Source: Narcine bancroftii
Lineage: Eukaryota
Direction: 5' to 3'
Assembly: GCF_036971445.1 (NCBI RefSeq)
Contig: NC_091473.1
Span: forward strand, 255,068,001 to 255,132,000
Length of the DNA stretch: 64,000 bases
Of the stretch, positions 1 through 64,000 are shown piece after piece (position 1 is the first letter of the stretch; each line of letters starts with the position of its first letter). Under the pieces are notes generated by a model. That model worked only from the letters and a program-made list of their open reading frames with translations, was not told where the DNA came from and did not search any database. The position numbers and the translations under genes were made by a program.

Positions 1-67
1 TAATAGTTCGGCACAGACTAGAAAGGCCAAAGGGCTTGTTTCTGTGCTATAATGTTCTATGGTTCTA
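1..67 (+). mobile_element. CR1 LINE 3' tail
   Basis: ggcacagactagaaaggccaaagggcttgtttctgtgctataatgttctatggttcta, the typical CR1 3' end seen many times in this window. Confidence 0.75.
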
Positions 68-869
68 ATAAACTCTCATTTCAATTCCCTCCCGTCAGTG
101 GCCAAAGAGCTACTCCTTCAATTGCAGTTTGAATTCCATCACGGGGCACCGATGACATGGTTTTCACAGTGTGACAATTCTATGTGCGCGCGAGAGAGAG
201 AGAGAGCCTGGCAGCCGCACCGACCATCCTGCATAGACTTCTATCAACTCACTACAGCCTTTCAGTTAAACATCCAGGAGGATCTGTGGCCTCCTCAAAC
301 TGGGCTCAATTGATGTTGCAGTGGGGTCCAGTGAACTGGCCCTGAGGAGATGTTCAGATGGCAACTGGTAGTTGTGCCTTGTAAGGAAGCACCTGTGGTA
401 ATGCTTGTGAGTGAAAGGGAGAAGCAAGTGACCACAAGTAAGGCTCTTGTGTCATTTGCTGAAAGTACCTTGTTGTTAATTAATGTCAATTTCAATGAAA
501 ATCTTTGAATTTGGGGGAAATTGATTCATTTTTTACAATTGCTTTAAACTCACACTCTTGGTTTCTCTCTGCTGCTTTGATAAGAAAGATGATACACGAT
601 TTTGCGAGAAGTAAATCACTCTTCCCCCATGGGTACAAGTGCTGCCTTTAGGTAGTGTCATGGTGCGAGGTGCCCGTGAGGAGGGTTGGAGCGTCAGTGA
701 GCTGAGCTGCACAATGGGAAAATGTTCTCTGAAACACAAGTGAATGACTCAACCAAATCAACAGCCACAAAAGGGAAAGTGGCTGATGTGGATTGAAGAC
801 GTAACAGCTTCTGAACAGATTGCGAACCGGCAAGATTTGTCATCCTGTTATGGCGCGCACCCTCCACCC

Positions 870-1450
870 CATCCTGCCAATGTCCCCTGCCTGGCCACAG
901 AATCAACCAGGAGTGAGGTCTTAAGAGGGCTTGCAAAACCATTGAGGACCCCTTCCATCCCACAAACAGCATCTTTCCTGTCGGGAGAGAGATGCAGGAG
1001 TATTAGAGCCAGAGGTTAAATCACAGAGATGCTGGAGGAACTCAGTCAGCCAACAGTGTGCATAGGAGGCAAAGATTTCCAGTGTCACAGACATTCTGGC
1101 CCTGAGCCCTTCTTCAAGGTCTGAGAAAAAGAAGGTAAGCACCTGAATAAAAGAAAAGGCAGAGGAAGGAGTGCAGCCCAACGGACAGGTGATAATGGTC
1201 AGGGCCAGCACCACCAGGCCGAGGAATAGCTTTTTCCCATGGACAGGGAGAACGACCAAAGGAACGCCCACACTAACCATCATACTTATATTTATTTCTT
1301 TTTATATATGTTTATACGTATTGTACATCTATCCTTTGTCTGTGTGTGTGTTATGTCCATGGGTCTGCGTGTTTTTGTGCCAAGGAGCAGAGAATGCTGT
1401 TTTGTCAGGCTGTACTTGTGCAATCAGATGACAGTATACTTGACCTTGAC
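870..1450 (+). mobile_element. Rex1/Babar-like LINE 3' fragment interrupted by a Penelope-like piece (about 1013-1200)
   Basis: Collinear with the uninterrupted copy at 14165-14460; insert flanked by agagccag (1005-1012) and agggccag (1201-1208). Confidence 0.7.
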
Positions 1451-1522
1451 CACAGATGGTGATGGGTACATGGAAGGAGCTGCCAGAGGAAGTGGTGAAG
1501 GTGGGTATAATTCTGACATTTG

Positions 1523-2070
1523 AATGTACAGCTCAGCTAGCAGATCTTCTCACCGACAACTTTAACACCTCCCCGAGAAGCGCCATGGTCCCATCGTGCT
1601 TCAAAGCCACCACCATTGTCCCCGTGTTGAAGTTGACTGTGTCCTGCCTTAATGACGACCGCCCTGTCGCACTCACGTCCATCACGAAGTACTTCGAGAG
1701 GCTCGTCATGGGGCACATCAAGCTCTTGCTGCGCCCTTCACTAGACCCCACTGCAGTTCGCATACAGACTCAACTGCTCTATGCGTCCTCCATCTAGCCC
1801 TCACCCATCTGGAGAGCAAGGACTCGTATGTTCGAATGCTGTTTATTAACTTCAGCTCAGCATTCAACATGATCGTACCTTAGTACCTGATAAAAAAGTT
1901 GAACCTGCTGGGTCTAAACACCTCCCTCTGCAACTGGATTCTTGACTTCCTGTCAGGGAGACCTTGGGGAGTCCAGATCTGTCGGTTACAGCACCTCCAA
2001 GATCATCCCACTGAGCATGGGGACCCCCCAGGGCCATGTGCTTAGTCCACTGCTGTTTAACCATATAAAC
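1523..2070 (+). mobile_element. Rex1/Babar LINE reverse transcriptase fragment (degenerate)
   Basis: [34 protein letters not shown]; further DNA matching the RMLFI.FSSAFN and GTPQG motifs. Confidence 0.85.
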
Positions 2071-2075
2071 CATAT

Positions 2076-2367
2076 TGTCGCGTATAGGCTATGATGAGTG
2101 TGGAAGGAAGAGACATGCACGAGGAGTCGAAAACTATTTTATTGCACTGGCACCTCTGCTTATATGGGCCCCTGGTGCTGACGTCAGGGCTCCATGTCAT
2201 CGGAGCGCCGACCTTGGGTTGGCCAGCTTTCTGCCAGAGTTCCCCATCTTCCCACCCTGCAGAGGTCACCTGGGATGATGGCCAGTGTCACCCCCTGATC
2301 CCTGCGGTCGCCGCGTTCGTCAGTCATTTTGTGGGCTGGTTTGTGTCTCAGTGCGTGGGCCTCTACA
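2076..2367 (-). mobile_element. Short solo LTR
   Basis: TG...CA termini with 4-bp TSD atat (2072-2075 / 2368-2371); AATAAA on the minus strand. Confidence 0.6.
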
Positions 2368-2378
2368 ATATATCCACA

Positions 2379-3415
2379 TAACAATTACAGCACAGAAACA
2401 GGCCAACTTGGCCCTTCTAGTCCATGCTGAACACATTTCCCACCTCACCCCACTGATCTACACTCATCCCGTAACCCCCCTCTTCATTCCTTTCCCGTCC
2501 ATATACATATTCAATTTCTCCTTAAATGCTAATATCGAGCCTGCCTCCACTACTTCGTCTGGAAGCTCGTTCCACACGCCCACCACTCTCTGAGTGAAGA
2601 AGTCCCCCCTCATGTTTCCTCTAAATTTTTGCCCCCCCAACTCTCAGCTCATGTCATCTCGTTTGTATCTTCCCCTTCCTTAAAGGAAAAAAGCCTCTCC
2701 ATGTCAACTCTATCTATACCTTTAATAATTTTAAATAGCTCAATGAAATCCCCTCTCAACATTTTACGTTACAACGACCTAACTTATTTAACCTTTCCCT
2801 ATAACTTGGACACTATAACCCCAGTAAATATCTGCACTCTCTCCAAATTGTTGATATCATTCCTATACTTTGGTGACCAAAACTACACACAAAACTCCAA
2901 ATTTGGCCTCACCAATGCCATGTACAATTTTAACACAACATCCCAGCTCCTATACTCAATGCTCTGATTTATAAAGGCCAACATACCAGAAGCTTTCTTC
3001 ATCACCCTATCCACCTTCAAGGAACTATGTCCCATTATTTCTAGATCCCTCTGTCCTTCTGAAATCTCCAACGCCCGACCATTCACTATCTATGTCCTAT
3101 TTTGATTAGCCCTACCCAAAATGTAGCACCTCAAACTGATCTGCATTAAACTCAATCTGCCATCTCTCAGTCCATCCTTCCAACTGGCCTAAATCCCTTC
3201 TTAAAAAAAAAGAACACCTATCTCCGTATCATCCGCATATATACTAATCCAATTTCACACCCCATCATCCAGATCATTAATGTATATGACAAATAGTAAT
3301 GGACCCAATACTGATCCCTAAGGCTCACTACTCATCACTGGCTTCCAATCTGACAAACAGTTATCGACAACTAACATATGTTGAATCCATTTTACTACCT
3401 TAATGTAAACACCTA
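2379..3415 (-). mobile_element. CR1 LINE 3' portion
   Basis: ORF2 peptide GMLAFINQSIEYRSWDVVLKLYMALVRPNLEFCV plus CR1 tail. Confidence 0.9.
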
Positions 3416-3504
3416 ATGATTGAACCTTCTGAACTCAACCTGAAACCCTCCATTCCTTTCCCATCCAGGGAATCTTATCTAAAGTCCATATATGCAACAT
3501 CCAC

Positions 3505-4200
3505 TCCCTTACCCTCATCAACCCACGATTGTGCAGCCAAACACAGCTTGAACCACATCATCAACTTCGCTGACGACATGACCGTGGTGGGTCTGATCAG
3601 TAAGGATGAGGAGTCAGCGGACAGAGATGAGGTGCAGTCACTAACGGACTGGGGCAGAGCCAACAACTTGTATCTGAACGTTGAAAAAACAAAAGAGATG
3701 ATTGTCTCCCACCCTCCATCCTCTCTACATTCCACAGAGGATGTATCGAGAGCATCCTGTGCAACTGCATCACTACCTGGTTTGGAAGCTGTACCACCTC
3801 AGACCGCAAGACCCTGCAGAGGATAGTGAAGTCAGCGGAAAAGATCAGTGGAGGCTCTCTTCCCACCATGAAGGACGTCTACAACACTCGATGCAGGGAA
3901 AGGCAATAAACATTGTGAATGACTCCACACACCCCTCATGTAAACTGTCCTCCCTTTTGCCATCTGGTAGGAGGCACTGTAGCACTTGAGCTCTTATGTT
4001 CAGAGTGGGAAACAGCTTTTCCCCCAGGCTCCATAACTCCCAGTATAGATGTTCATAGTGTGCCTCAATACCTTAATATTTTAATGTGTTAACTGCTTTC
4101 CTAGCTTATATCTATATAATGATGCTCCATAGTCCTGGAGAAATTCTATCTCGCCTTTACCATTTGAGCATGGGATGAACGGTAAATAAAATTGACGACT
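3505..4200 (+). mobile_element. Rex1/Babar LINE 3' portion
   Basis: THDCAAKHSLNHIINFADDMTVVGLI...NNLYLNVEKTKEMIV. Confidence 0.88.
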
Positions 4201-4204
4201 TGGC

Positions 4205-4350
4205 ATTTGGATAGTTCATGGATAGAGATGGTTCAGAGCAATATGGGACAAAGCCCAGGCAAATGGGACTGGCTCAGATAGACAACCTAGTCACATGGTC
4301 AAGCTGGGCTGAAGGGCCGGTTTGCATGCAGTAAAACTCTATTACTCTGT
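4205..4350 (+). mobile_element. CR1 3' tail fragment
   Basis: ttggatagttcatggatag...ggcaaatgggact...gggctgaagggcc. Confidence 0.65.
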
Positions 4351-4689
4351 CAGACCCATAAAAGTACCCGTACTGGTTGGCAAGGTAGGTAAAAATCATA
4401 TATGCTGTTCTGTGTTGGCAGAGGCACAGAATATAGAGAGGGAGTGACTGGGAGGTAGACTGTGCTCACGGGGACACCGATGGAGGGCTGCATCCTGGCC
4501 TGCCCTACATTATTACAAAGATGTGGCTGCACTGGAGAGGGTACAGAGACTCGATGAGAAGGTTGACAGGGAGGTGGTTCCAAAAAAAAACTGGACACAA
4601 CAAGGGTTTCTGGTTGACAGGGTGGATTTCAACTGCGTCAAGTTGGATTCTGTGGAACAGAGGAGGCTGGAGAGGTATATTTAGGTAGA

Positions 4690-5010
4690 TGCAAGGGCTG
4701 AGATCATTGGGGGATCAGAGGTGGAGAGGGTGAGAAAATTTAAATTCTTGGGAGTCACTATTTGAGAGGATCTTTCCTGGACCTGACTCACCAATAGCAT
4801 TGTGAAGAAAGCACGTCAACACCTCCACTTACTAGGAGTTTGCGGAGATTTGATATGACACCAGAAACCTTTGTTTACATGTTTACACTGTGCACAGGTT
4901 TTTTTTTGCATTACCAACGAGTGGTAATTCTGCCTCACCCACAGGATAAAGAACCTCAGGATTGTATGTGATGTCATGCACGTACTCTGAATATACCTGA
5001 AATCTGTATC
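4690..5010 (+). mobile_element. Rex1-like LINE fragment
   Basis: gtggagagggtgagaaaatttaaattcttgggagtcac...gcacgtcaacacctccactt (VERV..FKFLG / ARQ.L.F region). Confidence 0.65.
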
Positions 5011-5174
5011 TGAGATAGTTAGACATCCATTAGCAGAGAGGTTAGCGCAAGGGGGCATAGAAGGCTTCTCATCTGAAGAGTGGGGGAGAGACTAGATTCA
5101 TAGAACCCATAAAACTCACTCCTGAGAGGGATGGGACAGGCAGGAATTCTTTTCACATTTAAACAATATTTCAA

Positions 5175-5395
5175 TGGGGCGGCACGGTTGGTGTAACGGC
5201 TAGCACAACGCCTTTACAGCGCAGTGATCGGGACCGGGGTTCGAATTCAGCGCTGTCTGTAAGGGGTTTGTACATTCTCCCTGTGTCTGTGAGCATTTTC
5301 CTCTGAGGGCTCCGGTTTCCGAAATGTACTGGGGGTTGTAGGTCAGTTGGGTGTAATTTGGTTCATGGGCCTGTTACCATGCTGTATGTCTAAAG
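5175..5395 (+). mobile_element. tRNA-derived V-SINE (HE1-like)
   Basis: tRNA-like head with B-box ggttcgaatt, V-domain core gtttgtacattctccctgtgtctg, CR1-like tail. Confidence 0.8.
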
Positions 5396-5704
5396 AAAAA
5401 AATGGGTCCTGAACAGCAGATCAACATAGTTACAGAGGGTTGAGACCGGGGAGAGAGTCACGTTGGGTTAAATCTTTCTACATTTCTGTGGTTCTACTAA
5501 AGTGGAGATCTGGTCCTGGCTGGTCGTGGGATCACACTGTGCAGACAAGCGGTTGTTGCATTTTCCACTTTAACTGTCAAAGGTGCATTGTTGGTTCCTA
5601 GAGATTTGAGATGTTCTGAGAGCACGAGATCACTCTTAGTAGTCTTATCAGCTTTTAATTCTTTCAAACTTCCACCGAAACAGATCAGAAAGGAGGAGCT
5701 TGAA

Positions 5705-5967
5705 AGACCATAAGACATAGGAACATATATAGGCCATTCAGCCCATTGAGTCTGCCTCACCCTTCAAACATGAGCTGATCCATTTCCCCACTCAGTCCCA
5801 CTGCCCGGCTTTCTCCCCATAGCCTTTGATGCCCTGGCTAATCAAGAACCATTCAATCTCTGCCTCAAATGTACCCAATGACCCGGCCTCCACAGATTCA
5901 CTGCCCTCCGGCTGAAGAAATTCCTCTGCATCTCTGTTCTAAGCGACATCCTTCAATCCTGAAGTGT
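5705..5967 (-). mobile_element. CR1 3' end
   Basis: accataagacataggaac...aggccattcagccc, reverse of the CR1 tail; similar to 25303-25600. Confidence 0.8.
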
Positions 5968-5992
5968 TTGGAATCATCAGAGTGAATTCGGA

Positions 5993-6111
5993 GCACTGGA
6001 AGGCCCGGCGCACTGGAAGGCCCGGCGCACTGGAAGGCCCAGAGCACTGGAAGGGCCGGAGCACTGGAAGGGCCGGCGCACTGGAAGGGTTGGAGCACTG
6101 GAAGGGTCGGG
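5993..6111. repeat. 17-bp minisatellite, 7 copies
   Basis: Unit gcactggaaggcccggc with variant ends. Confidence 0.92.
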
Positions 6112-6917
6112 ATTCAGACGACACAAGCATAAGATGATTGGTTAGAGAACCAGGTATCCCTTTCAGTCAGTAATGTTTCACAGAGTAACAGGTCGTGAAA
6201 CCAGACACGATTATGAGTAGTTGGGAGAAAATTGTCAGATGATGCAAAGATTGCTGGGAATGGGATAATTGTAGGTGGCCTGCACAGCCCAATGGGCAGA
6301 ATGGCCTCATTATGTGCAGTTAATGATCATTATAACTCTGTCAGAAGGCAACGGCTGGATCAACAAAGATTTGAAGAATATTATGTTTATTGAAACAGTG
6401 CAATCAGGTATGTTACAATTCTGAATCACACACTACATGAAACTTGAGGTAAGTAGTGTGTCAACACATAAAAAAACATGAATAGCCAAACTTTGACACT
6501 TTAAAGCCATTGGTGAACTCCAAATTGCAGCAATTATTTATAATTTAATATAATGCATTTTGGGATGCCCTTTAACTTTCACAAGTTTGTGAAAATTTGT
6601 ACTTCACGTTGATTTATATGCCATAAGGTACGCTTGTTCAAATTTACATAGATTGCATTCTCAGCATGACGGATTCATTTTTACCCAGCCTTCCCTCTGC
6701 TGAGGCACACTCCCTCTCTGTCACACACATCAGATAAAAATGTGTACAAGACTGATAAAGTTTTGTCTCAGATGCATTGAATAACCAGCAAAAGATTTTG
6801 GACTTCATCTTTTAAAGGCTAATGCATCATCTACTGAAATGTTCAAATGGGAGGATCTTGTCAAGAGTCTAAGACAAAATGTAAAGATCTAGTACGCAAG
6901 AGTTTAATACTTCAAAC

Positions 6918-7521
6918 CAGCCATTTTCAATGGGGGCGATACATCCACCTTGGGGCCATACATCTCCCCTTGGGGCCATACATCCCCCCTGAGGGCCACA
7001 GCACATTGAACAGGGGCCACAGACCAAAGTCAGAAAATAGTTTAATGTTTTTTCTGTCATTGGATGAATTAAATTTTAAATTATTAAATTAAATTTATAT
7101 TTTAAATTTAGACGTACAGCACGGTAACAGGCCATTCCAGCTCACGAGTCCATGCCACCCAATAACACCCCATTAACCTGCGCCCCAGGTACGTTTCTGA
7201 GGGTGGGAGGAAACTGGAGCCACCAGATAAAACCCACGCAGACACGGGGAGAACGTACAAACTCCTTACAGACAGCGCGGGACTCAAGCCCTGGTCCCGA
7301 TCGCTGGTGCTGTGAAGGTGTGGTACGCTCACCGCTACACCGACCCTGCCGCCGTGCTGAAGTAAGGAGGAAACCAACTAAGTGGGTGTATTTGGGTGGA
7401 ATGGGCTCATGCTGATTGTCTACATTTAAAATAAATTAATAAATTGAAAATTGAACCTGTGACGGGGACCCATAAACTTTGAGCAGTCGTAAGGGGGCAA
7501 AAAAATGGGCAAGAATGGCTG
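6918..7521. mobile_element. Non-autonomous hAT MITE containing a nested V-SINE
   Basis: TIR cagccatt.../...aatggctg with perfect 8-bp TSD cttcaaac (6910-6917 / 7522-7529). Confidence 0.85.
7107..7352 (-). mobile_element. V-SINE (HE1-like)
   Basis: Reverse complement of the SINE head, V-core and tail. Confidence 0.82.
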
Positions 7522-8107
7522 CTTCAAACTAATCTAAACTGTAGCTCCCCATATTCTGCAAGCGTTATCTACTAGAGACAGTTAGCATAAAGTACACACA
7601 AGTGCACACAAACAGTATTCATTACAAATCAATAAATAGTTGGATTGAATCTGGCTGAGCCCATGGTAGTGAATGTCCGTGAGCTGGGTGTTAAAGATTT
7701 ACTGATACAGTAATGGATGCGCATATGAAAATACATTCAAATTAAAGTATTTAAAACTCCATATTTCACTCTCATAAATAATAAAAAATTTGCAAGTTAA
7801 AGTATTTCAGTTTTGTATCAAAATATACAGATTACTAGCAGTGAAGAATATGGAGCAAATAATATGAACGAGTGATGGTATTTCTTCTTTCTGAAATACA
7901 CTATTTGTCAAAATTATACTTGCTGATCTAACAAAAAAATTAAAAACACTATTATTTACAATTTCATTCTATTGTAAAATAAAACCGGAATGAAATTCAT
8001 TCAGATGTGATTTACATTTAGTTTTTGGCAGTTTCAGGACTAATTGCACAGGGTGGGACACAGAAAGGATCCTTTATGAGTTACTCTGGCTGATGGATTT
8101 AGAGCAA

Positions 8108-8335
8108 GTAAAAACTCAAAGCTGGGGAAACTCACCAGGCCAAACAGTGTCCTTTATGTAGCAAAGATAAAAATGCAGAACTGATGTTTCGGGCTTGAGC
8201 CCTTCACCGAGGTACGAGCAAAATGTAGCCAGGAGCCCAAACTCAAATCCAAAACGTTGGTTCTGCATCATTATCTTTCCTCTATAAAGGACACTCTTTG
8301 ACCTGCTGGGTTTCTCCAGCTTTGTCTTTTTCTTT
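8108..8335. mobile_element. Palindromic Penelope-like-derived element
   Basis: Arm gctggggaaactcaccaggccaaacagtgtcctttatgtag is inverted against ctataaaggacactctttgacctgctgggtttctccagc. Confidence 0.7.
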
Positions 8336-8524
8336 TTAACTTAGAACATGGGGATCTTCCAGTGAATTTACTGGGGGCAGCAGGTAACATTGGGGAGAGG
8401 CATGAGTCAGAGGGACACTTCCACAAAATTCGACCTGCTGGCTACAGGACTGATCGGCACTGCTTGCCCTGCCATCTCTCATGGCTTCCTGCTTGTTTCC
8501 ATCTTTTATTATTTTGCTCAAAGG

Positions 8525-8850
8525 CAGCCATTTTCAATGGGGTCCTCCATTCTCCCCTCCTTCCTCAGGACAGAGGGATTGATTTAACCTCCTTCCCTCC
8601 CTCCCCAGGACAGGGGAACTGATTTAACTCCCCCCACACCCCTCCCCAGGACAGGAGGACTGATTCCCCTCCCTCCCAGCATTTAAATAAAAACCTTGTT
8701 TTCTTTTCACTCACCTACCACAAATATTTTTTTATGTTTTTGTGTGTATTTGGTAAGAAAATTTGACTGTTTCACAAGGAAGGGGCCCCATTAAACATTG
8801 ACCAGAGTCCGGGGGGGTTTGGTGCTGAAAAGAAAGGTTGCAAATGGCTA
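8525..8850. mobile_element. hAT MITE of the same terminal family as 6918-7521, downstream of the cytokine stop codon
   Basis: cagccattttcaa ... ttgcaaatggcta termini; imperfect flanks ctcaaagg / ctctaaag. Confidence 0.7.
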
Positions 8851-8904
8851 CTCTAAAGGGTGGAGAAAGGTGAGGAGTGGCAGTAGTACTGAAACTGCCA
8901 AGCC

Positions 8905-8916
8905 TAAATATAAATA
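8905..8916 (-). promoter_or_regulatory. AU-rich elements (two ATTTA) in the proximal 3' UTR
   Basis: Plus-strand taaatataaat reads ATTTATATTTA on the mRNA, about 55 nt after the stop; typical of cytokine mRNAs. Confidence 0.5.
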
Positions 8917-8971
8917 CTGTATGGCTTAATCCAGGAAGTGTTGGGACTCCTTCTGCCAGCTCGGCTGCTTC

Positions 8972-9061
8972 TCAATTTCTTCTCATGTTTATGTATTTCC
9001 AAACCCAGTCAACGAAGACGTTGAGCTCTCCCATGGCTTTATACACACCTCTCACCTGTAA
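8972..9061 (-). CDS. il10: IL-10-like exon 5 coding part (LQVRGVYKAMGELNVFVDWVWKYINMRRN*)
   Basis: Acceptor cttccatcag; IL-10 family signature G.YKAMGEL..F; TGA at 8972-8974. Confidence 0.95.
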   Translation of the reverse strand, partial: LQVRGVYKAMGELNVFVDWVWKYINMRRN

Positions 9062-12000
9062 CTGATGGAAGACAGGAAGACAGTGAGGATTGAGGGCTCA
9101 GGAACACATGCAGGGTTGTTGGAAAGTCAGCTCCCTGGTTAATTAAGAACAGAATTGCTCTCTTACCTGCTTGAATATCCTTTGAATTTTTTGGAAATGC
9201 GGACTTGGTTTGCAGCTGCAAAGATCACAATTGAAGAACATGCGCTGAAAGGCAAGATTTCTCACTTTACAAAATGGTTTAATCCTGTGTCATTTTGAAA
9301 TTAGACACATTCTGATACCAATGTAAAAATATTGTTTTGAGTCTAATGTTGTGAAAATATTAACAGGAGTAAGAACGGGTTTGGAAGACATAGTGGAAAA
9401 GATCAAAGTGCAGAGAAAGATCCTGAATTGTATCTTGCGTAAAAACAACATCGTGATTCATTTTAATCCATTCGAATGTTACCATATCACAAGAAAAATG
9501 TGCAAACGTAAAGGTTGCAGATGCTGCCTCCGGCAACAGTCTGCATTCTAGGCATTATATATTCCACCATTCAATTAAAAAAGTGAAATTGTGATGACTA
9601 CTTGACCTTAAGCAGGACTCAAAAGTGCCTCAGTACCGATTCAAGCCTCTGTCGATTACAAGGTGTGACAGAACCCTAACTCTCTGTCTTGATCTGGAGC
9701 TTGCTCAGGCCCTGACTTGGTGTTCACCAGAATAACGCTGCCCGCACCATGATCGCCGAGTGAATGCCCGTGCAGCCATGGCCGCAGATTAAAGGATGCT
9801 GTGCAGCAGTGGGATTGAGCCCGGCAGCTTGGGTGTGGTTATGGTCTGAAAGTGTGGGAAGAATCTCATCAATACAAACCCAGGAAGGGACAAGACCGTT
9901 TATTTTCAAAGTGGGAATCTGGAGAAGTGACCTTTTATTTGGCAAATCACTCAGTGAAGAATAAAGAAGTGAAGTTTTGAACTCAGAGGTTAACTTGTGC
10001 GACTATTTAAATGCCCAGTCTGGGGCTGAACTTATTCTTCAATATTATTGCAATCAGTTGCTCTGCTTTGATGGGATGAATTGGTTGCAAAAACAATTAG
10101 GTCAGCAGTTCTTTTTCTGTTTGCAGCTGGTGCTGTCCCGCTGAAAATTTGCATCCTTCGCTCTTGCTCAGGCTGATGCAGATACGCTGTAGTTGGCTGA
10201 TTATCTGCTTAACGGTTTTTGCAGTAACAATGATGAAATGTTCATTTCATGCCTGCCCTTGTTTCATTTTGAATTCAGCTGCTTATATTAACAGAGCGTG
10301 GTATCAGAGGTGAATGAATCACTTCACTTTTGCATGCAGAGAACCAGAAGCCCTTCTTGTTTCGGCTCAGGACTCCAAGATCTGCTGCCAATTGGACACA
10401 AGGTATGTCGATTCGCTGGCTTCGGAGGAGTTGGCAAACCAGCTTCAACAGGGTGCTGTTGTAAATCTGCACAGTAAAATGATGTTTCTGGAGGTTCACC
10501 TTAACCATCAGAAGCCGACTCCAGAAACGCGAAGCAACACAGAAAGAGGACTAGAACCTGCCAGCTCTCAGGGACCAGCCTCATCACTCCCATATCCCAT
10601 CTCTGCAGAACTAGGAACAGCAGTTCGCTCCCCTGCCCCACAAGATCATGGCTGACCTGGCTGTGGCCTCACCTTCCTCATAACCTTTCATCCCTCTATC
10701 CTTCAAAAGTCGACCTTAAGTACAGATAATGGGGCAGCCTCCACTGCTTCCTTGCGGAGAGAATTTCCTTATGTTCTTGCAACTTACTCTCCACCACACA
10801 AGCCTGTCTGCTGCCCTTTCACATTTTTTTTTGCCACAAGCAACAATATTCAGCAGCTTAAATGAACCTTTTGGTGCATGAGAGAGAATTGTAGCACCGG
10901 GGTAAACCCATGGGGAGAATGCGCAAACTCCACACAGACAGCTGAGGATCAAACCTGAGTCACTGGAGCTGCAAGTCAGTGGTTCAACCTGCTGCATCAC
11001 TATGCCACCCCAAGCAAGCTGTCATGTCAGTGACCATTCTGAGCCTGACCACCCTGGTGGGATGCCGGTGGTCTGGAAAGAGGTCAGCACAATGGGCTAA
11101 GAGCTGTGAAGAATGGTTGAAAGAATTGAACCAACTGAGTCCGGACGGAGGGTTGCAAGAAGGGACTGCTTGCTGTTCCCCAATTAGCACCATCTCCAAG
11201 AAGTTCTGCCAAATGCTCTCAGTGACGTTCTGATGCGTTAGTGGGTCACTGGGCTTCAATAAACCTCATGAGGGGAACATGAAGGAGAAATCACATTGAA
11301 ACCTACCGAAGTAGAGTGGATATAGAGAAGAGGTTTCTAGCAGTGGGAGAGTCTGGTACCTGGGAGAGGACACAGCCTCAGAATAAAGAACAGAGATGAC
11401 AAGAAGGTTCTTCAGCCAGCGGGTGGTGAATCTGTAGAATACTTTGGCACAGATGGCTGTAGAGTCCAAGACATTTGGATACATTTTAAAGTAGAGGGTG
11501 ATAGGTCCTGATTAGTGAGGGTGTCAAAGGTTATGAGGGAAAGCAGGAGAACGGAGTTGAGAAGAAATGTACATCAGCTGCGATTGAATGGCAGAGCAGA
11601 CTTGATGGGCTGAATGGCCTCATTCTGCTCCTACATTTTATGGTCTAAACAGGAAAGAGAGTGACTGGACTATCTTCTGGGACAAACTAGGTAAAATATC
11701 TTGTTACGGTGGGGTTGGTACACCACTGTGCCAGGCTGGGGCAAGTGTTGCAGTCATTTTACCAAAGTCACTCGGTTTACATTCCATGGTGAAACTGAAA
11801 CCCCAGCCCACGTTTGGGTCCGTGGAAACAATTCGAGGGTAAAAGTAACTCAATCACTGCTGTTTCTCATGAGCAGATGTGCATTGTGCATTTGTATTGA
11901 GAACTTTTCACCAACTCACCATCCAAATTCTGTTCAGCAACAAAGGTCACAAAAGTTCAGGATGAGGCTGAATATCCAAAAATAGTGAAGAATATTACTC

Positions 12001-15000
12001 AGTCCTTTGCAAGTATTTTAAACCTTTTGCAGATGAGTAAATAAAGTTTTTTGAAACTAAGTTAATGAATGTCAATCTCAAAATCTATATTTAATCTTCT
12101 TGTGAAGGAATTTCAAACCGTAAACATAAAAATGATTTGCTGGCCCATGTAATTCTCTGAGGTCAATTTTAAGAGCTCAGTTGGACTTCATGTGGACGTT
12201 TAGTGTTTTAGATTGGGACTAATTCACACTTCAATTCCAGTGATATTACTGACTGTGATAGACAAGGCTCTCTCCGCTTCAAGGTTTTGATAGGAAGTGC
12301 CAAGGCGAATATTAGGAACACTTTCACAGAGTTTGAGTGGATGACATTCTCGTTCGGTTAACGCGACCCACATTCTACCAAGTAAACTGACTGGCAGCAT
12401 CATGGTCTGACTTGGAAACTTGATTGGCCGGGCACCAGCCTCCTGTCCACGAAGCATTGGACATCTTAAAGGACCCCCATACCCTGGTCACAACTCACTT
12501 CTCCCTTCGGGCAGAAGGTACAGAAGCCTAAATACCTCTAGGTTTAAGAGCAGCATTTCTCCAACAACTATCAGGCTCTTTAACCTCCCCTTTAACCCAG
12601 ACCATAAACGATTCCGGGATCACCAAAGATCTGTCTGCACGAACACCTTTTTCCTCTTGCACTTACTGCAACTGAGAATACAGTAAAATTTTCCTGATCT
12701 GGGATTCAAACGATCAGTAGCTCAAGCAACCGGCAAAATGAATGGGTGAAAAATCCGAGACGCTCCAAACCGTTACTTCGCCAATCACGCAACAAGCAAC
12801 CTCAAAGAAACGGAAAAGTCACTTCACTGGTGCCGGACGCTGGAGGTTTACTGTATTTATTTATCTATCCTTCAATAATTATCCCTTTTTCTGACTATTA
12901 TCTTGAGTTGCTGGTGCGTCTAGCACACCCCCTGTGGCTCCAGCTAGTGTGCATCCATACCTATACATCTGACAATAAGTTCTCCTCTCAATTGTGAAAT
13001 ACTCACACAATGTTGCACATTCTCGTTCAGCTCATGCAAAGTGTTGGCAATTTTACTGATATTCCTCCTGAGGCTGTGGCCGTGGGTCTTCGCTGCTGGG
13101 ATGACATCTATGAGGTAAAAATTCAGCATTTCCTTCAGGAACTGGCAACTGTGGATGTCCTAAACATGTACAAGAGGTCACTGTTAGGTCTTGAAAAAGT
13201 CATTACGCAGAAACAGAAAATTTGGGTCCCAGATAAGTTCCAAAGTCTGGGTCCTGGTTTAGATAAAATGCACTTTGAAGATCCTCTGTTTTGAAAACCG
13301 TAACCCAAAATTGAAGCAGGGAACTATTTTACAATATTACTGTTTAATTTTCTATTTTTAAACTTAAAACTCATTTTTTTTACTTCTTCCATCAGCGTAT
13401 GCCCGACTAAAGCAACTCCAATGCAGATGATGCTCAAAGTTCAGTTTAATTTACAAGGCCAACATTTGATTATGTCAGTGATCTGAAGCTTGGCTCCTTG
13501 GGTGATGGAGTAGGAGTGTCTTCTCCCACAGGCAGGCCCAACCAGTGAGTGGTGAGTCTTGGTATGTAGTCTTCCCTGCCGATCCCCCTACACCATCCCT
13601 TACTGTCACAGACCCTGCTACTATTAATATAAAGTCCTGCTGAATGAAATAACAACACCATTCCCACACAGAACAAGACCTTTGTCGCCAGGTCTAAATC
13701 CTGAAACTCCTTCCTAATCTCAGTCTGGGAGCCCTTCACCAGTTCACTGCAATCTTTACAAACTGCAGGAAGAGCTCAGCTGGCTGGCAGCATCTGTGGA
13801 GGAAAATGATGCAGGTCGAGAGCCTACATCAGAACTCGAGGGCAACCAATAGATGTTGACTGCCTATTGCTAGATGACTTGTGAGCTCCTGTGTGGGCCA
13901 CAAATGTTGACATGTTCAGTGATGCACAGATCCCTAATAAAAGGGGTTTCCAAAGTTGTTCCTGATATTTTCCCTTCGTGAATCATTGCTTCTTCATTTC
14001 AAGTGTGGGCAGGTCTTCGTTGTCTTCAGTCTAATCACTGGCGCATTGGCATAACCCTTTGGCTGAAGTTCTAATCAGTTAAATCAAACCTACACTGACA
14101 ATTAACACCCAACGTGAAAATTAGTCTGCTCACTCCCACTTTCTACCTGGTGAAGTTTGAGTTGTTAAGAGAAAAGGGCACGCAAAATCATCGAGGACCC
14201 CTTCCACCCTGCACACAGAATCTTTCAATTGCTCCTGTCGGGGAAGAGATCCAGGAGGATCAGAGCCAGCCCCACCAGGCTGAGGAACAAATTCTTCCCA
14301 CGGGCTCATATTAACTATCCGAGACCGTCATATTTATTGGTTTATTTATTTATATGTATGGGTGTGGATCTGCATGTTTTGCACCGAGAACCAGAGAACA
14401 TGGTTTTGTCAGGTTGGACTTGTACGATCTGATGACAATAAACTTGACGGTGCTTGAATCAGTCCACTATTCTCATCTCCTGCCCGTGAACTTTCTTGAG
14501 CTTCTGTTTATTTTTGGGGAACTACAAAGCAATTTGTGACTCAGCACCAGACACACAGATCAAAGCAGTGAAACCAACCACCGGAAGGGAACAATTTGTT
14601 GGCAAACCCTCACCGAGAGTGACACCCCATCACTCCTGTTCTCCAGGGCACAGGCACCCGGCTACATTCCCACGACACTCCACCACAGCACCCTCCCAGG
14701 GGCTCAGCACGTCCACCTTTAACCATGCAAGTGAAGCTTCCCTCTCACCGTGAATCCTGGCAGGTCTCGCGGTTTCAGCAGAATTGTCTTGAAATTGCCA
14801 TCTTTTTCTTGCTGCAGTAAAGAAGCACAAATTCAGCACTTGGGCGCGGATGAATTATTCCTCTGCCACCTTCCACCCTTCACTTGACTGGTACAGCTTT
14901 ACTCCCCACACAACAATGAACACAAACACCACGAACGGAGTCAAACATTGTCTGATGAATTCATTTAAACTCCCATTTAAAATCTGCGCTCTCTAAGATG

Positions 15001-15500
15001 ATGCCATCTTCAATAAAGCAGCAATCCCCGGTTATCATCCTCTCTTGGTCAACATTGCGAAGTAGCATTGAACAATTCTATATATCTTTTCTCTGCATCA
15101 CTTTTAAAACATGCATTGTTTAAAACAGTTGATATCAAGCTCAATTAACATGTACCCCATTACTACGATATTTGGATCAGCTTCAGATTTTGTTTGTGCC
15201 TTTGATGTCTTCAAGTATTACTTGGAACCTGCTTGCATGAAGAGCTGTAACAAATGCAATCCCAGCCTGACTGACTTTCCAACACAGCAGTAACTTGCAA
15301 AGAGTGCTCTGTTCTCACTGCATCTAAAACACACACTTCCATTTGATACTTACAAAGTGAACCCTGATTTTGTGATATGAAGTCCTGAGTTCTTCGATGT
15401 GAGCAGGGAAGATGGCGTAGTTGAAGCAGAGCTGAGAGGAGTGACAGTAGTGACACTGAATGCTAATCAGTGTACACAATACCAGAGTGACGCTCTTCAT
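8972..15500 (-). CDS. il10: Interleukin-10 family cytokine (IL-10-like), 5 coding exons, 176 aa
   Basis: Manual splice assembly of exons 147+63+153+78+90 nt with all introns GT-AG and phase 0, the IL-10-family architecture. Shows a signal peptide, CQFLKEMLNFYL..V.P.A helix C and GVYKAMGEL helix F. C25/C75/C121/C127 align with the two IL-10 disulfides. Orthology to IL10 versus an IL-19/20-type paralog needs a phylogeny. Confidence 0.92.
9167..9244 (-). CDS. il10: IL-10-like exon 4 (RMFFNCDLCSCKPSPHFQKIQRIFKQ)
   Basis: 78 nt, acceptor cctttcag, donor gtaaga; Cys six residues after the exon-3 Cys as in IL-10 HRFLPC. Confidence 0.92.
10880..11010 (-). mobile_element. Old V-SINE fragment
   Basis: ggggagaatgcgcaaactccacacagac is the reverse V-core. 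Confidence 0.65.
11290..11648 (+). mobile_element. CR1 3' end (intron 3)
   Basis: ttcttcagccagcgggtggtgaatctg...gggctgaatggcct...atggtcta. Confidence 0.8.
12370..12680 (+). mobile_element. Rex1-like 3' fragment (intron 3)
   Basis: LLPSGRRYRSLNTSRFKSS.SP..IRL. Confidence 0.7.
13007..13159 (-). CDS. il10: IL-10-like exon 3 (DIHSCQFLKEMLNFYLIDVIPAA...NVQHC)
   Basis: 153 nt, the same length as human IL10 exon 3; acceptor tgtttag, donor gtgagt; ends in the conserved Cys. Confidence 0.95.
14165..14460 (+). mobile_element. Rex1-like 3' end (intron 2)
   Basis: LLSGKRSRRIRASPTRLRNKFFP; tail gacaataaacttgac. Confidence 0.75.
14749..14811 (-). CDS. il10: IL-10-like exon 2 (QEKDGNFKTILLKPRDLPGFT)
   Basis: 63 nt, acceptor tttactgcag, donor gtgaga; resembles QMKDQLDNLLLK (IL-10) and QAKDGNIDIRIL (IL-20). 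Confidence 0.9.
15354..15500 (-). CDS. il10: IL-10-like exon 1 (MKSVTLVLC...ELRTSYHKIRVHF)
   Basis: gaaaccATG in Kozak context, hydrophobic signal peptide, helix A resembling LRDLRDAFSRVKTFF, donor gtaagt. Confidence 0.92.
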
Positions 15501-15555
15501 GGTTTCTGTCTAGCTCACGCTGCTGTGTTTTAGGCACTTGAATCAACACTTAGCC

Positions 15556-15563
15556 CTTATATG
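15556..15563 (-). promoter_or_regulatory. TATA-like box of the IL-10-like gene
   Basis: Minus-strand CATATAAG about 56-63 nt upstream of the ATG. Confidence 0.55.
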
Positions 15564-15842
15564 CAGTATTTCTCTTTGTGGTTAATATTATTTGCAATTT
15601 CCTATTTTATTTCCTGTTGATTATCTATTTGAGCTGGCTGCACATTTGAAATGTCACAAAATCTTCCTGGTAATAGAAATTTCCATTGACCCCTTGAGTG
15701 TTTAATCATTCTGAAATTTATGCATCAACTTGGTTCATTTAAGACCATTCTTTTTCCCGTCAGGTTGAATCTTTGCAGAGCTTTGCAGAGCTTGCAGATA
15801 AATCATATTGTGAGCTCCTGTTTTAGTCAAATGGATTGTCAC

Positions 15843-16728
15843 TGTAAGGGATAGTATAGACAGGAGGGATTGAATGGTCACAGTTAACATTTAATATCTC
15901 ACAAAAGCACAACACAAGCCACTGCCCAGAGATAGTTCGATACATTGGAAGAACTGAGGGAAGGTTTGTCACCGTCCGTTCCAGATTCAATACATTTACA
16001 AAAACGCTGTGATTTTGTAAGGGAGAACCATCCTGATGCTGGAGAGGAAACAGCTTTTTGAAGCAGCTCTTGTGACCAGCTTCTGTGGAATTAAGAGCAA
16101 AGCCGGCTCTGTGAACGGCTGGGGTTTTTCGACGGATTAATCTGTGCCAGGAGGAGAGACGGCTTCATTTTAAGTGTGACTAGCAGTGAAGTCACTTGGA
16201 GAGACCGGTGTCAGGGTCTTGGAAGGCTTGCCCAGTTCGAGTCTTGTCTACAAAAGGACCAGGAGTGTTTTGACCACAGCTTGTGTGGATGGACATTTCT
16301 TGAAAGGTAACGCAAGGAGAATTCATGAGTCTGTAGAAGACACAAGTCCCATCTCCCCATCAGTGAGACATTCATCCTGGGCATCAAATGTCAAAGGCCG
16401 ACGCTTCAACACTGAATTTGAAAGAGTGAACTTGGAAGTAACTTTCTAAAGTTTGGCCTGGACNNNNNNNNNNNNNNNNNNNNNNNNNNNNNNNNNNNNN
16501 NNNNNNNNNNNNNNNNNNNNNNNNNNNNNNNNNNNNNNNNNNNNNNNNNNNNNNNNNNNNNNNNNNNNNNNNNNNNNNNNNNNNNNNNNNNNNNGGGATA
16601 GATTTACTGTTAAGGATAGTTTAAAAGTTAAGATTATAGTTTAAGAGTTAGAAATAAAATTAGTGCTTTAAAATTAAACACTGACTGGTTAATTGTCTAT
16701 GGCTGCTCGTTACGCGCAGTTCATAACA
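15843..16728 (+). mobile_element. Probable solo LTR (contains a gap) immediately upstream of the cytokine promoter
   Basis: Starts tgtaag, ends ataaca, AATAAA near the 3' end; TSD imperfect (gtcac / atcat). Confidence 0.55.
16464..16594. other. Assembly gap
   Basis: Run of N. Confidence 1.
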
Positions 16729-16893
16729 ATCATTCTGAAGCAATTAATTCTTTGAAGCTTAAATATTGTGGTTACGGACCACAATTTCTGCCTCACACAC
16801 TTTTGACTACAGTTTGATACCGTTAAGTGTGTGTTAACGTGGGTCAAAATTTGTCCTGTGTCATCAGTGCCCAGAGGGCCATTATACTGTTCT

Positions 16894-17753
16894 TACACAT
16901 CTCCATCGGGCACACAAAACTCAAAACGGTCAACCAGTTTACCTATCTCGGCTGCACCATTTCATCAGATGCAAGGATCGACAATGAGATAGACAACAGA
17001 CTCGCCAAGGCAAATAGCGCCTTTGGAAGACTACACAAAAGAGTCTGGAAAAACAACCAACTGAAAAACCTCACAAAGATAAGCGTATACAGAGCCGTTG
17101 TCATACCCACACTCCTGTTCGGCTCCGAATCATGGGTCCTCTACCGGCACCACCTACGGCTCCTAGAACGCTTCCACCAGCGTTGTCTCCGCTCCATCCT
17201 CAACATCCATTGGAGCGCTCACACCCCTAACGTCGAGGTACTCGAGATGGCAGAGGTCGACAGCATCGAGTCCACGCTGCTGAAGATCCAGCTGCGCTGG
17301 ATGGGTCACGTCTCCAGAATGGAGGACCATCGCCTTCCCAAGATCGTATTATATGGCGAGCTCTCCACTGGCCACCGTGACAGAGGTGCACCAAAGAAAA
17401 GGTACAAGGACTGCCTAAAGAAATCTCTTGGTGCCTGCCACATTGACCACCGCCAGTGGGCTGATAACGCCTCAAACCGTGCATCTTGGCGCCTCACAGT
17501 TTGGCGGGCAGCAGCCTCCTTTGAAGAAGACCGCAGAGCCCACCTCACTGACAAAAGGCAAAGGAGGAAAAACCCAACACCCAACCCCAACCAACCAATT
17601 TTCCCTTGCAACCGCTGCAATCGTGTCTGCCTGTCCCGCATCGGACTGGTCAGCCACAAACGAGCCTGCAGCTGACGTGGACTTTTTACCCCCTCCATAA
17701 ATCTTCGTCCGCGAAGCCAAGCCAAAGAAGAAAGAGAAAAAAAAAAAAAAAAA
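16894..17753 (+). mobile_element. RTE-BovB-like LINE, 5'-truncated, ORF C-terminus intact, A-rich tail
   Basis: FTYLGCTISSDARIDNEIDNRLAKANSAFGRL...QLRWMGHVSRMEDHRLPK...C.RC.RVCLSRIGL.SH. Confidence 0.93.
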
Positions 17754-18724
17754 CACAGATGGATGGACATGGATCTGGCATCAGTGGAAGAGTTTCCACT
17801 CCTTGCCCTGTCCTCTGCATTGTGTTGCTCTGTGCATTAGATCTCAAATTGCTGAGTTTGATGCACCATGATCCTACATCCCATAAGCCCTTTAAGTCCC
17901 ATTCAAACTTCAATGAAAATGGAAGGATTTCTGCTATTGAGCATTGCCCTGGAGAGCAGCTGCGACCTCAAAGCCCCCGAGAGACAGTTCAAAAACCAAG
18001 GCACCACCCTCGCACACCCAAAGGCAGCAATCAACCTTTGCTTTCTTCGTTAGATAATTTTCTGACCTCTGCTCTGCAATGCTACAAAGCTCCTCAACAT
18101 TACCTTCCCATTCGGAGACTCTGAAATAGAAGCTGATTTCACTGCCTGTTGGGAGATCCTACGTACTCCAGACACGAGCGATATCTCCCACGTTAAAAAA
18201 AAAAGTCGCAAGACCACCATTAGGTGAAGGAAAAAGTGCGTAAAGCTGATGATTATTTTGCCAAGATCTTTTCCTCTTGTATAAACTCTAGTTTTTGAAC
18301 CTTGATCTTTTGCCTCAAATGCAGGGACCTTCATGAACTGTTGACGTAAGTGTTTGATTCTTCTCCATGACTGAGTGGAACTGATATCCTCTCTAGTAAA
18401 CACAGACACGTGTGAGCAGATGATTGCAAAGCAAAAATCAACTTTAATATCAACCTTGGGGTTTTTTTCTCTTGGTAAAGATTTAATCTTGAAACAGGAT
18501 ATTAGTGGTTGTGATCTGAGGTGATTCGCAGAAGTGTCCACAGATGTGTTAGTAGTTAGCCACTCAGCAACCCACTTGGCATCCTTTCCAATGCTTTCAG
18601 TCCCAGATATATGCTTCATTACTGAAATAAGAAGTGCAATTTTGAATGAATATGGTGCATGCAATTGAGCTGGACCATATTGACCTTTAGTTAATATCAT
18701 AGCTGTGCATGCAGAGGTGTTTAC

Positions 18725-19215
18725 AATTTGGTGAGACCACACTCGGAGTATTGTGCACAGTATTCACGACCCCACTGTACAAGGCGTTGGTGAGACCACA
18801 CTCGGAATATTGGCTACAGGAAAGATGTCATTAAGCTGGAAATATTCATGAGAATGTTTCAGGGATCAGTGGGCTTGAATTATGAAGAGAGACTGGATGG
18901 GTTGGGACTTTTCTCCCAAAAGTGTAGGAGGCTGATGGTTTATAAATCAGGAGGGACGTAAATCAGGTAAATGGTCACAGTCTTTATCCCAGGGTAGCAG
19001 AGTCTAAAATGAGAGGGCATAAAATTGTGAGAGGGGAAAGATTTAGAAGGGACCTGAGGAGCTCCTTCACAGAGAGGGTGGTGGGTGTGTGGAACGAGCT
19101 GCCAGATATATTTGGGGACATTTACAGCGAAAGACATTTAGACGGATAGGAAAGGTTTAGAGGGATATGGGCCAGATGTAATAGGTGGGATTTATTTGAC
19201 TGAAGGGCCAGTTCC
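18725..19215 (+). mobile_element. CR1 3' fragment with a short duplication at its 5' edge
   Basis: ttggtgagaccacactcgga occurs twice; gtggaacgagctgccag motif. Confidence 0.75.
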
Positions 19216-19249
19216 AATGTACGTCATCATCATTCCCTCAATATTAGTG

Positions 19250-19790
19250 GTTCCAGCGCCAGCGATCCAGGTTCGAATCCCGTGCTGTCTGTAAGGAGTT
19301 TGTACGCTCTCCCTGTGTCTGCATGGGTTTCCTCCGGGTGCTCCAGTTTCCTCCTACCCTCCAAAATGTACTGGGGTTGGTAGGTTAATGGGGTGTAATT
19401 GGGCAACACAGGCTTGTGGGCCAAAATCTCTTGGTGCCTGCCACATTGACCACCGCCAGTGGGCTGATATCGCCTCAAACCGTGCATCTTGGCGCCTCAC
19501 AGTTCGGCGGGCAGCAACCTCCTTTGAAGAATACCGCAGAGCCCACCTCACTGACAAAAGGCAAAGGAGGAAAAACCCAACACCCAACCCCAACCCACCA
19601 ATTTTCCCCTGCAACCGCTGCAACCGTGTCTGCCTGTCCCGCATCGGACTTGTCAGCCACAAACGAGCCTGCAGCTGACGTGGACATTTACCCCTTCCAT
19701 AAATCTTCGTCCGCGAAGCCAAGCCAAAGAATTGGGCAACACAGGCTTGTGGGCCAAAATGGCCTGTTACCCTGCTGTTTCTCCACTTTT
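19250..19790 (+). mobile_element. V-SINE interrupted by an RTE 3' end (19428-19729)
   Basis: RTE flanked by the 31-bp direct repeat aattgggcaacacaggcttgtgggccaaaat (19397-19427 / 19730-19760). Confidence 0.9.
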
Positions 19791-20044
19791 GAAATTTAAA
19801 ATGTAAAAATGTAAATTTTAAATGTAAATTGAAAGCATTTTAACCATGCAAAACAGCACTCCATTTTATGCAAGCTTGCTCTGTGCCCCTGGAATTTCTG
19901 CACCCCTCTCACCTTCCAGGATTTTAGTAATTCATTCACTCTTGCCTCATGCTCAGCCCAGTGGCTGCCACTCCTCCAATAAAATGCTGATTCGAAACAG
20001 CCAAGAGCTTGTTCAGCATCATTACAGGAAGTATGTTTAAACTT

Positions 20045-20495
20045 TAGAGAGGGTGTAGAGGAGATTTCCTAGGACGTTAACTAGATTGGAGAATGTGCTT
20101 GATGAGGGCAAAGTTTGCTGAGGAGAGGCTTTTCTCTTTGGTGCGAAGAAGGATGAGGGGTTGACAAGTTTCTGAGAGGCATTGATAGGGTGGACGGCCA
20201 GCACCATTTTCCCAGGGCGGGAGTAGCAAACACCAGAGGACGTGTGTACAAGGTGAGGGGAGCAAAGTTTAAGGGAGACATCAGGGGTGTTTTTTTTACG
20301 CATTGAGTGGTGGGGGTCTGGAATGTGTTGCCAGGGGTGGTGGTGGAGGGTGGAACATTAGGGGCATTTAAAATGCTCTTAGACACATGAATTTAAGAAA
20401 AGTTGAAGGATGTAGGTGTGAGGGAAGGTTTATACAGGTCGGCACAACATTGTGGGCTGAAGGGCCTGTATTATGCTGTGATGTTTTAGATTCTA
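20045..20495 (+). mobile_element. CR1 3' end
   Basis: Similar to 57915-58420; typical tail gggctgaagggcctgta...ttctatgttc. Confidence 0.8.
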
Positions 20496-20984
20496 TGTTC
20501 AAGGGCGATGGAAACTGCGATGGTTGACATTATCTGAATAGCAATGTGAAGATTGGAGAAGATGTTCTCATCTCCATACTGAACAATAAATTTGAGAAGC
20601 TCTTCAGGTCTTGATATTTTCATGTTGGTTCTCCTTGATAGTAACATTCTGCAATCCAAAATTTCTTCACATAGCTGCTGTCCATCAACACCAGAGATGT
20701 ACAATTTGCTCAAACTTTCACATTTCTTTAGGCCGTTACTGTTGGTGCCGAGAAGGAACCCAAACTTGGCGTCAGTGTTCCATTATTATCATGTGATATA
20801 CATTTAGAATGTAAAATGCATGAAATTCTTTAACTTTTGTCTACCATTAATCAGGCAGTGATTCGCCACTTTGTCCAGTGCCACTCATATGTCCTGGAGA
20901 ACTTGAAGTATCTCCTCAAGGTACTTGTGACGGGCTTCACTGCTTCTGTTCTTTCCCTCCACCTGGTTTCAGACTCCGACTTAA

Positions 20985-21615
20985 CAACCACTTCGGCCGG
21001 AAGCTCATTCCAAACTCCCACCACCCACTGAGTGAAGAAATTCCCCCTCATGTTTCCCCAAAACCTTTCCCCCTTCAATCTCAATCCATATCCTCTTGTT
21101 TGAATCTCCCCCACGTGACTCTATCTGTCCCCCTCATAATTTTAAAGACCTCTATCAAATCACCCCTCAATCTTCTATGCTCCAGGGAATAAAGTCCCAG
21201 CCTGCTCAACCTTTCCCTGTAACTCAAACCCTGAAACCCAGGAAACATTCTTGTAAATCTCCTCTGCACTCTCTCTATTCTGTTTATATCCTTCCTATAA
21301 TTCGCCGACCAATATTCCAAATTTTGCTTCACCAATGCCTTATACAGCTTCAACATGACATCCCAACTCCTGTATTCAATACTCTGATTTATGAAGGCCA
21401 ACACACCAAATGCTTTCTTCACCACCCTATCTACATGTAACTCAACTTTCAGGGAATATGTATCAGAATTCCTAAATCCTTTTGTTCTACAGCACTCCTC
21501 AATTTAATGTGGATGATCTTTGCTCATTAGTCCTACCAAAATGTAGCACCTCACATTTATCAGTATTAAAATCCATCTGCCATCTTTCAGCCAACTCTCC
21601 TAACTGTCCTATATC
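20985..21615 (-). mobile_element. CR1 LINE fragment inside the hAT element
   Basis: KKAFGVLAFINQSIEYRSWDV...IERVQRRFTRM.PG...LGLYSLE.RRLRGDLIEV. Confidence 0.92.
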
Positions 21616-22169
21616 CCGCTGCAATTCATTCTGGACACCTGGTGAGAGATAAGATATGGATCCAGGATGAGTGAAGTGTCCTTCTATGACAGGGGCAAAA
21701 ATGGGCAGTAGTTTCATTAAGCCAAGGAAATTTCCCACATTGGAGTAACTCCCTGTGTCCTCATAAAGCAAGGTTCTGAGTTGCAAGGAATTTTATGGAG
21801 TGAAGGACTCTTGTCAAGATATCACACAACTTCTGCTTTTCCATTTCAATCAGTGACTGAAATTCCGTGTCAATGACTTCACTGTTTGCAGCTAAAGTTC
21901 TTTCCAGTTCTTTCCACTGTGTGAAGCCCTCCCAATGATTCTTAGCATTTTCATGAACACAAATCCTTTTAGGTACTTTCCACTGGTTGAATCTACTTTC
22001 CTGCTCCAATGAGGATTCATGGTCTGACCAGGAATAGACAAGACAACAGATACACAAAATGCAGTTCTTTTAGAAGGGGAATAGACCAGCCATGAGCGAG
22101 TCACTTCCTCAACATGACCATTTCTCACTTTTTTATTGAACCAAGTTTTGTACATTCAGCAGTTATTTA

Positions 22170-23190
22170 AGAGAAACTTGTCCGTGAACTACTCTTTGCA
22201 GATGATGCCGCTTTAGTTGCCCATTCAGAGCCAGCTCTTCAGCGCTTGACGTCCTGCTTTGCGGAAACTGCCAAAATGTTTGGCCTGGAAGTCAGCCTGA
22301 AGAAAACTGAGGTCCTCCATCAGCCAGCTCCCCACCATGATTACCAGCCCCCCCACATCTCCATCGGGCACACAAAATTCAAAACGGTCAACCAGTTTAC
22401 CTATCTCGGCTGCACCATTTCATCAGATGCAAGGATCGACAATGAGATAGACAACAGACTCGCCAAGGCAAATAGCGCCTTTGGAAGACTACACAAAAGA
22501 GTCTGGAAAAACAACCAACTGAAAAACCTCACAAAGATAAGCGTATACAGAGCCGTTGTCATACCCACACTCCTGTTCGGCTCCGAATCATGGGTCCTCT
22601 ACCGGCACCACCTACGACTCCTAGAACGCTTCCACCAGCGTTGTCTCCGCTCCATCCTCAACATCCATTGGAGCGCTCACATCCCTAGCGTCGAAGTACT
22701 CGAGATGGCAGAGGTCGACAGCATCGAGTCCACGCTGCTGAAGATCCAGCTGCGCTGGATGGGTCACGTCTCCAGAATGGAGGACCATCGCCTTCCCAAG
22801 ATCGTATTATATGGCGAGCTCTCCACTGGCCACCGTGACAGAGGTGCACCAAAGAAAAGGTACAAGGACTGCCTAAAGAAATCTCTTGGTGCCTGCCACA
22901 TTGACCACCGCCAGTGGGCTGATAACGCCTCAAACCGTGCATCTTGGCGCCTCACAGTTTGGCGGGCAGCAGCCTCCTTTGAAGAAGACCGCAGAGCCCA
23001 CCTCTCTGACAAAAGGCAAAGGAGGAAAAACCCAACACCCAACCCCAACCAACCAATTTTCCCTTGCAACCGCTGCAATCGTGTCTGCCTGTCCCGCATC
23101 GGACTGGTCAGCCACAAACGAGCCTGCAGCTGACGTGGACTTTTTACCCCCTCCATAAATCTTCGTCCGCGAAGCCAAGCCAAAGAAAGA
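22170..23190 (+). mobile_element. RTE-BovB-like LINE, 5'-truncated, inside the hAT element
   Basis: ELLFADDAAL RT motif followed by an open 295-aa ORF; nearly identical to 16894-17735. Confidence 0.93.
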
Positions 23191-24089
23191 TTGGTATAAA
23201 AGGCCCCTCACTGCTCTGGAAATATTTCAAATCCAACTTTATTATTTCTGTCTTCAATGCGTCAGGCAGAATTGCTTTTCCAGTATCCTTGTCAATCTGC
23301 AGAAGTCCAATGTCATGCTGTTCAATCGCTTCAGGTATGACAGTTCGAAGCTCTTTGACACCGTCCAGTTCACTAGGTTCAGTGTTGTCAGATAAAATCT
23401 TGTCAATAAACTCACCACCACCATCATCTTCCCCTCCCGTTACGTCCACGCTCTCTGTGGCAGCCCCACTCTTAATCTCGTCATATTCAGATTTATCTGA
23501 CCACTTCCTCCTCGGCTTGTGACGTATCTGTACTTGATCCACCTTTGGATTCTAACAAACTTGTAGCAGGTGCAGGCGACTCCATGGAACGTGTCGAGCT
23601 GCTTGTTCCGGGCTTTTCAAAGAAGAGCATGAAGAACTTGTTCGACTTCTTGGCTTCCGCCCCCTCCAACTTCCATACCCCAGCACTGTATTTTTACCTA
23701 ATAATTTGTATAAATGGTTTAACAATCTGGCATCCTAGTTCTTCTCACCCGTGATAATCAAAGACAGATCATACATCTGAAGAACATGCTTTTTTCAGTA
23801 TTCCAGGATGGCTTGTCTGACATAGAAACTCCTCAGCGGCACCCCCTTTAAGTGGCGCCCAGGGCACATGCCACACCTGCCGTACCTTTGAGTCACCACA
23901 GTCTATGTTTCTGTTGCTCACTGGACCAAGGCAGTACAGCTGGAGCTGAGGACCCTCAGGGGAGAGGGCTCACAGGGACAGTCGTCCATGTGGGGCAAGA
24001 TAGAGGCCATTTGGTCCACTGCTTGCAAGTGGACTGATTAATCCAACTGGATCTTACATCTCAGCCTGGGATAAAAGGCATACCATATG

Positions 24090-24500
24090 GTTTCTATACC
24101 ACCCTATCTACTCGCCACATTCAATGAGTTAAAGGCCTGGACCCCCAGATCCCTCTGCACATCAATACTTTAAAGAGCCCTGCCATTAAAAGTAAGCCCA
24201 TTCCCCATACATTTGAACTCCCAAAGCGCAGCCCCCCACACTTGTCTAGATGATCTCCACCTGCTATATCTTTGCCCATGTCGATAAGTGATCCCTATCC
24301 TTTTGTATTCTTTGATGAGCCTTGACAGCAGGAGTTTTCACTGTTTTTCCATCTAAGGTCCACCTGGTTTCCAGCCTCATGTGCCAAGGCCCACTGGTTG
24401 AGAACCACTGCTCTGCGCTGTCCAGAACTCTGTCAATCTTTGATTCATCAGCAAATTTACTAAAACCAGCCACCAACTTTTATATCCAAATCATTTAAAT
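24090..24500 (-). mobile_element. CR1 fragment containing a small MITE (about 24325-24410)
   Basis: SKFADESKI (FADD motif); MITE end ttgagaaccactg also occurs at about 53940. Confidence 0.6.
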
Positions 24501-24549
24501 GAAGATATTCTCGTGAAGATCAAAGATCTCATGATAGTGTTCAAAGTGA

Positions 24550-24560
24550 GGGAATTTCCC
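24550..24560. promoter_or_regulatory. Consensus NF-kB site in a unique island upstream of the cytokine
   Basis: GGGAATTTCCC matches GGGRNWYYCC; function is inferred only. Confidence 0.35.
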
Positions 24561-25104
24561 TCTGGTCCTCAACCTAAAGCCTTTGAGTTGTGACACATAC
24601 ACAAGCTCCCTGGTCCTGCACCTTCCAGGGGTGAGCAATGCTGTGGTCACAGTGAGTGTGTGACGACTCTGAGGAATTACCAATGCATTTATGTTTGATA
24701 AAGTCACGTGTTTGGTGGTGGTTCCCGTCACCCTTCATGTGTGGGAACATGACTGAAAAGTGCAAAAGTGAAAATGAGCTGTTCATATTAGTGAAGAAGC
24801 TATGAATCTAAGGACCCAGTTTGTATCATCAGTTCCAAATCAATCCAGATTTTTGTGATTTACTGAAAATAGAGCCCCTTTGAACAGAACCGGCTTCTGC
24901 AGCTTTGCAACATGGAAGTGATTGAGTCTGATGAGCAATCTCTCAGCTTCCCAGTGGCACTGAATTGCGATTTGAAAAACAGAAAGAAAAATTGATGTTC
25001 GACATCTACTCATGGGGAGTCCGGAGTTTTGAAGGTTTGCTCCAAATTGCAAAGAAAGAATCGCTCAGAGAGGTTCCAAGGGTAACCATTCTGTTTACAC
25101 GTAT

Positions 25105-25138
25105 ACACACACACACACACACATTCATATGCACACAC
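25105..25138. repeat. (CA)n microsatellite running into a gap
   Basis: acacacac... Confidence 0.85.
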
Positions 25139-25295
25139 NNNNNNNNNNNNNNNNNNNNNNNNNNNNNNNNNNNNNNNNNNNNNNNNNNNNNNNNNNNNNN
25201 NNNNNNNNNNNNNNNNNNNNNNNNNNNNNNNNNNNNNNNNNNNNNNNNNNNNNNNNNNNNNNNNNNNNNNNNNNNNNNNNNNNNNNNNNNNNNNN
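25139..25295. other. Assembly gap
   Basis: Run of N. Confidence 1.
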
Positions 25296-25302
25296 TTATA
25301 AG

Positions 25303-25600
25303 GCCATAAGACATAGGAACAGAAATAGGCCATTCAGCCCATCGAGTCTGCCCCACCATTTAATCACGAACTGATCCATTTCCCCATTAACCCCACTGCC
25401 TGGACTCCTCCCTAGAACCTTTGATGCCCTGGTTAATCAAAAACCTATCAATCTCTCCCTTAAATACACCCAGTGACCTGGCCTCCACAACCACTCGTGG
25501 CAAAAAATTCCACAGATTCACCACCCTCCGGCTAAAGGAATTCCTCTGCATCTTTCTTCAAAGTGGATGCCCTTCAATCCTGAAGTTGTACCCTCTTGTC
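25303..25600 (-). mobile_element. CR1 3' end
   Basis: ccataagacataggaacagaaataggccattcagccc. Confidence 0.82.
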
Positions 25601-26059
25601 ATAGAACATTATTAAAATGTTATGTTTAAAATTTCACGTTAAACTTCATAAGATGTGAGTTTAAAAATTGTAATGAAAATACCCCCTTTTAAACAATCTC
25701 CTCTGTATATACTGTGTTGATTATAGTTTGAAAAATTACTCCCTCCCATTGAAATTACCATAAATTAATCGATTGAAAGCAAAGCAGAAATTGTTGAAAA
25801 GCATCTGTGGAGAGAGACAGAATTAATATTTCAACGTAAGGCCTTTCATTAGAAATGGGAAAGGCTGACAGGTTTCAGGGTAAGGGGGAAGGGAGGAGAG
25901 AACACAAGGGAGATTAATGACAAAAAAGCTGATGGAACAAGATGAAAATCGGTGGGGGGGGATGTAAAGGGGATAAGGGACAATTTGGAAGAGGTGCAAA
26001 TGCAGGTTTATTACCTGAAATGATCAGAAAGTATCATTATCTAAAATTAGATTTAGTAA

Positions 26060-26405
26060 GCCACCATAGACTCTTGCAAATGTCTACAGGTACCGTGGAG
26101 AGCGTACTGACTGGTTACATCACTGTCTGGTACAGAGGTGCCAATGCTCAGGACAGGAACAGGCTACAGAAAGTTGTGAACTCAGCCTGTGACATCACGG
26201 GCACCAGTCTCCACCCCATAGAGGACATCTACAAGACACCTCAAGAAAGCAGCCTCTATCCTCAAGGTCCCTCACCACCCAGGCCATGCCCTCTTCACTC
26301 TGCTACCATCAGGAAGGAGGTACAGGAGCCTGAAGACGAGCACTCAGAGGCACAAGGACAGCTTCTTCCCCTCTGCCATCAGATTCCTGAATGGTCTATG
26401 AACCA
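26060..26405 (+). mobile_element. Rex1-like 3' fragment
   Basis: ESVLTGYITVWY...DRNRLQKVVNSA. Confidence 0.85.
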
Positions 26406-26414
26406 ATGAGACTA

Positions 26415-26950
26415 TGAGTCTGCTCTGCCATTTCATTGTGATCTGCTTCATTTCCCCACTCAGCCCCACTGTCCGGCCTTCTCCCCATAACCTTTGATGT
26501 CCTGGGTAATCAAGAACTTGTCAATCTCTGCCTTAAATACATCCAGTGACCCAGCCTCCACAACCGCCTGTGGTAATGAATTCCACAGATTCACCGCCCT
26601 CTGGCTGAAGAAATTCCTCCCCATCTCTGTTCTAAGTGGACACCTTTCAATCCTGAAGTTGTGCCCTCTTGTCCTATACTCTCCCACAGTGGGGAACAAC
26701 CTTTCTACATCTACTCTGTCCAAGCCTTTCAACATTTGGCATGTTTCAATGAGAGCCCCCCCTCATTCTCCTAAATTCCAATGAATACAGGCTAAGATCT
26801 GTCAAATGTTCATCATACGATAACCTTTTCTTTCCCAGAATCATCCTTGTGAACCTCCTCTGAACCCTCTCCAACCTCAGCACTTCATTTCTTAAATGAG
26901 GAGCCCAAAACTGCTCATAATTCTCCACGTGAGGTCCCACCAGGGCCTTA
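26415..26950 (-). mobile_element. CR1 3' portion
   Basis: LKGLDRVDVERLFP...NFFSQRAVNLWNSLP. Confidence 0.9.
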
Positions 26951-27169
26951 TAAGACCATCAGCCACACAACAGCAAATGTTGGAATGTGGAGTAAACAAT
27001 GAGATCTGGAGAGACTCAATGGGCTAGGCAGCATCCGTGGTCGGGACCCTTTATCGAGACTGGATCTCAATCTTCACTGAAACAGGGCTGGGTGTGGCAT
27101 TTCTCCATGGATGGTGCCCGTCCCACAGATGCCTTCCAGCTTCTCCTTGTTTGTTCATTTTTAATATTG

Positions 27170-27390
27170 ACATACAGCATGGTAACAGGCCCTTCTGGCC
27201 CATGGGCCCACGCCGCCCAATCACACCCAATTGACCTACAATCCCAGTAGGTTCTGAATGATGCTAGGAAACCAGAGGAACCCCATGCAGACATGGGAAG
27301 GACATGCAAATTCCTTATAGACAGTGTGGGATTTGAATTTTGATCGCTCATGCTATAACAGTGTTAACTGCTTTGCTAACCGTGCCGCCA
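27170..27390 (-). mobile_element. V-SINE
   Basis: Reverse SINE tail, core and head. Confidence 0.75.
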
Positions 27391-27559
27391 TGTAATGTGA
27401 AAGGCATTCTGGATGGAGGGGTTGGTGGGTACGCGTACAACAGCAGAGGTTTCTCCAACTAGAACTCAAAGAATTCTACGGAAGGAAACAAATAGTTGTG
27501 CGCGTTCCTTTCATGTGTAGGCAGGTGATGAGGTAGATGATTAATAATTGAGTTTATCA

Positions 27560-28199
27560 TCACACGAGAGTCTGCAGACACTGCAGTTGAAGTAAAAACC
27601 CAACGCTGGAGAAACTCAGCAGGTCCTGTATGTAGCAAAGATAAAGATGCAGAACCAACGTTTCAGGCACGAGCAATGTGTCGCCAGGCACTAAAACAAT
27701 GGTGGTGGCAGGAAGGGGGGCAGAGGGAGGAGCACGGTCCCACAGGCAGGAAGTAGGGAGGGAGGGAACACTAGCCAACAGGGGAGGGGGGATGGCTATG
27801 AATGGAGAGGGATAGGGATGGAGAGCTGGAGGAAAGGAGACAGAGGGATGGGAAAGGGAGGGAGAAGGGGCACTTTCCATTCAGATGGCATTAACATCAA
27901 CCTCCAGTTTGTGCTGGCCCACTCCACCATTCTCCCTCCCTTCCCCAACCCTCTGCCTTCTTTCCTCCAGCTCTCCACACTCTTCTCTCTCCATTCTCAG
28001 AGCCATCCCCCCCTCCCCCTGCTTGCTTCTGTGCCCTCCCTCCCTTATCCACTTACTATCTCCTCCCTGTGGGACTGTGCTCCTCCCCCTGCCCCTCCCT
28101 CCCACCTTGCCCACCATTTTGTTCAGGCACCTACCAACATTTTGCTCATTCCTTGATAAAGGGCTCAAGGCCGAAATGTTGGTTATGTATCTTTATTTT
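27560..28199. mobile_element. Long palindromic Penelope-like-derived element with purine-rich and pyrimidine-rich inverted arms
   Basis: About 27640-27870 is an imperfect reverse complement of about 27925-28197. Confidence 0.72.
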
Positions 28200-28437
28200 A
28201 GGGGGAACTTATTCACATAAGGGAGCAGTGGGAGCGTGGAATGAGCTGCCAGCTGTGGTGGTGAATGCAGGCTCAGTTTTAACATTTAAAGAAAATTTGA
28301 ACATGTACATGGATGGGAGGGGTATGAAGGGTAATGAACTGGGTGCAGGTCAGTGGGGCTAGGCAGAAAAATAGATTTCCACATACTAGAAGGACTGAAG
28401 GGCCTATTTTCTGTGTTGGAATATTCTATGGTTCTAA
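28200..28437 (+). mobile_element. CR1 3' end
   Basis: AVGAWNELP; tail ttctatggttcta. Confidence 0.8.
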
Positions 28438-28669
28438 GGATGGGAGGGTGGAGTCCATGATGGACCTGGCTATTTTTCCCATCTTCTGCATTCCTGGACA
28501 TTTGTATTGCCAAACCAAGCTGCAATGTAACCAGTCAGTGTCCTTTTCCACAGTGCGCCTGCAGAAGTTTTATAGTGTATCAGGCGACATGCCAAATCTC
28601 ATCAGACTCTTTACAGAGTAGAGGCATGGGTGTGCCTTCTTCACGCTTGCCTCAGGGTGCTTGCTCCTC

Positions 28670-29035
28670 AAGAGGTGATAATGCCCAGGACAAGAACAAA
28701 TTCCAGAGGGTTGTTAACTCGGCCTGCCGTATCAAGGGCACCAGACTTCACCCTGTTGAGGACGTCTACAAGATACAGTGTCTTAAGAAAGCAGCCTCCC
28801 TGTATCCTCAAAGACCCACCACCCAGGTCATGCCCTCTTCTCTCTGCTACCATCGGGGAAAAGGTACAGGAGCCTAAAGGCAAAAACAAGGACAGCTTCT
28901 TCCCTGAATAATCAATGAACCAAAGACTTTTCATGAACTATTTTTATTTAAGGTGGTTTATACGAATGTTTGCCCTGTGATGCTGCCGCAAAACAATGAA
29001 TTTCATGACTTGTTCATGACAATAAATTCTAATTC
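28670..29035 (+). mobile_element. Rex1-like 3' end
   Basis: NAQDKNKFQRVVNSA; tail gacaataaattctaattc. Confidence 0.8.
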
Positions 29036-29120
29036 CAAAAGGTGTTCTCAAATGTGGGCTTCCAAGAACTTGGTTTCTGACCTCCTCCACCTCCTTCTCA
29101 TCAGTGTGGACAGGTGAAGG

Positions 29121-29975
29121 TGTGACAGAGTATATAGATATATTTTTGGGAGATAAATTGGGGAAAAGTTTGTTAGAGTAGGTCACACACAAACACTTTA
29201 AATCAGATCTATTTGAAATACTGGAGCTCTGGCCCCATGCTAGACATATCCGCCCCAGAGCCTTTGCAAGAGATTTGGATATTGCCCAAGAAACTTCACT
29301 AATGGATTATTGTTTAGAAAAAATGCAACAGATGAAAGATTTTGTCAAAGCCGCAGATTGTCTAGAGCTGTTCTAAAAGGGTCACAAGGTTTGGCAAGCA
29401 GAAAGAGTAAAACAGGCTTTTTCTCAGAGAGAGGGAGAGAGACCAGTTCTACAGTGTTACAGTCAGCAACAGGAGCTGGGACTGGAACAGGACAAGCTGG
29501 CGAGCTTGTGGAAAGCCCTTTTTGGAAGACGCCCTGGTCAAAGCGCTTGTGGTTCATGCAAGAGGAGAGGACTGGCTCTCTAATGCTTCACTTGGGATAA
29601 GAGAAACAAAAAGGTGCTCTGGTGATCTGAAAGGAAGCGGTTATAATCTTGAGAACCCTGAAGGGGCAAGTTTCGTCAGCAAAACACTGAAGTGGTTGAT
29701 GGAAGTAAATGAGTTGTGGATGTCCTGGAATAACACACCTCTCTCTGAAAACCTACAAGATCTTTCATCTGTTGCCTTTTTGTAAACAACAATCCATTAG
29801 TGAAGTCTCTTGGGCACTCTCCAAATCTCTTGTAAAGGCTGTGGGGTTGATATGTCTAGCATTAGCAGAGCTCCAGTATTTCAAATAGATCTGTTTTAAA
29901 GTGTTTGTATATAACCTACTCTAACAAACCTTTCCCAATTTATCTCCCAAAAACATATCTATATACTCTGTCACA
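29121..29975. mobile_element. TG...CA element with about 220-bp terminal inverted repeats and a 4-bp TSD (fold-back LTR-like or Ginger-like)
   Basis: tgtgacagagtatatagat... (29121-29340) inverted at 29758-29975; TSD aagg (29117-29120 / 29976-29979). Confidence 0.85.
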
Positions 29976-30599
29976 AAGGTTCCCTCAGCCTTATCGTCCT
30001 AAAATCAACCGTAAACTCCTTTGTTGTTGAGAATGTGACCCATCACCTACCTTTGATGGGGCTTTGCAAGATCAGGGCCCTGCGTGGGAGTCTGCCAGAC
30101 ATCTGTTGTGTTGCCCTGGTCAAGCCTAACCTCTTTGTTACTTTCTTTTCTACATTTTGCTGCTGTTTCCAGCAATGAGTTGGGTAGATGTGACAAGCTC
30201 TGGTCTAACAGCGAGTCCACCCTCATCTTTCACAACCCAGACCCTCCGCTGATTTGACTCAGTCTTGAGAAATAGTGGCTGAGGTAAGTAATGAAATAGA
30301 TGAGTTTGAGGCACAGTACTGGTGAGTGAAAATGGTGTCAACTTGTTCACCAGCCACACACAGCAAGAATCGATTGTACAGGAATGAATCAGTGTGGTTC
30401 TGCCCCTCAGTATCCCCACTCTCCCATAACCTGCGACTAGGTAAAATGGTGACCAAACACTGCCGAGAATCAAGAGAGTCGTTTGACCTTTCAATAATCG
30501 TAACATTTGCAGTGTGCTTTTCAACTGGTGCATAGATTTATTACAGAATATTGACCACGTGGCCTTGGTGAGGTGAACCTTGTCGGGCCTGAAGAATTA

Positions 30600-31725
30600 C
30601 AGTTTACATTTTGCGCAGACTCAATAGTGTCTTGTCAGAGACCTGATGTCCTCGATGGAGTACGGGAGGTTCCAGACTTTTATGAATTTGAACAACCTCT
30701 TGACTCTGGGGTGGCAGAGGTCATCATGGAGGGACTGGAGGTGGTCAAGATTTGGGCTGGCACACGTCCACCAGGATAATGCATCTGGGGGATTGTTGAG
30801 TTTGTCTGGCCAGTACAGGCTACTGGCTGCAGTAGTGGCATCTTGGGTGTCCGATTGCGACAGGAATAGGGTCATGGCTCACTTTCATGGAGGCCATCTG
30901 TGACGCCGGGTCCCAACATGGTGGTGCCCGCGGTCCGCATGCAGGGGCCCCGTTCTTACCGGCAATCTCGTCGGCCTTGTGTTGGGCCGTCAAGGGTCCT
31001 GGAAAGCTGGAAGGCTCTCTTCAGGGGCATCTTGTCCTCCTTGAGCAGTCCCTGACCAATGTAGTCAGACCTCACTCCAGTCACGCAAGCATCTCGCAGC
31101 AGCTCCTCCACACATTGGGCTACGGGCACAGGGGCGGAAGCAGTGTCCCAGCAGTCTCTCCCTAGGTCGTACAGTGCTCAAAGGAGCTCATCCATGGATT
31201 CACCGGGTTGCTGTCTCCTCGAGGCCAGTCGATACCGTGAGTAAATTTTGTTCACCCGGGGTCGGTAGAGGTTGCGGAGCTCAGCCATGGCCTCTGGGTA
31301 AGTCATGCAGTTCCCAATCTTCAGGTACCCTCAGTGGCCCACTCAAGCTTGCAGGACCTTGAGTTTCTTCTTGTCAGAGTCTACCAGGCCTGCTGCGACT
31401 TCAAGGAAGTTCGTGAAGCAGGGATCCACTGTTCATAGCGTTCGGCAGCTCGAGGTGTCTGTGGATCAATTTTGAGGCGATCGGGTCTCAGCAGCTTGTC
31501 CATCCCATGTGGAAAATTAATGTGTATTAAATTGATCCACACTATCAATAACTCCAAAGGCTGAGTGAGGAACGATATGTGTATTAATGATTTCAGCTGG
31601 CCCAACTCCATGTGCCCAAATGAATGGAAGGGGGCAGGGAGGTTGACCTTTATGGCCAGGTCACAGCGGGAGGGGTTACATGGGGTCGAGTCGTCAGTGA
31701 ACGGGCCAGCCACTTATACACAGGA
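30600..31725 (-). mobile_element. Degenerate Gypsy-type LTR retrotransposon fragments (LTR, gag start, integrase Zn finger)
   Basis: MDKLLRPDRLKIDPQTP.A...YEQW gag-like start; LQSLHDDLCHP.V.RL..F...NLPYSIEDIR integrase H2C2 region. Confidence 0.7.
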
Positions 31726-31759
31726 CAGCACAGAAAAACATATGCATATCACCACATGC

Positions 31760-31900
31760 CCCATGTCTGTGTGGGTTTTCCCCTGGAGGCTCTGGTTTCC
31801 CCCCACCCTTCAAAACATGCGGGGGCTTGTAGGTTAATTGGAGTATTTGGGCTGAACGGGTTCATGGGCTGAAGGGCCTGTTACTGTGCTATGTGTCTAA
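31760..31900 (+). mobile_element. V-SINE 3' half
   Basis: gtctgtgtgggttttccc...gggctgaagggcctgttactgtgc. Confidence 0.7.
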
Positions 31901-32249
31901 ATTTAATTAAATAGATCAGCACAGCAATGCTCAGGCCCCCGGCCCACAATGGAGTTAAACTGGAAAGTCTACAGCTGCTGAAGTCAAATGCAAGACACAA
32001 TCTGCTGGAGAAACTCGGCAAGTTACACAGCATCTGTAAAAGACCATCAATGTTCTGGGCTAAATTCTTCGTTAAACCAGGATGTTAACCTCTGGAATTT
32101 GCTGCCATAGAGTACCTTGGTACCGTGGACTCCTACAGTATATGCCTTCATATTTAATATTTTATGTATTTAACCTATTGTAACATATTTATGTAAATAT
32201 GCTCTGTGGTCCTGGAGAAATGCGATCTCATCTTTACCGATTATGGTCT

Positions 32250-32510
32250 GAAACCTACTCCCCGCCAATCTAAACCTTCCCTCCATCGCTGCCCACAACC
32301 AGCTATTTTTCTTGCATCCATGTGTCTATGAGCTTTTTAAATGCCCCTATTGTTCCAGCCTCCATCGCCACCCCGGCAAGGCCTTCCAGCCACCCACCGC
32401 TCTGTAAAAACCTTATCCCTGACGTCCCCTCACCATGAATGCATATCCTCCAGTGTCTGGCATTTTTATCCTGGGAAGAAAGATTTGGACTGTCCACCAC
32501 TCATGATTTC
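32250..32510 (-). mobile_element. CR1 fragment
   Basis: VAMEAGTIGAFKKLIDT.M. Confidence 0.7.
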
Positions 32511-32724
32511 ATGAACTTCTCTGATAGGGTTGAACGTCAACTTCCTGACCTGTGAACTACAATTGGTGAGGACTAGGGTCAATCGCAGAAACCCTCAACG
32601 CCGATGCCCTGTAAGGCTGCGTCCTCAGCCACTCTCTGCACACTCTCTGTATGGCCAAATGCAGCTCAAGGTTCGTCCATAAGTTGGCCATTGTAGCTAG
32701 ATCGCAAACAATAACAGGATGGAG

Positions 32725-33020
32725 TAAAACACAAACGTCTGCAGACACCGTGACTGAAGTAAAAACACGATGCTGGAGAAACTCAGCAGGTCAGACAGTG
32801 TCCTTTATAGAGCAAAGATAAAGATACAGAACCGACGTTTTGGGCTTCAGCCCCTTCATCAAGATGCGAGCTAAAAGATAAAGATACATAACCAATCTTT
32901 CGGGCGTCTGACTGTATTTTGTTCATTCCTTGATGAAGGGCTTAATCCCGAAATGTTGCTCATACATCTTTATCTTTGCTACATAAAGGACATTGTTTGA
33001 CCAGCTGATTTCTCCTGCAT
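32725..33020. mobile_element. Palindromic Penelope-like-derived element
   Basis: gtgtcctttatagagcaaagataaagatac is inverted against catctttatctttgctacataaaggaca. Confidence 0.72.
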
Positions 33021-33149
33021 TACATTTTTAATGACAGACAGAGTACAGGAAGGGGATAGGGATTCTGGTGGCACAGTGTCAGGACCACAACCTTTCTCTC
33101 AATGTCAGTAGGAGTGGCACAAGCCTCAGCTGTGTTAATGGTGTTGAAG

Positions 33150-33800
33150 TAGAGATGCTGGAATGATTTGTATTCAGGAGCAAATATCACCGATAGCCTG
33201 TCCTGAATCAACCACTTCTGCCCCACGGCCAAGAAGGTTCACCAGCAACTCTACCTCCTCAGAAGCCTGAGAAGATCTGGCTTCATAGATTCTCACAAAT
33301 TTTTAGAGATGCATCCACCGCTGCTCTGCCTAAAACCACAGGAGACTGCAGAGGGTTATAAGTGCAGATCAGACCATCACACAAGCCAACCTGCCCTCCT
33401 CTCCTCTCTATCGGGTCCGTCCACACCTCCTGTGGAAAGCAGCCAACATATTAATAGGCACTTTGCACCCCACACTCTCTAGTCCCTTCTCTCTTCAGCC
33501 AGAAGATAAACCAGCTTGAAAACACAAACCTCCAGGTTCAAGGCCAGTTTCTTTCCAGCTGTTGCCAGACTTCTGAATGAATCTCTCTTTGGTCTCAGAA
33601 AATGCCTTGTGCTGTTTAACTCTGTACTTAATATTTTGCATATATGTGAAACTATACCCTGCACTTTGTCTTATTGGAACATTATGTTTATAATCCTTGC
33701 ATTACCTGCTGTATCATACAGCAATGGACTTGTCTGCATAGCATGCTGGACAATCTTCTCAATATGTCTCAGTTCACATGACATTGAACAATTCAATTCA
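33150..33800 (+). mobile_element. Old Rex1-like fragment with (attca)n tail
   Basis: TSRFKASFFPAVARLLN. Confidence 0.65.
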
Positions 33801-34654
33801 ATCCAATTCAATTTCTGTTGAAATAAAACGTGATAAATGCCAAAATCTGACTGAAATTCTGTGTATTTTGTAGTAAATGGCAGTTTTGGCCAGCAGTTTC
33901 GATTTCACAAGTAATCAGCTTGAGTAGAGTGTGCCTTGATAAACCCTTGAGAAATCATTATTCTTAATGCTGTTTGCATTTACTGGAAATACTTGCGCCG
34001 GAACTGCCAATTACTTACTGGATGTGAAGAATGGGTGTTACTTCAAATGTGAGATATATTTAGATGAAATGAAAGATCAAAAGAAATATTGGTCCATTGC
34101 ATATGTTGTAGTCACTTGATGCCAAATAGAACTAGTTTCCTTTAAAGTTCAGTATTTGGTGCAATTGACCTGTCTCTTTGGTTATGTCTTGATGTCAGTG
34201 GAATGACATTCCAAGCTGTTTAGGGGTAGTTAGTGAAATGTTACATTAGTCGAGAATCTAAAGACCAATTTCTGGAAATACACAACAAAGCTAGCAGCGT
34301 GTGGAGAATGCAGGCCCGTGACTGATGTAGCATTGGAAATGGAACAAAGAACACACAGTGGGAACCTACACTTCTTTGAAGGAAACACACAAGCCAGCTG
34401 AGAGCTTGTGATAATCAAGCAAGGAGACAGGACTAAGATGGGGAATAGGGAGAAAGTCCACTCTGGTGTAAGTTGGTGTTGTGGCCTTTTAACACTCTGG
34501 AGAGCTGTTCTGTTAGATTAAGTGCCTGAACTTCCCACTTTTCCCCTATCCCCTTTGGTACCAAAACATTCTTGTTTTAAGGTTGTAAATTGTCTCTACC
34601 CATTGCCAAATCTTTCTGCTCTCTGTGAATGCAAGAGCTTCTCAACTTGCCCTA

Positions 34655-34990
34655 GTTCAGAATCAGAATTCATTGACACAAATATGTCACAAAATTCGTT
34701 GTTTTGCAGCACCATCACAGGGCAAATATTGCTGTAAATTACATTTCAAAATAAATAAATAGTGCAAGAAAATAGGAGAAAATGAGGTAGTGTCCATGAT
34801 TCATAGTCCAATCAGGAATCTGATGGCAGCGGGGAAGAAGCTGTCCTTGTGTTGCTGAGGGCTCATCTTCAGGCTCCTGTAACTTTCCTGATGGTTGCAG
34901 AGTGAGGAGGGCATGGCCTGGATGGTGGGGGTCCTTGAGGATAGAGACTGCTTTCTTCAGACACTGCCTTGTGGATATCTCTTGTAGGGG
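34655..34990 (-). mobile_element. Rex1-like 3' end
   Basis: Reverse complement of the 26060 / 37070 copies. Confidence 0.8.
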
Positions 34991-34994
34991 AAGT

Positions 34995-35560
34995 TGTGGC
35001 CTCCCTCACCAGCAGTAATAGTTCTCTCCATCTATCTTATCTGTTTTTGTTATATGTTGTAGACTTTGACCACCCCTCCCCAAAACCTTCCAAGGTCCAG
35101 GGAAATCTATAGATTCCCTTCTGGAGTCCAGGTGACATTCTGCTGAAGCTTCTAAACTGACTCTGGTTAGATCACAACTAGACCCTGAGGCTTCACCACT
35201 CACTTTGGTTTGATCTCAACAGGAACCTTGTGGTGTGAAGCTCAGGGCACCAGGAGAGTTGTAACCAGGGCGTTGAGGGTCTGTTTGAGAGGAGCACCAA
35301 TCAAGGTACAAATTGTTCCTCATAGTCCTGATTAGATCCCACCTGGAGCCTTGGGCTGCACACCACAAAGCTCCAAGGGAGATGTAACCAGGGCTTTAAG
35401 GACAAATTTGTGTCCTGATTGAGCTCCTCTCAATCAGACATGCTCTTAAAGACTAGGTACCTTAAAGGTGAGGAGGTTCCAGGCATGCTATCGCTATGTT
35501 CATACTCTGTAGACTCTCAAATCTGTTGCACTCTATTTGTTACTGTAGAATAATATTAAC
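34995..35560 (+). mobile_element. Probable solo LTR-like element
   Basis: tgtgg...ttaaca ends and internal direct repeats (gtaaccagggc, cctgatt); no clean TSD. Confidence 0.4.
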
Positions 35561-35569
35561 AGAATAATC

Positions 35570-36080
35570 TAAGGAAGGATGCATTGGCTTTGGCGTTGGA
35601 GAGGGTCCAGAAGAAGTTCACAAGAATAATTTCAGGATGAGAGGGTCGATGTATGAGGACCACTTGAGGGCTATGGGCCCTGTACTCACTGGAGTTTAGA
35701 AAGACAAGGGGCAATTTCATTGAAAAGGCTGGATGGAAAGGGCACGGACATGTTTCCAGCAGTGGGAGAATCTTGGACAAGAGTGCACAGCCTCGGAATA
35801 AAAGGACATCTCTTCTGAACAGAGATGAGGAGAACGTAGCTCAGTCGGCGGGGGGAGGGGGCGGGGTGAACCTATGGAATTTGTTGCCAGAGATATCTGT
35901 GGAGGCCATGTTATTGGGTAGATTTAAAGCAGAGGTTGTTGAGTTCTTAGTTAGTAAGGACATCAAAGGTTATGAGGAGAAGGCAGGAGAATGGGGTTGA
36001 GAGGAAAAAATACATTAGTCATGATGTGAATGGCAGAGTAAACTTCATGGGCTGAATGCCCTAATTCTGTTCCTAAGTCA
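35570..36080 (+). mobile_element. CR1 3' portion
   Basis: ttggagagggtccagaagaagttcaca; VNLWNLLP...KGYEEKAGEWG. Confidence 0.82.
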
Positions 36081-37069
36081 TGGGCTTGTAATCTTATAAA
36101 ATTGTATGCAGATCTATTAACCAGGTTGGCAACTTCTTCAGAGGGAATAGTATATCCATTGGTTAGTATGATCACATGCCATTGCTTTGATCTCCCAGTC
36201 ACAGAGACTGTTTTTTAGTTACTAACACTAGCCCTACCCAACAGGGCAAGAGTCAAAGATCATCTGTCAGACTGAGGACTAACGTCTGTGAGCTCTGTGC
36301 AGGTCTGGCCAGCTGGGGAGATGTTCATTGCTGGGAGTCAAAAATTATGCTATTTTTGTGGTTTTTTTCTCCATTTTTCTCTGCCTCTAATACATTGTTG
36401 TCACAATTTGCCTTTGGACTTGGGGTGGTTTGGGAGGAGGACCAGCCATAGATCGCTGGTGGCCACCACTGTCACTCTGCAATGCTTCCATTTCTAAATG
36501 ATTGAGATTCCAGATCCATTCCAGAGGATCAAACAGGACAGCCTATGCAGCATCCACTGAGGCAGTGACGTGTGACCAAAATGCCATTGACGTCTGTGTG
36601 AGATAATGTTTTGAGGAAGAGCAGGTGAGTTCTCCCTGATGGATTATTTCAAAATTGATCCCGAAGTCAACATCAACAGATATCCTACCTGATCACATAA
36701 TGCCGACTTTGCAACTTTGCAAGGAAGAGGTTAGTTGTGTTTCTAGAATTGTAAGGGCATCTCTCATTGGCTGGAAGAAGTGCTTTGGAAAGCCTAGGCA
36801 AGAAGACCAATTGAGTCTGAGAACAGGCTGCTTCCCCTCCTCAATTCTGCCCCTGCATCGTGTTACTATAATGTTTTTATTCAACAGTCATCATACCCTT
36901 GAACTACCCCATTCTTCTCAAACCATAAGCTACCCCAGGACCACCAAAATATTTGTCTGCATCGCTGAAATGTCACTTTTCTTCTTGCACTCAGAGTTAA
37001 TATTTATGTATCTATCCTTGGATATTTATTATTCTCTTCTATCTTGGCATTTTGTGGTCATTTATCACT

Positions 37070-37680
37070 CCTCATCAAGGGGTCAGCAGTGGAGAGGGTT
37101 AAGAACTTCACATTCATTGCTGAAGATCTCTCCTGGAGCCTCCATGTCGATGCCATCATGAAGAAGGCTCGCCAGTGGCTAGACTTCATGAGGAGCTTGA
37201 GGAGAATTGGTAGGTCACCATAGACTCTTGCAAATTTCTACAGGTGCTTCATGGAGAGTATTCTGGCTGGTTGCATCACGACCTGGTATGGAGGTACACA
37301 AAACTGGAAAAGGCTACTGAGCGTTGTGAACTCGGCCACCACCATCACTCAATCGAGGACATCTACAAGTGATGGTTTGGGAGAAAGCAAGCAGCCTCTA
37401 TCCTCAAGGACCCCCACCACCCAGGCTGTGCCCCCTACTCTGGTACTATCAGGAAGGAGGTCCAGGAGCCTGAAGATGAGTACCCAGTGGCACAAGGACA
37501 GCTTCTTCCCCTCCGCCATCAGATTCCTGAATGGATAATGAATGAAAGACGTGACCTCACTTTTTTCTCTTCTTTTGCACTAAATTAGTTATTTTATTTA
37601 AAAAATAATAATTTATAGCAATTTTACACCTGTAATGCTGACATGTTAATACCAATAAAAATTCTGATTCTGATTCTTAA
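37070..37680 (+). mobile_element. Rex1-like 3' portion
   Basis: ESILAGCITTWYG...SGRRSRSLK...KDSFFPSAIRFLN; (ttctga)n tail. Confidence 0.88.
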
Positions 37681-38528
37681 ACTTCTTACTGTCGTAGTTA
37701 GAGTATTTTACATACCTGTGTGACCATAAGACATAGAAGCAGAAATTGGCCATTCATCAATTCTTACTTGGCTGCAACAAATAAGAATTTTACTGCATCC
37801 GTACGCTGTTTTGATGGAATGACAATAAATTCCCATTGACATTGAAATGTATTCCTACATTGAGCTCAGTGAAATCGAGTTCTGGCCACAATGCAATATG
37901 GAGACACAGTCACTGAACTCTGACTATCTTAGGTGGACAACTTGGTCAGCATGGACAAGTTGGCCCAAAGGTCCTGTATCTGTGCTGTAAAACTATGAAT
38001 CGGTGACTCATGACAAGGCCCAAACCAGTCTCTCAGGATCCCCCCTCATGAAACTGCAGATCCACTTTGGGAAACCTTTTCCTTTGTGCTAATTATTGGT
38101 TCAAATACTTAAAGCGGTTCCCATGTAGTTGTTTCAAATGTTAAAAAGTGTAGACAGTAGATATAGAAAGGTCGTTCCCCATGGAGGGAGAATCAAGAGG
38201 ACTAGAAGGATTGAAGGGCATCCTCTTAGTACAGAGATGTAGAGGAATTTCTTCAGCTAGAGGGTAGTAATTCTGAGGAATTTGTTGCTACAGGCAATTG
38301 TAGAAGTCAGGTTATTGGGTGTATTTAATTTTTAAAAATTTAGACATACAGCACGGTAACAGGCCCTTTCGGCCCATGAGACCGTGCTGCCCAATTACAC
38401 CCAATTTACTAACAACCCCCAGTAAGTTTTTGAACGGTGGGAGAAAACCAGAGCACCCAGAGGAAATCCATGCAGACACGAGGAGAACGTACAAACTCCT
38501 TACAGTGTGGGACTCGAACTCTGGTTGC

Positions 38529-40077
38529 TGTTTCATTTTGTATTGGTATGTGTGAGTTCTTAGATAACACATGGATGAAGAAAAAGGTTATTTACTTTAA
38601 AGTTGTTGTAAACAGCACCATGAGGCATGCCATGAGGCTGCAAGCTTCCATTACAGATCTAACATACTGCAGCCTCCTGTGTCAGCCCCTGCTGGCTGCC
38701 AAGTCTAATCAAACAGGAACTATAATCAAGGCCTTACTAGTGGCCATGCAAACATAATCACTATTATTACATCTCCCTTTCTTAAAACAAAAGTAGCAAA
38801 CTTTTAACTAACATGTTTTCTTTGTACAACTCTGCAATTTTAACTTTAACATCAGGAACTTACATTTTCATTATTATCAACATTGTTAACATTTTTAAAA
38901 CTTGTTTTGTGTGTTTACATTTACATGCACTTGAAGAGCAAACAAGACAACACTACTTCATTCTATAACAGGAGTCTTTAAATTTGCTTAATGAGTCTCT
39001 TAGGAAGATTCACATGTCTTGACAATCTCCTGATTGATTGTCCTTGAATCTGAGTTGTTGCCTCAGACGATGTGCATTCAGGTTGTTCAACATTATCTGT
39101 CTTTCTATCTACAGTGGCTGGTCCCATTTGAAGATCTCAACAATTTCTTTGCAGAACAGCTCCTTAATCTGTCTGAATGGTGTATGATCTTGGTTGGACT
39201 TCACTAAGGACAGTTCCCTTCTGAGTCCATAAGTTTGTTTTGCCTTTTAGCTTTACTTGGTCACCAGGGTTCCTGGAGTTTTTTTGTTCCTTTGTCAAAG
39301 TAATACTTTTGCTTCTCTTTCTGTTGTTCTTTGAACTTTCTCACTTTCTCCCCCTCTTTTGTTTTTAGGAAGTTCTCCTGAATGGGTAGATTTGATCCCA
39401 TAAGGAGTTGTGCTGGTTACATACCACGCTCGAGCGATATGGTGCAGAATACTAGCATGCTCTGGTAGAAGTCTGTTCCATTGTCTTTTGCCTTGTACAT
39501 GAGTCCTTTCACTGACTCTACCAATTTTTCCACTGGACCATTGGACTGTGGAAAATGAGGACTTGATGTCGTGTGTAAAAGTCCCACTCTTTGGCAAATT
39601 GTCAGAACTTTAAATTGCAAAACTGGGGTCCCTTATGACCTTGCATGCCATGCCATGTCTGGAGAATATGGCTTTCACACCTCTTATTACAGCATCTGCA
39701 ATGGTGGTGTTCAGTCTACACACCTGATACAGGGAGTAATAGACCAGTTTTGCTGGTGGGTGTAGTCCTTCCGTTTTTCACTTTGTTATCTTCTCTTCAC
39801 TGATCAGTTGCTGACTTTAGATTTTACCTTTTAAAGTATTTCCTTATAATTTCCTTTATCCCACTTCTGACACCATGTTTCATCTTGTATTCGTATGTGT
39901 GAGTTCTTCGCCAACACATGGATGAAGAAAAAGGTTCTTTACTTTGAAGTTGTTGTAAACAGCACCATGAGGCTCCATTACTGTGTGTCAGCCCCCTGCT
40001 GGCAGCCATGTCTAATCAAACTGTAACCATAATCAAGGCCTTACTAGTGGCCATGCAAACATGATCATATCATTACA
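38529..40077 (-). mobile_element. Internally deleted Gypsy-type LTR retrotransposon inserted in a V-SINE, which itself interrupts a CR1
   Basis: LTRs 38529-38771 and 39876-40077; 5-bp TSD gttgc; PBS tggtgtcagaagtggg (tRNA-Leu 3' end); PPT gaaagggaga; integrase remnant HTTSSPHFPQSNG.VE. Confidence 0.9.
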
Positions 40078-41274
40078 GTTGCTGGTGCTGTATTAGCATT
40101 GCACAACCACTACACTAACCGTGCTGCCCTATCAAGACAAAGATGAAGGGTTCATGATTAGCCAGGGCATCGATGGTTAAAAGGGAGAAGGCCGGGCAGT
40201 GGGGCTGAGTGGGGAAATGGATCAGCTCATGATTGAAGGGTGGGGCAGACTCGATGGGCTGAATAGCCTATTTCTTCTCCTATGTCTTATGGTCCCTTGT
40301 TGAGAAAAAAATAAATGCAAATAAATTGCTTGAAGTGTTAACTTCTGAATCCTTTTCTCCTCAGTAATCTTTAATCTGTTCAAGTAGGTGTGAGAGCCCA
40401 ATTCACAGCACTGTCCACATGTTCTCACTTGGACACACCTACATGTGCGGGAGTTGCAGCCTTAGTGAAGACATCGCATTCTGGAAGTTCATTTCCAATT
40501 TTGGTCTGAGAATTTCACAGTCTTTTCACACTTAACCAAGTTCATACAAAATCCTCATTGCTTATCACACCCTGACAAATGAATTTGACAAGAGTCTGCT
40601 GTCAATCCATCTGGTGGCCCAGTTTACTGAAGGTTGACTCAAGGATCTTTCTGTAAGCTGGTTCAGTAACTGAACAAGTGAGAGGTGGGTCGATTCGTGA
40701 ACGAACACACCATTTGCTCATTGATGTGCTGATGTACAGCTTTAATGTCACCTTTTGCTCCTGGACGATACATTTTTGTCAAGCAGGACATTTCAAAAGG
40801 CAGGAGCGTTGCAGTTTATTGTCAGTTTCATAACCAGAGAAAGATGCAAAAAGGTGATTCTCACTGAACAATCATTTAAGATGTTATCAACGTTAGCCCA
40901 AAAAAATGACTGAGCTTTTGGGCTGGTGAAATAATACTAACAAAGAACATAAGAACATCAGGAACAGGAGCAGGAGTTGGCCATTCGGCCCGTCGAGCCT
41001 GCTCCGCCGTTCAGTGAGATCATGACTGATCTGATGATGGCTCATCTCCACCTACCTGCCTTTTCCCCAGATCCCTTAATTCCCTTACTAGCTAAAAAGG
41101 AACAAGATGTAGCCAATCCTACCCCAACCCTGGTCTAAGAACATGAGAACTCAAGACCCCGGGGCCTCTCCAGCACCATGGCCGATCTTTATCTTCATGT
41201 CATGTACAGGAACGGCTCCACTCAAGTCCATGAGTAACTACAGAGTTGTGAACCCAGCTCAGGCCATCACACAC

Positions 41275-42062
41275 TGTTGGACTCTGGCTTTAATTTATTT
41301 ACTCTTAATTTAGTCTATGTGTGAGCTGAGTCCAGCGCGTTCGTTGAATGAAGTGATAGGAGAAGGTATTCGGTTCAACAGTCAGTTTATTACACCACAC
41401 AGCACAGCACAGCACAAGAATAAAACTTAACAGAGCTCTGGGTCAGTCTGTTAGTTCATAGGTCACCTGCCAGTGAGCTACTCCCCGAGACTGACCCCTA
41501 TTGTCCAGTTGGCACAGTTTATATAGGTCAATCTTATCACACAGAACAAAAGTTGTTTTCCCTGCTAGATCTTTTTGCATAAGGGTTATCACAAGTCATC
41601 TCCTGTTTTGCAGATTTCTGGGGTGTAGCCTTCCCATGTTAATCCTCCAGGCCAGACTATCCTGTTGTTTAGATCTGAAATTAATTCATCCCCAGATATT
41701 TCTAATCACCATTTGGTCCCTGTCTGGCCAATTTCTGCTGTTCTCTTTAACACCTCCTCGTGCCTTAATCTTCCTCCTAGACTGGTTTCCCATTCCCTTT
41801 GATTCTTGCGGGCCATTCTTTGTTCTGATCTGGCCTGTGTCTCCTGTGCTACTTCCCACCTCCTTCAGTTGAGCATTCCTCCTAAATCGTTTTATGCATA
41901 TCCTCTCCCTGTATCTTGGGAGCAGCCAATTTTGTTCAGCCAACTTTGCTCCATGCTGTGACAGCCACTTAGCCACATTCCTCTTTTCCTGACTCATGCA
42001 GTCCAAATAAACTTATTGATTAATCATTTATTTCATACTGTTTTAACCCCTAGATTCCAACA
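41275..42062 (-). mobile_element. Solo LTR inserted in a Rex1-like fragment
   Basis: tgttgga...tccaaca termini; 4-bp TSD acac (41271-41274 / 42063-42066). Confidence 0.8.
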
Positions 42063-42174
42063 ACACCCATCCCCTCCCCTCCACAGACTCAGCTCACACT
42101 TGCCACCGACATGGGAGAGCTGCTAATGTTCTACTCCAGACCGTTTACACTCCACTTGGCTGCTCGTCTGGCCT

Positions 42175-42385
42175 AAGTGGTTAGTGTGACACTCTTACAG
42201 TTTTGGAGAACAGGGTTCAAACCTGGAGCTGCCTGTAAGGAGTGTGTACGTTCTTCCCAAGTCTGTGTGGGTTTTTTCCTGCTTCTCTGCTTTCTTCCCA
42301 TTCTCCATAATTATTCAGGGCTCAAAGTTCATTTGGGTGTAAATGATTTTAATCGGCCAGAATCAATTTCATCCGTGCTGTAAAT
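42175..42385 (+). mobile_element. V-SINE
   Basis: ggttcaaac B-box; gtgtacgttcttcccaagtctgtgtgggtt core. Confidence 0.7.
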
Positions 42386-43094
42386 AAATAAAAATAAATC
42401 ACCCTCCCATTGGGCAGAATATACACATTTGAAAGCACCAACCTCCAGATCTAAAGACCATTTTTTTTCTGCTGTTATCAGATTCTTGAATGGTCCTCTC
42501 ATTGGTAAAATATGTTGTTTAACTGTTTCCCTGAACTCTTTGATTTATTGTAACACCACTCCCTACATTTCTTGTTTGTTATTATTGCACCACTTTCTGT
42601 TGAGCTGACCTGCCTGGATAGCATGCAAAACAAAGCTTTTATTATATATTTGTCTCTGTGACAGTAAACCATTCAATTCAATCATGTCCTCTGACTGCTC
42701 TCATTATCTAGCAACATCATGGTCTCTGTTTTGAATGAAGTCTGGGTTAGGTTCCACCGTGCTCCAGAATGGATGTTTCTAAAGGTTCATTACTGCCTGG
42801 TTGAAGATATTTTTGCCTCAATTCACTTTTAAATAGTCTGACCCTTATCCTGAGACCATGACTGACAGTTCTCAAATCCAAAGGCAGGGGTACATCCTCC
42901 AGCAACTGCCCTGTTGATCTTACAAGAATCTCCTCACACCTTTGAAAACTCAAGAGAAAAATTATTGTCATACACCTTGTACAATTCACCGGAATTTCAA
43001 CTTGCTGCAACTGACAGGTATTTGGCTAAAAAAAACTACAATAGCAGACATTACGTTAAATTAAACAATATCTTTCAAACCCTGGTCCCGATCA

Positions 43095-43325
43095 GGGCGA
43101 CATGGTTAGCGTAGCGGTTAGTGCGCCAGTTAAAGCGCCAGTGATCAGAATCAGGGTTCAAATCCCGCGTTGCCTGTAAGGAGTTTTACGTTCTCCTGTG
43201 TCTGTGTGGGTTTTCCCCAGGGTCTTCAGTTTCCTCCCACCCTTCAAAATGGTTAATTGGGTGTAATTGAGTGGCAGGGACTCATGGGCTGAAATGGTCT
43301 GTTACCATTCTGTACGTCTACATTA
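43095..43325 (+). mobile_element. V-SINE
   Basis: Full head, core and tail similar to 5175-5395. Confidence 0.82.
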
Positions 43326-43881
43326 AAAAAATTTTAATTTAAAGTGTAAAACTTTCCCCCTTTACACATGTCATTTCACTTATTCTATCTTAGTCTTGCT
43401 AAAAGGTTCCAATCTGAAACGCTGACTGACCATTTCTACCTGTGGATGCTAATGGACCTGTTAAGTTTCTCCAGTAATTCTTTGCTTAACATTAGCACGT
43501 TTGTTGGCCATTCTTTGTGTGAGATTGTGGGATGGGTACGTACACCTTAACTTACAATACTACACTGACTGATCTTTAGAGAAACTTTGGAATCCCAAAG
43601 CAGACGTTCTATTCCAAGCTGTCATGGGGAGTGATCAGCAGTGAAAGGGTCACAGACGTGCTCAAACTTCACCATCTTCACTGAACCACAGGCTCCTGCT
43701 CGACCCATCAGCAGCCTGAGCTCCAGATCCGAACGTCCAACATGATCAGGAAGCCTTCAGCTCCGGAGGCCCTTCAGATGCCCTTCTTGCTCACAGCGCC
43801 CTCTCGAATCCATGCCCTGATACCTGGTTCCCACAGGCCTGTCTCCAGCAGCCCGTGGGGGCCCCCCGACTACAAGATGCC

Positions 43882-44145
43882 NNNNNNNNNNNNNNNNNNN
43901 NNNNNNNNNNNNNNNNNNNNNNNNNNNNNNNNNNNNNNNNNNNNNNNNNNNNNNNNNNNNNNNNNNNNNNNNNNNNNNNNNNNNNNNNNNNNNNNNNNNN
44001 NNNNNNNNNNNNNNNNNNNNNNNNNNNNNNNNNNNNNNNNNNNNNNNNNNNNNNNNNNNNNNNNNNNNNNNNNNNNNNNNNNNNNNNNNNNNNNNNNNNN
44101 NNNNNNNNNNNNNNNNNNNNNNNNNNNNNNNNNNNNNNNNNNNNN
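43882..44145. other. Assembly gap
   Basis: Run of N. Confidence 1.
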
Positions 44146-44811
44146 GTGGAGATACTGGAAAGACATTGTGTTCAGGATTTGCCTCCACCTCAATACCGCA
44201 GTGCTGTGGTTTTTCTCGTTCTGTGACTGTGTTTTGTGCATTCTTGGGCTTTAATATAGCTTGAGTTCTTTTTTCTCAATTTAGATTTCCTCAGAAGTCA
44301 TTGCCTTACCTTTGATACTGGAAAGATAACAAACCACATCTATCAGACTGACAGAAAGAAGAGTAAGTGATTCTAAACTGATTGTTTTGTTAGAAATTAT
44401 TTACTAATTACAACATTGTTAGTCAGGAATGTCACTGACCCAGCACCAACAGAGATCAGAATGATGAAAGTTTACAGATTATTTTCTACGACTGATTTGT
44501 GCTCCCAGACCTCTGGTTGGGCTACATGTTGGGCAGGAGAACTCTGGGTGGGCTACAAGGCATTGACACATCAAAAGGTGTGATGGCTTTAGGTAAAGCT
44601 ACAACATGCCCTGACCATTCATCAGCATGAGCCTTCAGGTCCCGGGCATCTCATGGACAGGAAGCACCAAGACATTGACTTGGTCCATCTTTGGATGTTC
44701 ACATGGAGCACAGGATGTCAGCTAAAGAAGTGCCATCAGCCAGTTCCCCCCAATCTCAACCCCTTGAAATGTTGCTCAAATGGAGACAGCGAGGCCGCAG
44801 ATCGTAATAGT

Positions 44812-45137
44812 GGGCGATCTCCCCATGACTGTCAATGGTCCAGTCATAGTCAACACTCCCATGGGGCGATCTTCCCACGTCTGTCAATGGTCCAGTCACA
44901 GTCAACACCCCCATGGGTCGATCTTCCCACGTCTGTCAATGGTCCATTCACAGTCAACACCCCCATGGGGCGATCTTCCCACGTCTGTCAATGGTCCAGT
45001 CACAGTCAACACCCCCATGGGGCGATCTCCCCACGTCTGTCAGTGGTCCAGACATAGTCAACACCTGCATGGGGTGATCTCCCCATGTCTGTCAATGGTT
45101 CAGCCACAGTCAACACCCCCATGGGGCGATCTTCCCA
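44812..45137. repeat. 52-bp minisatellite, about 6.3 copies
   Basis: Unit gggcgatcttcccacgtctgtcaatggtccagtcacagtcaacacccccatg. Confidence 0.93.
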
Positions 45138-45954
45138 CTGGATAAATCGGACTTTACCTGCTTAATTTTTTAAGTATAAAATATTTTATTTATTTCAGTT
45201 TGCCTATTTTAAAAAAAACACCTAATTTATAAAGCTATTGACGTGTTCCTGGGCTCCCATCTCCCTAAATTAGAAATTGATTGTAACACACTCATCCTGA
45301 AATAAATGATGACTTGCAAAGAATATTTTCTCTACTGATTATTTTCTACGACTGTTTTGTCAGTGGTCCAGTCACAGTCAACACCCCCAAAATTATTGCT
45401 GTTCAAAATTTGTTCTTCTCTTTCTTTGCGAGAATTTCAGAAGTAAGCAAGTTTTATTTCCTGCAACATACCTTGGAGCATCTTGAAATCAGAAAGGTTC
45501 AAGTTAAGATGGCAATTTTTTTTTAACTTGCCGCAGTCGGGGACAAGAAGTCCCAACATCAAGAAGATGGAAAACAATTGGTAAGTTTCACATCAATAGA
45601 CTTCATCAAAAGGGTCTCTGGCCTGAGACTTTACCTCATTCGCTCTCCATACCTGCTGCTTGACCTGCTGGGTGTTTCTGGCAATGGCGATCTCCCCTCC
45701 CGTTTTGGAACTGCAGCAGCTGCAGTGTTTTTGTTTTGTGGGGAGGACATGGTTGCAGAGGTGGAGACGAGGAAGTAAATGATTAGGAAGAAAGTCAATG
45801 GAGAAAATATACGGAGGGGGAAAGAAAGGGAAGATCCAAATCAGAGAAGAGTTCGATCAGTGGTGAGAGGGTAAGAGAGGAAGGAATGAAGGGGGGAAAA
45901 TGAGCAATGTGAATGAACAGGCAGGTGGATGGGAATGGGCAGAGGTAGAGACAC

Positions 45955-46080
45955 AGTGTGGGTGTATCTGTGTATGTGAGTTTCTATGTGTCTCTACATG
46001 TGTGTGTTTCTGAATGTGTCTCTGTGTCTGTGTGTGTGTTTCTGAGTGTGTGTGTGTGTGTGTGGGGGGGGGGGGGGTGG
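45955..46080. repeat. (TG)n-rich microsatellite plus poly-G
   Basis: Direct inspection. Confidence 0.85.
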
Positions 46081-46429
46081 TATGTAGGATTTAGGCACAG
46101 TTCTCTGGATGACTGATCTAACTGCATCAGTGGGCCCTGACCCGACCCCTCTGGCAGTTCCAGAGGTTCCAAACATTGGTAACCACTTCTGCTGCCCAGT
46201 CATTGTCACATTTAAGCACGTTACCATGAGAATTCCTCGTCCTCCTCACCCGAACTCCAGACAGATCACATAAAGACAAAAATAAACATGGAATCACCAG
46301 CTCAGCATGAGTGGACATTTTCCTCTGTGCATTACCTCACATCTTCCAGTCCCTAATGTAAAATTGATCTCACCTTTAGTCATTGTTAATTCACAGCTTC
46401 CCTTAAAATAAAAGTGTGGTCTTTATTCC

Positions 46430-46770
46430 TTGGCTTAGAAGGCTGAGGGGGACCTGGACATTTATAAGCATGAAAGGCATGCTTATAACAGTGTTTCCCA
46501 TGGGTAGATGGTTCTAGAATGAGAGGTTTAAGGTGAGACGGGGAAGATTTAAAAGGGACATGAGGGGCAATTTTTTCCACTCATTGGGTGGTCCGTACCT
46601 GGAACGAGCTGCCAGGGGAAACTGCACATTAACAATATTCAGAAGATATTTGGACAGATTTATGAACGGGAAGGGTTTAGAAGAATATGGACCAAATGCA
46701 GGCAAATGGGACAAGCCCAGAATGCTCACTTGGTCAGGATGGACCACTCGGCTGAAGGGCCTGGTCCACC
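46430..46770 (+). mobile_element. CR1 3' end
   Basis: RFKRDMRGNFF...YLDRFMNGKGLEEYGPNAGKWD. Confidence 0.82.
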
Positions 46771-46879
46771 TTTAAGACCTTAAGGCCCAATTACTTTACC
46801 CCATTTATAATTACTGTTCCATTTCAAAGCCCAATTAGCAACAATGCATTCAGTTGGCTGGAACTTTTCACCAAAGACC

Positions 46880-47110
46880 AATTTAAGGGCTGCTTGCTTA
46901 GCTCAACACTCTCACACACCAGTGACCAGGACTGCGGTTCAACTCCTGCGCTGTCTGATTTGTACATTCTCCCCCTGTCTGTGTGGATTTTCCCCGGGGG
47001 CTCCAGTTTCCTCTCACCATTCAAAATGTATAGTGATTGTAGGTTAATTGGGTGTAATTGGGTGGCACGGACTCATTGGCCAGAAGGGCCTGTTACCGTG
47101 CTGCACACCT
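46880..47110 (+). mobile_element. V-SINE
   Basis: V-core tttgtacattctccccctgtctgtgtgg and tail. Confidence 0.78.
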
Positions 47111-47831
47111 AAAAAAAAATCAACCAACCAAGCCAAACCCTGACATCTCAGGAACAGGAACTCTCAGCCTTTCCACAGTTTAAAATGAGCTTGGATGAGT
47201 TTAACTCCACTTATCCATTTTCAGCCTGTAGCATTGTACCCTTAATCCAACAGAGATCGTCCATGGAATTAACCATGCTTCCATGAAAATGACTCTAAGC
47301 CTCAAGAGGCTTTTGGGAGAGAAGGGTAAAACATGAAAGTCTGTAGACACTTGTGAGAGATGAGTAAAACTAATATGAAAATATGTGTAATGAATAAAGC
47401 CAGTATGAATAGGACAGGGCGCAGGTATAGAGTATAGTCATAGTGAGGTACCTTATTTAGTATGGGTTAATATAGGATCTCAACATGGACCAGGGGAACA
47501 GAACGGCCCTAGGGGAGTAGACTTGGTTTGTATTCCGGCCTCTACAGATATTAAAAAGAAGAGTTTTAAAGAGATAGCACAAAGAAGATGGTGGGACAAT
47601 GACAGACAGTATGTTAGTCAGGATTGTATATGTAGCAGAGATAGAGTGAATACATATGCTAATGTTCGCAGACAAGCTGCAACTCACAGGTTAAGTGACA
47701 AGAAACACCCCTCCCCAACTTGGTCTCCTGTAAATCATCCTTTGGGTCACACAGACATTTGGAACCACCACTGTAAGGGGAGTTCCAGTTGTAAATGACG
47801 TAAGCTGCTCCAGAACACCACAGCTGCTTGG

Positions 47832-48308
47832 CATTTAAATCATTTAATCAGACTCCAGGCAGCCTTGGAGATCATCACCGAACAGATAGTGATGGCCCTG
47901 AATTTACAGGCTGAAGAAAGATGACAGATACGAGCCACAGTTCAACAAAACCGCCTGGCTCTCGATTACTCGTTGGCTGCTGAAGGCAGCGTTTGTGAAA
48001 GACTGGTTAATGACAATGCTCACAATGGTCAGGCGGTTAAAGACACTTCTTCAGGAGTTCAAAAATCTTCCCATGTCCAGGTTCAGATTTGGAATCTGAT
48101 ACCCACAGCCCTTATAGCAGCTGGACTCGCTATTCTGGCCATTATGGTGCTCCCCTGCCTAAAGACTTGTGTGCAGTATTTAATTCAACGGACCCCTCGT
48201 CAGATCACTAGAACCCAAAGGATGTATGTTTCCCAAATTCTGTCTGATGATGCTGAGACTGCAGTTCGTTTACTGACTCGCTGGGAAAAAGACCAAGTTT
48301 ACAAGTAA
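47832..48308 (+). pseudogene. Retroviral env TM subunit remnant (gamma-type, ERV3-like)
   Basis: LNHLIRLQAALEIITEQ...R*QIRATVQQNRLALDYSLAAEGSVC (immunosuppressive domain), then a hydrophobic anchor; in-frame stop and no CX6CC. Confidence 0.85.
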
Positions 48309-48748
48309 TACATTCCAGTTGAGAATTCACGAAGCGTAGCTAAAAGAAAAGTGACGATTGTGAGAGATGAGTAAAACTAATATGAAAATATGTGTAATGA
48401 ATAAAGCCAGTATGAAAGGATAGGTAGATAATAGAATGTAGGACGTAAAGTTAGTCTGAATAAGATAAGGGTCTTCTAGCCTTTGACAGAATAGCAAGTT
48501 CTACATATAAGAGTTAGTAAGACCTGAGGGTTGGGAAGGTGTGAATAAGGACACAGACAGGATACCCCCTGGTCCTCCAAGTTCACAGAAACAGCACGTA
48601 GGCAGACAGGATTGCCTAATGCCAAACTCATCCAGGAGGCAGAAGAATGTAAGAGGGAGGGTACTTCTATACTGAAATAAACTGTATAAAAGTTGGGTGA
48701 GCCCCAGTGTATGTGTATTCCCAGGGTAAGGGGGAAGCACCCAACTTT

Positions 48749-48922
48749 GCAAAGGAGGAAAAACCCAACACCCAACCCCAACCAACCAATTTTCCCTTGC
48801 AACCGCTGCAATCGTGTCTGCCTGTCCCGCATCGGACTTGTCAGCTACAAACGAGCCTGCAGCTGACGTGGACTTTTTACCCCCTCCATAAATCTTCGTC
48901 CGCGAAGCCAAGCCAAAGAAAA
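48749..48922 (+). mobile_element. RTE-BovB-like 3' end inserted in the ERV 3' LTR
   Basis: Near-identical to 17560-17730. Confidence 0.9.
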
Positions 48923-48993
48923 ATAATAAATGTTCTTTGTTCTCAGTTTTTGTCTGGAGCAATTTCTGTGAAGGTACTGCTGTTTCTCACACT

Positions 48994-49240
48994 GTGGTTG
49001 AAGTAAAATGCTGGAGAAACTCAGCAGCTCAGACTGTGGCAGGCTCCATAACCAATGTTTCGGGCCCCTTCATCAAGATATGAACAAAATGTGGGCAGGC
49101 ATCTGAGGTCCAAGTACCTGCTGACATTTTGCTCACACCTTAACGAAGGGTTCAAGCCCGAAACGTCAGTTCTGTACCTTTACCTTTGCTCCATAAAGGG
49201 CGTTGTTTGACCTGCTGAGTTTCTCCAGCTTTGAGTCTTT
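48994..49240. mobile_element. Palindromic Penelope-like element; its first bases (47331-47351) are separated by the ERV
   Basis: Rejoined gtctgtagacact|gtggttgaagtaaaa matches the copies at 27570 and 32737. Confidence 0.72.
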
Positions 49241-50989
49241 TAGGAGAATTGGTTTTACCTGGCAGATCAACAGTGTCCTCCAGTAACTGATTCCATGCCT
49301 TGGATACACTGGGCACTTGGTGAACATTACAGTTAGCAGAGAGGTAACTGTGGGCCTGCAGGACCAAGTTCCATGGGCACCAAGAGATGCAGACAAGCTG
49401 GAACCAGTGTAGTTTGCATGGCAGGGACATTGGGGTCTCAGGATGTAAATGTACTCTGAAGGATGGTTGCACTAATGCAAAGAAAATCTCCATTTAAAAC
49501 TTAGATGTCTGTCTCAGATTGTAGTGATCTCATGTTTGTGATTCATATTACGAATTCAGCCCTTTATTTGGCTGAGTAATTAGGTTGATAACATAGTTCT
49601 GAATTGGGTTATTTTCTCCAACTAAAAAACTCACATGCACCAGCCTCAGTGGAACATGTTGTCATTTACTGCAGTTCTACTCACATATTCAGCCACAGTA
49701 CATTGTTAATGGTGCTCCAGCTATGTCCCCTGTGTTGAATGTCACCCCGAGACCCAGTGTCTTTCCACCCAATTGACAGAAAAATTGTGAAGATAACATT
49801 TAATCAGATCTTCTTACGTGCAACAAGTCACTGACTCACCGTGGAAGGATGCTTTACATCAAACTCAGGCTTTGGTTGAGTGCAACCTATTAAAGTGGCT
49901 TTCTGAACGGCAGTTTAATATATTCATCATTAGTCAGTTGAGTTGATGAAGGGTGAGGGAGAGCACGTGATATGGGGACAAATGCTGAAACACCCTCATT
50001 CCGTCTATTTTGAATTTACCATGATTGACGACATGTTAGTGTCGTCTTGTGTAAGAAGAGACAAAATAGCTTTGGAAAAAAAAATGCGTGCTGGATTGGG
50101 CAGCGGATTTGATTGCACGAATCGGTGACAAGGTTAATAGAACTGTCACGGGAGAAAACTTATCTCCATTCCCTTCACTGGGGTTGGTCTGGGAACAGGG
50201 TCTGAAATGTCACATCAACTTTGCTCTGCTCTAACTCAGCTCTCTCTGCACAGTGTTTGACTTGTTGTGCTATGTATGGGGTGGCTTGTGCTGCTCGCAA
50301 AATAACCCTTCCCACTGCACCTCATGGTTCACAAAAACTTCAACTGGAAAACTTCAAAGTTGGTCTACACAGAGTAGCAGGCAATGGTTTTGGCAATAGG
50401 AAGGGAGTTCTAATGGAAGTAGGTTTTGAAAATTACAGTAAGCAGAAGACAGAGATGTTGTGTACATTTAATGGGAACTAGAGCACAAGAGATCACATAA
50501 CAGATGATGTTACATCAAGAGTCCAGCCTCCAACAGGGTCAAAGTTGGCATAAAGATCACAATTAAAAGCTCTTCTAGGATCAGAAGTGAGGGGTTTGTT
50601 GGCTGGGACACAGTGAACCTGAGCAATGGAAGGAATTGCTAAAAATATCTGATGGTATCTACTATGAGGGAGACATCTCGCAAGGGGAAGGATGAGAGAC
50701 GGCCCTGATGGATGGTGGTACCACGGCAGCACTGATAAATGGTGAGACTCACTCAGGGTGGAGACCAGGAATGTGGGAGTTGTGTGCAGCCCCCAAACAA
50801 TGTACACATGGAGCAGAGAATAGGACAGCAGAGGGTCTCTGTGCCGAAATGATCTCCAAATCAAACTAAAGATCTGCTGGAGACACATGGAGAATGATTC
50901 AGATTCTGGAATCTGAAACCAAACACACTCTGCTGGAGAAACTCAGGGAGAGAAAGAAAGGTCAATGTTTTGTACCAGAACCCATTAGG

Positions 50990-51760
50990 AACCTTCATGA
51001 AGAATCTGTTGCTTGGATTTGATAGATATAGAAATCCCTCCATCACTTGTCTATCTAGAAGCTTCTTGTATGTTACTTTTGTATCTGCTGCGATCTCTAC
51101 CTCTGACAGTCTGTTCCAGACACCTCCCCATCCCCCCACTCAAATTTTGGGCCTGCACGTTTCCCCTAAACATTCTCCTCCTCACCTTAAACATGTCCTC
51201 CAGTGTATGACCCTGGGGAAAAGATTCTGACAGATCAATGATTTATAAACCTCTATCAGCCTCCTGTTCTCCACAGAAAATAACCCAAGTTTTACATTTA
51301 TTTTAAATGTCGACATACAACATGGTAACAGGTCAATTTGGCCCACGAGCCTGTGCTGCCCCAATCACTCTAGATTGTCTGATAACCATCGGAAGTTTCG
51401 AAGTATGGGGGAAAACCCACGTAGACACAGGGAGAATGTACAAACTCCTTACAGACAGCGCAGGATTCAAGCCCCGGCCCTGATCACTGGCGCTGTAACA
51501 GCGTGGAGCTAACTGTTACGCCAACCCTGCCGCCCTTTTGTCCAATCTCTCCCAAAAATTCATCCCCTCTAAACCAAACAACACCCTGGTAAGCCTCCAA
51601 GTCCTTCCAGTAATGGGGCGACCAGAACTGCGTACACTTTTCCAAGTGTGGCCTGACCAAACTTTATATTGCTGTAACGTGACCTCCTTCCTTTTAAACA
51701 CTGTCCAGTCTAAGAAGCCAAGCACACTATTCGCCTTCTCTACCACCCTGCATGACCACT
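50990..51760 (-). mobile_element. CR1 fragments with a nested V-SINE (51310-51530)
   Basis: KANSVLGFL..., LGLFSVENRRLIEVYK; SINE core in reverse. Confidence 0.75.
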
Positions 51761-51764
51761 TTCA

Positions 51765-52460
51765 GAATCGGAATTTACTGTCATAAACATGTCACAAAAT
51801 TTGTTTTGTGACAACATCACAGTGAAAATATTTCTATAAATTGCATTAAAAATATTAATTAGTGCAAATGAAGTGAAAGTGAAAGTCTGTGGTTCATTGT
51901 CTGTTCAGGAATCTGAAGGTGGAGGGGATGAAGCTGTCCTTGTGCCACTGCGTGCTCATCTTCAGGCTCCTGGACCTCCTTTCTGATGGTAACAGAGTGA
52001 AGAGGGCGTGGCCTGGGTGGTGGGGGTCCTTGAGGATAGAGGCTGTTTTCTCGAGGCACCACATCTTGTAAATGTCCTTGATGGAGTGAATATTGATGCC
52101 CGTGATTGCGCTGTAGTCTTTTCCTGCCCTGAGAGTTGGCACCTCTTGTAGCATAGATGAAAGCTCACACTCCACTGGAGGGAAAACTAACGCTTTTATT
52201 AGCTTACAACTCAGGTAGGGTTCATGAACAAGCTTCAGAGGAGTTCAGGGTTTAGTCAGGAAACCAGGGTTATATTCGGGCCCCCAGGGGTAGGAGCCAT
52301 GTCCAGTTGTCAGTACAGAACAGTTCTGATGAATCCCAGTTCACTGCACCTCTATACCAGTCAGAATATGGTACACCTGTAGAAGTTTGCAAGAGCCTTT
52401 GGTGACGGACTGAATCTCCTCAAACTCCTCATGAAGTACAGCCGCTGGAGAACCTTCTTC
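51765..52460 (-). mobile_element. Rex1-like element interrupted by a 202-bp solo LTR (52147-52348)
   Basis: KDPHHPGHALFTLLPS...KDSF.P; insert has TG...CA ends and 5-bp TSD cctct. Confidence 0.82.
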
Positions 52461-52479
52461 ATAATTACACTTTCAAGAT

Positions 52480-54530
52480 CCTCTGGACCTGAACTCCATG
52501 CCCCCTCCGCTCTGATCTCTCTCCACATCAATGTCCATTACATTAAACTTAAAGAGCCACACTTCAGACTTATCTGGATTCAACTCCATCTGCCTCTTCT
52601 CTGCCCATATCTGTAAATGATCCATATCCTCTATGCTGTCCACACCTCCACCAATCTTTGGGTCACTTGGAAGTTCACTGACCTACCCACCTGCCTTTTT
52701 ATCCAAGTCATTTGTGCATATCACGATCAACAGGGTTCGCAACAATGATCCCTGCTGGTCACAGACCTCCCACCCTTCCACCACCCCCTGTCTTCAATGG
52801 GCCAGCCAATTCCATATCTAAACTATCACCTTGCTGTGCTGAATCAGCTGAATAAGGGAGGACCTTGTCAAACGTCCACCTTACCTTACCTTCATCAACC
52901 ATCTTTGTCATCTCCTCACAAGAATAGCTAAAATGGGTAAGACCTGCCCCTCACAAATCCACCTTGACTGTCTTCTAATCTGACCATGACAGGGATATCC
53001 CTACATATCCTTTCTAATGGTTTCCCTACCACTGATGTGAGGCTACGATTTCCTGCATTATGCTCCGGAGAGGTGTAGTGGAAAAGTGGGCAAGTGGAAT
53101 ACTGGAATTCTGAGGACTCTAGATGTGCCTGCACACTGCGTGGCTGGATATGGATCCAGGAACGTCCTCCCACAGAATACCCCTACTGGACTGAAGTAAG
53201 CCAACCCTGATTATTACTGCCCTATATATTTTTAAACCTGCTACATTTTACAGAAGCTCTGTGAGTATTGCATGAATTCTGACTTCCAGGCTCAGTTCTG
53301 AATATTTTCTCTCTGAACAATGTGCTAACACAGGCTGCTTGGAATTGCGCATTGCTTAAGAATTTCTAAGAAATCAGTAGGATTCTGCTCGACGTCAGCA
53401 TTTTCCTCCAGCTTGACTCTGCAGTGAATTTTCAAATTCTTATCAGATTTGAGAACATCTGGTAAACTGGAATGGGGACAATTTGAGCTATCATGCGACA
53501 GAAATCAGGGACGTTTCTATCTGCTAAATGATTCTGTGATCCCCGATCAACAACAAGATCTAGCTTTGTCTTATTTAAGATCCATGAAATGTTACAAAGT
53601 TGGATTGTAGAGTTACAGTTACAAAGTCATATCACATGGAGACAGGTCCTTCAGCCCAACTAGCCCATGCTGGCCAAAATGCTCGCCTGAACGTCGCCTA
53701 TGTTTGGCCCGTATCCCTCCAAACCAGCATTTCTCAGCCTTTCTCAGTCTAAGGCCCACCTGGGTCCTGGCCTCACATGCCCTGGCCCACTGGTGGCAAA
53801 GACCGAGCAATGATTTCAAGTCAAGGCAGTTCTGTAAGAAACACATCTTTATCTAATTTAAAGTATTTTATTTAATATTTTCAAAGACCCACATGGAATC
53901 GCATTGTGGCCGGGCACGGTCCACTGATTGAGAACCACTGCTGTAAACGATCCCTACCCATCTGATGATCCAAGTTCATTGTACCCACATCTACCACCTC
54001 CGTGGCAGCTCGTTCCACACACCCACCAGCCTCTGTGTGATATCACTATCCCTTTAAATCCTCTCCCCTCTCACTTTAAACCTAGCCCTTTATTTTTAGA
54101 CTCCTCTACCCCAGGGGACATGACTGTGCCTAACCACCTTTACCATCTCCCTCACGATGTAATGAACCTCTGTCACGTCACCGTCCACCTCCTTCACCAG
54201 GGAAACCAGCCTCAGCTTGTCCACTCTCTACTTTTAACTCAAGCCACCAGGGGCAGCACAGTAGCACAAGGCCATTACAGCACCAGCGACCCTGGTTCGA
54301 ATACACCACTGTCAGTAGGAGTTTGTATGTTTTCCCCATGACCTGCGTGGGCTTTCCCTGGTGTTCCAATTTCCTCCCACCCTCCAAAATGTGCAGAGTT
54401 AATTGGATGACATGGCTCATGGGCCAGAAGAACCTTCCACCATGTTGAATCGTTTAAAAAAAAATTAAAAGCCCTCCAGTCCCAACAACACCTTTGAATC
54501 TTTGCTGCACCCTCTCCAGTTCATAACCCT
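52480..54530 (-). mobile_element. Degraded CR1 fragments with a MITE (about 53725-53940) and a V-SINE (54250-54450, + strand)
   Basis: SLTSVVGKPLERI.RD...SQGGFVRGRS; MITE end ttgagaaccactg. Confidence 0.55.
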
Positions 54531-54789
54531 GCTGATGCCTCCATTCGGTGTTGGGGTGAAATGGGGCAGTTCACTGACAAGTGAAGAGTTGACTTTACTT
54601 CAGGAAGCAAAGCAAATCCTTGCTCCAACTACTTCCCCGTTTTGACCAGAGGCACCGAGGACGCAAACGAATGTGTCGTGGCCCTTCCAGGATGACACAG
54701 GTTGGGCAAAGCCAATTCACAGCCTTCGTCAACCAGAATTGCCTCTGGTCCCTGTGAACCTCCTCACCCATAACATGAAATCTATTAGA

Positions 54790-55255
54790 ATGAGTTTATT
54801 GTCATGAACGTGTCATGAACCTTATTGTTTAGTGACAGCAGCACAAGGTGCAAAATTACTATAAATTATAATTTAATAAAAATAAATAACTAGTGTAAAA
54901 AAAGAGAAAAGGTGAGGTAGTGTCCATGTCCATTATCCATTCAGGAATCTGAAAGCGGAGGGGAAGAAGCTGCCCTTGGGCTCATCTTCAGACTCCTGGA
55001 CCTCCTCCATGATGGCAGCAGAGTGAAGAGGGCATGGTCTGGGTGGTGGGGTCCATGAGGATAGAGGCTGCTTTCTTGAGACACCGCCTCTTGTAGACGT
55101 CCTTGACGGTGTGGAGACCAGTACCCGTGATGGTGCTGGCCAAGTTCACAACTCTCTGAAGCTTGTTCCTGTGGTATGCATTGGCACCTCCGTACCAGAC
55201 AGTGATGTAATCAGTCAGAATGTTCTCTACAATCCACCTGTAGACATTTGCGAGT
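54790..55255 (-). mobile_element. Rex1-like 3' portion
   Basis: Reverse complement of 56800-57250. Confidence 0.85.
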
Positions 55256-55904
55256 CTTATAACTTAAATATAACTAGATGCAGCTGAACACCACGATCTT
55301 CACCAAATAATTAAAATAATTGGTTGTGTACCCATTGTCGGGGTCTTATGCACACAAAAGAATTTCATGTGATTCTTCAAAGAATTCTATTTGATTTTAA
55401 CAGTGTTAACAGCGCATAAAGGAATTGTAATGCAATAACCTGTCTCTGGTATGATTGCATTAGCGATCCGGACAGGCCACAATCTGCAGAGGCACTGTCC
55501 TGGAAACATGGTGCTACATAAATGCAAGTTGTTGTTCATGCTGTTGCATCAACCCCTGGGCAAAATATCCAACGTGACTGACATCTGGTGGTGGAACACA
55601 ATCAATCACCGTCGTTAAAGTTGAAATAAGCAAGTAAACTTGCTGTCAGATTGAGCTCCCCTCCCATTCAATCCAAATGCCCAGCCGAATAGTGTGGAGA
55701 GAGTTGACATTCCGATCTGGAAATTGCACACAATGTGGAGCTGAGTTCCTGCTTGTCCATCCCAATCCAGCTTCCACCCTGATTTCAATATAGATCTGAA
55801 AAACTCTGTCCCCACCCCCGCCCCCCCCACGCAATACTGAGTTAGGCATCACCTTCAGATGTTCTGCTATCCCTGTCTCCACCTCCACTGGACCCATCTT
55901 GTAA

Positions 55905-56150
55905 TTTAACAAGGGAGAAGAATTAAGGGGAATTTCTTCACACAGAGAGGGGTGGGGGTGTGGAACGAGCTTCCGGCTGAAGTGCTGAATGGCAGTCTCA
56001 ATTTCAACATTTAAGAAAAATTTGGACAGTTACATGGATGGATGGGATATAGAATGGGTCCAGGTCAGTGGGCCTAGCAGAATAATAGCTCAGCACAGAT
56101 TAGAAGAGCCAAAGGGGCTGTTTTCAGTTCTGTAATGTTCTGTGGTTCTA
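55905..56150 (+). mobile_element. CR1 3' end
   Basis: gtggaacgagcttccggctgaagtg; tail tgttctgtggttcta. Confidence 0.82.
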
Positions 56151-56414
56151 ACATCTCCTGCTTTCCACTCATCCCTTCTCTACTCTCTATTATTGGATCT
56201 TCCGCTTTGTCTCCCTTCCTGACCTTGATCTTCTGCCTAGTCTGATGCAAGGTCAGTGGTCTGAAGCATTAACTCTTGCTCCTCTCTCATCAGATGCTAC
56301 CTGACCATAGCATTCCCAGATTTTGCTGCTTGGTATTTGCTTGGGTGTAACTTGCCACGACTGTGGGCGATAAATCACGAGAGAATTTTTTTTAAAATAA
56401 AAGCTTTGAGTCTC

Positions 56415-57660
56415 TCGACGTCCATGACTGTGCAGCCAGGGACAATTCAAATGCCATCTACAAATTTGCTGATGCCGTTGGAAGAATCACAAACAGCAAT
56501 GAGGAAGCGTACAGGAGGGAGATAGACAGGCTCGTTGAATGGTGTCACGACAACAATCTTGCACTCAATGTTAGCAAAACCAAGGAGATGATTGTGGACT
56601 TCAACAAGGGGAAACTGGGAGCACATGACCCAGTCCTCATCAGGGTACAGCAGTGGAGAGGGTCAAGAACTCCTGGGTGTCAACATGTCTGAAAAATCTA
56701 TTCTGGGGCCTTCATGCAAATGCAGTCATGAAGAAGGCTCGTCAGCGCTATATTTCATCAGGCTCTTGAGGAGAATTAGTATGTGACCAAAGACTCTTGC
56801 AAATGTCTACAGGTACTGTGGAGAGCATTCCAACTGGTTGCATCACTGTCTGGTACGGAGGTGCCAATGCACAGGACAGGAACAGGCTACAGAGAGTTGT
56901 GAACTCGGCCTGTGACATCACAGGCATCAATCTTCACTCCATTAAGGACATGTACAAGAGGTGGGGTTTCAATAAGCAGTCTCTATCATCAAGGACCCAC
57001 CAACCAGGCCATGCCCTGTTCACACTGCTACCATCGGGGAGGAGGTACAGGAGCTTGAAGATGAACACCCAGCGGCACAAGGACAGCTTCTTCCCCTCCG
57101 CCATCAGATTCCTGAACGGACAATGAACCATAGACTCAACTTCACTTATGGTGCATTTAGGGGAATGTAATTTATAACAATTTTTGTACCTACATGGCGC
57201 TGCCTCAAAACAACAAATTTCATGACACATGTTCACGACGATGATTCTGATTCTGAAGTTTCCAGAAGTAAATATTTCCAAAGAGCTGTCCTGGACCAAC
57301 CACATTGACACAACAGCCAGGAAGTTACACCAGCACCTCTACTTCCTCAGGACCCTTAAGAAATCTGCCAAGTCCTCTGTGTCCCTTGATGATGTCTATG
57401 GGTACACCAGAGAGAGCGACCTCCCAGGGCGCATGACTGATTTGGATGGGAACTGTTCCCACCAAGACCGCAAGAAACTGCAGAGGATTGTGCAGACCAT
57501 CACACATACACTCCCTCTCCCTTCTATTGTCTCCCACTGCCGTGGAAAAGCAGCCACTATACTAGTGGACCTCTTCCACATCGGCCACACTCACTTCTGC
57601 CTATCCCGGTCAGGAAAATTTGAGGGCATGAAATCAGCACCAACCAGATTCAGGAGCTAG
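56415..57660 (+). mobile_element. Two adjacent Rex1/Babar LINE fragments
   Basis: ESIPTGCITVWYG...LLPSGRRYRSLK...AIRFLN; LSWTNHIDTTARK.HQ.LYFLR.L. Confidence 0.88.
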
Positions 57661-57914
57661 TGAAAGTGTCCCACTCAAGTGAAATAATGTTACCCAAGCT
57701 TTGTGCAAACGGATCGTTCTCTGTAACCTTACTTTCCTCCCTGTTTTGTCCATAAAGTCTCTGTACTCTGTAACTTCCAACGGTGTTTGTCAGGCAATGG
57801 TAGGTTTGGGGGAGACAGGCTTGGTGACACCTTTTCCATGTCCTTGGGATGCTGACTGTGGGTGCCCTGTGGCTCATCAGTGTATGGGACAGAAGAATCA
57901 CAGCTGTCCAGAGA

Positions 57915-58420
57915 CCACGTGACTAGTGGAGTTCTACAGGGATCTGTTCTGGGAACCCTGCTCTTTGTGATTTTTATAAATGACCTGGATGAAGAGGCAG
58001 AAGGATGAGTCAGAATGGATTGGAAAATAAATCTTATGAGGTGAGGTTAGCGGAGCTGGGACTTTTCTCTTTGGAGCAAAGAAGGATGAGAAGAAATTTA
58101 ATAGGGGTCAACAAGATTCTGAGAGGCATAGATAGGGTGGACGGTCAGAGCCTGTTTCCCAGGACAGGATCAGCAAACACCAGAGGACGTGTGAACAAAG
58201 TGAAGGGAGGAAAGTTTAGGGGTAAGTTTTTTTTTAAACACAGCGAGTTGTGGGGGCCTGGAATGCCTTGCCAGGGATGGTGCTGGAGGCTGAAACATTG
58301 GGGGCATTTAAGAGACTCTTAGATAGGCACATGGATGAAAGTAAAATAGAGGGTTATGGGGTAGGGAGGGATTAGTACTTTTTTAAAGGAATATATGGGT
58401 TGGCACAACACCGAGGGTGT
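57915..58420 (+). mobile_element. CR1, internally deleted
   Basis: RT motif DNA (cagggatctgttctggga) joined to LGLFSLEQRRMR.NLI. Confidence 0.85.
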
Positions 58421-58479
58421 TCTCTTTTCTATTTTCAGTCAACAAAGAAAGTGCTGGTGTTTCTTTTCACTGAAATGGG

Positions 58480-58900
58480 GGGGATGGGGGATATGAGATG
58501 AGACAGATGGTCAATGGTTTCCAGTGTCAAGCTCAGGGCCGGTGCTGTGCAGTAGGGGAAGGTTGGAGAGGACCTCTGGTGTGAGACGTTGCATGAGAGG
58601 CCCATCCTCTCGCACGCAGCCACATTGCATGTACAACACCAGGTCCCTGAGAACAGCATTCTTCTCTGAGCTCTGCCAAAAGAAAGCATCACCAGGTGGA
58701 TAGATTCTCAAAACCTTCTTCAAAAATGGCCACATCCTCACCAACCTCCTGAGATCCATCGCTGCTCAATGTGGGAAAAAGGTGTTCAGGGCAGCACCGT
58801 GAGATCTGCGCCAGGGGTACCCATATGCTTAGAGGAAGGAGTCTACCACCCCATACGCCTCTCACAGTACATCAGTCACCTCCTGACCCCTAGTGGCCAT
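58480..58900 (-). mobile_element. Probable L1/Tx1-type LINE 3' fragment
   Basis: PYCT...LETIDHL resembles the C-terminal zinc-binding region of Tx1 ORF2. Confidence 0.45.
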
Positions 58901-60189
58901 GTCTCTGGTCCCACAACCCACAGACCAGAAGCAGGTCTTGGACTCAGTCCTGAGGGATGGTGTAAAGAAATCTGACAACTGCTCCACAAATGTTACCACA
59001 AACCCCTGGGCCTCTGCATCTGGATCCTTGACTTCCTCATTGGAAACATTTCCTCCACTGACAATCAACATGGGCACACCTCAAGGATGAGAACTTGGGA
59101 CATTTGTAGATAGCATTGGAATTGTGCCTGGCCACACAGTCGTGGGTGTAGAGAGAGCAGAGTAGTGGGATAAGCAAAAAAAAGGGCAAATCTGGGAAAC
59201 TTTGAATTTTCTTTGTTTATATCATTATTTCCAATGTAGCAGGAAGATGGTGTTCGCTTCAAATGGAGAGATTTGCAAATGAGACCAGCTTGGAGGGGAA
59301 GGGGCGAGTTGGAGTGAAGACCTGGATCCCCGTTGTGGAATTATATTATTCTAAATAACTTATTCCAGTATTTGAAATTTCAAAGTTCAGATTTATTGTC
59401 AGAGTTCATACATCCCTGAGATTCCTTTTCCTCTGGGCCAGGCAGAATTACCCTAATTTACCTTTTTTTTAAAAAAAAACCAAGATGCTGTGATGGGCAA
59501 GTTTCTCCATTTGAAACAAACGCCACATCCTGACTACATTTGAAATAATGATAGAAGTAAAACAGAATAGATCGACAAATGATAAAAAGCCGGAGGAAGT
59601 CAGCAGGTCAGGGAGCATCCATGGAAAGTCAACGTTTCAGGTCGAGACCCCACTGAACTCCTCATTAGTCCTTCCTGCATCTAACTCAGTGGGTTACAGT
59701 GTGCAGGGTAGGCCTCTCACCCATCTCCATGGTTACTAAAGCCAGAGACTGAATTACAGCAGATGCTGCAACTCGGGACATTCAGTGAATTATAACAAAA
59801 ACAGAAGCTCTTTTCTGCACTGAAATGCCCAACAAAAGACATATTGATCTTTCATTTCCTTTGTGACATGGAAGGAGGCCATTTGGCATGCTGGCTCAAA
59901 CCATTCCCAACGAACCTGTTCTTCCATTATAGCAATTTCCTCTCATGCAACCGTACAACACTACAGCACAGATAACAGGCCCTTCGACCCTTCTGGTCCG
60001 TGCTGAATGATTATTCTGCATGATCGACCAATCCCTGATTCTCCTGGGACTCACCAACACAAGGGTGCAACACATACACATTTTATAGATTTCAATTACA
60101 TATATGTAATGTACATGGATTGCAGCTAGTAGATGGTTTTTACAAATTGGAATTTATGGTCATAAAACTAAAAGCACTGGGCAGATGAA

Positions 60190-60445
60190 TTTGCCGATCA
60201 ATGGCCAGGGTGACCCGTCCAGTATGGACACTGCAACTGAAGAAGGCAACAGGAAACCCCTTCAGTATTTTTCACCCCTTGTATAATCAAGAACTCAACA
60301 TCGACTACGGTCTCAACTCAAAGACAGAGCCTTCTCTGAAGGAGAAGGGGGTGGCAACAACTACAATTCGGAGGGTCATAGATTGTGATGGATGGAGAGA
60401 CATGATTGTCCGCACTGAACAGCAAGGCTCCTGAATGATGATGAC
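60190..60445 (+). mobile_element. Short RTE-derived element (5'-UTR-like part joined to a 3' end with tga repeats)
   Basis: gaagaaggcaacaggaaaccccttcagtatt; D.DGWR.MI...* followed by tgaatgatgatga. Confidence 0.45.
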
Positions 60446-60517
60446 TGTACTAGAAGTTGGGTGTAGGCTGTACTAGAAGTTGGGTGTAGACTGTACTAGA
60501 ACTTGGGTGTAGACTGT
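60444..60517. repeat. 23-bp tandem repeat, 3 copies
   Basis: actgtactagaagttgggtgtag. Confidence 0.88.
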
Positions 60518-60739
60518 GTACCATTGTACAGCTGGCAGCGCAATCGCTTTGTTTCGGCTTTTGAACCCACATGTTGAATGTGTGACTTAATGTCTACTAA
60601 CACCCACCAACGTCAGTCCCAGTGTACATTTAAATTTTTCTATTGAGTCCTTACGGTGACCTCGGACGTATCTACGATTGGACATTGCTTGATCGGGTGT
60701 AAGTCGAGGTATATAATGGTTCCCTCACTGGTCTTAGTG

Positions 60740-61260
60740 GAACACCCCTGGACACAGACATCCAGTCACACAAATGCCATCTCTCTCTGTTTTCTAAAAC
60801 CATTTTGAATCCAGTCCACCAAGTCTCAATGAATTCTATGTGCTTGATCTTCCAGATCAGCTGGCCACTTACCCAAAGACCATTTAGCCAACATCCACTG
60901 TCCTACTTTATCTTCAATCATCTTTGTCTCCTCCACAAAAAACTCACACAAATATGTAAGACAGCACTTCCACCCCACCACCCCCACCCCCCCGCAAACC
61001 CATGCTGACTGCCTGATAAACCCATGCCTTTCCTGACACGAGTAAACCCTTCTCCATAACTTCTCACTCTGATACAAGGCTCACTGGTCTAGAATTTCCT
61101 GGATTGTCCCGGTTTCCCTTCTGAAAGAAAAGAACAACATTGGCCTGCTCTCCAGTCTGCTAATGTGGATGCCAAGATCTCCGTCAAGGCCCCAGTCATC
61201 TTTCTTGCTCCTGGGGTGAATTCCATCAGACCCTGAGTTAATATTCCTCAAGATATCAAC
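60740..61260 (-). mobile_element. Degraded CR1 RT fragment
   Basis: HGFIRQS.../CCLTYLCEFFVE.TK.I. Confidence 0.65.
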
Positions 61261-61874
61261 ATCCAGGGCTGGATTAACCGAGTAGCAAAAGTAGCATATG
61301 CTGCGGGCCCCACATTTTCGAGGCCCCCCTCACTGTAGTACACAGTGCTGACTTGCTCAGGTATGAATTATGAATGACCCACTGGGTATTTAAGGTTAGC
61401 GATTTTAGCCAATTATCACTTTTAATTGGGATTATTATCACAGACTATGGAGTGTAGTAACTGGTAGCCTAAGACTGTGCTTCTATATAGGATGAGAAGC
61501 TTTTAACCTTGGCCTCCTGAAACCCTCTCCTCCCTTCCCCCAGTAATACTTTTGTCTTCCAGAGAACCCCATTGAAATGTCATGCTTATGTCAGTGGGGC
61601 AATGATGAGGTAATTATGCAGGATTCACGGCGACGTTCTCAGTCACGCAATGGCATTTTGCTCAATTCTCTCAAGCTCAAATCGTCATTGGGAAGTAATC
61701 CTGAAGGAGCCACCATGAGGTTTACTGGCTCGAGGGGTGTAAGAGAGGTCGGATCAGTGGTATGTCTTACTGCCCCATGAACTAATCGTTTGACTGACCT
61801 ATGAAGATGGTGGTGAAGAGACTATTTGCATTGACCAGCCCAGAAATTCCTAGAAATTCATTACTAACTCAAAT

Positions 61875-62550
61875 AGAACCATAGAATGTTATAGCACAGA
61901 AAGACAGGCCATTCAACCCTTCTGGTCTGTGCCAACTAATAAAACTTCCTGGTCCCACTGACCTACTCTCATTCCATAACCCTCCAGACCTCTCTTATCT
62001 ATGTATTGATCCAATTTATTTTTAAAACTCAAGATTGAATCTGCATTCACTACATCAGATCGTAGCTCAATCTACTCTGTCTATACCCCTCATAATCTTA
62101 TAAACCTCGATCAAGTCTCTCCTCATCCTTCTTCGTTCCAAGGAGTAGAGTCCTAACCTGTTTAATCTTTCCCGGAAACTCAACTCCTGAAGACCCGGCA
62201 ACATCCTTGTAAATCTTCTCTGAACTTTTTCAATCTTATTGATATTCTTCCTGCTGCTGGGTGACCAGAACTGCACACAATGTGGCCTCACCAATGACTT
62301 GAATAACTTCGACGTAACATCCCAACTCCTATACTCAACACTTCGATTTATAAAAGCTAAGATGCCAAAATCTTTCTTTACAACCCTGTCTACCCGTGAC
62401 GCTACCTTCAGGGAACAATGTACCTGTATTCCCAATTTCTCTGCTACTCCACACTCCTCAATGCCTGACCATTTACTGTGTACATTCTACCTGGATTCAC
62501 TCTTCCAAAGGGCAACACCTCACACTTATCTGCATTCAATTCCATCAGTT
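61875..62550 (-). mobile_element. CR1 3' portion
   Basis: GILAFINRSVEYRSWDV...IEKVQRRFTRMLPGL...RGIDRVD. Confidence 0.92.
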
Positions 62551-64000
62551 ATTTACTGGGCAATTGATCCCTCTACAAGCGTACCCATAGACATCATCAA
62601 GGGACCCCCGCCCCTCCTTGACCCCTGCCCCCTCCATGACCCCCACCCCCTCCCCTTCCTTGACCCCTGCCCCTGTTGTTCCTGTAAATGCCTGCTGCCC
62701 AATGAAGTGAAAGTGCATCCCGCAGCCCCTCACGTGGCCGGGCGGAAGTGGAGCAGCAGCTGCCAACCCGTGTGGGATGGGACTGGCCCCAAAGTCCTTA
62801 TCTCCCCTCCCTCCCTCCCTCCCTCCTCCGGCATCTGGTTACCCCGCCCCTCCTCACCTTCCATGTTCTCCTGTTGAGAACCTGTGGCCAGTGGGGAGAC
62901 CATGAGAACATTGGCTGCCGGCCCCACACTTGCTGAATCCAACCCACTACATGTATGGTCGCGTAAAACTGGGAATAATCCATCAGCCGCTGATTCTTCG
63001 GCCTCCTCATGCAGTTGGGGGTGAACTGAAGCGTCTATCCCTACTGGATAGACGAGGCTGGCCCGCCCACTAATGACTCTTCCCTTAAGTCTCCTCCCCT
63101 TTTGCCCTGGCCATATAGGTCCTGTACCTGGATCCGGGCCAGCCAAAGTCTTGTGTGCATTAAAGTCTATTGCTCCTGCAACCTATGACTTGAGGTTATC
63201 GATCGAGCCGACCAGAGGAGTTGCTGTGAGCCTTCCAGGGGTCCAGGCGTGTGTGATGTGCTGGCTTCAGGCTGGGCCGCTCACTGACTGGTCTCCAAGA
63301 GAGAGTTCCCACTGCAATCAGATGATAAAATGTTCCTCTCCCACTGTCCACCACACCCACAGACACCAGCAAAGTAACAAGTGGTTCCACAGAACTGCAT
63401 ATCTCCTACCTATTGCCACTGAAACAACTGAGGGGAGAGTCCCTGTTCCTGTATTATTGAACGGTGACAAATGATTCTTGTTAATTGTCTGGCTCCATCA
63501 CTAAACAATCCATCAACACCAATTCACTGATCAAACTGATTATTTCGTCTTCATAAGTTTCATTCATGAGTAAAAAGTTGAATTGATTTCCCTGAGAGAT
63601 TTCGACTCACACCCACTGTCAACCCATGCGCCCCAATTTCTCAGATCAGTCTGAATTAGTGGAAAGGTTGATATCACCGTGTCACTTCTGCTGTCTCCTG
63701 TAACTCACTTTGACAACAGGAGCCACGGTGCAGGTGGTCCGACCACTCACTGACCTGGGCTCAGGTGTCTCCCTCAGGATAAGTTGCTTTTGTTGGGACG
63801 TGGACTCTTGCGCAGTTGGAGCCAGGGGCGACGGGCAGGATGGTTTGGGAGGTGATCCATTCATTCCGGTCTTTACTGCCTGAGTTGGGGGGGGATGTTG
63901 ATGTCCCATTCCCCCTTCCTACACAGATAAAACTTCCTTTCCACAGGAACACAGTAACAATGCCCCTGAAACTGCCTTCAATCAGATCCAGACAGACCTC

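Follow-up and report, generated by a model that had tools for sequence, protein, structure and literature searches.

The window analyzed here, a 64,000-nucleotide stretch of the genome of the electric ray Narcine bancroftii, carries a gene that is, by tree and synteny, the true, single-copy IL-10 orthologue of this species. The best explanation overall, which we hold with considerable confidence, is a spliced IL-10 orthologue whose product, a class II cytokine of 176 residues and six helices, is probably secreted and probably anti-inflammatory. The gene is already known: its protein is identical over 176 residues to RefSeq XP_069792571.1 (“interleukin-10-like”, Narcine bancroftii), and IL-10 orthologues from 15 chondrichthyan species have been recorded, so an earlier note on this DNA was mistaken in describing the gene as hidden. 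What distinguishes the protein is its D-E hinge, in which four extra residues, two of them cysteines, occur in 14/14 chondrichthyan IL-10s and 0/41 bony-vertebrate IL-10s.

The gene model proposed in the earlier note, in which five minus-strand, phase-0 GT-AG exons join into a 176-aa frame, was confirmed both by re-reading the DNA and by spliced contigs. The coding parts of the exons (147, 63, 153, 78, and 90 nt, the last including the TGA) are each divisible by 3, and the four introns (542, 1589, 3762, and 105 nt) are all GT..AG and all in phase 0. The joined exons stay open for 176 codons, with a probability by chance of ~2e-4 at the stop frequency of the window, a crude figure because the choice of exons was free. 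In window coordinates, the features are:

15557..15563, minus strand: TATA-like CATATAA, a candidate promoter element ~60 nt above the ATG (pattern match only)
15354..15500, minus strand: exon 1, coding part, with the likely signal peptide (~residues 1-19), C25, and helix A
14749..14811, minus strand: exon 2, 63 nt, with the A-B loop (Q50, K52, D53)
13007..13159, minus strand: exon 3, 153 nt, with helices C and D, C75 and C121
9167..9244, minus strand: exon 4, 78 nt, with the D-E hinge and helix E
9212..9229, minus strand: hinge C127-x-x-C130-x-C132, in which the conserved IL-10 cysteine leads into four additional residues, two of them cysteines
8972..9061, minus strand: exon 5, coding part, with helix F (KAMGE, N161, W166) and the stop TGA
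8668..8971, minus strand: 3′ UTR, from contig coverage, with three ATTTA at 8915, 8909, and 8688
8505..8510, minus strand: AATAAA, a candidate polyadenylation signal (pattern match)

The N-terminus encoded by exon 1 is hydrophobic by hydropathy, exon 3 encodes one N-glycosylation sequon (N103), and exon 4 encodes 26 aa versus 22 in tetrapod IL-10. Helix F has N161 where the family has D, and W166 where bony IL-10 has Y. The three ATTTA likely form an AU-rich instability element. A scan of 960 nt of promoter with exact NF-kB, STAT, and AP-1/CRE patterns (uninformative) returned no match. The introns and flanks of the gene contain repeat stretches of high depth, and RT fragments were found in 2 of 28 ORFs scanned in the window.

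Intronless contigs from public runs match the spliced gene with zero mismatches. Such contigs were present in all three runs examined, which come from one study and are presumed to be RNA. Among the matches listed, the joint 9244/13007 was seen in 3/3 runs and the joints 9061/9167 and 13158/14748 in 2/3, all with CT..AC ends. The exon 1-2 joint is absent among these matches but is implied by an 843-nt contig of run X1, whose letters 1-155 equal 15508-15354, 220-371 equal exon 3, and 450-843 equal 9061-8668, with 0 other letters. The transcript extends 5′ to at least 15508. The claim of an expressed IL-10-family cytokine gene in an elasmobranch is supported by the spliced contigs, the RefSeq identity, and the Pfam match described next. 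That it encodes a functional immune cytokine, as the note had it, is an inference from orthology and splicing.

The Pfam IL10 profile (PF00726), named in the note as a check, matches the whole protein with 94.6 bits (E 6e-27, residues 15-171; cut-off 24.2). Exon 3 alone scores 29.2 bits, above the cut-off, and exon 5 alone 19.8 bits, below it; exons 1, 2, and 4 gave no IL10 match singly. Pfam IL22 scores 16.3 bits, below its cut-off of 30. Against solved structures, the protein scores 74-82 bits with IL-10s, 54 with IL-20, 43 with IL-24, 33 with IL-19, and 12-13 with IL-22. An AlphaFold single-chain model (pLDDT 90.9) predicts the six-helix class II cytokine fold, and its top structural matches are IL-10M, IL-20, IL-19, IL-24, and IL-22 (Z 21.5-14.4). 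C25, C75, C121, and C127 align with all four human IL-10 cysteines (the C12-C108 and C62-C114 pairs). The helix-C CC of the IL-19/20/24 six-cysteine pattern was not found in the ray protein, where Q76 follows C75; a cysteine at that position occurs in 0/14 chondrichthyan IL-10s versus 24/27 IL-19/20/24-clade rows.

The traits that the earlier note took as defining the IL-10 family do not, however, single out the member. Class II cytokine genes in general have five phase-0 exons (PMC5332411, PMC8863823), and in the IL-20-like neighbor of the ray gene exon 3 is likewise 153 nt long and a KAIGE motif is present. Counting against the IL-10 assignment is the published IL-10 signature KA-x2-E-x-D-..., which was drawn up on bony vertebrates (PMC4338397). 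Motif 2 is present in 0/14 chondrichthyan, 10/11 sarcopterygian, and 18/30 actinopterygian sequences, and it is broken by a D-to-N change at 161 in 14/14 chondrichthyan IL-10s; it is not strictly defining, because 13/41 bony IL-10s also miss it. Motif 1 occurs in 6/14 chondrichthyan sequences, with no match in the ray protein by inspection.

Membership was settled by tree and gene order. In a tree of 73 rows (LG+G4, midpoint root), 11 chondrichthyan rows group with support 100/99 inside a 36-row IL-10 clade (98/95), and the ray protein lies outside the IL-19/20/24 and IL-22/26 clades. When the hinge columns, the W166 column, and three long rows are dropped, a 33-row IL-10 clade is retained (96/98). 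The order EIF2D-DYRK-MAPKAPK2-IL10-IL20-like was found on one contig (C11):

254.726 Mb, plus strand: Nore1-SARAH match (RASSF5 type)
254.822 Mb, minus strand: Pre-PUA match (EIF2D type)
254.840 Mb, plus strand: class-2 DYRK
254.876-255.029 Mb, plus strand: MAPKAPK2
255.077-255.083 Mb, minus strand: ray IL-10 gene
255.153-255.157 Mb, plus strand: IL-20-like gene

The synteny anticipated in the earlier note is thus present, with MAPKAPK2 and a DYRK beside the gene; we call the latter class-2 only, because it scores 751 bits to DYRK2 structures versus 723 to DYRK3. Published IL10 neighbors are MAPKAPK2, DYRK3, and EIF2D (PMC4338397). In the bamboo shark, adjacent locus tags (chiPu_0007920/7921) were noted. 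The ray genome has one IL-10 copy. A family search of this genome returned only exons 3 and 5 of the IL-10 gene and missed the IL-20-like neighbor, so such searches undercount. The neighbor was detected by tblastn over flanks totaling 464-664 kb, which gave no third IL-10 family member at E 0.01. IL-22-like candidates lie on another contig.

The possibility that the ray gene is instead a paralogue, IL-19/20-like or intermediate, whose product targets epithelia via IL-20 receptors, draws on its hinge length, C-x-C, and W166, which are similar to those of the IL-19/20 clade, and on a RefSeq name that says only “interleukin-10-like”. We consider it very improbable. The ray has a separate, canonical IL-20-like gene (175 aa) at a distance of 70 kb and in the other orientation; its product has a helix-C CC and a CHC hinge and groups 100/99 with shark IL-19/20-like proteins. 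On the alignment lacking the hinge columns, an AU test rejects a grouping with the IL-19/20/24 clade (p 0.022), and the place and strand of the gene beside MAPKAPK2 are those of IL10. The IL-19/20-like identity is largely refuted by these results.

The hinge extension is measured by the span from L114 to K155, which is 41 in 14/14 chondrichthyan IL-10s and 37 or 36 in 41/41 bony IL-10s. It is also 41 in 16/27 IL-19/20/24-clade rows (range 37-42), and 40 in 8/10 IL-26/22-like rows. W166 occurs in 27/27 IL-19/20/24-clade and 10/10 IL-26/22-like rows, with Y in 40/41 bony IL-10s. C130 and C132 are kept in 11/11 and 10/10 rows of two alignments, chimaera included. The counts over 14 chondrichthyan and 41 bony IL-10s and the two comparison groups leave out P0011 (partial, its C-terminus being odd), P0014 (an isoform), P0038, fragments, and nine divergent, unnamed IL-10-clade rows (P0065, P0066, P0073, P0108, P0110, P0113, P0119, P0145, P0162), and for ten bony rows without a name the group was decided by inspection or from the tree. 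In the alignment, human IL-10 has its gap between N116 and K117, the site at which insertion of GGGSGG yields monomeric IL-10M (PMC12866158 and bioRxiv 2020.03.10.985069); the six-residue insert is visible in P0051. In the literature within our reach, which excludes much of fish immunology, we found no paper on the chondrichthyan hinge or on recombinant chondrichthyan IL-10.

By alignment to human C12-C108 and C62-C114, ray IL-10 would hold the canonical disulfides C25-C121 and C75-C127 in its six-helix class II fold, and it is likely secreted after signal cleavage near residue 19. Its AU-rich 3′ UTR suggests a short-lived mRNA. By analogy with bony vertebrates, we infer receptor use and anti-inflammatory action: the protein likely damps inflammation via an IL-10R1/IL-10R2-type pair and STAT3. 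Class II receptor-type exons lie at several ray loci (25 Tissue_fac matches, unassigned as to IL-10R1/R2).

For the assembly state, we narrowly favor a domain-swapped dimer, in which C130/C132 would add a hinge disulfide within or between chains. A serious but less favored reading is a natural monomer, in which the longer hinge would allow helices E and F to return to the chain they belong to, in the manner of IL-19/IL-20 and IL-10M; signaling would then proceed through a 1:1:1 complex, with the swapped dimer a bony-vertebrate innovation by four-residue loss. The extension sits at the site of the engineered IL-10M insert, but four natural residues with two cysteines differ from six flexible ones, and monomeric human IL-10 is much weaker (PMC12866158 and bioRxiv 2020.03.10.985069). 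The chondrichthyan span is the commonest one in the IL-19/20/24 clade, in which the solved members are monomeric, and W166, shared with that clade and the IL-26/22-like rows, is a second trait of ancestral look. However, 5/27 rows of the clade have a span of 37, and the span is therefore no clean marker; in IL-20, moreover, one of the four extra residues sits in the E-F loop, outside the hinge, and the extra hinge cysteine pairs beside C75, where the chondrichthyan proteins lack the partner. The ray AlphaFold model is closed (rmsd 2.2-2.6 to monomeric IL-10, 17-18 to swapped IL-10), but we reject it as evidence for a monomer because a pig IL-10 control, run with the same 55-row alignment, was closed likewise (rmsd 1.7 to 1lk3, 17-18 to swapped IL-10). 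Hinge confidence in these models (85 for the ray versus 74 for the pig, residues 101-110) is a weak hint for the monomer, and a two-copy complex prediction run without an alignment (score 0.02 versus a mark of 0.32) is evidence neither way.

The evolutionary version of this reading, that cartilaginous-fish IL-10 is a natural monomer with an ancestral long hinge and that bony vertebrates acquired the interlocked dimer when four hinge residues were lost, strikes us as somewhat unlikely. Support for bony IL-10 as a single group falls to 44/71 without the hinge columns, so the data would also accommodate a hinge gain in chondrichthyans, and dimeric IFN-gamma is reported as sister to the IL-10 family (PMC6640115, as available). 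More doubtful still is a covalently locked dimer, in which C130 and C132 pair across the crossing hinges and resist dissociation. Both cysteines are conserved through chimaera with no helix-C partner, a C-x-C disulfide within one chain is strained, and the two hinges would lie close together in the swapped dimer; against this, no model or contact supports the covalent dimer, C127 could pair with C130 or C132 within the chain while C75 takes the remaining cysteine, and C130/C132 could pair with C16/C19 should signal cleavage occur upstream of the assumed site.

For the ray gene itself, the only gain is that a “-like” annotation becomes IL-10 proper. The hinge, if it alters assembly, would show when domain swapping began in IL-10 and offer a natural scaffold for monomeric or disulfide-locked IL-10, both current cytokine-engineering goals (PMC12866158 and bioRxiv 2020.03.10.985069). 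The potency of mammalian IL-10 depends on the interlocked form; were the monomer true, shark and ray IL-10 would be nature's counterpart of IL-10M. Either answer would be solid comparative immunology and no new kind of system.

Among known systems, XP_069792571.1 has no sequence difference from the ray protein; the annotation says “-like”, whereas tree and synteny say IL-10 orthologue. Other chondrichthyan IL-10s (sawfish, skates, devil ray, sharks, elephant shark; 44-69% identity) share the C-x5-C-xx-C-x-C hinge, N161, and W166, but the ray mature N-terminus is three residues shorter, and HS replaces EG before C75, as in other batoids. Bony-vertebrate IL-10 (human 2ILK/1ILK, mouse 4X51, 9WEN) is a domain-swapped homodimer, as are all solved natural IL-10s. 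It scores 76-82 bits and agrees with the ray gene in the four core cysteines, the motifs of helices C and F, the five phase-0 exons, and the MAPKAPK2-linked locus; in the ray, the hinge gains 4-5 residues and two cysteines, and helix F carries N and W where human IL-10 has D144 and Y149. In IL-10M (1LK3, 8SVE), the extension lies at the same hinge site, after N116; it consists of six Gly/Ser and has been shown to give a monomer, whereas the ray extension comprises four natural residues, two of them cysteines. IL-19, IL-20, IL-24, and fish IL-20-like proteins (1N1F, 4DOH, 6DF3; monomers) resemble the ray protein in the span of 41, the hinge C-x-C, and the helix-F W, but they form a separate clade with a helix-C CC that ray IL-10 lacks.

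Five minus-strand exons, each of a length divisible by 3 and all bounded by GT..AG introns, join into 176 codons followed by TGA, which bears out the in-phase 176-aa gene with canonical splice sites described in the earlier note:

15500-15354, minus strand: exon 1
14811-14749, minus strand: exon 2
13159-13007, minus strand: exon 3
9244-9167, minus strand: exon 4
9061-8972, minus strand: exon 5

In a per-exon Pfam IL10 search, exon 3 alone passes the cut-off, upholding the proposed family membership; exon 5 gives a sub-threshold match, and none was returned for exon 1, 2 or 4 searched singly. The expression sample comprised three runs from one study, with RNA status as guessed by the tool. In two of these public sequencing runs, contigs of 843 nt (X1) and 737 nt (X2) match the exons without a differing letter across the pieces listed. 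Of the junctions predicted earlier, three are directly among those listed (ends CT..AC), and the one between exons 1 and 2 is deduced from the contig record coordinates, all in contigs of this one study. The genome search returned 5 strong matches, all to these exons, and 8 weak ones (E 0.24 or worse), with no processed pseudogene or second copy among them. As the contigs are intronless and no pseudogene copy was found, the spliced form is real.

Contrary to what had been claimed, the gene is not hidden: an exon-3 search retrieves a 100% identical 176-aa protein, XP_069792571.1 (interleukin-10-like [Narcine bancroftii]), which is the spliced translation of the window gene. The earlier reading is correct, and the gene is ordinary and previously annotated. 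Chondrichthyan orthologues number 16 records from 15 species, labeled interleukin-10, -like or unnamed. A review (PMC6795676) states that dogfish, elephant shark and coelacanth have IL-10 homologues, and a 2025 survey traces IL-10 back to Callorhinchus (PMC12652433). The "-like" label alone is insufficient to name a member, because two teleost "interleukin-10-like" proteins (P0078, P0116) cluster with IL-26 in the tree.

Against solved structures, the ray protein scores 74-82 bits with IL-10 chains, 54 with IL-20, 43 and 29 with IL-24, 33 with IL-19 and 12-13 with IL-22. In a 73-row tree it falls among 11 chondrichthyan rows (100/99) inside a 36-row IL-10 clade (98/95), which persists at 96/98 once three long rows and the columns for the hinge and W166 are taken out (both trees LG+G4, no mixture, midpoint root). 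On that reduced set, grouping the chondrichthyan rows with the IL-19/20/24 clade is rejected by an AU test (p 0.022). The ray gene is IL-10.

Along its contig, C11, the order is RASSF5-type domain (+), EIF2D-type domain (-), class-2 DYRK (+), MAPKAPK2 (+), IL-10 (-) and IL-20-like (+). The expected synteny holds for MAPKAPK2, which ends ~47 kb from the IL-10 stop, and a DYRK is present but named only to class 2. Neighbors were located with kinase motifs, and the kinase names were afterwards checked by sequence comparison. Published IL10 neighbors are MAPKAPK2, DYRK3 and EIF2D, with IL-20L adjoining in fish (PMC4338397). The IL-20-like gene, 70 kb beyond IL-10, is intact (five exons of 153/63/153/75/84 nt, 175 aa), with CC in helix C, a CHC hinge and shark IL-19/20-like proteins as tree neighbors. 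The 2025 survey traces IL-19/20/24 only as far as gar (PMC12652433); because of this gene and named shark records, the subfamily is present in cartilaginous fish. Three weak IL-22-like places on another contig, C23 (17.7-18.8 bits against a cut-off of 30), suggest a local triplication of the candidate.

L025:1374-4504 = G000:C11:255153374-255156504 (fetched stretch and genome), plus strand: IL-20-like gene, by exon join and tree
L065 about 950-2070 (fetched stretch), minus strand: compact five-exon IL-22-like candidate, ~1.2 kb, by exon pattern and motif only
L066 (fetched stretch): IL-22-like place, same basis
G000:C23:89349639-89349806, plus strand: IL-22-like place, same basis

Between MAPKAPK2 and the IL-20-like gene, the 28 of 48 long ORFs scanned matched no other gene families. 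At 22171-23133 (+) and 3404-3826 (+) the window contains fragments resembling LINE reverse transcriptase, which score under the Pfam RVT_1 cut-off. In the flanks, two 1269-codon open frames with identical starts (G000:C11:254983460 and 255310321, minus strand), with the same 446-codon frame ahead of each of them, look like recent full-length LINE copies.

By orthology and established knowledge, the ray precursor, which has a hydrophobic N-terminus, would be secreted. Its model (pLDDT 90.9) has six helices, and the predicted fold would carry disulfides C25-C121 and C75-C127. By analogy, it would bind IL-10R1, then IL-10R2, and use JAK and STAT3 signaling to hold inflammatory cytokines in check; the genome holds 25 matches to class II receptor-type exons, known at receptor-class level. 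Three ATTTA elements in the 3' UTR would fit a short-lived message.

Ray exon 4 encodes 26 residues versus 22 in tetrapod IL-10, and the alignment gap falls directly after human N116, where a GGGSGG insert yields a stable, weaker IL-10 monomer (PMC12866158; bioRxiv 2020.03.10.985069; PMC3462211).

L114-K155 span in a single alignment of 92 rows
Chondrichthyan IL-10: 41 in 14/14
Sarcopterygian IL-10: 37 in 11/11
Actinopterygian IL-10: 36 or 37 in 30/30
IL-19/20/24 clade: 41 in 16/27; 37 in 5
IL-26/22-like: 40 in 8/10

Excluded from these counts were fragments, a partial row with an odd C-terminus (P0011), an isoform (P0014), P0038 and nine divergent unnamed IL-10-clade rows. C130 and C132, within the extension, are conserved from rays to chimaera. 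W166 is common to 37/37 non-IL-10 rows, and bony IL-10s have Y in 40/41. All 14 chondrichthyan IL-10s carry N161 in place of the family aspartate (human D144, an IL-10R1 contact), whereas D165 is invariant, a hint that the contact with the receptor has shifted.

9020-9022, minus strand: N161 codon, helix F, matching human D144

On the simplest reading, chondrichthyan IL-10 would retain an ancestral long hinge that bony vertebrates shortened; this direction is tentative, because bony IL-10 forms a single group at only 44/71 without the hinge columns. Literature searches covering few subscription fish-immunology journals turned up no description of the hinge and none of recombinant IL-10 from sharks or rays, so absence from print is weakly shown.

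The closed single-chain ray model matches IL-10M (engineered monomeric human IL-10), IL-20 and IL-19 over 136-147 residues (rmsd 2.1-2.9). It is uninformative on assembly because a pig IL-10 control from the same alignment also closed; the sole difference is hinge confidence, 85 (ray) versus 74 (pig). Ray IL-10 may be a monomer, a serious alternative though the less probable one, and against it stands the missing partner of the IL-20 hinge cysteine. In the known IL-19/20 disulfide pairings that partner adjoins the position of C75; it is absent from ray IL-10 in the alignment, so C130/C132 must pair differently, candidate partners being each other, C75/C127 by re-pairing, another chain, or C16/C19, the last of which could serve if the signal were cut earlier than assumed.

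15444-15455, minus strand: cysteine cluster of residues 16-19, end of signal region

This cluster reads C-x-x-C in the ray and CCYC or CCCC in relatives. We lean towards a swapped dimer, with roughly a third of that likelihood falling to a covalently locked form. The clade-wide hinge, not the gene itself, carries the interest, as it bears on how the IL-10 dimer arose. Among class II cytokines, both IL-10 and IFN-gamma are described as intertwined dimers and the others as monomers (PMC4034011).

Follow-up and report, generated by a model that had tools for sequence, protein, structure and literature searches.

A four-cysteine D–E hinge motif conserved in the interleukin-10 of cartilaginous fishes

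Interleukin-10 (IL-10), an anti-inflammatory signal, is a textbook domain-swapped cytokine whose value as a drug is held back by the instability of its dimer. Human IL-10 is described as having Cys12–Cys108 and Cys62–Cys114 bonds, no interchain bond, and swapped helices E and F (PMC9834763, PMC3462211), and its dimer as unstable to dilution, acid, and heat (PMC7431522, PMC9834763). Insertion of six residues between helices D and E yields a stable but weaker monomer (PMC3462211, PMC9834763); one assay required roughly ten times as much of it, and in another it had no activity (PMC3462211). IL-19, IL-20, and IL-24 are monomers (PMC3403192). A 64,000-nucleotide stretch of the ray Narcine bancroftii (hereafter the window) carries an IL-10 gene in which, according to an earlier note on this DNA, exon 4 is enlarged and adds two cysteines to the D–E hinge. 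The note proposed a new disulfide pattern, a covalent dimer, or a monomeric fold as the outcome. Is this hinge genuine, how widely is it shared, and which of these states would it favor?

The gene, its transcripts, and its orthology

Exon 4 occupies minus-strand positions 9244-9167 of the window as a 78-nt, phase-0 exon with a 26-residue open frame, and reads RMFFNCDLCSCKPSPHFQKIQRIFKQ; its AG acceptor is rich in pyrimidines and its donor is GTAAGA. Five exons, joined across GT-AG borders with all four introns in phase 0, encode a 176-aa protein with cysteines at positions 9, 16, 19, 25, 75, 121, 127, 130, and 132. The last four of these make up the hinge pattern C-x5-C-x2-C-x-C. Translation and RNA joints bear out the coordinates, exon length, and cysteine numbering that had been given for this exon, and the assembled protein is identical to database protein P0003, an electric ray protein labeled interleukin-10-like. 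The features of the gene, in window positions, are as follows.

15354..15500, minus strand: exon 1, coding part, 147 nt; putative signal peptide (C9, C16, C19), C25, and helix A
15428-15426, minus strand: C25 codon of exon 1, from translation
14749..14811, minus strand: exon 2, 63 nt, A–B loop, from translation and RNA joints
13007..13159, minus strand: exon 3, 153 nt, helices C and D, from translation and RNA joints
13147-13145, minus strand: C75 in exon 3, a single cysteine followed by Gln, not Cys
13009-13007, minus strand: C121 in exon 3, from translation
9167..9244, minus strand: exon 4, 78 nt, 26 aa, D–E hinge and helix E, from translation and RNA joints
9229-9227, 9220-9218, and 9214-9212, minus strand: exon 4 codons of C127, C130, and C132, respectively
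8972..9061, minus strand: exon 5, coding part and stop, 90 nt, helix F, which contains the family motif KAMGE, from RNA joints
8510..8971, minus strand: proximal 3′ UTR, with ATTTA at 8915, 8909, and 8688 and an AATAAA starting at 8510

Contigs from runs X1 and X2 join 9061 to 9167 and 9244 to 13007 with no mismatch and contain all four exon joints, including the exon 1/exon 2 joint 14811/15354. Run X3 contains the 9244/13007 joint only, and in run X4 exon 4 lies outside the coverage. These four runs come from one study, and their RNA nature is presumed, though the joints correspond to exact introns. We also considered a splice variant that would remove the hinge cysteines, an escape that the earlier note had left itself. 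There is no other in-frame AG within 86 bases upstream of the acceptor, and inside exon 4 an in-frame AG is absent up to the final codon and an in-frame GT is absent throughout; thus, no simple alternative splice deletes the exon 4 cysteines. No such joint occurs in the contigs of the four runs, which, being assembled, drop rare splice variants, and we rejected this candidate.

Other features of the transcript and protein can be recorded here. Contigs extend below the AATAAA at 8510 (X1: 7794-8153 and 8156-8571), a hint of a longer 3′ UTR, and further ATTTA motifs lie below 7800 (window 7500-8971, minus strand). N103 (13063-13055, minus strand) is the single N-x-S glycosylation site, in helix D; it is found in some sharks as well, not in all. 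The leader before C25 (15500-15426, minus strand) is rich in cysteine, and the cleavage point decides whether the mature chain keeps one of these residues.

The gene is an IL-10 ortholog. The protein scores 94.6 bits against the Pfam IL10 family (PF00726; cut-off 24.2), and in sequence matches to the PDB, IL-10 entries (E 5e-22) stand above those of IL-20 (E 1.5e-13), IL-24, and IL-19. In a maximum-likelihood tree of 58 near-complete proteins, hand-picked from 157 and rooted at the midpoint without IL-22 or IFN-gamma rows, 15 cartilaginous-fish IL-10s form one clade (100/99) that is sister to 12 bony-vertebrate IL-10s at 97/91, and the IL-19/20/24 clade (100/99) leaves out ray IL-10. The four canonical cysteines are kept, C75, C121, and C127 in all 21 cartilaginous-fish species aligned and C25 in 20 of them. 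Among 13 genome matches no second IL-10 copy was found: five are the gene's own exons and eight have E values of at least 0.24, the best candidates having been scored. A PF00726 profile search of the genome gave no match anywhere, controls included, a result that carries no weight for a spliced gene.

Within the 464 kb examined around it, the IL-10 gene is flanked on one side by a MAPKAPK2-like gene and on the other by an IL-19/20-like gene distinct from it.

C11, about 255,006,000-255,029,300, plus strand: MAPKAPK2-like kinase exons, ending about 48 kb from the IL10 3′ end, tail to tail
C11:255,153,374-255,156,504, plus strand: IL-19/20-like gene, five exons, 175 aa, about 70 kb upstream of IL10, head to head

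The kinase exons we take to be MAPKAPK2-like from their motifs, which do not tell MAPKAPK2 from MAPKAPK3. Linkage to MAPKAPK2 and IL-19/20 is expected for an IL-10 locus (PMC4338397). The exons of the IL-19/20-like gene measure 153, 63, 153, 75, and 84 nt, with an intron 4 donor that reads GTTT. After the leader, its protein has cysteines at 31, 77, 78, 123, 129, and 131, which fits the six-cysteine IL-19/20 pattern described in PMC4338397. The contrast with IL-19/20 that had been drawn from the IL-10 sequence holds at the locus itself: the neighbor has the CC (77/78) and C123/C129/C131, whereas the position following C75 in IL-10, at the start of helix C, is cysteine in 0 of 21 cartilaginous-fish species. 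The IL-19/20 hinge, C-x5-C-x-C, is likewise absent from all 26 records that bear the ray motif. As a side observation, IL-19/20/24 are traced only as far back as gar in PMC12652433; NCBI names such genes in two sharks, and in the tree the ray IL-19/20-like protein pairs with a Heptranchias protein at 100/100.

Distribution and register of the hinge cysteines

The earlier note had asked for the motif to be sought in other chondrichthyans. In an alignment with one sequence for each of 21 cartilaginous-fish species (rays, skates, sharks, and the elephant shark), C127, C130, and C132 are each present in 21 of 21, and positions 129, 131, and 133 vary among six, four, and four residues, respectively. 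Invariant cysteines amid variable residues indicate that the motif is not due to chance. F125 is also invariant, and proline occurs at 134 in 12 of the 21 sequences and at 136 in 10. All 26 cartilaginous-fish records, which come from 21 species and include a chimaera, carry the full pattern. Across 270 family proteins these are its only occurrences, all within cartilaginous-fish IL-10 clusters, with none among the other 244, many of which are partial or belong to other family members. Nor does it occur among the best 120 of 184 matches to a bony-vertebrate IL-10 profile, nearly all ray-finned fish plus lungfish. In these best 120, the hinge cysteine pair lies 29/23 residues before the KA motif in 115 and 30/24 in four, and one protein has a further cysteine in helix D. 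Two records deserve mention on their own account: P0009 and P0149 are differing IL-10-like records of one stingray species, both with the motif and possibly from a local duplication, and P0016, a sawfish isoform X2, lacks 21 exon 2 residues and keeps the motif.

The extra hinge cysteines are thus not peculiar to this ray: they mark a variant form of an already known cytokine that runs through the whole lineage. The split between chimaeras and elasmobranchs dates to about 420 million years ago (PMC6238376), and the presence of the motif in both makes the trait at least that old. The motif-bearing sequences are already public in existing annotations. The searched literature on cartilaginous-fish IL-10, which takes in few subscription journals, gave no description of the motif; it goes unmentioned in the available parts of PMC5332411, PMC6238376, PMC4929537, PMC6640115, and bioRxiv 10.64898/2026.05.30.728932. 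The available part of PMC12652433, in which elephant shark IL-10 is the most distant IL-10 homolog on record, gives fish IL-10 four conserved cysteines and does not mention the hinge motif. It is quite possible that a fish cytokine cloning paper noticed the motif earlier.

With mammalian IL-10 (2ILK, 1ILK, 4X51; PF00726), the ray gene shares the five exons and four introns, all in phase 0, together with the four canonical cysteines, the helix F motif, and the MAPKAPK2-IL10-IL19/20 order, with about 28-30% identity in structure alignments. It differs by four residues and two cysteines more in the D–E hinge and, by alignment, one codon more in exon 2. Human IL10 exon 4 is 66 nt long, in agreement with the four-residue gap seen when the ray hinge is aligned to human, mouse, and viral IL-10. 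The length difference that the earlier note had reported is therefore sound; calling it an enlargement presupposes growth from a shorter hinge, and the long form could instead be the ancestral one.

To compare hinges, we took the cysteine that lies six residues beyond the helix D cysteine and counted from it to the aromatic residue of helix E. This distance is 13-14 in seven bony IL-10s, 17 in five IL-19/20 proteins, and 18 in four cartilaginous-fish IL-10s; for the engineered human monomer it is 20. The cartilaginous-fish hinge is accordingly 4-5 residues longer than that of bony-vertebrate IL-10, one longer than that of IL-19/20, and two shorter than that of the engineered monomer; the hinge of ray-finned fish IL-10, which lacks the motif in the best 120 of 184 matches, is the shortest in the family. 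From the helix D cysteine to the KA motif there are 34 residues both in cartilaginous-fish IL-10 and in IL-19/20. In IL-26 the same distance is mixed, at 33 in tarpon and gar and 30 in caecilian.

Which cysteines count as extra depends on the register chosen. C130 lies 15 residues before the helix E aromatic, as does the last hinge cysteine of IL-19/20. That cysteine reportedly pairs with the second cysteine of the CC in IL-19, a partner that ray IL-10, with its single C75, does not have. C132 lies 13 residues before the aromatic, matching the fourth cysteine of teleost IL-10. In an AlphaFold2 model helix E spans residues 136-148; in the sequence alignment, S135 falls on the serine with which helix E of human IL-10 begins. 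The canonical fourth cysteine is thus ambiguous and may be C127, counting from helix D, or C132, counting from helix E. The earlier note, which named C130 and C132 as the additional pair, missed this fit of C132 to the canonical fourth position. It also missed that the trait is present in all cartilaginous fish sampled and in public annotations, and that the hinge is possibly ancestral. In the strongest form of this idea, the long hinge would be the ancestral IL-10/19/20 state, kept in cartilaginous-fish IL-10 as a natural disulfide-locked monomer, and bony vertebrates would have invented the swapped dimer when their exon 4 lost four codons and two cysteines. We find this scenario doubtful.

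Disulfide pairing and oligomeric state

Counting from C25 onward, exactly six cysteines are present in 20 of the 21 species, the remaining record having a divergent N terminus without C25. Upstream of C25 their place and number vary (three to six in records with an intact N terminus), and on these grounds the N-terminal C16 and C19 were ruled out as disulfide partners. An extra disulfide of some kind would almost certainly form in cartilaginous-fish IL-10, since six cysteines stand from C25 onward with no conserved partner elsewhere and position 76, the site of the IL-19/20 CC partner, is never cysteine. With six fixed cysteines and variable upstream ones, the partners of the extra pair would come from C75, C127, C130, and C132, or from the same residues of a second chain. 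The new disulfide suggested by the earlier note is therefore likely; modeling gave no choice among that note's three outcomes.

The single-chain AlphaFold2 prediction, run with 11 cartilaginous-fish sequences, returned one confident model of five (pLDDT 83.1; the others 37-41). This model is closed, with an rmsd of 2.6 Å to the engineered monomer 1LK3 (VIA-align Z 19.3) and about 18 Å to swapped chains. A short-hinge control, lungfish IL-10, is also closed, at 2.2 Å from 1LK3 and about 18 Å from swapped chains. Because the control folds like ray IL-10, single-chain modeling says nothing about oligomeric state, and we rejected the closed model as evidence for a monomer. A two-copy prediction of residues 22-176, made without a supplied alignment or controls, scored 0.02 with a mark of 0.32 and is no evidence either way. 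The solved IL-10 structures matched are mammalian, engineered, or viral, as far as they are named, so a dimeric bony-fish baseline is an assumption.

Our tentative preference, held at somewhat less than even confidence and resting on sequence comparison, is that ray IL-10 is a closed monomer with a third, intrachain disulfide and with helices E and F folded into their own chain. In this proposal C25–C121 and C75–C127 would form as in human IL-10, a pairing suggested by the F-F-x-C after C121, which keeps the IL-10 spacing. The remaining thiols of the secreted protein would then be oxidized, with pairing among C75, C127, C130, and C132. Between C127 and helix E the ray chain has four residues more than dimeric mammalian IL-10 and one more than monomeric IL-19/20, so fold-back of helices E and F would be sterically allowed and, at low cytokine concentrations, favored. 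Each chain would signal through one IL-10R1 and one IL-10R2; IL-10 receptor homologs are reported in elephant shark (PMC12652433). The extra bond might be an adaptation to urea-rich blood, which is a guess; for this idea, coelacanth IL-10 was not among the named database matches, and a freshwater stingray was not found.

By analogy, two comparisons count in favor of a monomer. The insert of the engineered human monomer (1LK3, 8SVE; P0022) lies at the site of the ray insert, just after the fourth canonical cysteine, although it consists of six flexible Gly/Ser residues whereas the ray insert has four residues, two of them cysteines, and is natural and conserved. IL-19, IL-20, and IL-24 are monomeric, and IL-19 (1N1F), IL-20 (4DOH), and the ray's IL-19/20-like neighbor share with ray IL-10 six cysteines, a long hinge, and one cysteine at distance 15. 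They differ in having the CC in exon 3, C-x5-C-x-C, and a 75-nt exon 4, in place of a single C75, C-x5-C-x2-C-x-C, and 78 nt. Several considerations would count against a monomer. Disulfide rings within C-x-C are strained and rare, and with C75–C127 kept the intrachain solution would need such a ring at C130-x-C132. Hinge prolines often favor swapping, which makes the common prolines at 134 and 136 a point against. Tethering of C132, placed like the teleost cysteine, could restore a short, swap-forcing link, and the weak activity of monomeric human IL-10 would argue for a dimer if shark receptors act like human ones.

The trait might also be thought an artefact, that is, a mis-called exon, a species quirk, or a paralog of IL-19/20 type. 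The hinge does match IL-19/20 in length, and some sources call the gene merely interleukin-10-like; observed splice joints, conservation in 21 of 21 species, a true IL-19/20-like gene about 70 kb away, the placement of the ray protein with IL-10 in the tree, and the lack of a second copy among the genome matches refute this reading and leave it practically no chance. The earlier note's covalent dimer is harder to dismiss, though on balance we think it rather unlikely. It would keep C25–C121, C75–C127, and the domain swap, with the hinges stapled, most simply by C130–C132′ and C132–C130′ across the two-fold axis. Precedents for interchain disulfides exist in cytomegalovirus IL-10 and IL-5; the word "disulfide" was not found in the available part of a review of viral IL-10 (PMC7296156). 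The strained C-x-C ring would be avoided, and a symmetric, antiparallel C-x-C would suit two cross-strand disulfides. A staple would be useful given the fragile human dimer (PMC7431522, PMC9834763) and the 350 mM urea of shark blood (PMC4622739), and it would preserve the dimer that human IL-10 requires for full activity (PMC3462211). However, a hinge long enough for fold-back would be expected to compete with interchain pairing during folding.

Somewhat improbable, too, is a non-covalent swapped dimer with reshuffled intrachain bonds, either C75–C130 with C127–C132 or C75–C132 with C127–C130, in which the insert would become a small loop and the effective hinge would be short. The position of C132, 23 residues before KA and 13 before the helix E aromatic like the teleost fourth cysteine, agrees with this arrangement, as do the start of helix E at 136 in the model and the alignment of S135 with the human helix E serine; of the three pairings possible, C127–C132 would also close its ring with the least strain. 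Yet C121–C127 keeps the exact IL-10 spacing together with the invariant F125, favoring C127 as the partner of C75. We consider it very unlikely that the extra cysteines stay reduced, coordinate a metal, or switch the protein between monomer and dimer in response to redox state. Their strict invariance would fit a functional site, and C-x2-C-x-C resembles metal-binding and redox motifs, but the protein is by orthology a secreted cytokine with an even cysteine count, and metal binding has no support in any analysis. For comparison, ray-finned fish IL-10 also has two extra cysteines, but these are N-terminal and their pairing is described as unresolved (PMC4338397).

Significance and other features of the window

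The earliest-branching jawed vertebrates carry a natural, conserved insert where an engineered insert monomerizes human IL-10. If the closed monomer is correct, dimerization would not be a requirement for a potent IL-10, and the finding would be relevant to the timing of the domain swap's origin. A covalent dimer would instead offer a natural design for a stabilized IL-10, and a non-covalent one would mean that the oligomeric state is set by how disulfides tether the hinge and not by how long the loop is. The scope is modest: the sequences are public, the trait consists of two cysteines in a known gene, and the mechanism is proposed from sequence.

The window also contains repeats. Near-identical open frames at 16827-17672 and 22171-23130, both on the plus strand, resemble the end of a LINE reverse transcriptase, and pieces of this repeat recur near 19300-19800 and 48500-49000. 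At about 5990-6110 there is a short tandem array of roughly seven units that have CACTGGAAGG in common.
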